Assembly (NCBI GenBank): GCA_951804945.1
Contig: OX638149.1
Span: 33,046,001 to 33,110,000, forward strand
Direction of reading: 5' to 3'
Length of the DNA: 64,000 nt
Source: Podarcis cretensis
Taxonomy: Eukaryota
Shown piece by piece: positions 1-64,000 of the stretch. Within the stretch, counting starts at the first letter, position 1, and each line of letters opens with the position of its first letter. The translations under genes were made by a program, and so were the position numbers. The notes below the pieces were generated by a model. The model did no database searches and was not told the origin of the DNA. It saw nothing but the letters and a program-made list of their open reading frames with translations.

Positions 1-66
1 CTACTCCAATGTCATCAACTATGACATGCACAAGCTAGCTTTTGTTTGCTTTACACTTCTTAAGTA

Positions 67-592
67 CCGTATTTTTCGTCCGATAGGACGCACCTAGTTT
101 TTTGGGGGGGAAATCCCCCCCTTTATTTCCCCCCCAAAACCCGGTCGGGGAAACTGAACCAGGTCAAGGAACAGCGGGATGGCGGCGCTGCGCCTCCCTG
201 CTGTCTCCCGAGCTTGTGGGGCTGGCCGATGTCTGCCCGGCGTGCGGGGCGCTCTGCTTCAGCGCGCCCTGCCCGCAGGGCGGCAGGCTGCTATCCGCAG
301 CAAGGGGAGCCCTGCGGGGAACTCCTGCAGGGCTACCCACACTGCGGATGTCTGCCCGGCGCGAGGGGTGCTCTGCTTCAGGGCGCCCTTCGCGCCGGGC
401 GGCAGGCTGCTATCCGCAGTCTAGACAGCCCTGCGGGAACTCCCGCAGGGCTGCCTAGGCTGCTGATGTCTTCCTGAAGCCTGGAGAGCGAGAGGGGTCG
501 GTGCGAACCTGCATTCGCCCCATAGGATGCACCCAGATTTCCCCTTCATTTTTGGAGGGGGAAAAGTGCGTCCTATAGGGCGAAAAATACGG
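67..592. mobile_element. Non-autonomous Tc1/mariner-superfamily (Tc2/pogo-like) MITE in COQ6 intron 11
   Basis: About 27-bp terminal inverted repeats (CCGTATTTTTCGTCCGATAGGACGCAC at 67; GTGCGTCCTATAGGGCGAAAAATACGG ending 592), flanked by TA at 65-66 and 593-594. GC-rich interior with a ~118-bp tandem duplication. No transposase. Confidence 0.85.
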
Positions 593-1499
593 TACATAAT
601 AAACGAACAGTGCAATCCTATAAATATCTACTCAGCTCTGCAGATACCTTCCCAGCTGAAAATGAAAGGCTACACCAGAAACCTTTAGGGTAATCTCTTA
701 TAAGCACCAAATGGCAATGCTTCTTACTTAACCAGTTCACACCTCCCTTCAGGATATGAAAGACTGCCACAGATGCTGCACTGTGGGTCTGCGTGGATAG
801 TGTCAGCTTGTGGCGTTTGTGTTGCTCGAGACACGCTAGTACTGTTCACCAAGCACACTTAATGGGGGAACTAGCATGGTTGGACCAAAGACAGCAATTA
901 TGATACCTTTTCTAAGCTGTCCTAGTAGGAAATAAGATGATCCCATTTCCTGCATTTGTGTGTTACCTTACCACCTGGCATAGGAAAGAATAAATTGGGC
1001 CAAACCTAATTACCGAAGTGCAAACTACAGGCTATTGGTTTGGTTTTAATTCAAATATCACTGTACCGTAAATGTTTCCCATAGGTCCGTGCCATTTTGG
1101 ACACATCCCATTGCACTTGGCAATTACAGCGTGTTCATACATTCGTCTCTACAAATACCTGGTGGAACTCAAGGTGAGAGCTGGGGAATTGGATAGTTCC
1201 TATAAAGAAGGAACCATTCCTCCCTCTTGAACCATAAGAAGAACAAATTGTTTAATTCCAGAAATTCCTCTGAATTGGTACCCACCTTGGGTCTACCAAA
1301 TGGAGAAAGGCAAGATATAAATAATAATCAAATATTTAGGCTCTAGATTTAGTGCCCTAGTCTAAATGCTGGTGACTACGCAACCTTGCCATAGGAAGGA
1401 GACACATACTTAGGGAAGCTACACCCTGTTGCAACACTCTTATTTGGGATTAAGCAAATTTCTTAATTTAATAAGCAACTTCAAAAAAAAAAAGCTTAC

Positions 1500-4400
1500 T
1501 TTAATTGGAGGAACAGCATTAGTTGCTTGCAATCCCCATGTCCTTAGCAGTACAAAAGGAGCTATATTTGTAGAGTACAGCCTCTTTAATAAGTCTGTCG
1601 TAGCCAAGAGAGATAGGTTGTGCTTTTGCCGCTCTCTTTCATACTGTAGTAGATGCTTTAAAGAGCCTAGAACAGAAAGATTATTCCAGAGTAAATTACC
1701 TGGTGATTCAGCTGCACCACAGGTACCTATGAGCTAGATTCCATCTACAAAGTTATCAGGGCTGACTCATAGTATGTTAAGAAGTTCATCCTGGGCAAGG
1801 ATTTTTTTTGTCATATTGTGTCATATGTTGAATGGGCAGCAGCACAACAGTGGTACTATTGCATCCCAGATGGTGAATTATGTTGCCTCTATAGTCAGGC
1901 ATTCTGGAATTCCATGTAAATCACAGCAGGAAAACAGTAATATATTCATGACCCAAATAATACATAAGAGCGTGTTAACACCCTGGATTTCTACTAGCAC
2001 ATCTTGAATTAGCATTTTCTAAAACAACTTTTTGTAAATGAGAATAGGTGGCATGTTGCAGCTTTGTCCTTTCCTTATTAACTCCAATCTGGTGGCATCA
2101 GTTTCTTATTTTCAGAGAAATGCTTCTCCTAGTCTATAGGAGAACAAAATGTGGGGCACAAAATGTTCCTGCCACAAATACCCCAAAATGGGTAGTGTTA
2201 TTCCTAAAGCTAGTAGCCAGAACTTTAAACACATCGTACATCAAGAAGTTGAATGGCAGAGACCCTAGAAGTGACATTTCGTATTACAGGTAACTCGCAA
2301 CTTAGGCACATTTAACCTGTGTGCCTTCAGCTTTACCTGCATGGCAAAAAAATTAAAAGGGGGAGCGGGCATCCGGGAAAATAAACTTTGGCAATCCCAC
2401 CCACCACTGCACCCAGTGTGTTTTGACTATCCCTGGAACGTAACCCCCGCTTAAGCTAAAAGTCGCCTGTGCTATCAATTCCTTCACAGTTTTAAATTCT
2501 TACCCAGGTCCTTCCCATTAAATGCTGCAGCGCTGAGAAGTTGCCTCAAGCAGGCTATGTCACCAAAGCCCATATTTACACCCTGACCTGCAAGAGGATG
2601 TACTCTGTGAGCTGCATCCCTAAAAGGAAAGGATAATGTCAGCTTATGCCAGTTACAAAGTCTGGTACTCCACAAGAACCCTGCCAATTAGTATTGCCTG
2701 AGTTTCACTATATGGGACTCAAAAGCTCTTTTTTGTCCCTCACTAGAACCTTAAATGAACACCCCACTTGATACCTGCTGACTTCTCCCTCAATTTGTAT
2801 TCATCCCTGTTAACATTCTAGTGTCTAGGGACAAGGGTTAAACTAGCTAGACTTGTGTTTTCTCCAGACACAATCCACCAATCCCTCCAAAATTAATGTT
2901 ATACTCTCAAGATTCTCAACCTCTGGCACTAAAAACAGCATACTCCCATCAGTTAAGAACTCCTCTTCCCAGACCAAATCTACCCTTATCGCAGCATTTA
3001 AAGTTCCTCAATGTGCAATTACCCAATAAGGGCCACACGGTGTTGGACATATTCTGTTGCATGCCCCAGTCCAAGAGGGAACACAGCTCGGCTCTTTGGA
3101 TCCACTTTTGCAACGCTTGGGGGCAGCTGACGGGCTGCAGTCCCCGATGGCATCAAGAGAGAGACAGCAGATCGGAACATGGATCCAGCAGTATCAATGA
3201 AGTCAGAGTGATTTGCGTTGCTCCACTGAATAACGATAGATTTATTTATACAACACCCTAATATTACCAATAGATTACAAGAGTATGAGAGTCAGAACTA
3301 AAGCTCTACTAAGTTTTAAGAAATCATTATCTTAGAATAAAACAGTTTCTCTCCTAATCATCTGCCCGCAAAATATCTTGCATACAGGACTCGCAAGAAA
3401 CCTATGGTGGGGTCCACAACCACCAGGGCCACGGTTTTTGCAAATCAACTCCACGGGTTTCGTGCGCGAAATAAAAGCAAGACAACACAGAATTTGCATT
3501 TCAGATGGGAGGAGCATTCCACTATCTATCTAACCTACAAAGAGGGAGATGGTGGCATGAGAAGGTATTCCAGCAAAGGATACCCTCGTGTAGGCCATAG
3601 CTTCTCATATTACCACTCTGCTATGGTAGCTTCTATATTGCCAATGTAATACAGTACAAGATTACCAATGCACAATATTTCAGAGCTAAAGTATAAAATA
3701 TGTAAACAATCACCACATATGGTGCAATATAAAGATTGACATCTGTATTACTGAAGACTGTGACAGAGTTTCAAAAACCAGTTCAGCACTTCACTTTCAA
3801 TTTCAGTAGCCAAAAACATGAACTTTTGTATGGGATATATTTAAAGGAGAATTAATTTAGTTACTATTTTCAATGTCCCCTCACACTGTATAAATGACTA
3901 AATTTGGCAGTGTGCCAAAAGATGTGAGCTGAACCGTTACACAAAATAAATATTGTTTTCACAAGGTCTGGTTCTTAAGGGGAAAAAATCAACTACTTGC
4001 TCACAGAAAGAGAGAAAGAAAGAAAGAAAGATCTGTTCCATCTCCAACTGATGCTAGAAATATATTCCCTCTACACAGGAATTACCATAAACACACAACT
4101 TATTAGAAATAAAGGGTGACATTCAAATACTCAGAACACACCCACTAAAATTAATGAACATAACTAAATTAAGTCGATTTCCATTGGTCTACTCTAAGCA
4201 AAACTTAATTGAATACCACCCAAACTTTTTTTTTTGAATACCATCCTAACTTCTTGATTCTCATGCCTCTTGCTAGGAGAACATAAATAAAAAGAGGAAG
4301 GTACTCACAAAAGCAGAATTGATAGAATCCACAAAACTTTCCTCATCCATTCTCTGAAGTTGGGATGCATGCTCATGTGACGTGGACCAAACCAAAGAGC

Positions 4401-7400
4401 TGACAGTGTCAGAGAGCTGACCCAGCATCAGGAATTAAAAACACAAAATATCCAACCATTACATCTCTAAAAAATAACTTCCCCCACCCTAAACAAGTGC
4501 AAGGAGTTCATAACTTTAAGAGGAGGATTAATGAAGATAAAACAACATACAGTAACTGATTTTTTTAATATCAAACTAGCGCTTAAACAAAGAAAGGCAA
4601 AAGACAAATATAAAAAACAGGCAAGTCAAGTGTTACTAAGTTATTTACCGGGAGGAGAGCAATTGGTCCTGATGGAAGGAATCTCTGCCATGCTACGTTG
4701 TTATCTGTTGCCTGTGGCACATGAAAACCAGAAGACAGATTCATATTATCAAGTTTCCATCACCTGTTTTGACAGTTCAGAAGATACAGCCCAAATGACC
4801 AATTTTCTAGGATCTGACCTCAGATAAGTGAAGGGTAGCAACTACAGCTGACTGTCCATATTGATACTGAATATTTTGAATACCAGCTGCCTTCCGGACT
4901 ATAGAGTTCTGCCCATCTGCACCAATCTGTGGACAAGAGAGATTAAAAGAACCCATTAACAGTTTTAATAAAAATTAATTCCTTCAAGTCTCATTATGAA
5001 TAATCAGCCAGTAACTAGTTATAGAAACCCAAATATTCCCTCTGCATTTCAATATATAGCTTATTTATGTATAAAAATGGCTTTTCCCTATACCCAGAAT
5101 GCCATCATGTTTAATTACTTCCTAGTAAGACTGTTTAGAACCACAATGTTAATCCAAGTATAACCACACTGAACATGTTTTACTACTAACCATTATAACC
5201 CTTCGTGCTGATTAAGTAGCACCACACAAGATTACAACCAAATCCAACAGAAGAACCTAGGAAGAGATAGTGCCTGACCAAACAGAAGATGAAGGCTTAC
5301 TTACCAACAGTTTGGTCTGTAGCCTGTGTCCATTTGCTAAATCAATTTGGATCCAAGGGCTTGAGTCAGAGGTTTCATAAGGAAGGGGCAAGGAGTAGCC
5401 AACTGCTCGGCTCCTGTAAAGAACTTCAACGCGGTCTGATGGGGGCACAATATATTGATGTCACCAAATGAGTGAAGCAAAGAAGCAAAAAAATCCTAAA
5501 CTACTCAGGCAGAACAGCTCACTAAGTTGCCGAATTCCTATCTTGAAGTACTTTTTTGGCTGTTGGTTAGGCACCTCCCAATTTCTAAGCCAGGGGCAGA
5601 GACACTGTACCATATTGAAAAGGACCCAATTTCAAGAAAGCATAATCATTATTTATTTAATTTCTATACTTCTAAAATTGATTGCTATAACCCCAAGTTA
5701 TATGATGGACATAAATGTATCCCATTCTCACATGCCTCCACTCAACCCAAATCACAGAGAGTTTCATGTAAACCAAGATTGGAGAAAGTAGCTGCTACCT
5801 GAAACTGCATCCAGTTGTTTGGTTAGAGCAGACATGATAACATCATTCTCCACTATATAACCCATGTCTTCCAAGTTATCTTTATCAAAGATTATCATAG
5901 CCTCAGAACAAGCATCCCACACCTGCAGAGAAGAGGAACAGTATTAACAACAGCAAAGAGGATACAAGACCCAAGAACAGACATTTTCTCCTTTATTGTG
6001 ATGTACAAAGTGCAAGGTAACCTCTGATAAATGGAGAATCCAGACATACAATGACATTAGTATGAAAAAGAAAGGAAATACAAAAATGATAAACTTCTTC
6101 TCCAAGTGGTCCACTACTTATTATTTATATGCCATTCTTAAGAACTCAAAGCACTTCACTTATATTTTTATTTAACAATATTTTTATACCGCTTGTGAAA
6201 CCTCTTAGAAGCGTACGAGAAACATTAAAATTATCAACAAATACAGTTAAAAACCAGAACATTCAAAAATAATAAAAATTAAGAGGAAAAGAGATTAAAA
6301 GATGTCAACATCTACATGTCTAGATAGGCTCACGTAAACAAAAATGTTTTAAGCAGGCACCAAAAACATTAAAGGCACCTGCCTGGTGTCAATAAGCAGA
6401 GAGTTCCAAAAGTAGATGCCCCAAAACATGAGTTCAGTTATATGTACACCTCCCACCTAATGGTTTCTGAGGACACTGAGCAAGTGGCAAGGCTATGGTA
6501 CACTTCCTGGAGGCTAAGTTCAGGTAATTAACACGTAACTAGTTAACCTTAATCAACTTAACATGCACATGGAAACAGCAGCAGAGGGTGCATGACTGAG
6601 TTATCCTCTTTTCACACTTTTGAGGCCTGTGCAAAGGGGGAACCCACCAGGAAATACTAATGTTCCTGTAGAGAGTTTAGTTTAGTTTACGCATCTCCCT
6701 GCAAAGAATATATATGAACCCTTTGCACAAGACCCCAGAAACAAAATAGAATGTCCTTGCTTGCAAGGACTTAAGAATTACATTACCACCCACAGACACA
6801 GTATATATATTGCAGTACCAGGCACCTGCATCCGCCGAAATGGCTTGATTCTCATACTGCAAATATGATCCCAAGCACCAAAACCTAGAAAAGAAAGAGA
6901 ACGTTAAAGGATTGTTCTGACACTCTGCAAACTTTTAATGGGGAACCCTCAGGACCAATTCAAATTCCCTCACTATTTCCATCTGGTTTCTTTCTACTCT
7001 CCCTTATTTGCTTGTGGTTTGACTGTGGCCCAACTGTCTAGTTGGGATGTGGAGGGTTGTAAGAAATAAAAGCAGTGAAGTCCCCAAGGATGGTGAAAGC
7101 AAACCTTGGAGTGGCAATGAGTAACCTGCATTCCTCCAAATGCTTAGTTGTCTGTATAAACTATTTTAGGGAGATAAATAAGAAAAAGCACCTGTCGTTT
7201 CACAGATGAGCAGATTTGCAGTTATGAAGAGGAAAGTTCTAAGATGTTTGTCAGAAGCTGACTAAAGGAATGGTGCACCAATTAATTATACTCGACAATT
7301 TCTAAGAAAATACCCCCAATGCACAGAGCCAAGCTATTATGAACAGAAACAGTGACGTAATCTGGACATGTCCCAATAAGCAACTAACTAGGAAATCATA

Positions 7401-9331
7401 ACACAAAGAAAATCCTGCTGAATCAGACCAAATGCTCATTTTGTCCAGAATTTTGTTCACAAAGTGGCCACAAGGACATGTGCAGAATAGTATCTTGTTT
7501 ATGTTTTTTCAGCAACTGGTATTCAGACTCGTATAGCCTGATATTGATGGGAATACATGACTAAGATAAAGGTAAAGGATCCCTGGACAGTTAGGTCCAG
7601 TCAAACAGATCTTGATAGCCTTAACTTCCATGAATTTGTCTAATTCCCTTTTAGAGTTGCCCAGCTTTTAAGCTGCCCTTTTAAAGCAGCTATCACTACA
7701 TACTGTAGTAAGAAACTCCAGAATTTCACATCAACAGACTATTTTATTAGATGCTAGCTACAACACTAGAGGATTACTGAGGCCAGAAATATGACAGGCT
7801 GGTAACTATTTTTGACCTCCAAACAAAGAGCTCACGTGTGAACCTGAAAATTAATTTCAACAAGTGACCATTATAGGTGCATTCTACTCTAGGTGACTCA
7901 AGCCAGTTCTACAATGTATGGGGTTTATTCTCACCATCTATCCCAAGCCAGTATCCTATGCGGCACACAAGCTTTTATACACTCACACCTGTAATTTTAT
8001 ATTCCAACATCAAAACCCCATGCATGCATAGCTGGCAACCAGATAATGGGCGAATGCTATACTTACTACTGAGAAGTGTGGCTGAACCAGGGGTGATAGC
8101 ACTGACTCTATTACTGTAAGGCTTGGGCAACTGGTTAGACACTTTCTTTGGACGGGCTTCAAGTAGCAGAATTTTCTTATCAGACAGATGAACATCATGC
8201 CCTTATTAAAAGAAAAAGCCAGATGTTTAATAACATTTTAACCAAGATTAATCAATAATTTAACGTTCTGCAACAGGAGTTTACAAGAGATCTATTTTAC
8301 ATCTTCCCCTGAACATGCAGAATTGTTTAGCACTCTTTAACTCCAAAAAGTGAAAGCTAACAGTTCTAGCTTTTCTCTTTAGAGCCTAAATAAACTGCGG
8401 ACTACAGTCCATTTCATCCAATACATGATGCGTTATCCCAAGTTTCTGATATCTAAACACATGGTTGCAGCACAGGGGGGAGGGGGTTGTAAGCAGTGAA
8501 GTCAAAATAAAATTAAATGCAGAAATATGTCAGTGTACAGGTGAATAAATATTCACAAAAACAACTCAAGGCAGCACTTGAAATGGACTCTGGTGAAATG
8601 GACACTAGTTCTTTCAATCAAAGTGTTAGTTTTCAGAGTGCCACAAAACTCCTTGTTGATTTTACTGAATAAGCTAACACTGTTAACAACAAACTCCACC
8701 TGATCAGAAGAATACAAGTTAATGCATTCTTCAATATTTGGACGCAGCCAGAATATTCCATGCACCAATAACCTTGGAATATTGTTACAGTTAAAGCCCT
8801 TTAGAGAGCTGTTCCTCCAGTCTATTCAGGTGCTGCCACTGGCATTACACTGAATGTTGGCGGAATACATGATTGGTATGAAACTCCTCAACACGACCGA
8901 CATGAGATTTCAGTCCATATCGCGAAGATTCACCGCTAAAATGCTGTATTTGAAGAAAACAGTAACAATGTATATACATCAGCACAGCTGTAAACACTGT
9001 AGCCCACAACGCATTTATTGCCTAAATTACGTCGGGAGGGCCAGTGCTTCGCTATATACCACCAACGAGCCGGAGGACAGGAACTTGCAGGGATTAAAAT
9101 TACGAATATGACCTGTGCAAGGAGGGTCTCTAGCCTGGTGATCTGCCTCCTACCCAGTGCAGCAGCCATGGCGGTCCCGACCATGCCGCCACCCGATACC
9201 ACCACGTCGTATACCGCCGTCGAGCCACTGGGTCTCACGAGGGAACGGGCAAGGCCGCTCCGGAGACAGAGGCCCTTCCCGAAAAGGGGCGCAACGCCCC
9301 GGCTCGGTGACAGACCCACCACGGCCGCCAT
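1500..9331 (-). CDS. COQ6: Ubiquinone biosynthesis monooxygenase COQ6, exons 1-11; final coding exon lies outside the window
   Basis: Exons (minus): 9331-9154, 8201-8067, 6884-6826, 5922-5799, 5435-5305, 4926-4819, 4711-4649, 4416-4309, 3225-3023, 2619-2504, 1666-1500. All introns GT-AG, phases consistent, 1392 nt = 464 codons. Motifs: Arg-rich mitochondrial-type presequence, [12 protein letters not shown] (FAD Rossmann), [33 protein letters not shown], matching vertebrate COQ6. Confidence 0.97.
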
Positions 9332-9750
9332 TTTGTGGGGGGAAGTGACGCTCACGTCACTCTCGCGCACCTTGCATTAACCTCAGCAGCACCTTGGCAA
9401 CCGAGAGCGGCCAACAGAACCGGACCAATGAGAGCCGAGAATTCTACCGGGTTGGGCGGGAGCTACGGAAAACAGACCGCGGTCATTGGCCAATGTGCGA
9501 GGAGCGACACAAAAAAGGAGGGTGCCTATTGGCTAAAGCTACAAGCGGGCACGGCGAGCTGGTAGCGGCGGAGCGCTGCGGGCGGCGCAGCAGGTGCGAG
9601 GGGGCGATGACAGTGTCGGAACCCCAGGGAGCCGCGGGCGGGGCCGAAGCGGTGCGCCCGAAGGAAGAGATTCGACGGGTATGCGGGGCGGTTGTAAGCG
9701 GTCTGTTACCATGGCAACAGGCGGTGGTTGTTTGTTGCCATGGCTGCTCC
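9332..9750. promoter_or_regulatory. Bidirectional CpG-island promoter shared by COQ6 and FAM161B, with CCAAT, CRE-like, YY1 and RFX X-box motifs
   Basis: 275 bp between divergent ATGs (9331 and 9607). CCAAT at 9425; ATTGGCCAAT at 9485-9494; ATTGG at 9528; GTGACGCTCACGTCAC at 9345-9360; YY1-like CAAAATGGCGGC over the COQ6 ATG; X-box GTTACCATGGCAAC at 9705-9718. Confidence 0.85.
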
Positions 9751-12700
9751 TCGGCGGCTTCACCTGTGCGGGAAATGGGGGTCGGGTATGATGGGGATGG
9801 AAGTGCGAGGGCATCCCTGGAGGAAACCGGCGGCAGAGGGGAGCGGGCCAGACCTGTAACAGCAACAGTCACCACAAATAGCAGATAACAATTTTTTTTA
9901 AAAAAAAACATATTATTATTTTACAAGGAATATCCTCTCTCGTGCAACGGCGGGATCCCATTGCATGTGAACCCAAAGTTCAAGGGGTCTTCTTTACTCC
10001 CAGGTTAACTGAGCACAGGCTTGTTGGGGGGGAAATGCTGGTTTAATTATTGTTATTATTATTATTATTATTATTATTTATTATTTGTACCCCGCCCATC
10101 TGGCTGGGTTTCCCCAGCCACTCTGGGCGGCTTCCAACAAAACCAAAAATACACTAAAATGTTACACATTAAAAACTTCCCTGAACAGGGCTGCCTTCAG
10201 ATGTCTTCTGAATGTCAGGTAGTTGTTTATCTCTTTGACATCTGACGAGAGGGCGTTCCACAGGGCAGGCGCCACTACCAAGAAGGCCCTCTGCCTGGTT
10301 CCCTGTAATTTGGCTTCTCGCAATGAGGGAACTGCCAGAAGGCCCTCAGTGCTGGACCTCAGCATCTGGGCAGAACGATGGGGGTGGAGACGCTCCTTCA
10401 GGTATACAAAGTGCAAAGTGGTATACAGTATTTTGAATGGAAATGCATTTTCAAAATAGTTTTTTCTTCTGTGTTTGAAACCTTTGTTTTGTTGTTCTGA
10501 TTTGCCTAGGTGTTTCCAATTAAAGCACAGTCTCCAGACTTGCAACTGGGTAGTAATATTTCTCTGCCCGATGGCGGTGAGCTGCTAGATTTCCTCCAGT
10601 CAGAGGAACAAATAGTAGGTGCCTCAAGTTCAGGAGAGGATTTTTACGACTCGCTTCAGGCCCTCAAAAGGAAAAACAGACAGTGTTTGTTAGAACTAGG
10701 TCTGATGTACCAGGTACAGTTGGAAAACCACCAGGAACCACCAGAGGAGAACAAGGAGCTGGAAGATTTTTTCCAGGAAAATGGAAGGTTGACCTTGCCA
10801 TCAAAGTTCCATGAAGCTTTGAGGTGAGATGCAAAAGAATCTAATGAAATCCATACCATGATTCTCCTACACAGGCATAAAGTTTTTACAGTAGTCTTGA
10901 ATGCTCCTGTTGGACAACAGATCTAATAAAATAATGAAACAGATCTTAGTGTATCATTACTCCTAAACTATCATTTATTCAAAGTTCTCAAATATAACCT
11001 TTCTTTTGATTTATTTGCCATTGATAACATTATTTTTTACCATATCCTCAGATCTGGCAACCTAAGAAGGTTCAGTTCATTGACTAACATCACTACTGAT
11101 AACCCAAAAGATGAGCAAAATCATCATTCGTTTCTTCAGTCCTTTTCAAGATCAAAGAGTGCTTCAGCTACATGGATCTCCCCTATCACTGTCCCTCAAC
11201 CCTTCAATATGACACTTCGAGAAGCTCACAGAAAATTGAAGTCCCATGCATTGTTTGAAATTGAATCAGCTGAGTACAAAAGACAAAACCTAGAAGAAGC
11301 TGAATGCCAGAAACAGTTCAGAGCACAACCTGTGCCTGCTCACATCTATCTGCCACTCTACCAAGAAATAATGGAAAAGAATGAAATTCGCAGACAAGTG
11401 GAAACACAAAAGAGAAGAGAACTACTCCTTTCAATGCAAAAACCCTTCAGTTTTCAGGAAAAAGAAGAAAAACGAAAGGAGGTCATCAGACAGAAGATGC
11501 TAGAAGTATTGACTCCAGTTGAGAAATCAGTGCCAAAAGTCAGGAAGAAGATCCCCAAGTCCACCTATGAACCAATGTTTGGGGATAAACTCAAAGGTAA
11601 AACAGCTTTTAATGCACTGTCAACAATACCTAATGGTGGTATGAAGGTATCTTCTTCATCTGCTATAGGAGACATTCCAGTTAGTAGATTCATTGTCTGT
11701 CATACCAGTACAAAAGAAATAAAAGAAAAAAGGCCTTTTATCCTGCCATATCACAAAACACATTTCTTATCTCAGAGTGAGTAGGACCAATCAGTGGAAT
11801 TAGTAAAAACAGGACTCAGGGAAGGTGATCAACAATCACATAAAAATTAGGAGAAAACTTCTCTGATGCTACAGATTTGCAATGGTTGATGAATTGGGCA
11901 TCCTCAGGGCCTTGGCCTCTGCCCCACCTCATAAACCTCTGGAACTGATTAGCCTGAGAAATGGTGATGGCTAGGAACTGTATCCTACTCTTTAAGGATG
12001 CCAACCTGTACTATCCCTTTGGGGAATTCTTATTAATAGTAAAATGTATCCAGAAATGAATTGCTCCTCTTGGCTTGTTCCTGAAGCAGGGCTATGCAAA
12101 TTTCATTGTTTTATTATTATTTATTAGGTGGTTTCAAGATGGCGCCGAGGTAAGACGCTCTTATCGGAGCTCAAAGAGATCTTTTAACTAAATGTTGCCG
12201 GCTCTCCTCCCTTTTGGATTCTATTTCCTTTCATTATTTCGCTGTGCGTTTGAACATTTTATCTTATCTTATCCTCCTCGGTGCCGGGACTTAATGAAGT
12301 TAAAGAAGTTTTAACGAAGGCTCTCAGACATTCCCTCTCGAGCACTAAGGCACTCCCTCCCAGTTACTCGTTACTTACCTCGCAGCAGTCCAGCTAGGAC
12401 CGAATGAGAATTGAACGAGATTGTGACCAGAGAACTTTAGCACTTTATCATTCTATTTAGAAGTCTGATCTCATTGATTTATTATTTATTAAATTTCTAT
12501 ACACTCCTTGATCTGAGGATCACTGGGCAGTTTACAATATAAAAACACAAAACCCAGTAACATACAAAAACTATGCCCCCCACTGTTTAAAAGGCCATGG
12601 ATTGTTTAATTAGCCAAAGGTCTGGGAGACTTCATGTTGATCATTTTCCTTTCTAGAATACACAAGTTTTTGAAAAAGAATAGAAAAAGAAATAGAAAAT

Positions 12701-15337
12701 AGAAATATAAAAAGAATGAGCATTATTAAGTTGTGCTGCATGATATATCCCGTAACTAGTTTTTTATTTGGAAAAGATATGTATTATGCGGCTTCAACTG
12801 TTCTGGATTTTCAGTTATTGCTTTTGCTTTAACGCTTGGCTCAACCATTAGCCTCTCTTGTTATTAGTATCATTAACACTTTTCTTCTGTTGCATTAGCC
12901 AGAATATACCTTCTCTCAGCCCGTTCATTGCTGTTCATCACTGTTGCTTTTACTCCCCAGAAGCTGAACTCTTACGAAAAATCCGTATTCAGATGAGAGC
13001 CAAGGATTTATTGGAAAGTTCCTGGGCTCCTATTGAGCTTGGCAAGAGGAAAAAAGGATCCCAAATTACCTCTATAAACAGGGAGAAAAAACTGAGCTTT
13101 CTGCAGGATAACTTCAGTTTTAAACCAAGAATCAATACATCTGTGCCTGACTTTGAAGGACTTTACTGGGCATTCCAGAGAGAAGCTTTAAGCAAACGAG
13201 AAATCAAAGAAACAACTCATAATAAACCATTCAGACTTAGAACATCTAATCTCTGTTGCAAACATCAAGTGCCTAATCTGGGGATGATGGTAAGAGGGAT
13301 TGCTTTTATCTTTGTACTGCTTTGTATTCCTTTACATACAAATCACTCATGAGTGCAAAACACCAAATATACTTTACCATCCATTTAACCCAGTGTTGAG
13401 ATAGTTTTAGATCAAGGTCGGCTTTCTTTGGAACAAATGTTACGGAATAAAACAAGAAGAGTCTCAATGGCACCAATTTATGCTTGAAGTCTTAACTGTA
13501 GTAGTACTTCTATTGAAGTGCATTTTGAATAGTAAATAACAACTTTATTACTATTAATATTAAATAGCAAATCAGTGTCTGAACTAAATTTTGAAGGAAG
13601 GTAATCTGAAAAACAGAGAGTCAAAATAAAAACTGACAAATCACCAAGCCCAGACAACATCCACCCAAGAGTTCTTAAAGCACGTAAATGTAAAATTGCT
13701 GACCAAAAATATGTAAATTGTCTCTCAGATCAGCCTCCATACCCGAGGACTGGAAAGTGGCCAGTGTAACCCTAATTGTTTTTAAAGGAATCCTGGAAAC
13801 TAAATGCTGTTTAGTTTAACATCTGATCTCTCCCAGGAAAACTGGTGGAAAGTATTGTTAAAGATTAGATCAGCAAAGCTTGTTCTTCTGTATTCTTGCT
13901 TAAGCAGATCTAGCATTACTTCTGCAAAGGCAAGTCCTGTCTCACCAACCAATTAGAATTCTTTGAGAGTGTCAGCAACCATATAGATAGAGGTTGACAC
14001 AGTGTATTCAGACTTTCAAAAAGCTTTCAGCAAAGTACCTCACCCAAGACTCTTGTGTAATCTTAGCAGTCATGGAGTAAAAAGAGAGATTTTCTTGTAA
14101 ATCAGTAAATGGTTATGTATGTAGCAGGATAACATCCTGTTGTGTACAGGATGCGTCGCTTTCCACATCAGCAGCTCTTCGCCCCACTTACCTGTCAGCA
14201 TAATGTTTTCCAAATGTAAAAATGTGAACCTCATAAGAGACAAGCATTTGAGGGTTGATAATAACAAATAGCAAACACTATATATATGTGCATGCATTCA
14301 TACATACTTACAAAGAGAGCACAGCTGCAGCTGTACAAAAAGGTGTGTTTAAAAAAAACACCAATATTAAATATTCTTTCTTTCAGGATTTTCAACAACC
14401 TTCCAGGGCACCAATACAAAGGAGTCGGTCTTTGAATTACCTTTCATCCCTCTCCTCCAACACACTTCCAATATATATCACAGATGCAGTGAGAAAGAGA
14501 CAGTCTGCTATTAAGTGAGTAACTTACTCATTTAATTAAATTATGAATAAGTGCGAAGGTGGAACATCCTGATCCAGACAATGCCTTCAAAACCTTGCAA
14601 TATAACCCTGCCTGTCCCACATGGCAGATGGAGGCCACTTATGCTTTTGGATACCCCCCAGAACAAAATTCCCAAAAGCCTGCTAAAATTCAGAGTTAAG
14701 AGAGTACCACATATACTTTGAACAATATTGTTTTAACTTGGATATTGTTTTAACTGGCAATATTGTTTTAACTGGCTTTGTATAAGTTTTGTTTTGGAAA
14801 ACAGTGATTTCATTTTGAAATAAGATCATATCCCATTATCTGCATATATATTTAGACGCCTTCAAGAGGATAAAAAATACAAGGAAAATGAAGGAGCTCG
14901 TTGGGCAGAGTTGCAGAGAAAGAGAGGTCAGGCTATGCATAAGTCTCTGAATTGCCGAGCAAAAGCTTTGGATCCCCATAAAAGCTTGGAGGAAACACAC
15001 AGAGAAAAGCTGAAGCAAAACTGGTCAGTATGCTAATTGGCTTTGGTAGCGTACTATTGAAGCAAAATCATTTCAGTTGGAATTACTGATAGCTCGGTAT
15101 GTGAAATGGGTTTGGGCTTCAAGTGTTCATGGCCAACAGACAGCAGTCATATTATTTATTTACACTTCATGCTTATCTCACCACTATCCTTATAATTGGT
15201 AACAGAGCCCCAGAATTTGAAAAATAATATATTGTAATAGAAAAGGGATTCCAATTTGGATCTAAAAGGCTTTCCCAAAAAAGCAACATCTCATTACTGT
15301 GCTTCTCTTCTCTGCCTGACTGGGCTTTTAAAAATAA

Positions 15338-15377
<40 letters not shown>

Positions 15378-18157
15378 TCCTGGATGCTATCATGGACTGG
15401 ATGAGATCCTGTGGGTGGGAGTTTTTCAGTTTTGGGAATTTGAATTTGTACCTGTTCTGGAAGTAGAGCATCATTTGAGGGTACTGCTAGATCAATCACA
15501 GATGCTAGAGGCCCAGTTGGCTCTGAGCACCCATTACCAACTATGGTTGGTGCACCAACCTACCTTGTCCTACCTTGTTTTTAAGAAATGTTATTGCTTT
15601 TTTATTTTTATGTAAATTGCTTATAAATGTTTTGTTAAGCAGCCTGCCAACCTAGCAGTTCGAAAGCACCTCCGGGTGCAAGTAGATAAATAGGGACCGC
15701 TTACCGGCGGGAAGGTAAACGGCGTTTCCGTGTGCGGCTCTGGCTCGCCAGAGCAGCGATGTCACGCTGGCCACGTGACCCGGAAGTGTCTCCGGACAGC
15801 GCTGGCCCCTGGCCTCTTGAGTGAGATGGGCGCACAACCCCAGAGTCTGTCAAGACTGGCCCGTACGGGCAGGGGTACCTTTACCTTTACCTTTTTTTAT
15901 AAAGATGTTATAAATGAATTGCCAGGGAGCATAGGTGCCCAGATGTTCTTCTGCACCCATATAGCAGATCTATATGCAGCCCATTTCTGTGGAGAGATTC
16001 CTATATCTAAATGTGCCCTCCTTCCTGATAATTAAAAGTGCAGCACAGAGTAACTGAAGATGATGCATAGTACGGAAACCTTTTGTTTCAGGCAAAATGA
16101 CCGAAAAAGAACACAAGAGTATAGAAAGGAACTAGAAGAGATGAAGTTGCGAGTGAAAAACAGACCATATATGTTTGAACAGGTCACAAAGGTAACTATT
16201 TTGGTATGGGGAAACTGTCAAGGTTTAGAGGATCAAACAGTAAATACCAGCAGGCTGTAGCAGGGAGTCAATATTCAAGTAACCTCTTTGCCATTTTGGA
16301 AGTCTGAAGGGTAAAAAAAACTTCATGGGAAAGAGTTTGGTAGGGAACAAAATTTAGTTGCTGACCAGCTGTAATGATAGAGAAACTACTGTACACTAAA
16401 TAGGAAAATATTGTTTTCAAAATAAATTGAGGTATATGTATGAATATAATGGTCTTCAAAGAATTCGCAAACATTTTAAAATATAACTGCTTCTTCCGTA
16501 TTGAGAGAAATATCCAATTATTTTCTAGTTTAGAGTGATCGCCTGGAATAATTGTAAGTATTCATGAAGGGAAGAGGGCCTACTAAACCGCCTGTCTTCT
16601 GAATTCCACAGCAAGGTGCCCGTCAGGGGGCAGAGAGGCTTTTTCGAGACACCTTGCAGCAGTTTGGGTTGAATGAAGAATTTGTGAAAAGCAAAGGAGG
16701 AGACACCACTAACCTAGTAGGGAAGGAGCAGTCTGAATCACAAAGGTATTTAAAGAACAGAAAATCACCTGTAGCTTCATAAAAAATAGTCTTCTACATT
16801 TACCTATTAGATATAAAGGTAAAGGTAAAGGTACCCCTGCCCGTTCGGGCCAGTCTTGCCAGACTCTAGGGTTGTGCGCTCATCTCACTCTATAGGCCGG
16901 GAGCCAACGCTGTCCGCAGACACTTCCGGGTCACGTGGCCAGCGTGACAAGCTGCATCTGGCGAGCCAGCGCAGCACACGGAATGCCGTTTACCTTCCCA
17001 CTGGTAAGCAGTCCCTATTTATCTACTTGCACCTGGAGGTGCTTTCGAACTGCTAGGTTGGCAGGCACTGGGACCGAACGACGGGAGCGCACCCCGCCGC
17101 GGGGATTCGAACCACCGACCATGCGATCGGCAAGTCCTAGGCGCTGAGGTTTTACCCACAGCGCCACCCGCATCCTCCTATTAGATATAGGGGCATACAT
17201 TTAGGCTGAGAAGGAAAGAAACTTGCACTTAACAAGCCATGGAGTTGTCAGTGAGCTACCAGACCCAATTCAAGATGAACTGGCTTGGGACCAAATTACT
17301 TGAAAGAGAATCTTCCCAAATAGGAAACTACCCGTTTGGCAGGTGATGCCTTGTTGATGATGGTGCTGCTGGGGGCTCCCCAGCTCGCAATTCCATGTGA
17401 CAGGGCCTCTTCAGCAGGAGTTCCCCATTCATAGGTCCTTCCTGGTGAGGCAGCAGTGCTGACTTGGGCCCCACACTGTCATAAAGTCATGGTGGCGGGC
17501 CCACTGCATCCCAGAAGCATGTCCATGGCTGCAATGTGCCCCAACAGAGGCCTTATGGCAGAGGCGCAGGCCCCGGCCCAGTCGCCGCCAGAGGTAAGGC
17601 ACCAGCCGGCAGAGGCCGGGCCCCAGGACCCTGGAGTTGGTGCCCCTGTTGTGTGGTGTGTCTCCCCTCATTATTGACTTTCAGGATTTTTAAAACATTC
17701 CTGTTTACTCAAGACATTTTTGATGGCTGCGGGAAAAAAACACCTGTTCCTGGAAACCCTGAGATCACTGGTTGAAAGAATGTTTTTAGAATTATAAACT
17801 GTTTCATTATTGATGTGTTTAGCCACCCTTGACTCAGAATATAAACTGAAATAATAATAAAAGTCCCTGTTCACAGATTGGATTTAGGCTCATCACACTG
17901 CCTAAAGTATCTCACACAGTTGTTGTGAGGATGAAATACGGAAAAAAGTATATAGGATGTTCGGAACTCCTTAGAAGTAGAGTAAGATTCAGATGTGAAC
18001 TTTGCAACTATGACCACCACTTCCAGTGATTTTATAGCGTGAAATTTTGAAATCACAATTTTTAATCAACAGGACTCATAAGTCGCAGAGGAATACCAAA
18101 GCTGGCATTATACAAGAACTAGCTGAAGAGGGGCAAAGAATACTACAAACAAAGTAG
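9607..18157 (+). CDS. FAM161B: Protein FAM161B (UPF0564 family, ciliary/microtubule-associated), ~624 aa
   Basis: Exons: 9607-9678, 10510-10823, 11052-11596, 12961-13289, 14387-14514, 14856-15023, 16092-16191, 16612-16745, 18073-18157 (stop TAG). All GT-AG, 1875 nt. Recognised motifs: ITVPQPFNMTLRE, EAECQKQFRAQPVPAHIYLPLYQEIME, VPDFEGLY, RSRSL..LSSLSSNTLP, RPYMFEQV. The last exon is poorly conserved and less certain. Confidence 0.92.
10046..10405 (-). mobile_element. LINE-2 3' fragment with (ATT)n tail
   Basis: Minus-strand translation LRSSTEGLLAVP...RAFLVVAPALWNALSSDVKEINNYLTFRRHLKAALF resembles the L2 ORF2 C-terminus, followed by a 3' UTR and a (TAA)n tail. Confidence 0.8.
13575..14120 (+). 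mobile_element. Degenerate CR1 LINE reverse-transcriptase fragment
   Basis: Decayed CR1 RT motifs: KSPSPDNIHPRVLK, PEDWKVASVT, GKSCLTNQLEFFE, DFQKAFSKVPH, with frameshifts. Confidence 0.75.
15643..15892 (+). mobile_element. 5'-truncated Sauria (Squam1) SINE
   Basis: Starts at CCTGCCAACCTAGCAGTTCGAAAGCAC, contains GGGAAGGTAAACGGCG and ends in an (ACCTTT)n tail. Reverse-complement similar to the copy at 16816-17176. Confidence 0.85.
16816..17176 (-). mobile_element. Full-length Sauria (Squam1) SINE with 13-bp TSD
   Basis: tRNA-like head with A box (GGTGGCGCTGTGGG) and B box (GGTTCGAATCCC), and an (ACCTTT)n tail. Perfect direct repeat CCTATTAGATATA at 16803-16815 and 17177-17189. Confidence 0.92.
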
Positions 18158-18370
18158 GAACCCAATGGAAGTTTTCAGGTGCCTAAAGCTCATTTCCCCT
18201 CCTTTAATCAAATATCATTAGATCAGGGTTAGGCAACTTCTTCAGCATGAAGAACTGAAGCTAGCATGCTTTTATATAAAAATTTGTAATCATGGTGTAT
18301 ACTAGATTATAGACAACATATGTATTGCACTTCTTTAGGCAATCTCAAAAGATTTGGCACCATCCCTCTA

Positions 18371-18580
18371 CAGTGGTACCTCGGGTTACATACGTTTCAG
18401 GTTAGACTCCGCTAACCCAGAAATAGTACCTTGGGTTAAGAACTTTGCTTCAGGATGAGAACAGAAATCGAGCGGCGGTGACGCAGCAGCAACAGCGGGA
18501 GGCCCCATTAGCTAAAGTGGTGCTTCAGGTTAAGAACAGACCTCCGAAACGAATTAAGTACGTAACCACAGGTACCACTG
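18371..18580. mobile_element. Tigger/mariner-type MITE in the probable FAM161B 3' UTR
   Basis: TIRs CAGTGGTACCTCGGGTTAC / GTAACCACAGGTACCACTG, with TA on both sides (18369-70, 18581-82). Confidence 0.85.
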
Positions 18581-18942
18581 TACTTGGGTGGGTGGAAGTG
18601 GGGAGGTATGTGCATATGCAGCCTGCTGTGCTGACACAGATCCTGGAAGCATCATCCTGTTTGGATGTTTCATGCTAATGGTACCCATACAGATTCTGCA
18701 CTACCTTAAATTAAAAGGTACCACACTACTGTTTTAAATGTTTATGCCTCTCAGGTTCAGAAAGCTGTACAATGGAATTGCTACAGTAGATGTTTTTAGC
18801 CAGTTTTGTTCCTACAAACAGATTGGCAACAAGGAGTTTTTAGATTTCCCTTCAGTAACTCATTTGCACTATTTTTTAAAACAAAAGATGGCCAGAGGAT
18901 CTATGCTAAATCCTCTTCTCCATCCCTTGGCCATGCAAGGCT

Positions 18943-18948
18943 AATAAA
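18943..18948 (+). terminator. Candidate FAM161B polyadenylation signal
   Basis: AATAAA ~790 nt after the predicted stop; alternative AATAAA hexamers occur further downstream. Confidence 0.35.
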
Positions 18949-20260
18949 CTTATATTTTCCCTAGCAACCTAGCTTCCTTATTGTTACAAGCTGAGATTTA
19001 CAGTCCAAGATGCCATTATGATTCTATGCTGGCTTACTTGGAAGTAAGTCCCACTGAGGATAAATGGGCTTGCTTACAGATAAATATGCTTAGGGAGTAA
19101 ACTGAAGTGCCTAATGCTCCAAAAGCAGCGGTATATTAGTCTAGTAGCAACTACTGAAAAGCATGATGAGTTGTTATTCCATCTGAACGTTTAGTAAAAA
19201 TTAACTCTATTTTCAAAAACATGAATAAAATCATTAAAGCCAAGATTCATAGAATTTAAAGTAACATGTAAAGTTACTTTATTCATTGAGGACAGGTTGG
19301 GGGGGGGGGACCTTTCTGACTCCATGGGCCAGATTCTTACCAAGATCTGCCTTGCAGGCCAAAATTGACGTGAGTGGGGCCACCCACTTCTCAAAAACCC
19401 TTGCACACTGATCTCAGAGGCACAAAAAAGAAGTGGCAGGAGATTTGCAAAGCCTTTTCCAATTCCCAGAGGGTTGGGGATGTAAAGTGGGTGGGGAGAC
19501 TTGCAAAAAGATTTAAGACAGCCTCTGCACTCCATTTTGAGCAAATGGGAACACAGGAGCTGCCTTTAAATCCTTTGCAAAAGCTACTTTGAAATAGCTT
19601 GCAAGTACACGTAAGCTGTTTCAAAAAGTGCTTTTGCACAGGACTTTTAATCCCTGCTCAGTTACTATTTTTTGTGCTGTGCTGTATTCTTGTTCTAATG
19701 GTCTATAATTGTTTTTAAATATTTAATCTGCCCAGAGAACTTTGAGTGGCACAAATACTGTATTTATTATGCTCTGTCTGGTCCATATCAAACCATGTTA
19801 ATTCTGAGCCCAGAGGCTGATTAAAAGATTTATGCATTTTCCTATTTTACAAGTAGAACTGTCTGAAGTAAATGAAAGCTTATTCTATAATAAATGTGCT
19901 TGACCTTAAAGGCATTACAAGATTAATTGTTTTCACCTTTTTATATGTTCACAAAAATATATGTCCTTTAAAATATAATGTAGAAACATGATCTCCCCCC
20001 CCCCAAAAAAAAAAAAATATTTAAAGTGGAAGCTATATGAGAAGCTTCAGCAACAGTACTTTTGGTACAGAGTGGCCAATGAGAACATTCCTGCTCATTT
20101 TTGTTCTATTTTTTTCTGTTTAATTGTTTTACATATATAGTAATAGGATTTTGTATGACATGTAATTGCTTGGTACTTGGCTTTAAGGTACCCATGAGCA
20201 TCTTTGAATAGGCAAAGAAAAGCACAAAATACACAAATATCAGGGGTTGGAAGTAGATAG

Positions 20261-20266
20261 TTTATT
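20261..20266 (-). terminator. Candidate ZNF410 polyadenylation signal
   Basis: AATAAA on the minus strand followed by a U/GU-rich stretch; another candidate near 20938-20943. Confidence 0.4.
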
Positions 20267-21651
20267 TACAACTGAAGAATACTGAATAGATTCTACCTCT
20301 GATTTTTTTTTTTAAATTAAGCCCTAATAATTAGAAATTAAAATCACAGCAAGAAGCAAGGGTGTCTGAGGCAATCCTCTGAACAACATCATGTCTTCAG
20401 TTTGGAGCAGAAATCATATTAGAGAGTATATCTGCACCAAGCAAGGAGATGTGGAAGATCTAGCTCAAAGAGAAACCACAAACCACCTGATAATTCAGAA
20501 GCAAGAACAGAACTGCAGTGCCTTGTTGCAGAATTCACTACCATCTAAAGATACTCCTCCAAGAAGAACGAGTCAATATAATGCTGAGCTTATGATCAGC
20601 TTCAGGAGAGAAAAAAGTGGCTAGGAACTAGTTCCAAGAGCATTACCTCCTCGCCTTTGGGATGCCAGGTTCAACAGGAACAGTACCCTGTTCAGACATT
20701 AGTAAAAGCTCCTGAAGCCCTTCTTCAGAGGTTCCAGTGATTGAAGCAAACCATATTCCAGGCCTCTGGTCTGATAGGTCACAATAAGTACACTAGAGGC
20801 ACAGCATAAACTCTAGGGATTCAAGTACCACATGGTTTCTTGAGCCCATCATCACACAAGCTTCTTCTTTAGCTTCGTATCTTGTGTTGAATACTTCATT
20901 CATTTGCTCTTCCTTTTGTAACTGCAAATCAACACATTTTATTTTTATCAATACTAGTTCAGACTTGTTTATAAGAAAGGAACGAATAATAGAATGATTC
21001 AAGCAACACACTGCTCTATTATATTTCACATCATCTTTTTTTCTTTCTTTCAAGCCCTCTCTATATGACAAATTACCAACACAGATGTTGGTAACACCTT
21101 TACTTGTAACACCTTCTAACGTATTTGTTTTAAATGAAGGGCCTGGCTGATCAGTGCTAAGGCAGTGGGAGGAACTGGCTCACTCCAATCAAGGTAGAAG
21201 TTGGGCAGGGTGGGCTGGACCACGCTCGCACAAAAAGCTGAACAGAATATCTTTAGACTGCTTCACTTTTCTCACTCTAATACAAGTGTATTCTGGAGCA
21301 GAAGGCATCTTAGGATTCAACTCGTACTAAAGATTCTGTGTCATCACAGGAATACACATTTTGCCTGTGTCATATTATGAAAGATGGCATTGTGGGTTGG
21401 GAACAGCATGACGACAGAGGACAGTGTTATTTTGCAAGAATTGTCGTGCAACATTGTGGTACCACACCCAATCATTGTTCAGTGAACAAATGGATATAGT
21501 AAGGTTGTAACAAGAGCCTTGCCTACAGTCATCACAGTTAGGAGACTGTAGTAAGCTTTAATTGAAACCAACAGGCACCAGCAGAGGTTGTGATTTTTGT
21601 GTCAGACCAAGCTGTATGCCACTATAGTTATATAGGTTCCAGATCAAGTAA

Positions 21652-21701
<50 letters not shown>
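21652..21701. repeat. (ATT)n microsatellite
   Basis: About 16 ATT units; similar runs at ~10046-10085 and ~15341-15376. Confidence 0.95.
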
Positions 21702-21919
21702 CAATTTATAATTGAATGGGATTTTTCTTTTAAACCTATTATTACTATAATCTTCCATCAAAATTTCAAACAAATATTTATAAGACTAAATAATAACTAA
21801 AAGCCTCACTGCTATCAAATTCTCAGATAGTAGAAAAGGTGATGTTTTCCTGCACTTTCAAAAGACTAGAATTATGCTGTTCTAAAAGAAATAGAAGTTG
21901 TCTAGGCTGACCTGTAGAT

Positions 21920-24900
21920 TTACTGTAGTAAAGATGACACCCCATAGGAGTGTCTTGATGTTGACATGGGCATCAGATGATGAGATGGCAAAACCACATC
22001 AGATGCAGCATGGATAGAGTTTGTTGTTGCTTCAGCAAGAACCTCTGCAAATCAAACAGGAGACTAAGTTGTGCTTTATAAAATGCTCATTGGGGATTAT
22101 TTTCTCAAGCAACCCGATCTTCAGACAAAAAATGAAGTGTGCATTGTGTGAATGTATTAGACTAGGGCAAATATTAGAAACAATGCCTAAATCAGCACTC
22201 AGGAAAACAAATACAGTATCAGAAACCAATATAAAAGTATTATTATTGTATTCCACCCTTCCTACTGAAGCTATGTGTTGGAACTCCAATAAATTATCCC
22301 ATTTAAGACTATCCTGATAGAAAGATATCCCCTCCCAACTGAGCTCCTGTAAACATTTCATTGCTAATAGAAATATTTTTCTCACCTTCCTTTACACCAA
22401 TAATTGATTCTGTGTCTGGCAACTGCAAAGATTCTACACCAAGGCTGGGAGGTGAGCTCATGGACACCAGATTCTTACTGTGCTCTTCAGATTCTTCCAA
22501 CAAACTACTGCCCATCAATGATTCTGTTGCAAAAACAAAACACCAAGTTGAGGAACAACAGCATCAGTGTCCACTAGTTTGGATTTTGGATTTGATATCC
22601 CGCTTTATCACTACCCGAAGGAGTCTCAAAGTGGCTAACATTCTCCTTTCCCTTCCTCCCCCACAACAAACACTCTGTGAGGTGAGTGAGGCTGAGAGAC
22701 TTCAGAGAAGTGTGACTGGCCCAAGGTCACCCAGCAGCTGCATGTGGAGGAGCGGAGACACAAACCCGGTTCACCAGATTACGAGACTACCGCTCTTAAC
22801 CACTACACCACACAGGCTCTCTAACTATCACACAGAGAGGGATTTCTGCTTCACAAATCTGAAGAATGTGGAGAATTGTTTTCTCACTCTTCCTTATCCA
22901 AGATTTCTTCTTCATGACCTGTATTTTCAGGAAGAGAGTTTGACTTTGTATATTTTGAGATGTGGGCATACACATCTGAAAAGCACAACTTTACTCACAC
23001 AGATCAATTTTATAACTGTTTTTCAAAGCTGGTAAATAGTTAATGCTTTGTGATCAAACACTCTTAGCCTCTCTGTTCCTACAATCTCTTCATGTGATAC
23101 ATCCTCAGAAACAGCCGCATTTCTGTCGCCATCTCATGCTAACACTTCTATGGCAGAACAGATTCTCTTTCTCAACTCGACCTTTCTCATCACTGTTTGA
23201 AAGATCCAATCAAACATTCCCATTCTACTCGGTTCCTACCTGTTTGTTCATGCTGTCTGTTGCTATCTGTTCCAACTCTGGAATGATGTTTCTTCATGTG
23301 TACATTCCTACTACCACTCTGAGAAAATGTCTTCCCACAGATTTGACACTGGTGGGGCTTTACTCCTATAAACAATATACAATAATTGCTAGAGCAGGGA
23401 ATGAAATATCCATTTTCTATGCTTAAGTAGTTTTCATTTTTCTTGAATTCAGAGACCAAAGGCTTAGCTTTAGAAAGGGGCTATCAAGTTCACAGTCAAA
23501 TTTTTTCAGGAAAATTTAGAGTCTCAGGCCTGTATGTACAAGAAGCCTTTGACCTAGAGATTGTAAGATCTCACTTTGTCACGCCCATAATTGTATATAC
23601 TAGGCAAGATGCAGTTTTTAGCCTACACCTTTGAAGTTATGAGGCTCAAGAAGAGAAAAGGGCAAGACAGCATAAAAAGCAAAGGGGGAACCACATTAGT
23701 AATTGTTCAGTAAGACCTAGGGAATAATGTTCTGCTGTCTTCAAGACAGATGTTGTCTGTTGTATGGGTATATCTCAAGGAATAAAGTCCCCTTACCTGA
23801 ATGGACAACTAGGTGTTTCCGAAGGCTGGAGTATTCAGCAAAGGAGCGACCACAGCCCTGAGCCTCACACAAGAAGGGCTTTTCCCCTGCATTGAAGCAT
23901 TTGCTTCAGTTAATTCAAAAAGTCACTTGAATTGCATATGCCCTCATATGCAAGGATCCACTTCTTTCTATTAAGTTGCAGTTTCTCAAATTTAGTCAAA
24001 CACCTTTCATTGTCTACATGAATTGAAGCTTTGAAGCTTTCTACTTGGAGAGTGAAAACACAATTTCTCCAAGACTGGAAGTCTCAGAAATTTAATATAA
24101 CCACCACCAACATGGTTTGCTATTATATAACCTTTTGACCACCTAAAGGAGGTGGGGGAAAACTTTGGCCTGGTTCACATGACCCGCTAAGCCAAACCTT
24201 GACTTATTGAGACCATACACAGAGGAGCTCATATCCACGTTGCTCCTCCCTGGTCCTCTTTTCCGCTGTGCCAAGCCAGGTTTGGCTTAGTGGGTCATCT
24301 GAATCAGCTTTCTCCTCCCCATCTCCTCCCTAGCTGTAACATAGCCGGCATTTGGCCCTCATAAACAGCGTCCGGGTGGAAATTGCTGCAGTGTTCAGGA
24401 AAATCTGGATATATGGCAACCCATGTCGGAAGTGTAGATTTTGCCTAATTTCATTAAAAATACCTCAAAGCTCAACAACTTTGGCAACCCTAAATAAATA
24501 CTTCATAACAGGCATAAAGGCAGAGAGGCAGCAGCTGCCTAGTCAGTGCCATGCTCATAATCTGGCTGATAGAAATGCAGAGAAACTTCTTTAACACTTG
24601 AATACTGGAACAAAAGAAGAATTCGAAAAAAGGGGAATGGTACACACCAGTATGAATCCGCAGGTGATTCTTCAGGTTCCCAGCTGTCGTGAACTGCTTC
24701 CCACAACCTAGCTCGGTGCAGATGAATGGTTTCTCACCATTGTGCGTTCTCATGTGCACCTTCAGCCTCTGCAGGACATAGAAGCTTTTCCCGCAATCTT
24801 TTGCTGGACAAATGAAGGAACGGTCATTCCTGGAAAACAACATCACTTTCATGGCACTATTATACATGCTGCTGTAATCAAGTATTCCTCTGCTGGTGCT

Positions 24901-27900
24901 CTGGCTTTCATTAATGTGGTGTTGTATGCATTTTTGTTTCAGTTCAAAATGAAGAGGCTGAAAAGTGACATGGCCAGTTACTGGCCCCACCTGAAGTAAC
25001 AGTTAAAGTAAAATGAAGAGGTTGCATTTTCCTTGCCTTACACTGTATAAATAATTTTAATAAACCAGATATTCTCATTTAAAAGTTTAGGTTACATATA
25101 ACATACACAAAAAAGCAGTTTTGTTTGGGCCAGTTGAAAATCACAAGCCACTCCCAGGCAGTTAAAACACACAAACAGTGTTTTAAAAACCACACTGAGT
25201 GTATTTGCAAAATAGAAATGAGCTTTTTCTGTTTCAGATTTCTGTACTTTGGCTGACTTTCTGAATTTGATCGTTCCATAGCAGGACCTGCATACAGTCT
25301 GCAGTGCTCAGCAAAGTCATAGCTATAGCAACTCTATGCACCTGTGAGTCTTTAAGTGGTATTTGAAGTGGGCCGGCCACACAAATGTCCTGTCACAGCC
25401 CTCAACTGTACATTTCAACTTTTTCTCCACCCGAGGCAAGTGAGGGATAGGGCTGGATTCTTTCGGTTGAGGGTCTCCTGAGCAAACATGAACATTTTCA
25501 CCTGGAAGGGGTAAAAAAAAATAAAAAAATACAATGTTAAGATGACAGTGATACATAGGAGGGGGGGGGAAACTCACCTAAATACATTTAAAAAGAGAAA
25601 CATTTCTGCTCATTTTGTTTAGTCAGCCCCCTGAAGTAGATGATTTTCTTCATACTTCAAATCTGTACTCTCCCAAATTTTCAGGAGGTTCCATTTTCTT
25701 ATGCAAAATTTACCATTTCTAAGGGCAGGAGCAGTGGGGGTGGTGAAATGCTAGCATAGAAAGCTGCTTTATAACCAGTCACCACTGGTCCATCTGGCTT
25801 AGCACTGACCACTCTGACTAGTAAGTTTCCCAGGGTTTCAGACTGGAAGCGTTCCCAGTCCTACCTGGAGAGATTGAGCCTTCTTCATCCAAAGCTAGTG
25901 CTCTGCCAACTGAGCTATAATCCTTTCCCAGAGGTAGGGGGAGGGTAGAGAAAGCACGTTAAAATAATAAAGCACTACCTTCCACATTTTTGCATACCTG
26001 TTCACATTCACTGTTTCCCTGACTTGCTGTCGCTGCTTGGTCGCCTTCTTAAAAACAAAACACAAAACTAGAAAGGGCTTCTTCACTATGTGATCCCAGC
26101 CAACTCACAGATCTCATAGTAAAACTGGCACAACGTGGCCAGCTGTAGTTGTGTGACACCAGCGAGGGCAAACAATGCTGTTCAATTGCTCTCACACTTA
26201 GGGGGGAAAGAGACAACTGAGAGGACTCATACCATGTTAAGCTGGCAGTTTCACTATCTTACTATCATTATGCAGCATATTTTTCTCCTGACCGAGCTCC
26301 CATTGCACATAGTTAGGCATGCCTAATGGACAGAACAGGCATGGAGATGTGCATCCCATTATAAGCAGTGCCGTACAAACAGATGAAGTTGCGACGGAAT
26401 GCAAACCATTTCTTTTTGAATGTGTTACTTCCAATGGAATGTGCGTCCCAATCTCATCGGCAAGAAATCGACGACACACAATTGGATTAAGGAAGGGAAC
26501 ATCAGGCTGGTTACCTCAGCAATGGAGCTGCGTTTGCCAAGCATCAGCAACTCCCAGGTATACCTAGCATTCAGCAGGTTGCATGGCCCAGCAGTCATGC
26601 AGCAACAACTGGTGAAAACAGCTCAGAGCCAGGAGCTACTAAACCCCAGAACTCCGTTTACCCTCACAGCCATGATACTGAAAACCAGATATTGCCCAGC
26701 CCTATTAGGGACATTGAAAGTTTTTTACCTTAAAAGGCAGGAAGTAAATGACTGAAGTTCCCAACAACATATAAGAGCTTTACAGAATTTCCTAAACTCA
26801 TATTATGGGTGAAAGTAACGTTATACCTTGAAAATGAGGAAAAAACCCCAACAGAAATAAAAGCCCTCTTACCATTATTGCTTGCTTTGGCATTCTTTGC
26901 GAGCTGTGCTCGAGTGGCAGCAATCAAACTGTCATGAGCCAGTTCCTGCACTCGCAAAAACCATGGGGTACTGCTGTCGGTGCTATCATTCGAGAAGAAA
27001 TCATTCCCAGAATCTTCTGCTTCATCTTGGACAAACACCAAGTGCTCTGAGGGAGAACCTAGGCCTAGAACGGAGGCAGTTTTCATGAGACAATAAAAAG
27101 GGGAGTAAACTCTCTTGCTTCCCACAATATCACAATGAACCTCTACAGCAGGGATGGCTAACCTCAAGCCCTCAATATGTCATTGCACAGCAAGTCCCTT
27201 CTGCCCCAGTCAGCATGGCCAATGGCCAGGGCAGATGAGAGTTTTAGTTCAACATCATCTGGAGGTGCCACAGGTTAGTTTCCCTGCTCTCCAGCCACTT
27301 TACTGGAAGGAGGTGATGACTCCTGTTAAATGCAGCATTGCCCAAATCTCTTTCTGTGCTTTGAAGTGCTTGATGGAGTTACCTGTTCGTGTTAAATTGA
27401 GAAGGATAAAAGAAGTGCTATCAGTGGGTTGGAGGTCTTGCAATAAGCTGGAAGTATCAGGGCTTGGCAGAAGCTCAGGTGGTTTCTGTACTGTTTGTGC
27501 CCTTGTCTCCTCACCATCAGGGCCAACATTCACCTGGAGGCTTCGCAAAACAGCGGAAGAGGAGACATCCTTTGAGGAGCTAGTATGACCTGGAGAGTCA
27601 TCTAATGAAGAAATTTTAGAAAAAATTTGTGAGATTATGCATTTTATTCAAGACAATCATGCTTTCAGCACAAACGTGATAGAAAACCATTATAAAATCA
27701 GTAACCTTAGCAGTACATTTAATGTTATTTTTAAAAAACTTTTTATTTATACTTTTCAAGTTTATACATTTCATTAATTGTACAATCAATTTAACATTTC
27801 AAAGTTTGACTTCCTTCCCCCTCTTTCTGCAGTTCCTTAAATGTATTTTCTAATATCTTCTGCATATCCAAATTCATTTAATTTGCTCATTTAATTACCT

Positions 27901-29925
27901 ACTTTAAATATATACTCTTTTGAAACTGCAGGTTATTACAATAACCCTATCATGTTTTTATCTGTTTGCAATTTATCTGTAAATATTCAATAAACCATTT
28001 CCATTCTTTTATAAAAAGTTTGTTATCTTGATTTCTTATTCTTCCGGTAAATTTCACCATTTCTGCATATTCCATAAGTAAGAGCGTGGATTCTGGCAAA
28101 GCTGCTAGCAATGATCTAATTAACATTAAATGACTTATTGAGCATTTAATATTAATTAGAGCATTGCTAGCAGCTTTGCCAGAATCTACTCTATTACAAT
28201 TTTATCTCACCATTCCTTGCAAAAGAACTGAACTTTAATAACTGTGCATTACAGGAGTATCCCACATCCAAACACAGCATGCACTCCTATGCACACTTAT
28301 CTGGAAGCAAGCCAAACTGAACTCAGTGGTACTGACTTCCAGGTAGACATGCAGAGAACTGTGTTGTTAATATCTCAGAAATGCAAACAGCATTTGTAGC
28401 ATAATCAGGCTTCAGGTTTTACCTGGCAACATCAGTCTGTTGCATTCTTGGGGTTCAGTAACAGGAAGGAGAGACAAACAGGTTATATCTTTAGGTTCTG
28501 ATTCCACAAGCTCCTGTCCTAGTGGAATAGATGTGTTCTGAACAAATTGAACCAGCAGCTGGGGGGAAAGCAAAGATATTAAAACAGCAACAAATGCTTA
28601 GATCTGAAGCTGAATGCTTTCTGTCAATTCCCCCCCGGTTCCCATTCTACAACTTCAGCTGCAAAAGGCAGTAACACAGAGAAATAGTTCATAAACTACA
28701 CGGTAGTGAATATACTAAAAGTAAATATTATGTCATTCTGAGCTCAACCAAAAGAAATCACCAATGTGAAATAATTACTCACTACTTACTCTGAACTCTT
28801 ATTTCCCTGTGCAAATGTTAATTCTTATGGTAACAAGCATAAACGTTACATGCCCTGTTCTTTGACTAAATTCACAACTACTGTTGCCTTTGCATAGTAG
28901 TTAGTTCATTGGTCTGTATTTTCCACAATAATGGCAGCACAACTCTTCAGAGTTTTAGATTGGGGCCTCTCCCAGCCCTACCTGGACATGCTGGGGCTAA
29001 GCCTGGCACTTTCTGCATGCAAAGCAGAAAATCTACCCCTGAGCTATGGCCCTTCCCCAGCTTGATTTTGAGCTGAAAAGAAGCAACAGGCAACATACAT
29101 GAACCACCCCAAAACACTTTTGCACTGGTCACAGAGTGCAGGCTATATTACACGTGCTGTTAAATATATAACTTAACGTCACATGTATTTTTTATACACA
29201 TTATGTAGTATATTTTGTGGAGAATCAAAACCGTAAAAAGCAGCCTTATTTTCTCTTGCACATCTGATTCCAATGGAAACAACTCTCCGAAGCTGATAAT
29301 GGCAGCTTTCTTCTATACTAAATTACATCAATGGCAGCTTCTTTCCCATGCCAAATAGCAGTTGGGGAAGGGGGGTCAGGACAGTGGAGAAGCAGTAAAG
29401 GATTGGTACACCCCTTCCTTTCATTCTGACTAGCTCCCCTGGCAGCTTTTTACCATGAAGGAAGGCCATAAGCATAACTGCTCTGAGCTGGAAGTCTTTA
29501 TGTCAAGCAATTGGGTGTTATTGGTACCTCAGTATTTTTGCATTAAGAGCCATGTAGACTGTTAAACATTTTTAAATTGTGACATCTGTGCATTGCAATG
29601 CTACATGGGCTTACTCAGAAGTAAGTCACATTGTGAGGCTCACTCCCATGTAAGTTTGCACAGAATTTCTGCTTAAGTGTCACTTGTGATTATAGGTTTT
29701 CAAGTGAGACATTGTGGGTGAAAATCTGATGAGCAATTTTGGAGCCATTAATGAAGCAAAAAAGATTGCATTGTTTCTATGTATGATAACCATATGCCAA
29801 CTACACAAATCACTAGGAAAATTATCATTTGTCATAATAATAATTCCAGAATACAGCCATTGAGCCACAAAACAAATCTAGCGGTTGCTGACCTCTGGTT
29901 TAGACTCTAACTCATCCGATAACAT
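21920..29925 (-). CDS. ZNF410: Zinc finger protein 410 (five C2H2 fingers), ~466 aa
   Basis: Coding exons (minus): 29925-29893, 28558-28423, 27601-27383, 27064-26873, 25501-25342, 24829-24648, 23886-23797, 23365-23240, 22523-22386, 22044-21920 (TAA). 1401 nt, all GT-AG. Starts [26 protein letters not shown]; contains [22 protein letters not shown] and fingers from [23 protein letters not shown] to [22 protein letters not shown]. Confidence 0.97.
22578..22821 (-). mobile_element. Squam3-type tRNA-derived SINE
   Basis: Minus-strand head GAGAGCCTGTGTGGTGTAGTGGTTAAGAG, CORE-like GCTGCTGGGTGACCTTGGGCCAGTCAC, tail GCGGGATATCAAATCCAAA. Confidence 0.75.
27740..28078 (-). mobile_element. LINE-1 3' end fragment
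   Basis: Minus-strand peptide [34 protein letters not shown] resembles a squamate L1 ORF2 C-terminus, followed by an AT-rich 3' UTR and A-rich tail. Confidence 0.65.
28089..28186. repeat. Near-perfect 44-bp inverted repeat with 10-nt loop
   Basis: 28089-28132 versus the reverse complement of 28143-28186: 42/44 identical. Confidence 0.9.
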
Positions 29926-32250
29926 TGATTCAAGTTTCCGATTCCCAAAGTCGATCTGGATAAGGCACAAAGCTTAAGAGTTCAAAGTGAACAACGTTCT
30001 GTGTTTATAAATATATTCCAGCCTCACAGCTTTGTGAGGATCTTCTTAGGAGAAGCCGTAGTAGAGAGCTATTCAGTTTAACCTGAAAAAGAGCCAAATA
30101 TTAAAAATATGACCAACATATTGCCAGTCATGCTGCCATATTTTAAAACATAATTCTTTCTCACACACAAAACAGCAGTAACATAGCGTTGATTCTCTTT
30201 GCTTTCTACCTCCACTCCATGCCTATTAAACTGCAGCTGTTAAATTCCACTGCCAGGGGCCCAGACTTTGCCAGAGATCAGCCTCAAGAAACATTTACAG
30301 TTCTATGGTTCATTACAGGGATATAGTAACAACAATGAAAAGCTTTTATTTGACCATTACAGAATATCATTAATTCCCTCCTACATAACTGCAACAAGCT
30401 TATTTGGAGGTCAGGGCCAAAATTTGGGTGCAAAAATAAACATTTTAATACATAAATACCAGCTCTTAAGCAGCTGTCCATTCTCTCCTGCTTTCAAATA
30501 TGCCCAGAATTCACTTATTTCTCTCTTCCTTCAAACCCATTCCAGATACTGAAACCAAAAGGCTCCCCTGCCCTTCATGACAGTGCCATTGGTGTTACAA
30601 CCACCATATACTGGTACCTCCCATTTTACCTGGCTGTACTACAATGATTATAACCCCCCATGAGCTTACTCAAAGGAACTGGAGGAACTGCAATTCCTAT
30701 AGGAAGTGAGTGGTCATAATCCTTCATGCTACAGAGCACCCAACGGGATATCATTACATTATACGCTGCACAGCATTTGCACACACAGCAGTATGTTAAA
30801 AAATGGGAGCTACTACATCCATTAGAAAGCGCAACAGGGATGCCTGGGTAAGGCCACAAGTCAGAAGCTGAATAGCAACACAGGGGTGGGAATCCAACTA
30901 GTGGTAACACTACTAGAGAAGGGCTACTGAACAATGTCCAGTGTGGGAGGGAAAACACACTCAAAGACAGTAGGAGTTGTTGCCAGGCCACCCCACTGAC
31001 TGCATGGGCCCTGGCAGCCGCCTGTGTGTGCCAGGTGCTGATGTCAGGGCTGGATGTGTTCAAGACCTCTTAATCCTTACTCCCAAGCAGTATGTCTTTA
31101 AAGGTAAAGGGACCCCTGACCATTAGGTCCAATCGTGGCCGACTCTGGGGTTGCGGCACTCATCTCGCTTTATTGGCCGAGGGAGCCGGCGTACAGCTTC
31201 CGGGTCATGTGGCCAGCATGACTAAGCCGCTTCTGGCGAACCAGAGCAGCACATGGAAACGCCGTTTACCTTCCCACCGGAGCAGTACCTATTTATCTAC
31301 TTGCACTTTGACATGCTTTTGAGCTGCTAGGTTGGCAGGAGCTGGGACCGAGCACATCGCGGGGATTCGAACCGCCTTCTGATCAGCAAGTCCTAGGCTC
31401 TGTGTCTGTCTTAAAACCAATTTGCTCACACGTGTCCTCGGTTTTCACTGCCTCTTCCATCTCTCCCTCGTCATCTTCCTCGGCTGCCTATCCTCGATTG
31501 CCGCCCAGGGCTGCTTATTGGAGGGGCATAAATTCGACAAACAACAAAAATAACAAATATCCCGGCTATTATCACGCTAAGCTCTTCACGGCAGGAGCCT
31601 GACTTTTTGTTGTTGACATAACCCTATGAAACCCCACGTGCGCTGATGAAAAGCGGGGAGTGGGAACCATCGCTATACCAATAATCCTAAACTTTTCCTT
31701 ACTTTGAACATTAAGGACCGCGGAGCCTTCCAACCACCCAAGGAGGCGGCGGTTCGTGAAGACCCGGGAGGGTCGGGGGACGGTAAGGAGGTTCATCCAA
31801 CAACACGACCCCTCGTGAAACACCCAAGAACTTTCCGGGGCCTAAGCAACAAGCAGGTCACCTTCTGGACGGAGTCACCCGGAGTCTCCCGCCAGCCCCT
31901 GGGTCCGGGCGGGCGCTGAGAGGGGAAGAAGCAAAGACCCGTCCCATATCGGCGACAAGGCCGAGGCGGACCCAGGGCTGAGAGGGAAGGGCTTCTCTCA
32001 CGGACCGGGCTGGACCCAAGAGCTGAGGGAAAGGGGAGCAGGTAGGCGGCGGGGGCCACACAGTGGCGAGACCACCCCGAGTGAGCGAAGGGAGCGCGCG
32101 GGCGGAGGGCGCGTAAACGACGTCTTCTCGCGCCCCCTCCTCTCCCCCCCCCCAGCTCCTTCCTTCCCCGAGACGAGCGTTTCTTACCGGCATCTCAGAA
32201 TCGTCCGGATATGACGCGCACAGCCATCGAAAATGCCTCGCTCCCATCTA
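29926..32250 (-). other. ZNF410: ZNF410 5' UTR: non-coding exon 1 (donor after 32188) and 5' part of exon 2 (acceptor before 30082)
   Basis: Strong donor CCG|GTAAGA in the CpG island; acceptor TTTTTCAG|GTTAAAC 157 nt upstream of the ATG. The TSS cannot be determined from sequence. Confidence 0.6.
31099..31404 (-). mobile_element. Sauria (Squam1) SINE, slightly 5'-truncated with small internal deletions
   Basis: AAAGGTAAAGGGACCCCTGACC tail, central GTTTACCTTCCCACCGG, B box GGGGATTCGAACC. Confidence 0.85.
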
Positions 32251-32800
32251 GAACAGACCATAGAGAGAGGGAGAGAGAGACGAGCGCGTCGCACCTTTGC
32301 TGCTCGGCCGGCCCTTAACAAAAAAAACCCCACAACAACCCACGACTGCGTAGAGGTAGAAGATTCGCCTCTGAATGCGTTCCCCACTTCCGGTTTCCGT
32401 TGGAATACCGCCATATACGCAGCTGGTGCAGAATAGAGAACTAGAGTCCGTCCGTTGCACCTTAAAAAGCAGGGCGGGGTTTTTTTGTGTGTGTGGCATG
32501 TGTGGGTTTTTGTTGTTTTTGTCGCAGCGGACTAACGCAGCTCCCCGGCCCCCATTTCACAGTGCAAAATGGGAGAGTGGGTAGTACAGTGCACTATTCT
32601 ATTTCGTTGCATTGGTTACCCCCCATGCTCAATTTAGAACCGGAAGTGTAAAATCCCACTGAGCCTGTGACTCTATGCTGCACGAAGAAAGACGCCGGCC
32701 AGGACGCCCGTAGCTTCCGGCTCGCATAGCAAGCGCCGCCCCCTTTTCTGACGTCATGTTCTAGTAGCGTGGGGTGCTTGCTGCGTGTTCTTACGGATGT
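31700..32800 (-). promoter_or_regulatory. ZNF410 CpG-island promoter
   Basis: CpG-rich; ETS-type ACTTCCGG at ~32386 and CCGGAAGT at ~32640; palindromic CRE TGACGTCA at ~32749. Confidence 0.7.
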
Positions 32801-34857
32801 TCTCTGGAATCTATTTACTATGCAGCGGTTTGATCAAGTCCCAGTATATTTGACGGATATTTTTGGGTGCCTAGCCTGAAACCTCCTGCTCGTTCTCTAA
32901 ACCAGACTGTCATTGATCCAGATAATTAATGGCCACAAATCTAATATTAAAAAATGGTAATGCTTAGTATCCGTGGGTTGAGTCCGGGTGTATTTCGGTC
33001 TCTCTGGATATTGAACATCCGACTTTGCCACACTTCAGCAAAAAAGGGATTGTTAAGCTGGGATTGATATGCAAGTTTCACACTTAACAAGACATGAGCT
33101 AAATGCAAAATGGGAATTTATTTAAAGTAGAAAAGAATTTCACCTCCTTATGTGCTTATGCGTGGCATTTAGCTTGCTTTGCAGATCTGTTATCGGTTGG
33201 GAGTCTGATCTTTTACCCTTTGCTTGTTTGCATTTGTGTTCCACTTACTAATGGAACACACACATCTGTTTGTTTTTGGGCTTTCTGACCTCGCATTCCT
33301 CACCCACCCTTATTTTGTCACCACTACACATGTGTATGCCATGTACATATCTGCAAGCTGAAGATACCATTTTATGCATCTAATGATACATCTGGCTGAG
33401 CCTACTTTATGCTAAAGTGTGTTGTTTTTTGCTGCAGAAAAGTAATGACTGCCTTTCTAGAACACGGCAGTAGCCAGCAAAATGATGAGAAAGCGAATGA
33501 TGTCACTTGAAACTAGTGAGACCTAGCTATATTGGATATGGCTCTTACAGAGCGGAGCTGCAAAAGAGCCAGACATACAAACTGAATCAATGAGAGACTA
33601 GATATTCTGTTAGATTTACAATTCATGCAGTCATCCTTTACTCTTAACCCCCTAATACAGTGGTTTTCAACCAGTGTGCCGTGGCACCCTGGAGTGCCTT
33701 GAATGGTGGGCAGGGGTGCTGCTGGCAACACTGGCCTCTGCCATTCTTTCCTCCCCTCTTCTGGTGCCCTCTCACGTTTCTGTCTCCCAAAGGATTGCAT
33801 AGCTGTTTGCTGCAGCAGCCCTGACTACAAGCTCCCTGGGTGAATGGTGCCTCTAGGACTGGCCAGAGGGTGCTTCCCAGGCCCCTGTAGGGCAGTGGGA
33901 GGAGGCACCTCTCTTTGGGGTGGTGGGGGCAGCAGCTGTGGCTGCCCAGAGGACTCCCAATGAAAGGGGAGAGGAGAAGAGACTGAGGGAACACTCCACA
34001 AGGGAGGGTGTTTGAAAAAAGGGTGAGAGGCTGCCAGCTCTACAGGCAAGGAGGGACAGAACTGGGCTCCTGAGCCCCACAGGAGTGCCACAGAAAGAAT
34101 GTAGTTGGTCAAGGGACCCAAAACCCAGAAATGCATTTTAAATAAAAGCACACATTAAACTTGTGTAAAAACACCAGGTAGGCTCCACAAATAACCCAGA
34201 GATGCATTTTAAATAAAAGGACACATTCTACTCATGTAAAAACACGCTGATTCCCAGACCATCCGTGGGCCAGATTTAGAAGGCGATTGGGCCAGATCCG
34301 GCCCCCGGGCCTTAGTTTGCCTACCCATGCTGTAGAAAGTCCATTATGAACTTTCTTGACTCTGTTACCAGTCTGATCTCAAAACATGTCCTGGAAGCAT
34401 TCAGGAGACATCCTGATTTCCTCACACCTTGTATAAAGATTAGCATATGTAAATCTAACTACCATTAAAATTAACTTAACAGATGAATGGATGCCATAAA
34501 GGTAATAGTGGGATGAACTTTGAGACAGGAGGCAGACAAGGATGGCTGGTTCAGTCATCAGTTCACTAGGATCATGTTTTTTCAACTATTACGGTAATTA
34601 AGCAAGATGGGCGAAGTGGGAAATAGGCAGGAAAGTAGGATAAATTCAATAGCACAATATTTGATTTATGGTTAGTTTGTTAGAGCTTGGAAAAAGCTAA
34701 CTCAATGTTCTCAATGAACCAATACACACTCTACCTTAGAGATAGGTATGCCTATCCTTTTCTTTACTTGCTGTTGATGTGGGCTCTGGGGCACAATTGT
34801 CATACTCACTTTCTGTAGAATTTTGAGAATAGTAAGGGATTATTTAACTCTTTAGAT

Positions 34858-35006
34858 CAAGGTGCTTTTTTCTGGGGGGACGCAGAGGTACGCATACCCC
34901 TAAACATTTTGTGAATCTAAGTTTGGCCTCATTGATGGGCAGTATTACAATATGAGTAGGAAAATGAGAGTACCCCTGAACATTTTTTTTAGGAAAAAAA
35001 GCACTG
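34858..35006. mobile_element. Small hAT-like MITE
   Basis: Imperfect terminal inverted repeats GTGCTTTTTT...AAAAAAGCACTG with two internal TACCCCT(A/G)AACATTTT copies. Confidence 0.5.
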
Positions 35007-36429
35007 TGCTGCTTGCATAAATTTTGCTTTCTTAATTGGCATTAATATATTCTCCCACTTTCATTTCATATAATACATCAAGTTTTATTCCGTTTGTGTA
35101 AGAACTTATTGTGGGCATAAGGTTAAGAGTAAACACATATTCTCGACAGACGCATGTCGTAACTCTAGCAAAAGATCCTAAACCTCTTGGTAGTGTATGA
35201 ATACACAAGTGCTGGGCACACGTGTGGTTTCAGACACATACTTTGTAACAGCACAAAAGCCTGTATTAAAGCATTGTATCTATAAGCTGTGTTGCCAGAG
35301 ACCTTAGAAAAGTGCCTGTGCTCTTGCATATGGTGGAGACATTGCATCATGACATCAACTCAGCATATTTTGACTGTGTGTACTTGTGAATTATGAACTC
35401 ACAGTTCAGTTGTGCCTGAGCAGTGACATCAGCACTGAGCAAATAACACCCTATATTTGGAAACAATGCTATATCTAAAGTGACCATGCATAAGCCTGAT
35501 CCTGTACATGCTAGCTTAGAAGTAGGTCCTTATTAGTGAAATGGGGTTTACTCCTAAGCAAGTACATTTAGGACTGCAGCCATTAAAGGTATATGGATGT
35601 TATGTGAACGCTTGTTTATGAAAGTGTGTTTAGGTAGTATGCCTTCATAATTGCAAGAGGAAATAAAAAAGCACCACCATCATCGATACTGTAATCATTA
35701 CTACCATCACAAAATTGCCTATCATTGTGGCAAGTGCTGCAAAGGGTAGGCTTCCATATCCAAGAAACATATACTATAAACTCCTGCCAAACCCATGCCA
35801 CTAAAAGCCATTCACCACATGTCACTTGTGGATGGCTGGCTTTACCTTCAGTGCAGCAGTATTCCTAAATTCAAGAGTTCCTTTTTCTACACAGGGAATG
35901 AATGGCAACTATTCATTTATATGGGAGAAAGTTAAGGAGTCACTTGGGAATACCACCGAGCTGAAATCCCTTCCTCTCTTCCATGCTCCTGGTGACCCCC
36001 TGCATCGCTGTGTTCTTTCAATTGCACGTTGGCAGCCTGGTTTATTTATTGGCCAAAAAAGAAAGTGACAGGATTTTGGGAACTGGCAGCTGACAAATGA
36101 TACTGCTAGTGGTGTGCTAGGGTTTTCTGCCCAAGATCATGGTGTCATGTAAGAGTAGGAGTGGAAGAACCCGAGACACACACGTTCCTGGGTTGCAACT
36201 CTCATCATGCCTGACCATTTGTCATGCTGACTGGAGATGATGGGAGTTGAAAGTCCAATAACATTGGAGAGTCACAGATTGTGTGAGAGGATGCGTGATT
36301 TATATTCCGAGGGAAGATGGCCAGGAAATGGTTCTGCTCTTCAGCTAAGGGCTGCCAAATTGGCCTTTGGTTCCTTCCATCTCTAAGAGCACTCTGTTCA
36401 CCTTTCCGGCCACAAAGCAGTAGAATTAT

Positions 36430-36740
36430 ATGTCGCCCATCTGACTGGGTTGCCCCAGCCACTGTGGGCAGATCCAAAAACACAAGAAAACATCAACATT
36501 AAAAACTTCCCTAAACAGAGCTGCCTTCAGATGTCTTCTAAAAGTCAAATAGTTCATTTCCTTGACAACTGGTGGGAGGGCACCACTCCCGAAAATGCCC
36601 CCTGCCTGATTCCCTGTAACTTCTCACAGTGAGGGAACCATCAGGGGCCCTGGGAGCTGGACCTCGGTGTCCAGATGGAGACACTACTTTGCGTATTCAA
36701 GGTGAGGCCATTTAGGGCTTTGAAGGTCAGCACCAGAACT
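36430..36740 (-). mobile_element. Older LINE-2 3' fragment
   Basis: Homologous to 10090-10400 (CCCATCTGACTGGGTTGCCCCAGCCAC, AAAAACTTCCCT, CTGCCTTCAGATGTCTTCT). Confidence 0.7.
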
Positions 36741-36929
36741 GTGAACAAAATTGTTATTTTGCACACTAGTCATGCTCATGCCTCTGATACAAATGAAAGA
36801 GGACAGGGAAAATATTTTCCCTCTGCTCTTATCTGCCAAGGAAAAAATAAAAAAAATAAACTCCTCTTAGGTGCTTGCCTATTCCAGCCCTTAAAATTAT
36901 CCTGGAATAAACTGCTTCATTTTAACAGG

Positions 36930-37430
36930 CGGGCGATGTTCGAATTTTGGAAAGATGCAGAAACACCGGGCGTCTTCATCGCCGCGCGGGGGACTTTGTG
37001 CAGGCGCTCCTAGGCGGCAGCGCCTCCCGTGGTTCTTCTAAGCGTCCCCGCGGCCTTGCAAAGGGAAAAATCCAGGTCGGCTATCGCGCCGCGCTCCCCC
37101 TCCTCCGCGAAACTTTCGTTAGGTGGCATCCATCAGCCACGCCAGCCCTTCTCCGCGCGCTGAGTCATGAGAGCAACAGTTCCCCGCCACCCCCGCCGGC
37201 TGAGCGCACTTTGGTACGCTCCGCCTCCGCCTCTCCCTCCCTCTCGGCGCGTTGGTGCGTTCCATCCCGCCCCGACAACCCAACCCGGGAGCCCAATGGT
37301 ACATCTCGCCCTCCCCCTGCGGCTGCGAGCAGTGGTTGGCTCCGGCGGCGGCGGCGGCGGCAGCGGCAGCAGCAGCAGCAGCAGCAGAGTCCCGTCCGGT
37401 CCCGCCCCGCCTCCCTCCGCCTTGTCATTG
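36930..37430 (+). promoter_or_regulatory. FBXO33 CpG-island promoter / 5' UTR with (GGC)n(CAG)n repeat
   Basis: CpG-rich; AP-1 TGAGTCA at 37161; GC boxes; CCAAT at ~37293; trinucleotide run at ~37343-37387. Confidence 0.7.
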
Positions 37431-40400
37431 ATGTTGTTGTTTCTGTCGCAGGAGCCGGAGGGGAGGCCGAGGCCGGGCTCGGGGCTGCGGCCGCCGGCGG
37501 CTGGGCCGGCCATGTCGTCGGTGTGTGGGGGGCCGGTGGGCGCCGGCTCCCTGCCCAGCGAGCTGGTGGTCCACATCTTCTCGTTCCTGGCCGCCCCGGA
37601 CCGGCTCCGGGCCTCGGCCGCCTGCTCGCACTGGCGAGAGTGCCTCTTCTACCCGGCCCTGTGGCCCCGGCTGCGCCTCAGCCTGCGCGTCTGCCCGGCC
37701 GAGCGCCCGCGCCTCGACTTCCTCATGCGCAAGTGCGGCTGGTTCGTGCGCGAGCTCCGCGTCCAGTTCGCCGCCGACAACTACCCCAGCGGAGGAGCCG
37801 GAGGCGGCGGAGCAGGAGCCGGAGGAGGAGGAGGAGGAGGAGGCGCCAGCGGGGTGGGCGAGGAAGCGGCAGCCGCGGCGGCCGCGGCGGAGGGAGAAGC
37901 GCAGCTCTGCCCTCGCTGGCTGGAGCTGCTGAGGACCTACCTGGAGCTCGTACTCTGCGTGCTTAGCAGCGTCCGCAACAACAGGTAGGACGGCGTCGTG
38001 GGAGGCCAGCCAGCGTGAACTAACATTCACAAACATACACACACGTATTCACACCAATGCACACGCACGCCGAGCGGGAGGGAGAGTTGCAAAGCCTCCT
38101 GCTTCCCAGCTAACCTGGGAAGCAGCATCTCTCTCTCGCTCTCTTTCAAAGGTTCATGTGCTTTCTAACATCTGCCTGAAGTTCGGCCGATTGAGTTATT
38201 ACTGGGTGGGGGAAGCTACACCTGTTGAATTCCCGGTTGTCACGCATCCACTTAAAGATGCCTTACTCCTGCTGTGCGCGCCGGGGGGGGGGGGAGGGAG
38301 GGAGGGATGTGTGAGCGGCGAGGAAGGAGCCATTCTGGAGCAACTCTAAAGGAACATCACATGAAGGAACACACGTCTGCACGTCGCCACCCAAAAGTGC
38401 TGCGGTTGGGGGGGATCCTTGTGGAGAGGAGTGTTTCTGGATAGGTAGCTTCACTACCTTCCGCACGTCAAGTACCTTCCCTGGGATGTCACCAAAAAGG
38501 GAGCTGTTGAGACAGTTGTTATTATTTGCCCTGTGCCCCCTGTTTTGATGGGCTCATAATACTTTTTGTCATAAGCTGCTAGAAAAACCTGACAGTTGCT
38601 TTTGGTTTCTTGACTGATAGAAACACTAACCATTCTTCAGCTAACATGTCACTTCTTTAGTGCCTAAATCCTTCAAAATGGGAGACAGTGGCTTTGTGGT
38701 GTCCGTTCTAGAACACCTACTGTTAGTGTACTATTCTGAAGCCAGCAGCAGGGCACATTAATAATTTGCTCTGCTATAGGCTGTTACATAATTGGGAAAC
38801 CAGTTAAAGAACATTTTCTTCTTTTTTAAAGGGAGCAATACAGCAATACCAGCTGATCCAAAGTGATATCTTTTCCTTTCCAGTGACTCTAGTGTTTGTT
38901 GTCATACAACAAAGATGTCACAGTTAGTTACATATTTAGCATTTTTAATTGGGTTTTATAAACAAGAATGTTTTACAAATAAGTATACCAAGTTTTTCAT
39001 GTCATTTGTATATCACAAAAATAGCATAAACATATTTTGCATTTGTAAGCCTTTAGCTCTGCATTCTCCCTCAAGATTTCCAAAATTCCCATTCTGTCAA
39101 GGTCATATAATGAAGAAATCTAAGTTGATCAGTAATGTTCCAGAGCTGTTTGTTTCCTTTTGTTTCCTTTTGTGTTACTCTTGTTTCTCTCTGCTCCACT
39201 ACAGAATGAAATGTCCTTTTCAAGAAAAGATTGTGCAGTTGTCCATGCTGTGCTCATCACTCTTTCCTACAGCCAGTTCTGCACAATAGAATAGACTATA
39301 GTTTGCACATCTTAAGTGATTTGCAGTAAGAAAATCCTGTTCAGATCACACATCTCAGAAAATTAAACTGCTGCAACTGGTACAGCAACCATATGTCAAT
39401 GAAAAGATGTGATAAGATCTGAAGCAGCCAAGATCAGATTTGTGGCCATTTTTTTCAGAGATTTCCAAATTCCGTCTCACTCTGTTGGGTGCTACAGTGA
39501 CCAGCTTTTGTCATGTGGATACTGAAACACTCAAGTATGTGTGCTGTGAGCCAGGAAATTGCAGTTCGCTTTCATGGCAGCCAGGAAATTGCAGTTCATA
39601 TTTCACCTCATCTGTGAGCTCACTAGGTGACCCGCTGTGGGGCCTTTCTGTCACTTTTTATTTTTGCATATTTATTACATTTATTTAAATCCCACCTTGC
39701 TCCCAAGGAGCTCAGTGTAACACACATGGTTCTTCCTCTCCCTGTTTTATCCTCACAGCACCCATGTGATGTAGGTTAGACTTGGAGACAATGATTGACA
39801 CTCTTACACTCACCTGTGGAAAAGGCAGCTGCTTGCTTCAGGGAAGGAGGTAATCTGCATGAAAAGTAACAAGCCAAGAACCAGAGAGAGAGAGCAACAA
39901 AGTCCTTTCTTTGAGCTGATACCCTGTCCGTCATGTAGAAGAGAGGCTTACAATACAGCACACACTGAAGGATATATGGTTATATAAAAAGCAAAACAAA
40001 ATAAAATCATGCACCTATTATAAAAACAGCAACGCTAAGGCCCAACTCTAACCAGCATCACTATCAGCAGGCCTGGACAAATTAATAGGAAACCATTAGA
40101 CTGATGAAGTGCTAGGTCTGCAACAAGGGTGTGGCAGGCTCGATGAGCCCCTCTCAAGCTAGCAGCCTATTAAAGCTGTAGGGAATTTGGGCCTCAGCAG
40201 TTTCTTATAGGACTTACCCTCCCTTTCACTCTGTTAGCTAATCATGGTACATAGATGACTTCATGGGCTTTCTTATTCAATACTGCAGAATCTGAAGAGT
40301 GTAAAGATGATGGCATTGCAAGGGCTATTTGTATCTTGTGGCTGATCCTGCATACTGTCTGCTGGTTTCCCTTTTGAACATCCCTGTTGCTTACCAGTTG

Positions 40401-43400
40401 AGGCCATGCTTGCATAAAACATTTCTCCAGTTCTATTTATATAGCCTTATTTCTTTACCAGCTAGGCAAAATAATAATTCTGTAGAAGTTGACCCCAGTA
40501 ATTCTAACTGCAGCTGGTTGAGATTGCAGAGGCAATCCTGTTTCCTTAAAGTGTTTATGTAAACAACCCCATTGAAAGGACCAGCAAACATGCAAAGCTT
40601 CTATGTCAGCCTTGTATCTTAACAACTTGCCTTGTGGCCATAGGCAACAAGGAATTCCATGCGGCTAATTAGTTGTCTGGCTAAGGAGGGATGGATTGCT
40701 CTGTCCAGGCACCACCAACCCACTTCATTTCTGTTCTCACCACTGGGGAAGAGGCTTTTATTCCTCTGAGCAGCATAACAACACAGCCTACTAGCTTTTT
40801 AGCAGGCTAGTGGTTTTACTTTACAGGCTATTAACTCCAGTGGACTTAGTTACAAGGCTGTCTTAGTATGTCAATGATCAGGTAGCTTAAAGAGTAGACT
40901 ATGTGTTGCATATAAATGCTCTAGAAGCATATTTACCACCACAAATTTATTCCTGGGACCCCACAGAGGGGGAAAGCAGCTCAAGTGGTGAGTTAGAAAG
41001 GGGGAAAAAAAGTTGATAATGAAAGAGTAAACCCACCCTGTTGTATCTCTGCACAAGACTTTCTCCATCTGAAGTTGCTTTTCCTTACACAAAAAGAGCA
41101 TCAGGGTTCATTATGTGCATTTTCATATTACTTCGTTCCTATGGTAATAAGCCAGAGCATGATCCTTTAGAAAGGATTGCTAGACAAGGGTGTGAGCAAA
41201 AAGTAGTGTCTGAACTGTATGTTTTGGTCCTGTGCTGTTGAACGCACACGACTCAAATATTGCCAGAATTCTGACATACACGCTTATTTGAGAAGTAGAA
41301 GGAAATGTGTTTCATTTGGCAGAACCATTCTGGGAGTTCATTAACTAAATCCAGCAAATACGTTTGACTCTTTCCTTCTCCTAGTGAAGCAGAACTCTCC
41401 CTACCCCCGCGGTTAACTTTCAGAATTTATTGAGGAAAATACTTAATTGTTGCAGCAGCACCTTCTGAATAAACCTTTAAAGCTGCAAGTCTAACCACAT
41501 GTTCCCCTGAATAAGCCCTGTGGAAAAACCGTAGAATTCACTTTGGAATTAATACGGAGGATTGTGCTGTAAGTAAGGTGTCGCACCCAAGAAGTTGTCT
41601 TTATTTCGCTTATGCTCTACTCCTCAAAGAGCAAATTGCATGTGGTTCCTGGGCAGCCTCCCAGTTTACAGGGCCAGGCTTGCTTAGTTTCAGCTGCATC
41701 ATGAGTTTTAAGACTATTCTCTGTTTAGTGTTGAGTAACGATCATGTTGAGTAATGATCATGTACTGTTGTCTCAGGTAATGGATGGGGATGTGCTGCCT
41801 TGATTTCATCCCTGGATGAATGGAAAATCTCAGGATCTTTCCCACTCTACAGTGCTGATAGAGCTTGCATGTGTTTGGTGCCTATCCACATTCCATCTGT
41901 GCTGCATATGAGTTGGGCACTGTGTACACAATTCACATTCCATAATGCATAGCCTTCATTAATGGATGTGGGCATTCAGCAAGAATATCTGAACATCCAG
42001 TTCATTGTTGCATGCACAATCCTCATCCAGCAAAGAAATCTGCTCTGGAAAGCCTGCTTCTATGTGTGGATCTCCTTAGTAGATTGCAATTTTAAATAGT
42101 CTTACTGAAGTAAATTCTGTTATAACAGTGGGGTCAGTTCACATATAACAAACAAACCATTGTTTGGTGTTGGAGATGGAGCCTCAAGCTCATACGTTGT
42201 TATTATTTATTGAATTTGTTAGTCACTTTATCTTGCCCAAGGCAACTCAAACCGATTTATAGCCCAACTCTCCCAATAGAGACATAAAAAGCAAGCGGAT
42301 GATTAAAATTTTAAATATTCCACCCACTTCTAAAAGGCCACAGATAATTAGAGACCCCATGTAATCTTTTTTTTTATTTACTTCCTGTTAGGAGTGTGCA
42401 CCAACCATAATATTTGGTTTGAATCCCAAAGCTTGGCACTTTATAAAACAACTCAGTTTGGCTCAGGAGAGTGAATCAGTTCCATTTGCCCCCCACCCTT
42501 CCAAGATTCGGAATTCAAATGGCTCCTCCCAGACATCCCACTTGGCTTCACCATTTTTCTGAAACTGATGCACACCCCTATATCCTGTGAAACCTTTGCC
42601 ACAAACTATGAAATAACTAAGTGATTGTGTGTGTGATTTGGAGAGTGTGCAATCAGACCTTGCTCTTGTACGTCTTAACTTCTTCCATGTAAACATACTT
42701 AAGACTGGGTGGGGGGTAGGAAATCAAAGGATGAAATAGCCTTATCTTTTGAGGCCCTGAAATAATAATATCCTTTGAGGCCTTCTCTTCCTTCTCCTTG
42801 GTTACAGGTGCAGTGGTATTAAACTAATTTTTTAAATTTGTTCTCCATAATTAGTTTCTTCATAGCACCTTGAAAAGGTGCTGTTTTGAATTGTTTCAAA
42901 TATTTTCAAGGTCTGAAATACAGATACTAAACTAGTTCTTCCTGTTGCTTTACTTTCTCTTCCTCCATCTGCAATGCCTGCTGGTTGGTTATCTTCTTTT
43001 GTCACATTTGGTTTCTGGGGAAATACGCCTGCTCTTGACCTGTACGAGATAAATTACGTAGTAATGTTAACTTGTTAGAGCATCTGTGTAATAAAAATGA
43101 ATAGGCTTGAAAAGGAGGTGAATAAGCTAGGAAAGAAAGCGGCATATTAGCATGTTCAGCATTATGCAGCAAATAGGCTTCTGAAAGATAAGGCGTTTAT
43201 TTCTGTCATTGAACTCTTGAAAGAAAAAGGCCACACCGGAGGCACATTTACTGATCAGCATAGCAAGATTACTTGTTCAGGAGAGATTTTCAGTATTTTA
43301 CAGAATAGTGGGAAATTTCCATGTCATCGCTGTATGAGATCAGAGAGTTGGTGGCTTTGTTTTTCACACAGCATGATTTAAAATGGCATATTTTATTGCA

Positions 43401-46400
43401 CCAGCTAGTTATTCAAAATGGTTTGCAAGCAAAATATTCTTCATCAAGCAGTTGGGAGAGAAAAAAAATAGAAATGAAGGAGATATGCTTAGGTTGATGA
43501 TCCAGTGGCCGAGGCTGATGTTGCTTCTGACTGTCTCATTTATTCTTCAGTTACATAACAGGCAGTGATAAAATTTACAATCTCTTCAAAACCTACAGTA
43601 TGTCTTTGTCAAACACAAATGGCCTGAAGTGCAGAGCCTAAAAAGTCAACTTTAAGTGACTATTGTAACTAATCAAGAACATAACAGCCTGGAAACTAAG
43701 GAAATATAGTCCCATGCTTCGAAACGTTTGTGTTCTGATTAGAATTTTGGAGTGGCATGGGGAGGAAGCTAAATTCTTCTGTTCAAGCGAAGAACCTATA
43801 TTCTCCGTAGGAGAGAACAATGTAGTGGTTCTCAGGTTTGGGAATATAAACTCATGATTTACATTTACTAATGGTTCTGACTTCTGATAATGTTTTTATA
43901 ACTATCTTGTTCAAAGCCCTTCAGAGAACATCCCTGTTTGCAGTTCACACCATGATAACTTTCTTGGCTGCAATGCCACCCACATAATGCAGTGGCATCA
44001 TGACATACAGCGTGAGCAAGGCTCACTGCTAAAAATGGACAGAGCTACATCAAAAAGCACAGTATACTTAGCTGGAAATTCATATGATACAGTGCAATTC
44101 TCCATGGCATAGTGTGGGCAGATAAAGTGGAGCTGTCCTGTTTGCTACGTCTGAGTAACTCTTCCCCCTACCATAAATGACTTAATGCATTTGAGAGGTA
44201 GGTGCTTTGTTTTTTTTAATGAAAGCTTAAATTCAAAAAAAAAAAAGAGCAAAATGCACCCTGTCATTGATGTTTGCTTGACAGCTTGAATAACGATAGA
44301 GCAAAAGAGGCCAATCTTTTAATTTCGCCTTTATTAAACTGCAACAAGATCCCCAGGGATTCTCAGAAATTGCAGTTATAAAATATGCTTTTGACGTGAG
44401 TGTACAGGCCTATTTTGAAACTGGTCAATACTTAGGAGCCTGGACATCGCCCTCTCTGAGCAGCCACTGTGTCAGGACTGTGATGTGAAAATGCAGCACC
44501 CGGCTGGAGGAAGCAGCCTGTCTTAATTTCCTCCTTGTCTTCTACGTGTTCAGTGGAAGACAGTTCATAATTGAGGAGGTGGAAAATGCAGCAATTATGG
44601 CATGTAGAGTGGTGAACGATACACCCCAATGTTCCTATCTAAGGCATTACCTAAGCCATTAAATAATTTGTAGTAGATCCCTAAACTTTTTAAAAACTTT
44701 CTTCCCAAGAAAACACTGGTTAAAAAAGAGTAATCATTCTACTGTTATAATTTTTTAAGTATGTGGGAAATTATTGAGAAACCTCTTCACTGTCTGATAT
44801 AATACTAGTGAAATTTGACAGATTTCCACCTACGAACATGAGGGAACTGTGATGTGGTTGCTAATATTTTTAGGCAACATTTTACACATGTACGTATTCC
44901 TCTAATTGGTAGATATTTTGGATGTCAGTAAAATGTTAGTTTTGCTAATAAAGGTTTGGGGCATCTTTCCAATCCCGCCTTTGTGGAAAGTCTTGCCACA
45001 GCAGTATCTGTTGTGGCAAGACTTGTTTACTTTTTATATTCTTCTATGTACTTGCTTTCTGATAGCTAGTAGGTGTTAGTTTTCTCTCTGCTTCATAGCT
45101 TGGTATTGTATTCCGAAACTGTATTTCACAGAAACAGCAGTGCACATGAATGTGTAGCTGAAATGGTTGCATTGACTACTTTTAGTCTCTGCCAATGCAC
45201 TAACACTACACAGGCAAGTTGTTGCATCTGGCTCTTCCAACCACAAAAGTAAAATAAATCACAATGCAGAATGTCAGAGTTTGAACATACTAGATCACTC
45301 TATAACATTAGATGTGTTTCTGTTGTGGACTAGGTGGCAATGATATAAATCTAGCAAATTATATTCTGTTTGACTAAGAAGTATAACATGGACTATACTT
45401 TAAAAGTTAAACGTGTGGATAGACAAATGGTGGCCTAGTGAATAAATCTAGTTTCTAAAGGTTTTTTGCCTGGCTCCTTGCACAGCCCCTGATCACCAGG
45501 ATGTCTCAGACAGGACAATGTGCTCTTATGGTGTAGTCAGCCATTTTCTTCCTGGGTGAGGCACTTGTCTTCTACACTACAAACAGAATAAACTTGGGCA
45601 GACCTCTTTATCTCATTGTGCACCTAAACTCCTGTGTACAAGCCAAAGCACAAAGAAATAGCAGTGAGCAGTGAAGGTGCATAGAGTGCCAAAGTTTCTG
45701 ACACAGATTGTGCTGGAGAAGAGGATGCTGAAGAGCGCATTCGCTTTAATTTTGCTCATGTAGGTCCAAGCAGAGCCCACACTGCAGGCCTTTCGGCCAT
45801 TGCTCAACTGAAAACATGGCTTCTGAAAATTAGTTGCTGAACAGAGAATTAATGGCTTTGCTTGAGTGCAGCATATAAAATAAGGCTGGGAAGAATTAAT
45901 AGTTTCTGAAGGATCTGGGACATAATATGGAACACAAGGTTCTCCAAGCAATTTCATAAATTGCTCTAAAGCTCAAATGCAATCTTAATGCAAGTTGGAA
46001 ACAATTGTGCATAAACCCTAGAGCTAATGTCATACATTAGAAAAATGCTGTGTTTTACACAGTGGTTTAATGGGTATTACTAAATTGCTCATGTATTTTT
46101 AGGACATTACAGTTCATGATAACACATGACTGAAGGAGATCCAGAGTTCATCAAGTTAGCCTGGCGCCAGGAGCTGTCACTGCTGCTGCTGCTGCTGCTG
46201 TGGGATCGACTGGGCTCTGGCTGCTGATGGGCTGGTGGAAGCCTTGTGCATGAAATGAATGGAAATATAATAGCATGTCTGCAGAGTATGGCTCGGATCC
46301 CCCTGTGCATAGTTTCCTGGGAGTAAGCCCCCCTAAAAGTGAGACTTGCTTCCAAGTAAATATATATAGGATTGAAGTGTGTGCTGTGATACCTAATCTC

Positions 46401-49400
46401 TCTGTCTCCCTCTTTCTCACATACACGGGCAGATGCGTTCACATACACTTCAAGTCATGATGTGCAAGCAGTGCCCACTGTGCTAAAGGTGTGTGTAGAA
46501 TAGATAGTGCCAGATTATTAAAGTAAGCAACTGACCCCAGATATTTTGATTAGTTATTCACGTGAATTGGTATGTGAGGGCTTACTATCTTTGTCCCTGC
46601 AGCAACCACCACTCCTCCTTATAGCATCCAACACAACACATGGCATCCTATTGCGTTGCTCATCTCCCGGTCTTTGCCTCACAGCATTGGCAGATGGGTT
46701 AGCATAGTGATTTTTTGTGTGATGCATTTTATGTGTTGGATGATGCTACAAGGGAGAGTGACAGCAGTGGCAGCTGCAGCCCTCTTATAAGGTTTAGCCT
46801 GGCTTTCAGCTGTGCAGCATGTACAGCTTATGCAACTACACACAACTTTCAAATGACAATGCTGTTCTTTTAGAATTTACGGTACCTGAGGCAAGAAGTC
46901 TTTGGCTGCAGAGCTAAAAATAGCAATACTGCTTGATGTTCTTGGGTGCTCACTGCTGCTTCTAATTAAAATGTTCACAGTATTGTGGGGCATATAGATC
47001 AGGTATGAAAGCTGACCCTTTAGAAAATCCTTTGGAAAGCAATCTCTGTGTTTTGCATATTGGCAATAAATGATGCGCTCAAAATATTGACGTATTTGAG
47101 GCATGAACTTTGCTGTATGTGACTAGTCTTCGGATCTCTGCGCAATACATTATGACAACTCTGAGTAGCTACCAATTGAGTGGCACCCTGCCAAATTTAG
47201 GTTTGAACTGACATAAACATAGTTAATTTTCTACAGAGAGTGCTTATGCTTCAGGTTGAATTTATGATCAAAAGTCAATATTTAAATTCAGGGCTGTAGC
47301 TAACCCTCTAGTAGTCACTTAATGGGAATATGAGTTGCTACAACCAAGCTTTTGTTAATTGGAAGAAACCTGGCTCTCCTTTAGTGTTTTTTAGACCACT
47401 ATTGAGTGGGTAGCAGGCGCTACTTGCAGTAGATGGTTTTTAATAGACCAACCTTCACCAACCTGATGTCCTCCAAACGACGTAGTGCAAAACATCTGGA
47501 GGGTGCCAAGTTGGTGAATGCTTCTTCAGACTTGTTTATACAACAGTTTTCTTTTTAATACTGTACATCTATGGGAGCAAAAGTGAGCAAATTGTTTTAC
47601 TTGGCTGCCTACAGAACACCAAAGTAGAGGAGGCTGGAGCAGAATTGAGAATTTAGAATAATATGGGGGGCAAAAGTGTACACCCTGAAATATTTAAACA
47701 TGATTTTCAGTGAAGCATTAGTATAGGTAATAAATGAAAGGCTATGTATGGAACTATAAACTCGTCTCCAGATAAGTTGTGTATGTACCTTTAAGTATGA
47801 TGGCCTTGGAAACAGCTGTTATTAGTCAGCTTCACTGAAAATAATCTAGGGAATGGCTGCTGTTTGCTGCCTTTTACTTTGTCCTCTGTGAAGATCTGGC
47901 AAGTTATCTAATCTGTACCTGGGAGAATCCAAGAGCTTCTAAGTAAATATTAGGCAGGGCATCGTGTTTGTGCCTGAGCCACGCAATATAGAATTTACCA
48001 AAAATGTCGCAACTCTGCTAAAAACATAACCACATAACCTGGAGAGTGATGCAGTCTGTGAAGGTGGGCTAGAAGGAAATCTGGTTAGATGGCTTTTCCA
48101 TTCCATCCTTTATATTCAAGCATTTTATTCTTGGGTGGAAAAAAGCCAAGAAAATAAGCAGGTTCATGCAAAGAAAGCACATCTACATCATAGGTTCTAT
48201 ACAGTCTCTGTCACTAGCATGGCAAGTCCCAAATAGCTGCACCCAGTGACCCTAGGTACAGGAGATTTCATTCTGGTATATTTTGCAAGCACCTCTGCAA
48301 TGTTATGTCCACATATAACCATTTCCTTACCACTGTCTATATTCATGAGGATTATTTCTAGTATCCTGTGATTCAGAAAAAAGATTCACTATATTGTGAC
48401 GGAATTATGTTGGGTTCTTTTCTAGTTTTGAACAAATTTAAATGTATTGTAAAGCTATTTAGCTTGGTCATTCAAATGTACCTTGGTTAGAAGGGGCAAC
48501 TAGTTTCTAGATTTCATGTGCTGGAAGGCTATAGTGTTACTGTGTGGATTGCGGCTCATATAACACAAAAGCTTGAGCTATTTTCAAATGCTCCTCTAAT
48601 GCAAAGCCTCTGACTTGACACTTTCCCCTTCCAAATAGGAATCTCCAGAAATTAAGTCTCTTTGGTGATATAAGCATTCTGCAACAACATGGAAGTATAT
48701 CAAATACGCACCTCAGCAAAGTGGATCCAGATGGAAAAAAGATTAAGCAGTAAGTTGTCCAAAATATATTGTTACAGTATTGCAGTTTAAAGAAATGTGA
48801 TGTGTGTGTGTTGTAAATGCACTGTTTTAGAATATAATCCATTGTCTTCTCTGATGATTTAGTACTGAAAATAATGGCTCATGGTTTCACAGTGTCTATC
48901 GTTCTTTGTTGCTGCAATTTCCTTTGCAAATTGGACATCTTTTCTCAGAACATGATTACTCTAAAAACAAGCCATTTGCAGTAGTTGGGAGATTTTCTCC
49001 TACAAAATTCACATTGCAGGATAAATCATTTTAAGCAAAGCAGGAAGGGGTGCCAGGGACTGCTGTAGCAGTATCTTCATCCAGCAAATTCTCAGTATAA
49101 ACTTTATACTATCCATGTCACATTGCTAAAAGCAGGTGCATTCTGCAAAAAACTGAGCAACTTTCATACTGCTTCAGACACAATTAACCTGACTATTCTC
49201 ACAATTAACTTCAGGAGTAAAATATGAGACGTGTGGGGACTGTGTACACTGGCCTCAGTTCCTTGGTGGAAGGGTGGGATTAGAATGTTCATCATTATCA
49301 GAGTTGTACTTGCTAATTAGAAGAAAGGTTTCTGGTACATTTAACTCACATCTTACGTGAGGGGTCCACACATTTATGCAAAAATGCATAAAGCCAGGAA

Positions 49401-51953
49401 CCCTTTGGAACACACGCACACCCCGGCAAAATGGAGGGTTGTTCGGATTCTGCCAGAGCTGCTGTTCCAAAACCAGCAATCACAGCTTTGCACAGGTGGG
49501 TGGGGGAAAATAAATGAATGGAGAATGGGTTTCCTCCACTTTCCAGTTAGATATTTATTTCCCCCGCCGACCAAAGTTGCAATTGCATAAGTAAAATAAG
49601 CGTAAGATGCAAGTTACTTCCTACCCCCCATTATTTTCATCAGCCGGTATAAATAGGTTACATACAGATGTCCATCACTCTGAATGTGGTACCAAGTCAT
49701 GACTCGCATGTGAGAAATGGTTATCGTGGAACAAGCATCACGGATAGAGCTTTCATATAATCAAATATCACTTCCGCCATTTGGCTTCAAATCAAGTGTC
49801 AAGCTGAATGACGTACAAGCATATACAGCATTAATCAGTCCTGATTTTCCCTTTGGAGTATCATTTGAATGAGATACGCAAAGTGCTGATGCAGTGAGTA
49901 GATACAAGCACTATTGAACCCACCACGCTGTGCTCTCTAGGACTTCTAGCAATTGGTAGCTACCCTACACATATGCTAATTACAAAATGTGGGGAAGAGA
50001 ATCAAAACAAGTTAGCATGCACAGTTCCAAAAGGGCAAAATGAATTTTCTTTTATATTTGTTTAAAACAAAAAGGAAGACAACAGAACTTTAAAAAGCAA
50101 GTGCAATTCTGCTGCTGGAACTTTAGACTTATTTTTAAATGGTGTGTTCTTTCTTTCCTTCACTACCACCCCACCCACCCCTGCTACAGCCGGTGTGTTT
50201 CTAATGCAGCACCGCTTGCATTAAAGGTGTAAAGCTTTGTTGCTTCTTTGTCTATTGCAGAATACAGCAGCTGTTTGAAGAAATATTGGGTAACAGCAGG
50301 CAACTGAAATGGCTGTCATGCGGGTTTATGCTACAAATCGTAACACCCACATCATTGTCATCTCTCTCAAATCCTATTGCCAACACTATGGAACACCTGA
50401 GTTTACTGGACAACCACATCCCTGGTAATACCACTCTTATCACTGCGGTTGAATTGGAGCGTTTTGTCAGTCTTCGCTCACTCGCCTTGGATTTCTGTGA
50501 TTTTACAGCAGAAATGGCAAGAGTCCTGGCTGATAGTAACCATGTGCCTTTGCATCGACTGTCTCTTCTGGTCCACAATATTTCCGTAATGCACAAGTCC
50601 CTGGAAAATATGCCAGAAGACGAAGATTGGAAGGCACTGACACGCAACAGCACTAATCTTCGGGTCTATATAATGGCTTTTGATATCAAGAGCGATGACA
50701 TGCTAAGGATTCTTAAACCCAGTATCCCACTGGAGAGGATTCACTTCGACAGCTACATCACTTGCGTTTCAGGAGCTGTTGTTGATCTCATATCTAGGCA
50801 GTATGATAAGTTCCTCACTCATTTCATACTAATGAATGATGTGATAGATATGTCTGGCTTCCCAGATCTCAGCGACAACCGAACCGAAGACCCATTGGTT
50901 TTATTGGCCTGGAGGTGCACAAGGCTCTCTCTTCTGGCAGTGCATGGTAGGCAATTACAGAGGGGCAAAACACTGCTAGTTTAGAAACCTACACATTCAT
51001 ATGGGTATGGGTATGCCCTTGAGATTTCCCACTCAAGTATTTTTCTCCAGGTTTTGAGAGAATTCCCAAAGTGTTGGGTGTTGGGGCAGGGAATAAATTG
51101 TGCTCTGGCTTCAGGCTAGGATATGCTGTGCATATCAACATGATTATATGGTGGGAAACTGTTACTACCTTCAGAACACAAGACTCACAGTTGCCAAAAA
51201 ACAACAACCCAACAACCCTTAATTGATAGGAAAATAACTTCCTGCACTGTTGGATTGTCCTTACTTTAGACGGCTTCCCTGTCAAAGTTGTATTACACCC
51301 GACATATTTTACGATTATTGGCTCCTTTAACACGAGCCTTTATGCTACATACATATCATGCTGCAAAACTACCAAGAAATCCCATGAGACATTTCCTTAC
51401 TCATCTGCCCGGAATTATTGGGGAAGGAAAAACAGGCAGCTCCGCAAAAATTAAATACAAAAAGAAGAAGCAGCAATATTCACTTTTTTAATTAACCGAG
51501 TAAGTAAACTGACCAATTACTGGGGTGATTTCTTGAAAAGAACCTCATTAGGAAAATTGCTAAATAGGGAGACGTTAGCTGTGAGGCTGTAAAATATTAA
51601 ATTACCTTTGGGGTAGGGTGGGGAGGGAGAGGGAAGAAAGACAAAGTCCTAAAAATTAGTAATTGCTTTTTTGTGTTTCAGGTTATACTGTTTGGGCTCA
51701 CAACCTGATTGCCATTGCTCGTCTTCGTGGCTCTGATTTGAAAGTGCTTGAAGTCACAGAAGAAAGCATTGATTTTGACCAAGGTGAATTGGCCGATCAA
51801 GATGTGGATCCGGTGCACAATCTCATTGAGCAGGTATCCCTTGGATTGGGCCGACCTTGGCACGCAGTCATGGACATAGAATTACTCAGTGTCTTTACTG
51901 AGCCAACTCGTCATTTTTACAGAGAAATGCAAAGCTTCAGTGAAGGCATTTAG
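37431..51953 (+). CDS. FBXO33: F-box only protein 33, ~540 aa
   Basis: Exons 37431-37984, 48639-48749, 50261-50946, 51682-51953 (TAG); 1623 nt, GT-AG, phases consistent. Starts MLLFLS; F-box SLPSELVVHIFSFL..PDRLRASAACSHWRECLF; ends HFYREMQSFSEGI. Confidence 0.97.
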
Positions 51954-52869
51954 TTCTCTTTATTTACAGTTCCTGTGGTTACATATGCAAGTAGGGTCCT
52001 ATTATGTTTTTCAGTAGTGTGAATTAACCCCTCTTGTGCTGTGTTTAATCAGTATTAGCTATATAGAATTATATATGTATATTCTACTTCTTGATCAAAG
52101 AACGTAGTCGGGTATTGGTTTAGAAGCTGAAAGTGGCAACGTTTAGGGCTTTCACGGTTAATGGACTTGTCTACAAAAAAAAAAAAAAAGCAAAACTCAG
52201 ATGTGGCTGAAGGTTGTCTGAGGTTGCCGGCTAACTTTCTTTTTGTACTGAGTAACTCTGCAACTTCACTGATTTTACTATTGTCGGAGTTTTTGTGCTC
52301 AGGAGCCAAAAATCTTTTTACTATCCATAGCCCAGTGGTTTTGAATGCAGTCATTGTCATGTAAACTAGTAGCATGCTACTTAAAGCTTTTTTTTTTTTT
52401 AAAGAGAGAAAAATCAGGACTATCCAATTCCATTTACTGTAAACCTTTGCTTTGATTTCATGTACAATATCTGGAGCATGAAATATTGCCACTCTGCAAT
52501 CTCCTCCTTAAATATGAAGCAGTTGTCTCTTGCGCAGTATAGCTTCTTCAGATGCTTACCTGACTCTGAAAGCTATCAATCGTAGTTTCATTGTAAATTA
52601 ATTGTAGCTTCTTTTTCTTGTGGTCTGTCAGCTTCTCCGTACAAGTTAGCGTTGGGCCCAGATTTAAAAAGAAACGTCAAGTCTCTACACTCCGATGGGG
52701 TAAAACCATAATGATTTAAAGATATAAATTTAAGTCTACTTTGCTTGCAAACAAACATTAGTCGTGAAATCCCTAGCAACTAAGTCACTGGATTTTCTCT
52801 GTCAGCGCCTGTGTCAGCTGCCAAAGAATAGATTTAAAACGAAGAAGTGCCCACATGCTGGCAGGGGCA

Positions 52870-53037
52870 NNNNNNNNNNNNNNNNNNNNNNNNNNNNNNN
52901 NNNNNNNNNNNNNNNNNNNNNNNNNNNNNNNNNNNNNNNNNNNNNNNNNNNNNNNNNNNNNNNNNNNNNNNNNNNNNNNNNNNNNNNNNNNNNNNNNNNN
53001 NNNNNNNNNNNNNNNNNNNNNNNNNNNNNNNNNNNNN
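52870..53037. other. Assembly gap (168 N)
   Basis: Run of N in the FBXO33 3' UTR. Confidence 1.
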
Positions 53038-53137
53038 TACAAACCTTGTTCTATCACAGGTATGAGCTGCTATGATGCATGAAGAACATTCCATGAAGTA
53101 TGTTTTAAAATCTTGTTATATCTGAGAGGCTTTAAAA

Positions 53138-53509
53138 NNNNNNNNNNNNNNNNNNNNNNNNNNNNNNNNNNNNNNNNNNNNNNNNNNNNNNNNNNNNNNN
53201 NNNNNNNNNNNNNNNNNNNNNNNNNNNNNNNNNNNNNNNNNNNNNNNNNNNNNNNNNNNNNNNNNNNNNNNNNNNNNNNNNNNNNNNNNNNNNNNNNNNN
53301 NNNNNNNNNNNNNNNNNNNNNNNNNNNNNNNNNNNNNNNNNNNNNNNNNNNNNNNNNNNNNNNNNNNNNNNNNNNNNNNNNNNNNNNNNNNNNNNNNNNN
53401 NNNNNNNNNNNNNNNNNNNNNNNNNNNNNNNNNNNNNNNNNNNNNNNNNNNNNNNNNNNNNNNNNNNNNNNNNNNNNNNNNNNNNNNNNNNNNNNNNNNN
53501 NNNNNNNNN
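53138..53509. other. Assembly gap (372 N)
   Basis: Run of N in the FBXO33 3' UTR. Confidence 1.
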
Positions 53510-53670
53510 GGCACAGTGTGTGTGAATGCCAGATGTGGTGAGATTTTATCTTATAAATGTGATCAGACTAAAGTAACTCCTGACAGAAATTGTAAGGAAA
53601 CCAGCTGAGTGTTTGACTTGATGACTGATGTTGTATGGTTTATGTTAAATGTATATTCTTTTAATCAATG

Positions 53671-53676
53671 AATAAA
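53671..53676 (+). terminator. FBXO33 polyadenylation signal
   Basis: AATAAA followed closely by ATTAAA, with upstream TGTA elements, ~1.7 kb after the stop. Confidence 0.65.
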
Positions 53677-55574
53677 GCATTAAAATTGATCATGGAAAAA
53701 TATTTTATTATATCAGCATGGTAGTTTTAGCACTGAACAAATCACACTTTTCGTTGAAAACTATCTTGCTTGTTTCCACTGTTTAAATCCAGAAAGCCTT
53801 GAGTTCTGAAGTAAGTCAGACATTTATTTGGCTAATGCTTTATGAACAATTTTTTTTAGGAAACCAAGCTAAGTAGAAGACCAGACCAGCTATCATAATT
53901 TGATATTGTTTGCTTAAACTGGCAGAATAAATCTTTAAAAGTGTAGAATATGGAAAGCCCAAATCCCTCCCGTAGCAAATGCTTATATCAAAATTGAATG
54001 TGTTCTAAAACAGCAACAACTGTGTAGTACTTATATCCATGTCCCACTATTAAATAGACTGTGAACACTTACCATGCCTTTGGCTTTACATGTTATCTAT
54101 TTATTCTTATTGCTGTACTTTCTGGGTGACTATACGGTAGATGGACAAACAGCAGCTTGTTCTGTGTGATAAAATTACATTTCCCCCCTTGTAATTTGTT
54201 ACTAGTTCCTTCATGTTATACAGTTCAACACAACACACACACAGGGGTGGCTAATGTGGTACCTTCCCATAACAACTGCCATCAACCCTGAACATGGGGC
54301 AGGCATCCTGGGTGGGACTGATGGGAGCTGTAGTTCAATAACTGATGAGCCACAGGTTTGCAACCCCTGCACCTAGGATACAATCCAGCAAAAGCTAAGT
54401 GTTTGTACATACCCTTGATATCGGTACAAGAGTCAACCACACACTTAACTGCTCTTGTAAGATCAATTTAACTAAGGGGCTAACAGAGAGTTACAAGCAA
54501 ACACATGGATCTGAGACCTGGATCCTGTCTTTGAACTCCGCAGAAGGAAAACCTACTTGGAGAGTGACTAGGAATGGGCAATCAGCCACTTCCAGCTGCT
54601 GCTGCGCACTAAAATTCCCCTGCCTTCCAAAGCAGCTTTTCTTTGCTTTGTGACCTCAGCTATGCATGTGTAATGCTAACCCTTCAAAATGTTTGACTTG
54701 TGGGCCACATGGCATAGGTAGATCATGATGTTACAAGTAAATTAGCACTTGCCTGTATTGGCAACTGGCAGAACCAGCTTCCCTTGAAGTTTTTCATTCT
54801 TAATGGTTAATGAATGGTCCCTAAGCCTACGTAACTTGCAGAAAAGTATGGAAATGCACAAGTTGAAAAAAAAGATGTTCTAATAGCCTGCTTTTGGTGC
54901 AACACAGGAAAAAACCCACTAAAGCTGTTAATAAGCTGTGGTGTCTGAGGTAGGTGCACTTGTAACACATGGATGAGGGGAGGGAAAGTCAAATTGTGAG
55001 ATCATATTGAATGCAAGGCACCTTGCAAGGAGTTGTATTCAATTAAATCCTACTTGAGTTCATTAAGTTAGTTAAGCATGTCCATTAACTTCAGTGGGAG
55101 TAGAACTAGTGTTGAGTACTATCCAATCTTTCAAATAGTGGACGAAAAACAGCAATTAAGACTTCAGCATACACCATCCTTTCAACAAAACACAATGTCT
55201 TCAGCGTCCATTTAAAAGCCAAGACAGACAGAGCCACTTGCACCTCATAATGAAGAGAACTCTAAAAGTGTGAAACGACCCAAAGGTTCCAGGATAGATT
55301 CAGTATTGAAATTGGTTAAAACAATTTATAATCGGAATAATAGGATGGATCATAACATACATATCTTTGGTGTCAAAAGACCAGCATACCCAGGTGCATC
55401 GTCAGCATATAGGAAATGAAGGTACTAAATGCACCTCTTTGGGGAGGGAATTCCAAAGGAAACAGGCTGCCACCTGCCAAAGAATGCTACCAGGAGGACT
55501 CCCTCATGCAAGAGGTCTGTAGGGCAGTCTTTCAGGTATTGGGGACCCAAATAGTTTAAGACTTTAAACACTAA

Positions 55575-55975
55575 TGATATTGGCATCCATCTGTCTCACA
55601 ACAATGAGTACAGTTCCAAGGGGTGAAGGCAAACCGCAGCATTAGCAGCACTGAAGTGACCTTCCTAGGGCGCAAGCCTGGGCAGTGCGTATGAAGTTCC
55701 TGGGCTATCCAAGCGACAAGACCCTCCCTTTGGCTTTGCTGATGTGGTCCAAAAAACCAGAAATAGGTTTGGCCCTAACGTGGCTGCACAAGTTGATGGA
55801 AGGAGGCATACAAGACGCCATCCAACCATCTGGATTTGTGTAGGGTTTACTCCTTAGCCTTTTCTTCACCCAAAGATGCCACACAAGGCAGCAGAAGTTT
55901 AGGGTCGGTGTTTTCTCCATGGGTTTACCCTCGCAGGTCGATGAGCCCTATCTGCCCCTCACTTCCCTCTACACT
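55575..55975 (-). mobile_element. Probable RTE-clade LINE-derived repeat fragment
   Basis: Resembles a recurrent lacertid repeat (GATATTGGCATCCATCTGTCTC...GGATTTGTGTAGGGTTTACTCCTTAGCC) recognised from memory; family and strand uncertain. Confidence 0.4.
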
Positions 55976-56341
55976 AATGTGGGCACCTTGAATTGGGCCT
56001 AGAAGCTAGCAACCAGGGCAGCTTTTTTAGAACATAGCCTCACGTTGCTATAATCTGAGCTGGAAGAGACCAGAAGCTGGAGTAGTGGCCAAGTAATCTC
56101 TGTCAAAGGGTCTTAACTGGCAAACCAGCTGAAGCTGGAAAAAGGCACTCCTCCTAACCACCAAAGCCATCTGAGTCTTCAGTGACAGTGCTGGATCCAG
56201 GAGCACTGCCACCCCTGCTCAAAGGACAGACCTGTTTTTCCCAGGTGAGTGCAACCCCATCTATAACAGGCCACCTCCCTACCTAATACCTATGAATTCA
56301 GATCAATAGAAGTGGCTATGTAGGAGGTGTAACTTCTAAAG

Positions 56342-56477
56342 CAGGGTCTCCCAAACTTTGGTCTCCAGCTGTTTTTGGACTACAACTCCCATCATCCCTA
56401 GCTAGCAGGACTAGTAATCCGGGATGATGGGAACTCTAGTCCAAAAACAGCTGGAGGCCCAAGTTTGGGAAACCCTG
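56342..56477. mobile_element. Palindromic hAT-type (MER5/Charlie-like) MITE
   Basis: Starts CAGGGTCTCCCAAACTT and ends AAGTTTGGGAAACCCTG; nearly fully self-complementary; 8-bp TSD-like TTCTAAAG / TTCTAAAC. Decayed relatives at ~27148-27286 and ~54242-54369. Confidence 0.8.
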
Positions 56478-56890
56478 TTCTAAACCCATGTGCTCTACCC
56501 TTAGAAAACAAAAAAGCAGACATACTTGTTTCATTGAAGAGTCAAAATACCAACAATTATTAAATCCATTTAATTTTTTCCACATTGCCTTTTGTTACAA
56601 GTATTCTCTTCACATGCAATTATTTTCTATGAGACCAAAACAACGGGAGAGTTCTTACATGGTACAAATTTTTACATCTCCTAGATATGCAAATTAAAAA
56701 TAATTTAGTTACTGCTGTACAATGAAAATCCATTTATTCACAGTTAGACCATTATTTACAGGGCACTCTCCTGAGAATTATCCTATTAAGCTTCAATTTG
56801 AGCAATAATACAGTCAGTTAAGTAACAATAGCTACTTAACAGCAAATTACTGAGTTGAGAGGAAAAGGATAGAGCTAGTTCAAAATAGAG

Positions 56891-59800
56891 TCAAGTTTCT
56901 TGTTGTGATTCTTGAGGAGTTGCAGAAGATGCAGTTGACGGATGTGTTAACTCAGCAGGCGTTTCATTTCTGCTCTCAGGTGGCAGTGGTGGAAAAAACC
57001 CAGCCCTTGGAGGCGGGTATTGAGAATAAGGCCTCACAGGAAATGGACCTCTCACTGTTCAAAGAGAATGATCAAAGCCCATTTGGGTTAGTATTCAGAA
57101 TGGAGCTACTTTCTTACAGATTTGACACTGAATACTCACAAACACACACACATTAAAATCAACGCTAGCTGTAACTCATACGCAAGAATAAAGGAAGACA
57201 TTAGAAAGCTTCTCAACAATACAAGTTCATGATGCCTATAAACATGGAAGATGTTTGCCTCCCATGGTGAAGGCAAATGTTAATAGTTAATACTTCAATA
57301 ATGCCCATTGAGGTATCCAGGAGCCTCCATGTGCAAGTGGGACAGAAATTTTCCTTGTACAACAGGATTTTCCTCACCTCTGCAGGCCCCACATGTGCCC
57401 AACACTTGCTTTGGAGCATTGAGGGAACTCAGGGAAGGGAGCTGCAGGAGGAGAAATAGAGGGGGAAGTCCTGTTGTGTAAGGGAAATGCTGCTCATGTG
57501 ATGTGGGGTTCAACGACTAACTATCTGTTGCCATGGCCAACTTCATAAGGGAAGCTATGGCATCTAGACTGCCTAACTCACGGGCCCCTTTGCTGTGGAA
57601 GATTCTGCTAGCACTGGTCTCTTCATCTGACAAGAGAAGTAGAGTAGCACTTGGAGCAGAGAATTTCCAAACTTATTTATTCTACAAAATGTATATCCTG
57701 CCCTTCTAAACACATCCGCATCATTCAGAGTGGTTTACAATTAACCGGGAATGAAAACCGGCTCGGATGCTAGGAGCATTCTAAAATAAAAGTCTACCTT
57801 ATAGAAATAATTTGTCCAGCAGCAACCGTATAATAAAACTGGTTGTTGTTTCACCGCAATGTTTTAATCAATCATCACAAAGCAGTTAGAGGGCCCAAAC
57901 GGGCCTCACCAGGTAGGGTATTTTAAAACCTGGGTGCAGCCGCTGAGAAAGGCTTGTTAGGTTTTCTAACAATAGCTTACGAGGTAAAGTTTAATCATAT
58001 CTTCCACTGAAAGTAGTTATTAATTCCCTTAACGCAGCTTTGAACTTGGGAAAATGTCCTTTAAAAGTTATTGAGCACCACCAGCAAGTTAGCAAGACCC
58101 GTTCAGGCATTCACTTCCAACATAAAGAAGAGCTTCCCGGACCTGACGCCTTCCAGGTATTTAGAGAGGACCAGAGTTGCACATGCTAGCCTCTTCTCCC
58201 ACTACTAGCTGCAGAACTTTACACACTGAGTGGGAAGGTCTGGAGGGGGAATCTTTATGTACCCAGCTGATTGCAGGAGATTCCCGTCCACATGGAGGAG
58301 TCTATGTGAAGAGTCCTACTTCCTACCTTCCCACTCCATGAAGCTGATGGGAACAGAGACACTGGGAGCAGGTTTGCTCTCTCGACTAACTTAAGCCCAT
58401 TAATTTCAGTGGAACTTGGGTGCAATTCACTTTGTCCTGGGTTGTGCCTCAAGTTATTGCGGTTTCCAAACGTTTCTCCATGAAATGCATTTCATTATTT
58501 ATTTTAGGGGGGAAATAATGTAAGAGCAGCAAGAACATACTTGGCAGAAGAGGACGTGGCAAACCAGCAAAATCCCTTGGGAAATATTCTCGAGGTCCAT
58601 ATCCGCTAGGAGGCACTGGTGGAAAGGGAGGGCCTCTTCTCATGAAAGGCCCCCTTGGGTCCATTGGCATTAGAGGAGCTCGCAGTAAGGGCAGTGGTGG
58701 CGGCACAATTCCAGGCCCAAAGCCTCCATTGTCAGGTGCATGAGACTGATCCGAGGCATTGAGCGTATTCTGTGAGGAAAGGGAAGTGGGCAAGTAAAGA
58801 TTTAGAAAGAAGCTCGTGCCACTTTTTCAAGCCACAGAGAAACTTGTCAAAGCACGTAAGCTTGAAAAGAAGCTATGATTTACAAGCTACAAAGAAGGCA
58901 GATCAAAGCAGAAGCCCAATCCAAATCAGGAATGTGGGCCAACAGGACAAGGATGGAGCCAAACTCAAAGGCTACAAGTAGGAAATTCATTAAAGCAAGA
59001 CACAACATCACCCCTGCGCTGAAAAGCTAGTCCATTTCCAACTACCTTTCTTTTTGGTCCTTTCATCTTTCTTGCTCTTGCAGGTTGTAAATAAATTAAG
59101 TTGTGAAACTATTATTTTAGCTAACATGTCTTCAGTAATTGAAAATGCCCACAAGGTAATAAATAATGCTGCAGCAAAATACATACTGTGTAAAATCAAT
59201 TTAAAGAACTGTCAAATTCAGCAGAAACTTGACAAACCTTTTTCGCACCTGTCAGAGCTGCCCGAGGTCCCAGCTCACAAAGGACCAATGCCAGTTCTTG
59301 TTATATACAAAAGTCTTTATTTAAGTTCAGTTTCGATTTCAAAGCCGCGGCGCGCAGCTCTACGTCTTAAACTCTAGACCGCTGAAGCTCCGTCTGAATC
59401 TCCTCCCCCCAGACACCAGTTTAAAACTCTAGCCTTGCTCCACCTCTTCCTTTGCTCTTTCCTCCTCTGGGTCCGCCTGTCCACTGGGGTCTTGCCCTTT
59501 CTAGACTCTTCTGACGCTGAGTCCCCTGAGTCTTCCCCCTGCCTCCGGCGGGCTTTAGGACCTGGTTCCCAATCCGGGCTTCCTGCTGTCCCGCGCGCCT
59601 GTACATTTGAACTTGGCACGCGCGCCCAGCCGGCAACCTTCCTCCTGACCGTTACACTGCTCCTGTCACTGCTTCCCCCTTCGGGGGGGCTAGTTGGATC
59701 TGACTTCCCCTCCGTTCCCTCACTCTGCGATGGAGGCGTGGTCAGCCCTGACTCATCTTCTCTCCCTACTGGAGGAGACGCTGGCCCTGATGCATGGGAC

Positions 59801-62800
59801 TCTTCCCCCCCGCTACGCTCTGGTGGGGAAACTGGTCCTGATTTCCAGCTGCTGCTTTGGGAGTCCCCGCTGGCCCCTTGCTTCTGGTGCGTCCCCCCTG
59901 TGACCCCCCTTGCCCTGGCCATCGGCGCCCCCTTCTGGGAATCTCCTGAATCGCTGGAGAAGCTCATGGAATCTCTCGGGCCACTGTCATACTCCCCTAC
60001 GCTGCCCTCAGATTCTTCCCCTTCGCTCTCCGTTTCCTCTCTCCCCTGTGTCTCTGCTCCTGAGCCCCTGACAGCACCAAATGGGATTCAGTAAGAAATT
60101 GATCTTCTCAGTCTTTTGTCTGTTACTTACACTGTCATTGGGATGATCTCTTATTCCATTCCCACTTAAGTCTGTTCCTGAGTTATTCTCAGATGTTTGT
60201 CCATCTGGAAGTGGGGGGAAAATACCCAACAAGTACTTTAGCATTAAGTAGTCCCAAGACAGCTTTCCTCCAAAGAACAGATGGGCGTGGAAACGTATGT
60301 TTTTGCACATTTACTAAACAGAGGTGTTGACTGTATTGATACTTTTGTGCACTTCAAAAAACAAAACAAATAGTGCCATTCCCGCTCACAACCAGTTTGA
60401 ACTATTGTTGTTCCTACTGAAGTAAAATAAATGACAAGGCTGCTGTATAGATTTACTAGATGATCATTTCAGGGAAGAAAATTTATCTTTTTAAAACAAC
60501 CAGTGTGTAAACACCAAAGGCATTGTTTAAACGCTATGCTGGTTGTAGAGAACAAGGTCTGTTTCAAAGTCTAAATCAATGTTTTACTGATCTTGGGTCA
60601 AATGTCTTAGATGAAAGGCTTTTTGCTTTCAGCATGAATTCAGGTTATTCCTTCCCACAGATGCTGAATGGAGATAAAATAATGATGTGACTTATGGTAA
60701 GCAAAGCATAGCAGTCCAGTTAACATAGAGAAAGTGCAGAAGTTTCTTAAACTTTATTGCTGCCTTTTTTTTATCACAAACATGGTATTACAAACAGCAA
60801 AGAACATTAATTTCAAAATACCAAAGTCATTACTGGCATTCTTTGATACGCTACAAACAAGGGAAGAGAAAGTGCTCTGAGTGTTTGGATTTCAAGCTCT
60901 TTGGGCTTTAGTTCTGAGCAGAAAAGGATTATTTACTGCTGCAGCCAAATTTGGTAATGAACTCCTTTATTTGGGCACTAAAAGCAAGCAGTTCCTACCT
61001 GCTTTATCAAATGATGGCATGCTATAACTTCTTAGTTCTGCTGGTCCTGAAAGTCTTCCTGAGTTTGGATGGCTGGGATAAAATCTTTCTGGTCTTCGAG
61101 GAAGAGATTGCTCATTATACAGCTGACCTACCATTCAATAAAAAAGTGCAATTTATTCAGTAGATTTTATTAGAATTAATCAATGATGGCTTAGCAACAA
61201 CTTATATCTTATATTCCTTGTGTTATGGAATATACAAACTAAAGGACATGGGGTGATTGCTACCTAAACCTAGTAGCTGATGGAAATCTCACATCTATCC
61301 CATTTATCAAGGTCGATCAACTATGCAATATGGTCTTGGAATCTTTAAGCACTTATCGGACTCAAATATATCATACATATGCTACTATCCCTTAGGTACA
61401 CCATCAAACACTTGAACCTAAAAAGCCCTGGCAATGATCCCCCCAGAGGTCACAGCACAGTTCAAAACAAAAGGGAGCTCAGCAGTATTTCATTTTGTAA
61501 TTGCCATTAAAAAAGAAAATGTCCAAGAATGATGGGCTGTGTTTAGTTACCTGTGGGCGGGGGCATTATCCTGTGATCTCTATCCCATGGAGGTGACAAA
61601 GATCCAGTGTCAGAAGGTGGTCTGTGGGGATCAGATAACCTGTCAGAATGCAACTCTCCTCTTTCATTACTAACTTCATACATGCCAGCATTCCCCGGTC
61701 CTCTTGATCCTAATTGAACAAGTTACAATGGATTCAGTCACTTGAGACATCCGTCATTGCAGTTTTCACCGAGTACCAAACCACAAGATCCCAACACATT
61801 GAAAGGTGGTAGAATAACACACATGGCTCCCTTGGTGAATGTCAGTCTTGTGCAACTGTTCAGTCAGTCAAAAGTACAGTAAATACTAAGACAGCTGCTT
61901 TGAAAGAGGGTGGAAGGAACCCTGAAACAAAGTCTACATTATATTCTGATTCCTCTCACTGGGCAAAGGGAGGAAAAAGAACGTTAAAAGTCTTTTCATC
62001 AACCTCATCAGTGTTGGCAACATCTTGGCAGAGATTCCTCCTCCCTCAGAGCCCAATTCTGCTTCCCCTTCCCCAAGCAATTTGATCAAACCCATCAAAT
62101 GCAATATTCTCCCCTCCCTTAAATCTCTAATATTTAAAGTAAGAAGACAGCTGAAAAAGATTAGAGAATTTTTTCCCCATTTAGAAGAATAAATGAGAAA
62201 ACACGCTTTAAACCAGTAGGGCATTATTTTGAACTACTGTACATTAAAGCATTTTCATTTCTAATTATTCAAGCTGTTGAGAAGCTTTTAAGGTTTGACT
62301 CACTCTCTGGCTGATTTATGTTGGTCTATCACCTATTTTGTTATACTTGTACTGGCTCGGAATTTATCTGAGTATAGTTGCACTTTCAAGTCAGCAAATT
62401 GACATATTTCCTCCATCCTTTCCAACAAAAGCCAGAACAAAAAGAAACAGCTCCTGAGATTATTCACCACATGCTGCCAATACATATCAGTTAAAAACAA
62501 AACTCTTTTGTTTTTTTCTGTTGAGATCAACAGCCTAAAATACAAATAGACTCAAATATTCTTGCTACAATGATATAAAAGGCCTACTCTTTCAAACTCC
62601 CTTTCTTGAATCTGAAAGATGGCACTGGCTTCACTTTTAGTAGCTAGATGGATGAGCAGTGTTGGTTAAAAAAATTAAGAGTAAAGTAGGTTTTTTAAAA
62701 AAGCTTTTATTCTGTTTTTGTTTTGCGTTGGGCACCCATCTACTGTAATGAGATGCAGAAACTAGGGGAAATAGACCGTTCCACAAATGGATGGACAGCA

Positions 62801-63711
62801 CTAGTGGAAGCATAGATAGTTTCATGATATTCACAAAAAGCACTAGTAGGTGCTGTTAAGAATCCTTCCATGAGCAGAATACATCTTTCACATGTAAAAG
62901 AGCATTTTTAGATCCAACACACTGGTTTTTGGAACATAGAGTCATAATGGTACTGCATACTTCTGCTTCCTGACCGATATGCTAGAGTGCATTTATATGG
63001 ATAATTTAAGCTTACTCTTAACCGGGTTCTTTTTAGTATACTTTTACAGATAGATCCATTACCAAGAAAGGAGGGATAGACTAAGAGGAGAGAGAATCCA
63101 TGAAAGTTAAGTTTTCAAATTTAAGAATTGTACCTCTTCCTCCTCCACCACCTGGAAGCACAGGTGAAAATCTTAAGGGGCCCTCCAATAAGGTTGGAGG
63201 GGAAAGAAAAGCTCTTGTTTCAGATGAAGGTCTGCCCATTGGTGAGGGTCCATATGGGGAGTGCTCTGGAACAGTTAAAACAAAATACTAAAATTCACAG
63301 GTTAGAGTTAATGGGCTGACATATAGTTCATTTCTCACCTAGGTTTAAAACTAATTTGGGACCAAAGAAAAGTCAACCTCTTGACTTCATTATCAGTCAT
63401 GGAATTTTTTTTTAAAAAGTCATTTTAAATAATTTTCAAATGCTCTACAGATTGTTAATAGGAACAAAAATTACAATGGGAATCAAAATACTATATGCTG
63501 TTGCTGCTACAGGTCAATGAAATAAAAATGATCCCTGCATGAATAAAGACCAGCTATGCTTTTATACATAAATGGAGTCATGATCTCTTTACACTTCAAC
63601 AAGATGCACATTTTAAAAAGTACTGTACCTCTGCCAAATGCCCTAACTGGCATATCAAGAGCATAAGGATCCTTTTCCAAACGATCAAATTTAAATTCTG
63701 CTTCTGTTAAT
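56891..63711 (-). CDS. MIA2: MIA2 / cTAGE5 (TALI), last seven coding exons (C-terminal proline-rich domain); 5' part outside the window
   Basis: Exons (minus): 63711-63629, 63265-63134, 61709-61551, 61127-60999, 60204-60131, 58769-58541, 57054-56891 (TGA). Peptides [72 protein letters not shown] and the terminal QQET match the cTAGE5/MIA2 C-terminus; convergent with FBXO33, as in human. Confidence 0.95.
59250..60073 (-). mobile_element. Solo LTR (824 bp) of an LTR retroelement, probably Ty3/Gypsy, with 5-bp TSD
   Basis: Termini TGTCAG...CTGACA; GCACC direct repeat at 59245-59249 and 60074-60078; minus-strand TATA-like TTTTAAA at ~59420-59426 and AATAAA at 59321-59316; GC/CpG-rich against an AT-rich intron. 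Confidence 0.92.
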
Positions 63712-63879
63712 CTAAAGGAAAGAAGAACATGTTAATAAACTAACTTCTTCCCTATTTTTTTCTAGAACTCAACTTTTCAACTGGTAAAAAAAGGTAAAAA
63801 CCAGTTAATGAAATAGATTACAGGCATTAATTGTTAAATCAGAAAGTTAAATCTGGAGTTTTGGAGTACATTGTCAGTA

Positions 63880-64000
63880 CAGTCATACCTCGGTTTACAG
63901 GCGCTTCAGGTTGCACGTTTGCGGGTTGCGCACCAAACCGAACCTGGAAGTACCGGAACGGGTTACTTCTGGGTTGCAGCACTCGCGCATAAGCGTCAAA
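63880..64000. mobile_element. Left end of a Tigger/mariner-type MITE, truncated by the window edge
   Basis: TA followed by CAGTCATACCTCGGTTTAC, similar to the TIR at 18371. Confidence 0.6.

Follow-up and report, generated by a model that had tools for sequence, protein, structure and literature searches.

The long open frame of a lizard solo LTR is very probably the C-terminal end of a Ty3/Gypsy Pol polyprotein, with a candidate role in import and targeting

Reading frames that overlap U3 are familiar from the Retroviridae, in which HIV nef, MMTV sag, and foamy virus bet are separate frames of this kind, and Rev and Rex carry arginine-rich motifs. Among Ty3/Gypsy chromoviruses, the Tf1/sushi group is found in fungi and vertebrates (PMC6317226, in part), and in plant CRM group A elements the polyprotein extends into the 3' LTR (PMC3059260, in part). 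Ty5 goes to silent chromatin near telomeres in a phospho-regulated manner, with short integrase C-terminal motifs acting as tethers, and SART1 targets the telomeric repeat array itself (PMC4700185, in part), while in Ty1 a basic signal for nuclear import goes together with targeting (PMC7459421, in part). In listings of the openly accessible literature, we found neither an LTR-encoded integrase tail in a vertebrate nor a vertebrate LTR element inserting into TTAGGG repeats.

The window analyzed here is a stretch of 64,000 nucleotides from Podarcis cretensis (assembly GCA_951804945.1, contig OX638149.1, positions 33,046,001 to 33,110,000). It contains a solo LTR of a chromovirus family, here named A, with inverted ends TGTCAG/CTGACA and a 5-bp target-site duplication (TSD) on its flanks. 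The features of the locus are as follows.

60073..59250, minus strand: solo LTR of a Ty3/Gypsy chromovirus (family A), 824 bp, TG..CA ends
60074..60078, minus strand: TSD GGTGC, 5' side
59245..59249, minus strand: TSD GGTGC, 3' side
59374..60072, minus strand: U3 frame, 232 codons and stop, very probably an orphan remnant of the Pol/integrase C-terminal tail
59938..60072, minus strand: acidic first 45 codons, net charge -10, leading into a conserved SS.S.DSQKG.P block
59428..59478, minus strand: basic block of 17 residues, candidate nuclear-import or nucleic-acid/nucleosome-binding motif
59420..59426, minus strand: TATA-like TTTTAAA, putative in function, 31 nt upstream of the predicted start and overlying V-L-N codons
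59385..59395, minus strand: putative self-priming sequence, 11 nt, predicted 5' end of R, with compensatory changes across families
59316..59321, minus strand: polyadenylation signal AATAAA, as read in the sequence
59378..60094, plus strand: antisense shadow frame, 238 codons, unconserved, with stops in families B and D
60131..60204, minus strand: putative host exon by splice-site pattern, ending 57 nt upstream of the LTR

Judged by splice-site pattern, the LTR sits in sense orientation in the intron after the putative exon, which may belong to MIA2/cTAGE5. A host read-through fusion was considered and rejected: the frame of the upstream exon enters the LTR in a different frame and stops at 60008. 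A first look at genome G000 gave 2972 candidate LTRs of family A.

As the preliminary description had stated, the minus-strand frame runs from 60072 to the TAG at 59376-59374 (232 codons covering 85% of the LTR, or 197 aa if counted from an ATG at 59967), and the host DNA has a stop in the same frame five codons before the LTR. Its view of the frame as part of the element, with a beginning in the internal region and a protein product under selection, is borne out by the results below. The acidic start, the four S/T-P-P units, and the basic block are present as described; of the four units, only the first is common to all families, since a 63-bp deletion in family C takes out the fourth and family D is without units 2-4. 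The net charge of the first 45 tail codons is -10 to -12 across families A-D, and the basic character of the block together with RWS is retained in all nine aligned tail rows. The Leu-Asn-Trp codons right after the Arg-rich block overlie the TATA-like box, so their conservation may partly be at the DNA level; in family E, a TATA-like box lies at equal spacing beneath an LLxW motif. The sequence at 59385..59395 and the primer-binding site of full elements complement each other, and transcription probably starts near 59395.

In the full-length family-A element, Pfam domains follow the order Retrotrans_gag, Ty3_capsid, RVP_2, RVT_1, RT_RNaseH, Integrase_H2C2, rve, and SH3_Tf2-1, a content that makes it a Ty3/Gypsy chromovirus rather than the complex retrovirus first envisaged; the Pfam domain scan of the full element gave no retroviral gene set, and no env-sized frame lies between pol and the LTR in the full-length elements examined. 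One frame spans protease to integrase, followed by a degenerate chromodomain and an acidic linker, and crosses the polypurine tract and the whole U3 without a break; full-length Pol has its stop just past the predicted transcription start. With little doubt, the long LTR frame supplies the final 232 codons of Pol, so that the separate nef/sag/bet-like or Rev/Rex-like gene proposed earlier gives way to an in-frame C-terminus of Pol/integrase, and the likeness to Rev comes down to the Arg-rich block.

The continuation through the polypurine tract, which the preliminary description had suggested checking, is seen in the young families. The frame has at least 1550 codons at 89 of the best 101 matches of family D, a young sister, and pol of family C has 1563 codons. 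In a distant sister, lineage E (three elements examined), a pol of 1333 codons ends about 98 codons into a 410-bp LTR, its stop again just past the self-priming site. One family-A copy is unbroken for 776 codons from chromodomain to tail, and the Podarcis muralis UniRef proteins P0006, P0007, and P0009 have RT and/or IN joined to the tail. In the older family A, 3' junctions are in phase with pol at 12 of 31, a count that by itself equals chance, phase counting in old copies not being decisive; most breaks are changes in the length of G runs, scattered among sites, and the frame is intact in 44 of 80 copies. Gag and pol overlap, with a shifty heptamer, G_GGA_AAC. The primer site pairs over 9-11 nt with a single site of the LTR, and changes at the two sites match in families A-D as well as in all three family-E elements; this complementarity to the 5' end of the RNA, in place of a retroviral tRNA primer site, suggests that the element is self-priming.

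Throughout the tail-bearing clade, the cage aromatics of the chromodomain are replaced and Pfam makes no call, while PF00385 is retained in 23 of 24 other relatives; the degenerate domain can still be aligned with the chromodomains of these relatives and has a weak match to HP1 (E 0.16). Of 22 outgroup relatives (P0016-P0037), 21 end inside the chromodomain or at most 37 residues past it and one at 87, and the tail-bearing clade adds about 360 residues, mostly LTR-encoded. A quick RT-IN tree of 31 rows, without named Tf1/sushi references, grouped the element with those of Podarcis and a single chromovirus from a rattlesnake, within elements that bear a chromodomain. Pfam recognized no family in either the sense or the antisense frame, and the ESM Atlas gave no usable match to the tail. 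A tail profile search of 1.84 billion representatives returned four clusters, three of them already known, and the tail is so far seen in lacertid-like sequences. AlphaFold models from chromodomain to tail (nine rows) were uninformative, with a mean pLDDT of 39 and even the chromodomain unfolded.

The tail is protein-coding and under protein-level purifying selection, as several comparisons within one genome show. Omega was 0.20-0.40 in all between-family tail pairs without the decayed copy, L031, a 5' LTR with an internally shifted segment (omega 0.27-0.96) that was excluded from this range. Between families A and B, tail omega was 0.37, lower than in any of 2000 neutral re-placements (median 0.78, minimum 0.38), and the other frames gave 0.9-1.3, save the antisense shadow at 0.48. 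Among 79 family-A LTRs, private variants had a pN/pS of 0.73 with seven stops, and variants in at least four copies had 0.32 with none (Fisher p=0.001). Between-family indels keep the frame (+6, -3, -63) and turn to ±1 past the stop; the A versus D comparison was too diverged for indels to be read at the DNA level and was left out. The sense frame persists at 64% nucleotide identity with synonymous sites saturated, and only 49 of 2000 neutral simulations at the A-B distance left it open. Tail omega is several-fold above that of RT and IN (C versus D: tail 0.31 at dS 1.27, RT 0.05 at dS 1.39), and the middle tolerates losses of 21 codons. The function of the tail we infer from these and the following observations.

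Our preferred explanation, which we consider probable, is that the Pol tail is a disordered integrase extension serving nuclear import and chromatin tethering and biasing insertion to chromosome ends; an import or tethering role taken by itself appears slightly better than an even prospect. Pol would be made by a -1 frameshift at the G_GGA_AAC heptamer, and transcription would start at about LTR base 679, so that the frame of a solo LTR would not be expressible from its own promoter and the tail would be translated from the 3' LTR of full-length elements. The tail would stay attached to integrase, the basic block would import or anchor the integration complex, and the faster-evolving linker and tail would select the chromatin partner. 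Two recently amplified families are 83-89% identical in IN and RT and 49% identical in their tails, and have different targets.

About 240 of 388 family-D 5'/solo LTR starts adjoin telomeric repeats (TTAGGG)n, in terminal as well as interstitial arrays and at both chromosome ends, and about 38% of insertions lie elsewhere; one 49.5-kb terminal stretch holds 1374 bases of pure repeat. A local site model picks the observed GTTAG register with per-base odds of only 0.6-1.4; local sequence preference explains the fixed cut register and not the enrichment. The telomeric copies lie in either orientation, on most chromosomes and in interstitial arrays, and their spacers vary (180-264 bp on C8); 31 LTRs represent 19 different sequences, and the leader has several variants, a pattern that fits repeated independent insertion. 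For family A, LTR starts abutting telomeric repeats had 0 matches in one orientation, and the 100 starts listed for the other orientation included none. Short-tailed family E has an excess of its own near chromosome ends (18 within 1.5 Mb, against 5.7 expected), so what families A and C show there may in part be generic. Families C and D are also unlike in their chromodomains, linkers, and integrase cores, so the comparison does not single out the tail as the cause of targeting, and a TRFH-type docking motif that would separate D from C was not seen. That the tail is what sends family D to telomeres is a tentative proposal. Equally tentative is the fuller reading in which the whole U3 has been turned into an integrase targeting tail replacing a dead chromodomain, the tail of the youngest family docking shelterin-bound TTAGGG arrays.

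It is conceivable, though on balance unlikely, that the tail is mostly passive, acting simply as a charged and disordered extension or as a signal for nuclear import, and that the enrichment of family D comes from another element part, from telomeres much longer than assembled, or from recombinational spreading or retention at ends. The higher omega of the tail, its tolerance of 21-codon losses, and the near-end excess of family E agree with this, as does the fact that all five families have the tail and only D is massively telomeric; the variation of D's telomeric copies in orientation, spacer, LTR, and leader argues against it.

Improbable in our view is a separate accessory protein, made from a spliced or internally started RNA or cut off Pol by the protease, with a part in RNA export or host control. 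In its favor, the Arg-rich block is conserved, families A-D have an in-frame ATG in purine context 5 nt ahead of the 3' LTR, and the 5' LTR is followed by a donor-like GTAAG. However, the GTAAG stretch is explained by the self-priming covariation, family E has GTG in place of the ATG and no GTAAG with the layout unchanged, the retroviral gene set is missing from the domain scan, and in every young family pol reads on into the frame without a break.

The chance test that the preliminary description had called for, with 5000 shuffles each preserving mono-, di-, and trinucleotides, gave a sense frame of at least 232 codons in 6, 28, and 12 cases, respectively, and such a frame in any of the six in 134, 63, and 40; up to 2.7% of shuffles yield a frame of this length in any of the six. 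The antisense frame is as long as the sense frame, shares its third codon positions, and is open in families A and C with an omega of about 0.5, and a third-position degeneracy test showed no preference for either; an antisense gene was rejected in view of stops in families B and D and an omega above the sense value in all three pairs. A by-product of a purine-rich, stop-poor young LTR, or a real antisense gene, is thus highly improbable and largely refuted already: the T-poor composition, the shuffle counts, the open antisense frame, and the many broken family-A copies speak for it, and against it the sense frame has outlasted saturation of its synonymous sites, as few neutral simulations did.

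LTRs are usually treated as non-coding, and here thousands of copies carry a selected protein domain overlapping a promoter, which also accounts for spurious "hypothetical proteins" in lizard annotations (P0004, P0005). Family D in telomeric arrays bears on telomere structure and on the assembly of lizard chromosome ends, and with a close pair of families, what directs Gypsy integration in vertebrates becomes directly testable. If the fuller reading is true, lizard chromosome ends would be a mosaic in which successive families of a Gypsy element were added to telomerase repeats, and the element would parallel the plant centromeric retrotransposons by convergence in an animal, with telomeres as its target.

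Set against described systems, the lizard elements share with HIV nef, MMTV sag, foamy virus bet, and Rev/Rex coding in U3 and an Arg-rich block, but their frame runs on from pol and belongs to a Gypsy element. They resemble Tf1/sushi elements in Gag and PR-RT-RH-IN order, a chromodomain-type remnant at the integrase end, a self-priming site, a 5-bp TSD, and a gag-pol overlap with a shifty heptamer, and differ in about 360 extra residues and lost cage aromatics. With Ty5 and Ty1 they have integrase C-terminal motifs in common, a tethering role of the lizard tail being presumed; those are Copia elements whose motifs are not LTR-encoded, and the target of Ty5 is silent subtelomeric chromatin rather than a repeat array. 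Accumulation in or at telomeric repeats recalls SART1, Drosophila HeT-A/TART/TAHRE, and FoTeR, which, as far as the cited accounts go, use target-primed reverse transcription and are telomere-restricted, whereas family D is an integrase-using LTR element inserted in both orientations and partly elsewhere. No likeness to plant CRM was seen in the tail, which matches no Pfam family and none of whose four profile clusters is recognizable as plant; by these comparisons, a CR motif does not appear to take the place of the chromodomain, whose degenerate remnant is kept upstream. Host and clade also differ, the LTR part covers all of U3, and the enriched target is the telomeric repeat instead of the centromere. 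Nevertheless, in families C, D, and E the polyprotein extends into the 3' LTR as in plant CRM group A, and this shared layout makes the lizard elements an apparent animal parallel.

The window carries a solo long terminal repeat (LTR) within a host intron, and its U3 region contains the open frame considered here.

60073..59250, minus strand: solo LTR of 824 bp with TG..CA ends and a GGTGC target duplication
59374..60072, minus strand: open frame in U3, its peptide hereafter the tail
58449-63710, minus strand: host gene, which we take to resemble MIA2/cTAGE5
50205-50984, plus strand (opposite to the host gene): exon, presumably FBXO33-like

The LTR is in sense orientation and carries a polyA signal; it lies in an intron close to the 3′ end of the host gene and begins 57 nt from the start of that intron. 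Premature polyadenylation of the host transcript by the LTR is possible, and the window copy is an inert remnant. One frame runs without a stop for 232 codons from the second LTR base, and a stop in the host DNA lies five codons before it. Sense frames of at least 232 codons arose in only 6, 28, and 12 of 5000 shuffles under each of three models (mono-, di-, and trinucleotide-preserving). As the preliminary description held, the long U3 frame belongs to the element. With 2972 first-look candidates in the genome, the LTR occurs in high copy number; it belongs to family A, one of four LTR families (A-D; our own labels) of one chromovirus clade, to which family E is a deeper sister lineage; B and C are ~83-84% identical to A, and D is 64% identical. 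Among distinct full-length LTRs recovered, the normal frame end is reached in 44/80 (A), 23/30 (B), 28/34 (C), and 48/49 (D), shares that are biased upward because they rest on best-scoring matches, while the motif filter also lost a few open copies.

In full-length elements, the frame forms the C-terminus of Pol. Full copies encode Gag, followed by protease, reverse transcriptase (RT), RNase H, integrase, and an SH3 domain, and this set makes the element Ty3/Gypsy and not a retrovirus. The gag and pol genes overlap at G_GGA_AAC, where we infer frameshifting; PMC5009743 places this heptamer among the shiftiest -1 heptamers. A search for longer proteins retrieved Podarcis muralis UniRef entries in which RT and/or integrase are continuous with the tail across the polypurine tract. 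In family D, 89 of the 101 best matches lie in frames of at least 1550 codons (the remaining 12 have shorter frames, of which some lie at contig ends), and the polypurine tract is identical among the 3′ LTRs listed. One family C element has a 1563-codon pol ending inside the LTR, and one family A copy is unbroken from chromodomain to tail. Family E follows the same plan with another, shorter tail, its pol extending ~98 codons into a 410-bp LTR and ending in basic-LLxW, with the stop just past the self-priming site. Against continuity with Pol, only 12 of 31 older junctions, mostly from family A, are in phase; the breaks in the others are mostly scattered length changes within G runs. The frame starts in the internal region, as the preliminary description had expected of full elements, but its continuity with pol in families C, D, and E and in P. 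muralis makes the separate accessory protein suggested there unlikely. A peptide of the acidic linker (..GG.DMDVLGE..), located ~75 codons upstream of the 3′ LTR (loci L079-L108), is similar to the polypurine-tract/LTR junction (..GGMDVRGS..) and may mark a former LTR boundary.

Selection has acted on the tail: between families, dN/dS is 0.20-0.40 (one decayed copy left out; the neutral expectation of the method here is 0.78, not 1), and indels are +6, -3, and -63 inside the frame, with single bases after the stop. The A-B value of 0.37 lies below 2000/2000 neutral re-placements and does not change when LTR ends and promoter are excluded. Between C and D, dN/dS is 0.31 in the tail (dS 1.27), 0.05 in RT (dS 1.39), 0.09 in integrase, and 0.29 in the linker. 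In 79 family A LTRs, private changes give pN/pS 0.73 with 7 stops, compared with 0.32 and 0 stops for changes common to at least 4 copies (p=0.001); the trend in family B (30 LTRs) is similar but not significant (p=0.09). A third-position test gave no separation of sense from antisense strand; the antisense frame, considered as a gene, is broken in families B and D and is a shadow. Conserved tail features are an acidic start, one SPP unit, RKV, EPG.KARR, SAS.ESRK, and a basic block with RWS. Since the peptide is ~60% S/G/E/R/P and 11% hydrophobic, its composition indicates that it is likely disordered; structure prediction was uninformative on fold.

In the tail-bearing clade, the chromodomain cage aromatics are replaced and the Pfam call is lost, while 23/24 other relatives keep it. 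Ty5 and Ty1 are tethered by short integrase C-terminal motifs, that of Ty1 being nested in a basic import signal (PMC4700185, PMC7459421). Because of this degeneration and precedent, we consider it rather probable that the tail would serve as a disordered extension of integrase carrying nuclear import and chromatin tethering. That it also determines the telomere preference of family D is doubtful, since C and D differ in linker, chromodomain, and core as well, and a motif scan of C and D found no docking motif separating them.

Family D comprises 774 LTR starts, 386 of them behind a polypurine tract, hence about 388 insertions, of which ~62% abut telomeric repeat. Such repeat precedes 137 starts in one orientation (the pattern also fits a family A variant, but every telomeric copy checked was D) and 104 in the other, with 99 D and 1 C among the 100 listed. 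No family A start adjoins telomeric repeat in one orientation, nor among the starts listed in the other. The telomeric copies listed have GTTAG or its complement as target duplication. Interstitial arrays on chromosomes C2, C3, and C9 also carry insertions, and two C-type LTRs lie within such arrays. Contigs of public run X9, which may be the assembly's own source, pass from LTR end to telomeric repeat. In site models built from 216 A/B/C or 39 non-telomeric D half-sites, GTTAG is the only favourable register, yet the per-base odds of telomeric DNA are only 1.4 and 0.6, respectively; local preference therefore accounts for register, not enrichment.

Of 74 placed family D matches, 37 lie <100 kb from a chromosome end, and 27 more are on small unplaced contigs. 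Within 600 kb lie 30/150 (A), 7/21 (C), 4/40 (B), and 1/150 (E) matches; because family E is also in excess within 1.5 Mb (18/150, 5.7 expected), part of the near-end excess may be generic.

Further arrangements were observed. Telomere-only gaps between adjoining family D elements (L200-L204, G000:C8:5000-54500) measure 180, 198, 198, 210, 228, and 264 bp, with one of 96, lengths near nucleosome size. In runs labelled with five organisms, 84-94% of sampled words of a family D sequence (L198:5900-7330) occur, but run X13 covers only 5/30 bins. At the C1 and C13 ends (L266-L268), B and C elements beside the D zone lie among degenerate telomeric repeats or immediately internal to them, which suggests layered accumulation. 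A satellite (unit ~490 bp) lies beside LTR clusters, a few hundred kb inward of chromosome ends (L035:3500-9900; L232). Elsewhere, LTRs of different families are separated by a spacer of just 5 bp, in head-to-tail or inverted arrangement (L026:1501-3153; L030; L010), a pattern that would fit insertion into the target duplication of the preceding element. Several solo LTRs occupy one site (CATAC/CATAT) of a small dispersed repeat (L011, L018, L023, L051, L117), showing a local target preference common to the families. Tandem elements in B, C, and D share a middle LTR, with polypurine tract before and primer site after (L123, L141, L167).

What makes the case of interest is the architecture of the families and the telomeric sister family D, rather than the window copy. 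Searches of open-literature listings turned up neither an integrase tail encoded in a vertebrate LTR nor an LTR element lying within vertebrate TTAGGG arrays; every ingredient of the architecture has precedent elsewhere. Downstream of the 5′ LTR lies a stretch complementary to one site in the LTR, with which it co-varies across families A-D and three family E elements; this is consistent with self-priming as described for the Tf1/sushi group (PMC6317226). The transcription start would accordingly fall near window 59395, and a TATA-like box lies 31 nt upstream of it. On this placement, the frame spans all of U3, its stop seven codons into R, and could not be expressed from the solo LTR's own promoter. 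The Sushi LTR end motifs given in PMC3601003 are matched fully at the 5′ end and at 6/7 positions at the 3′ end.
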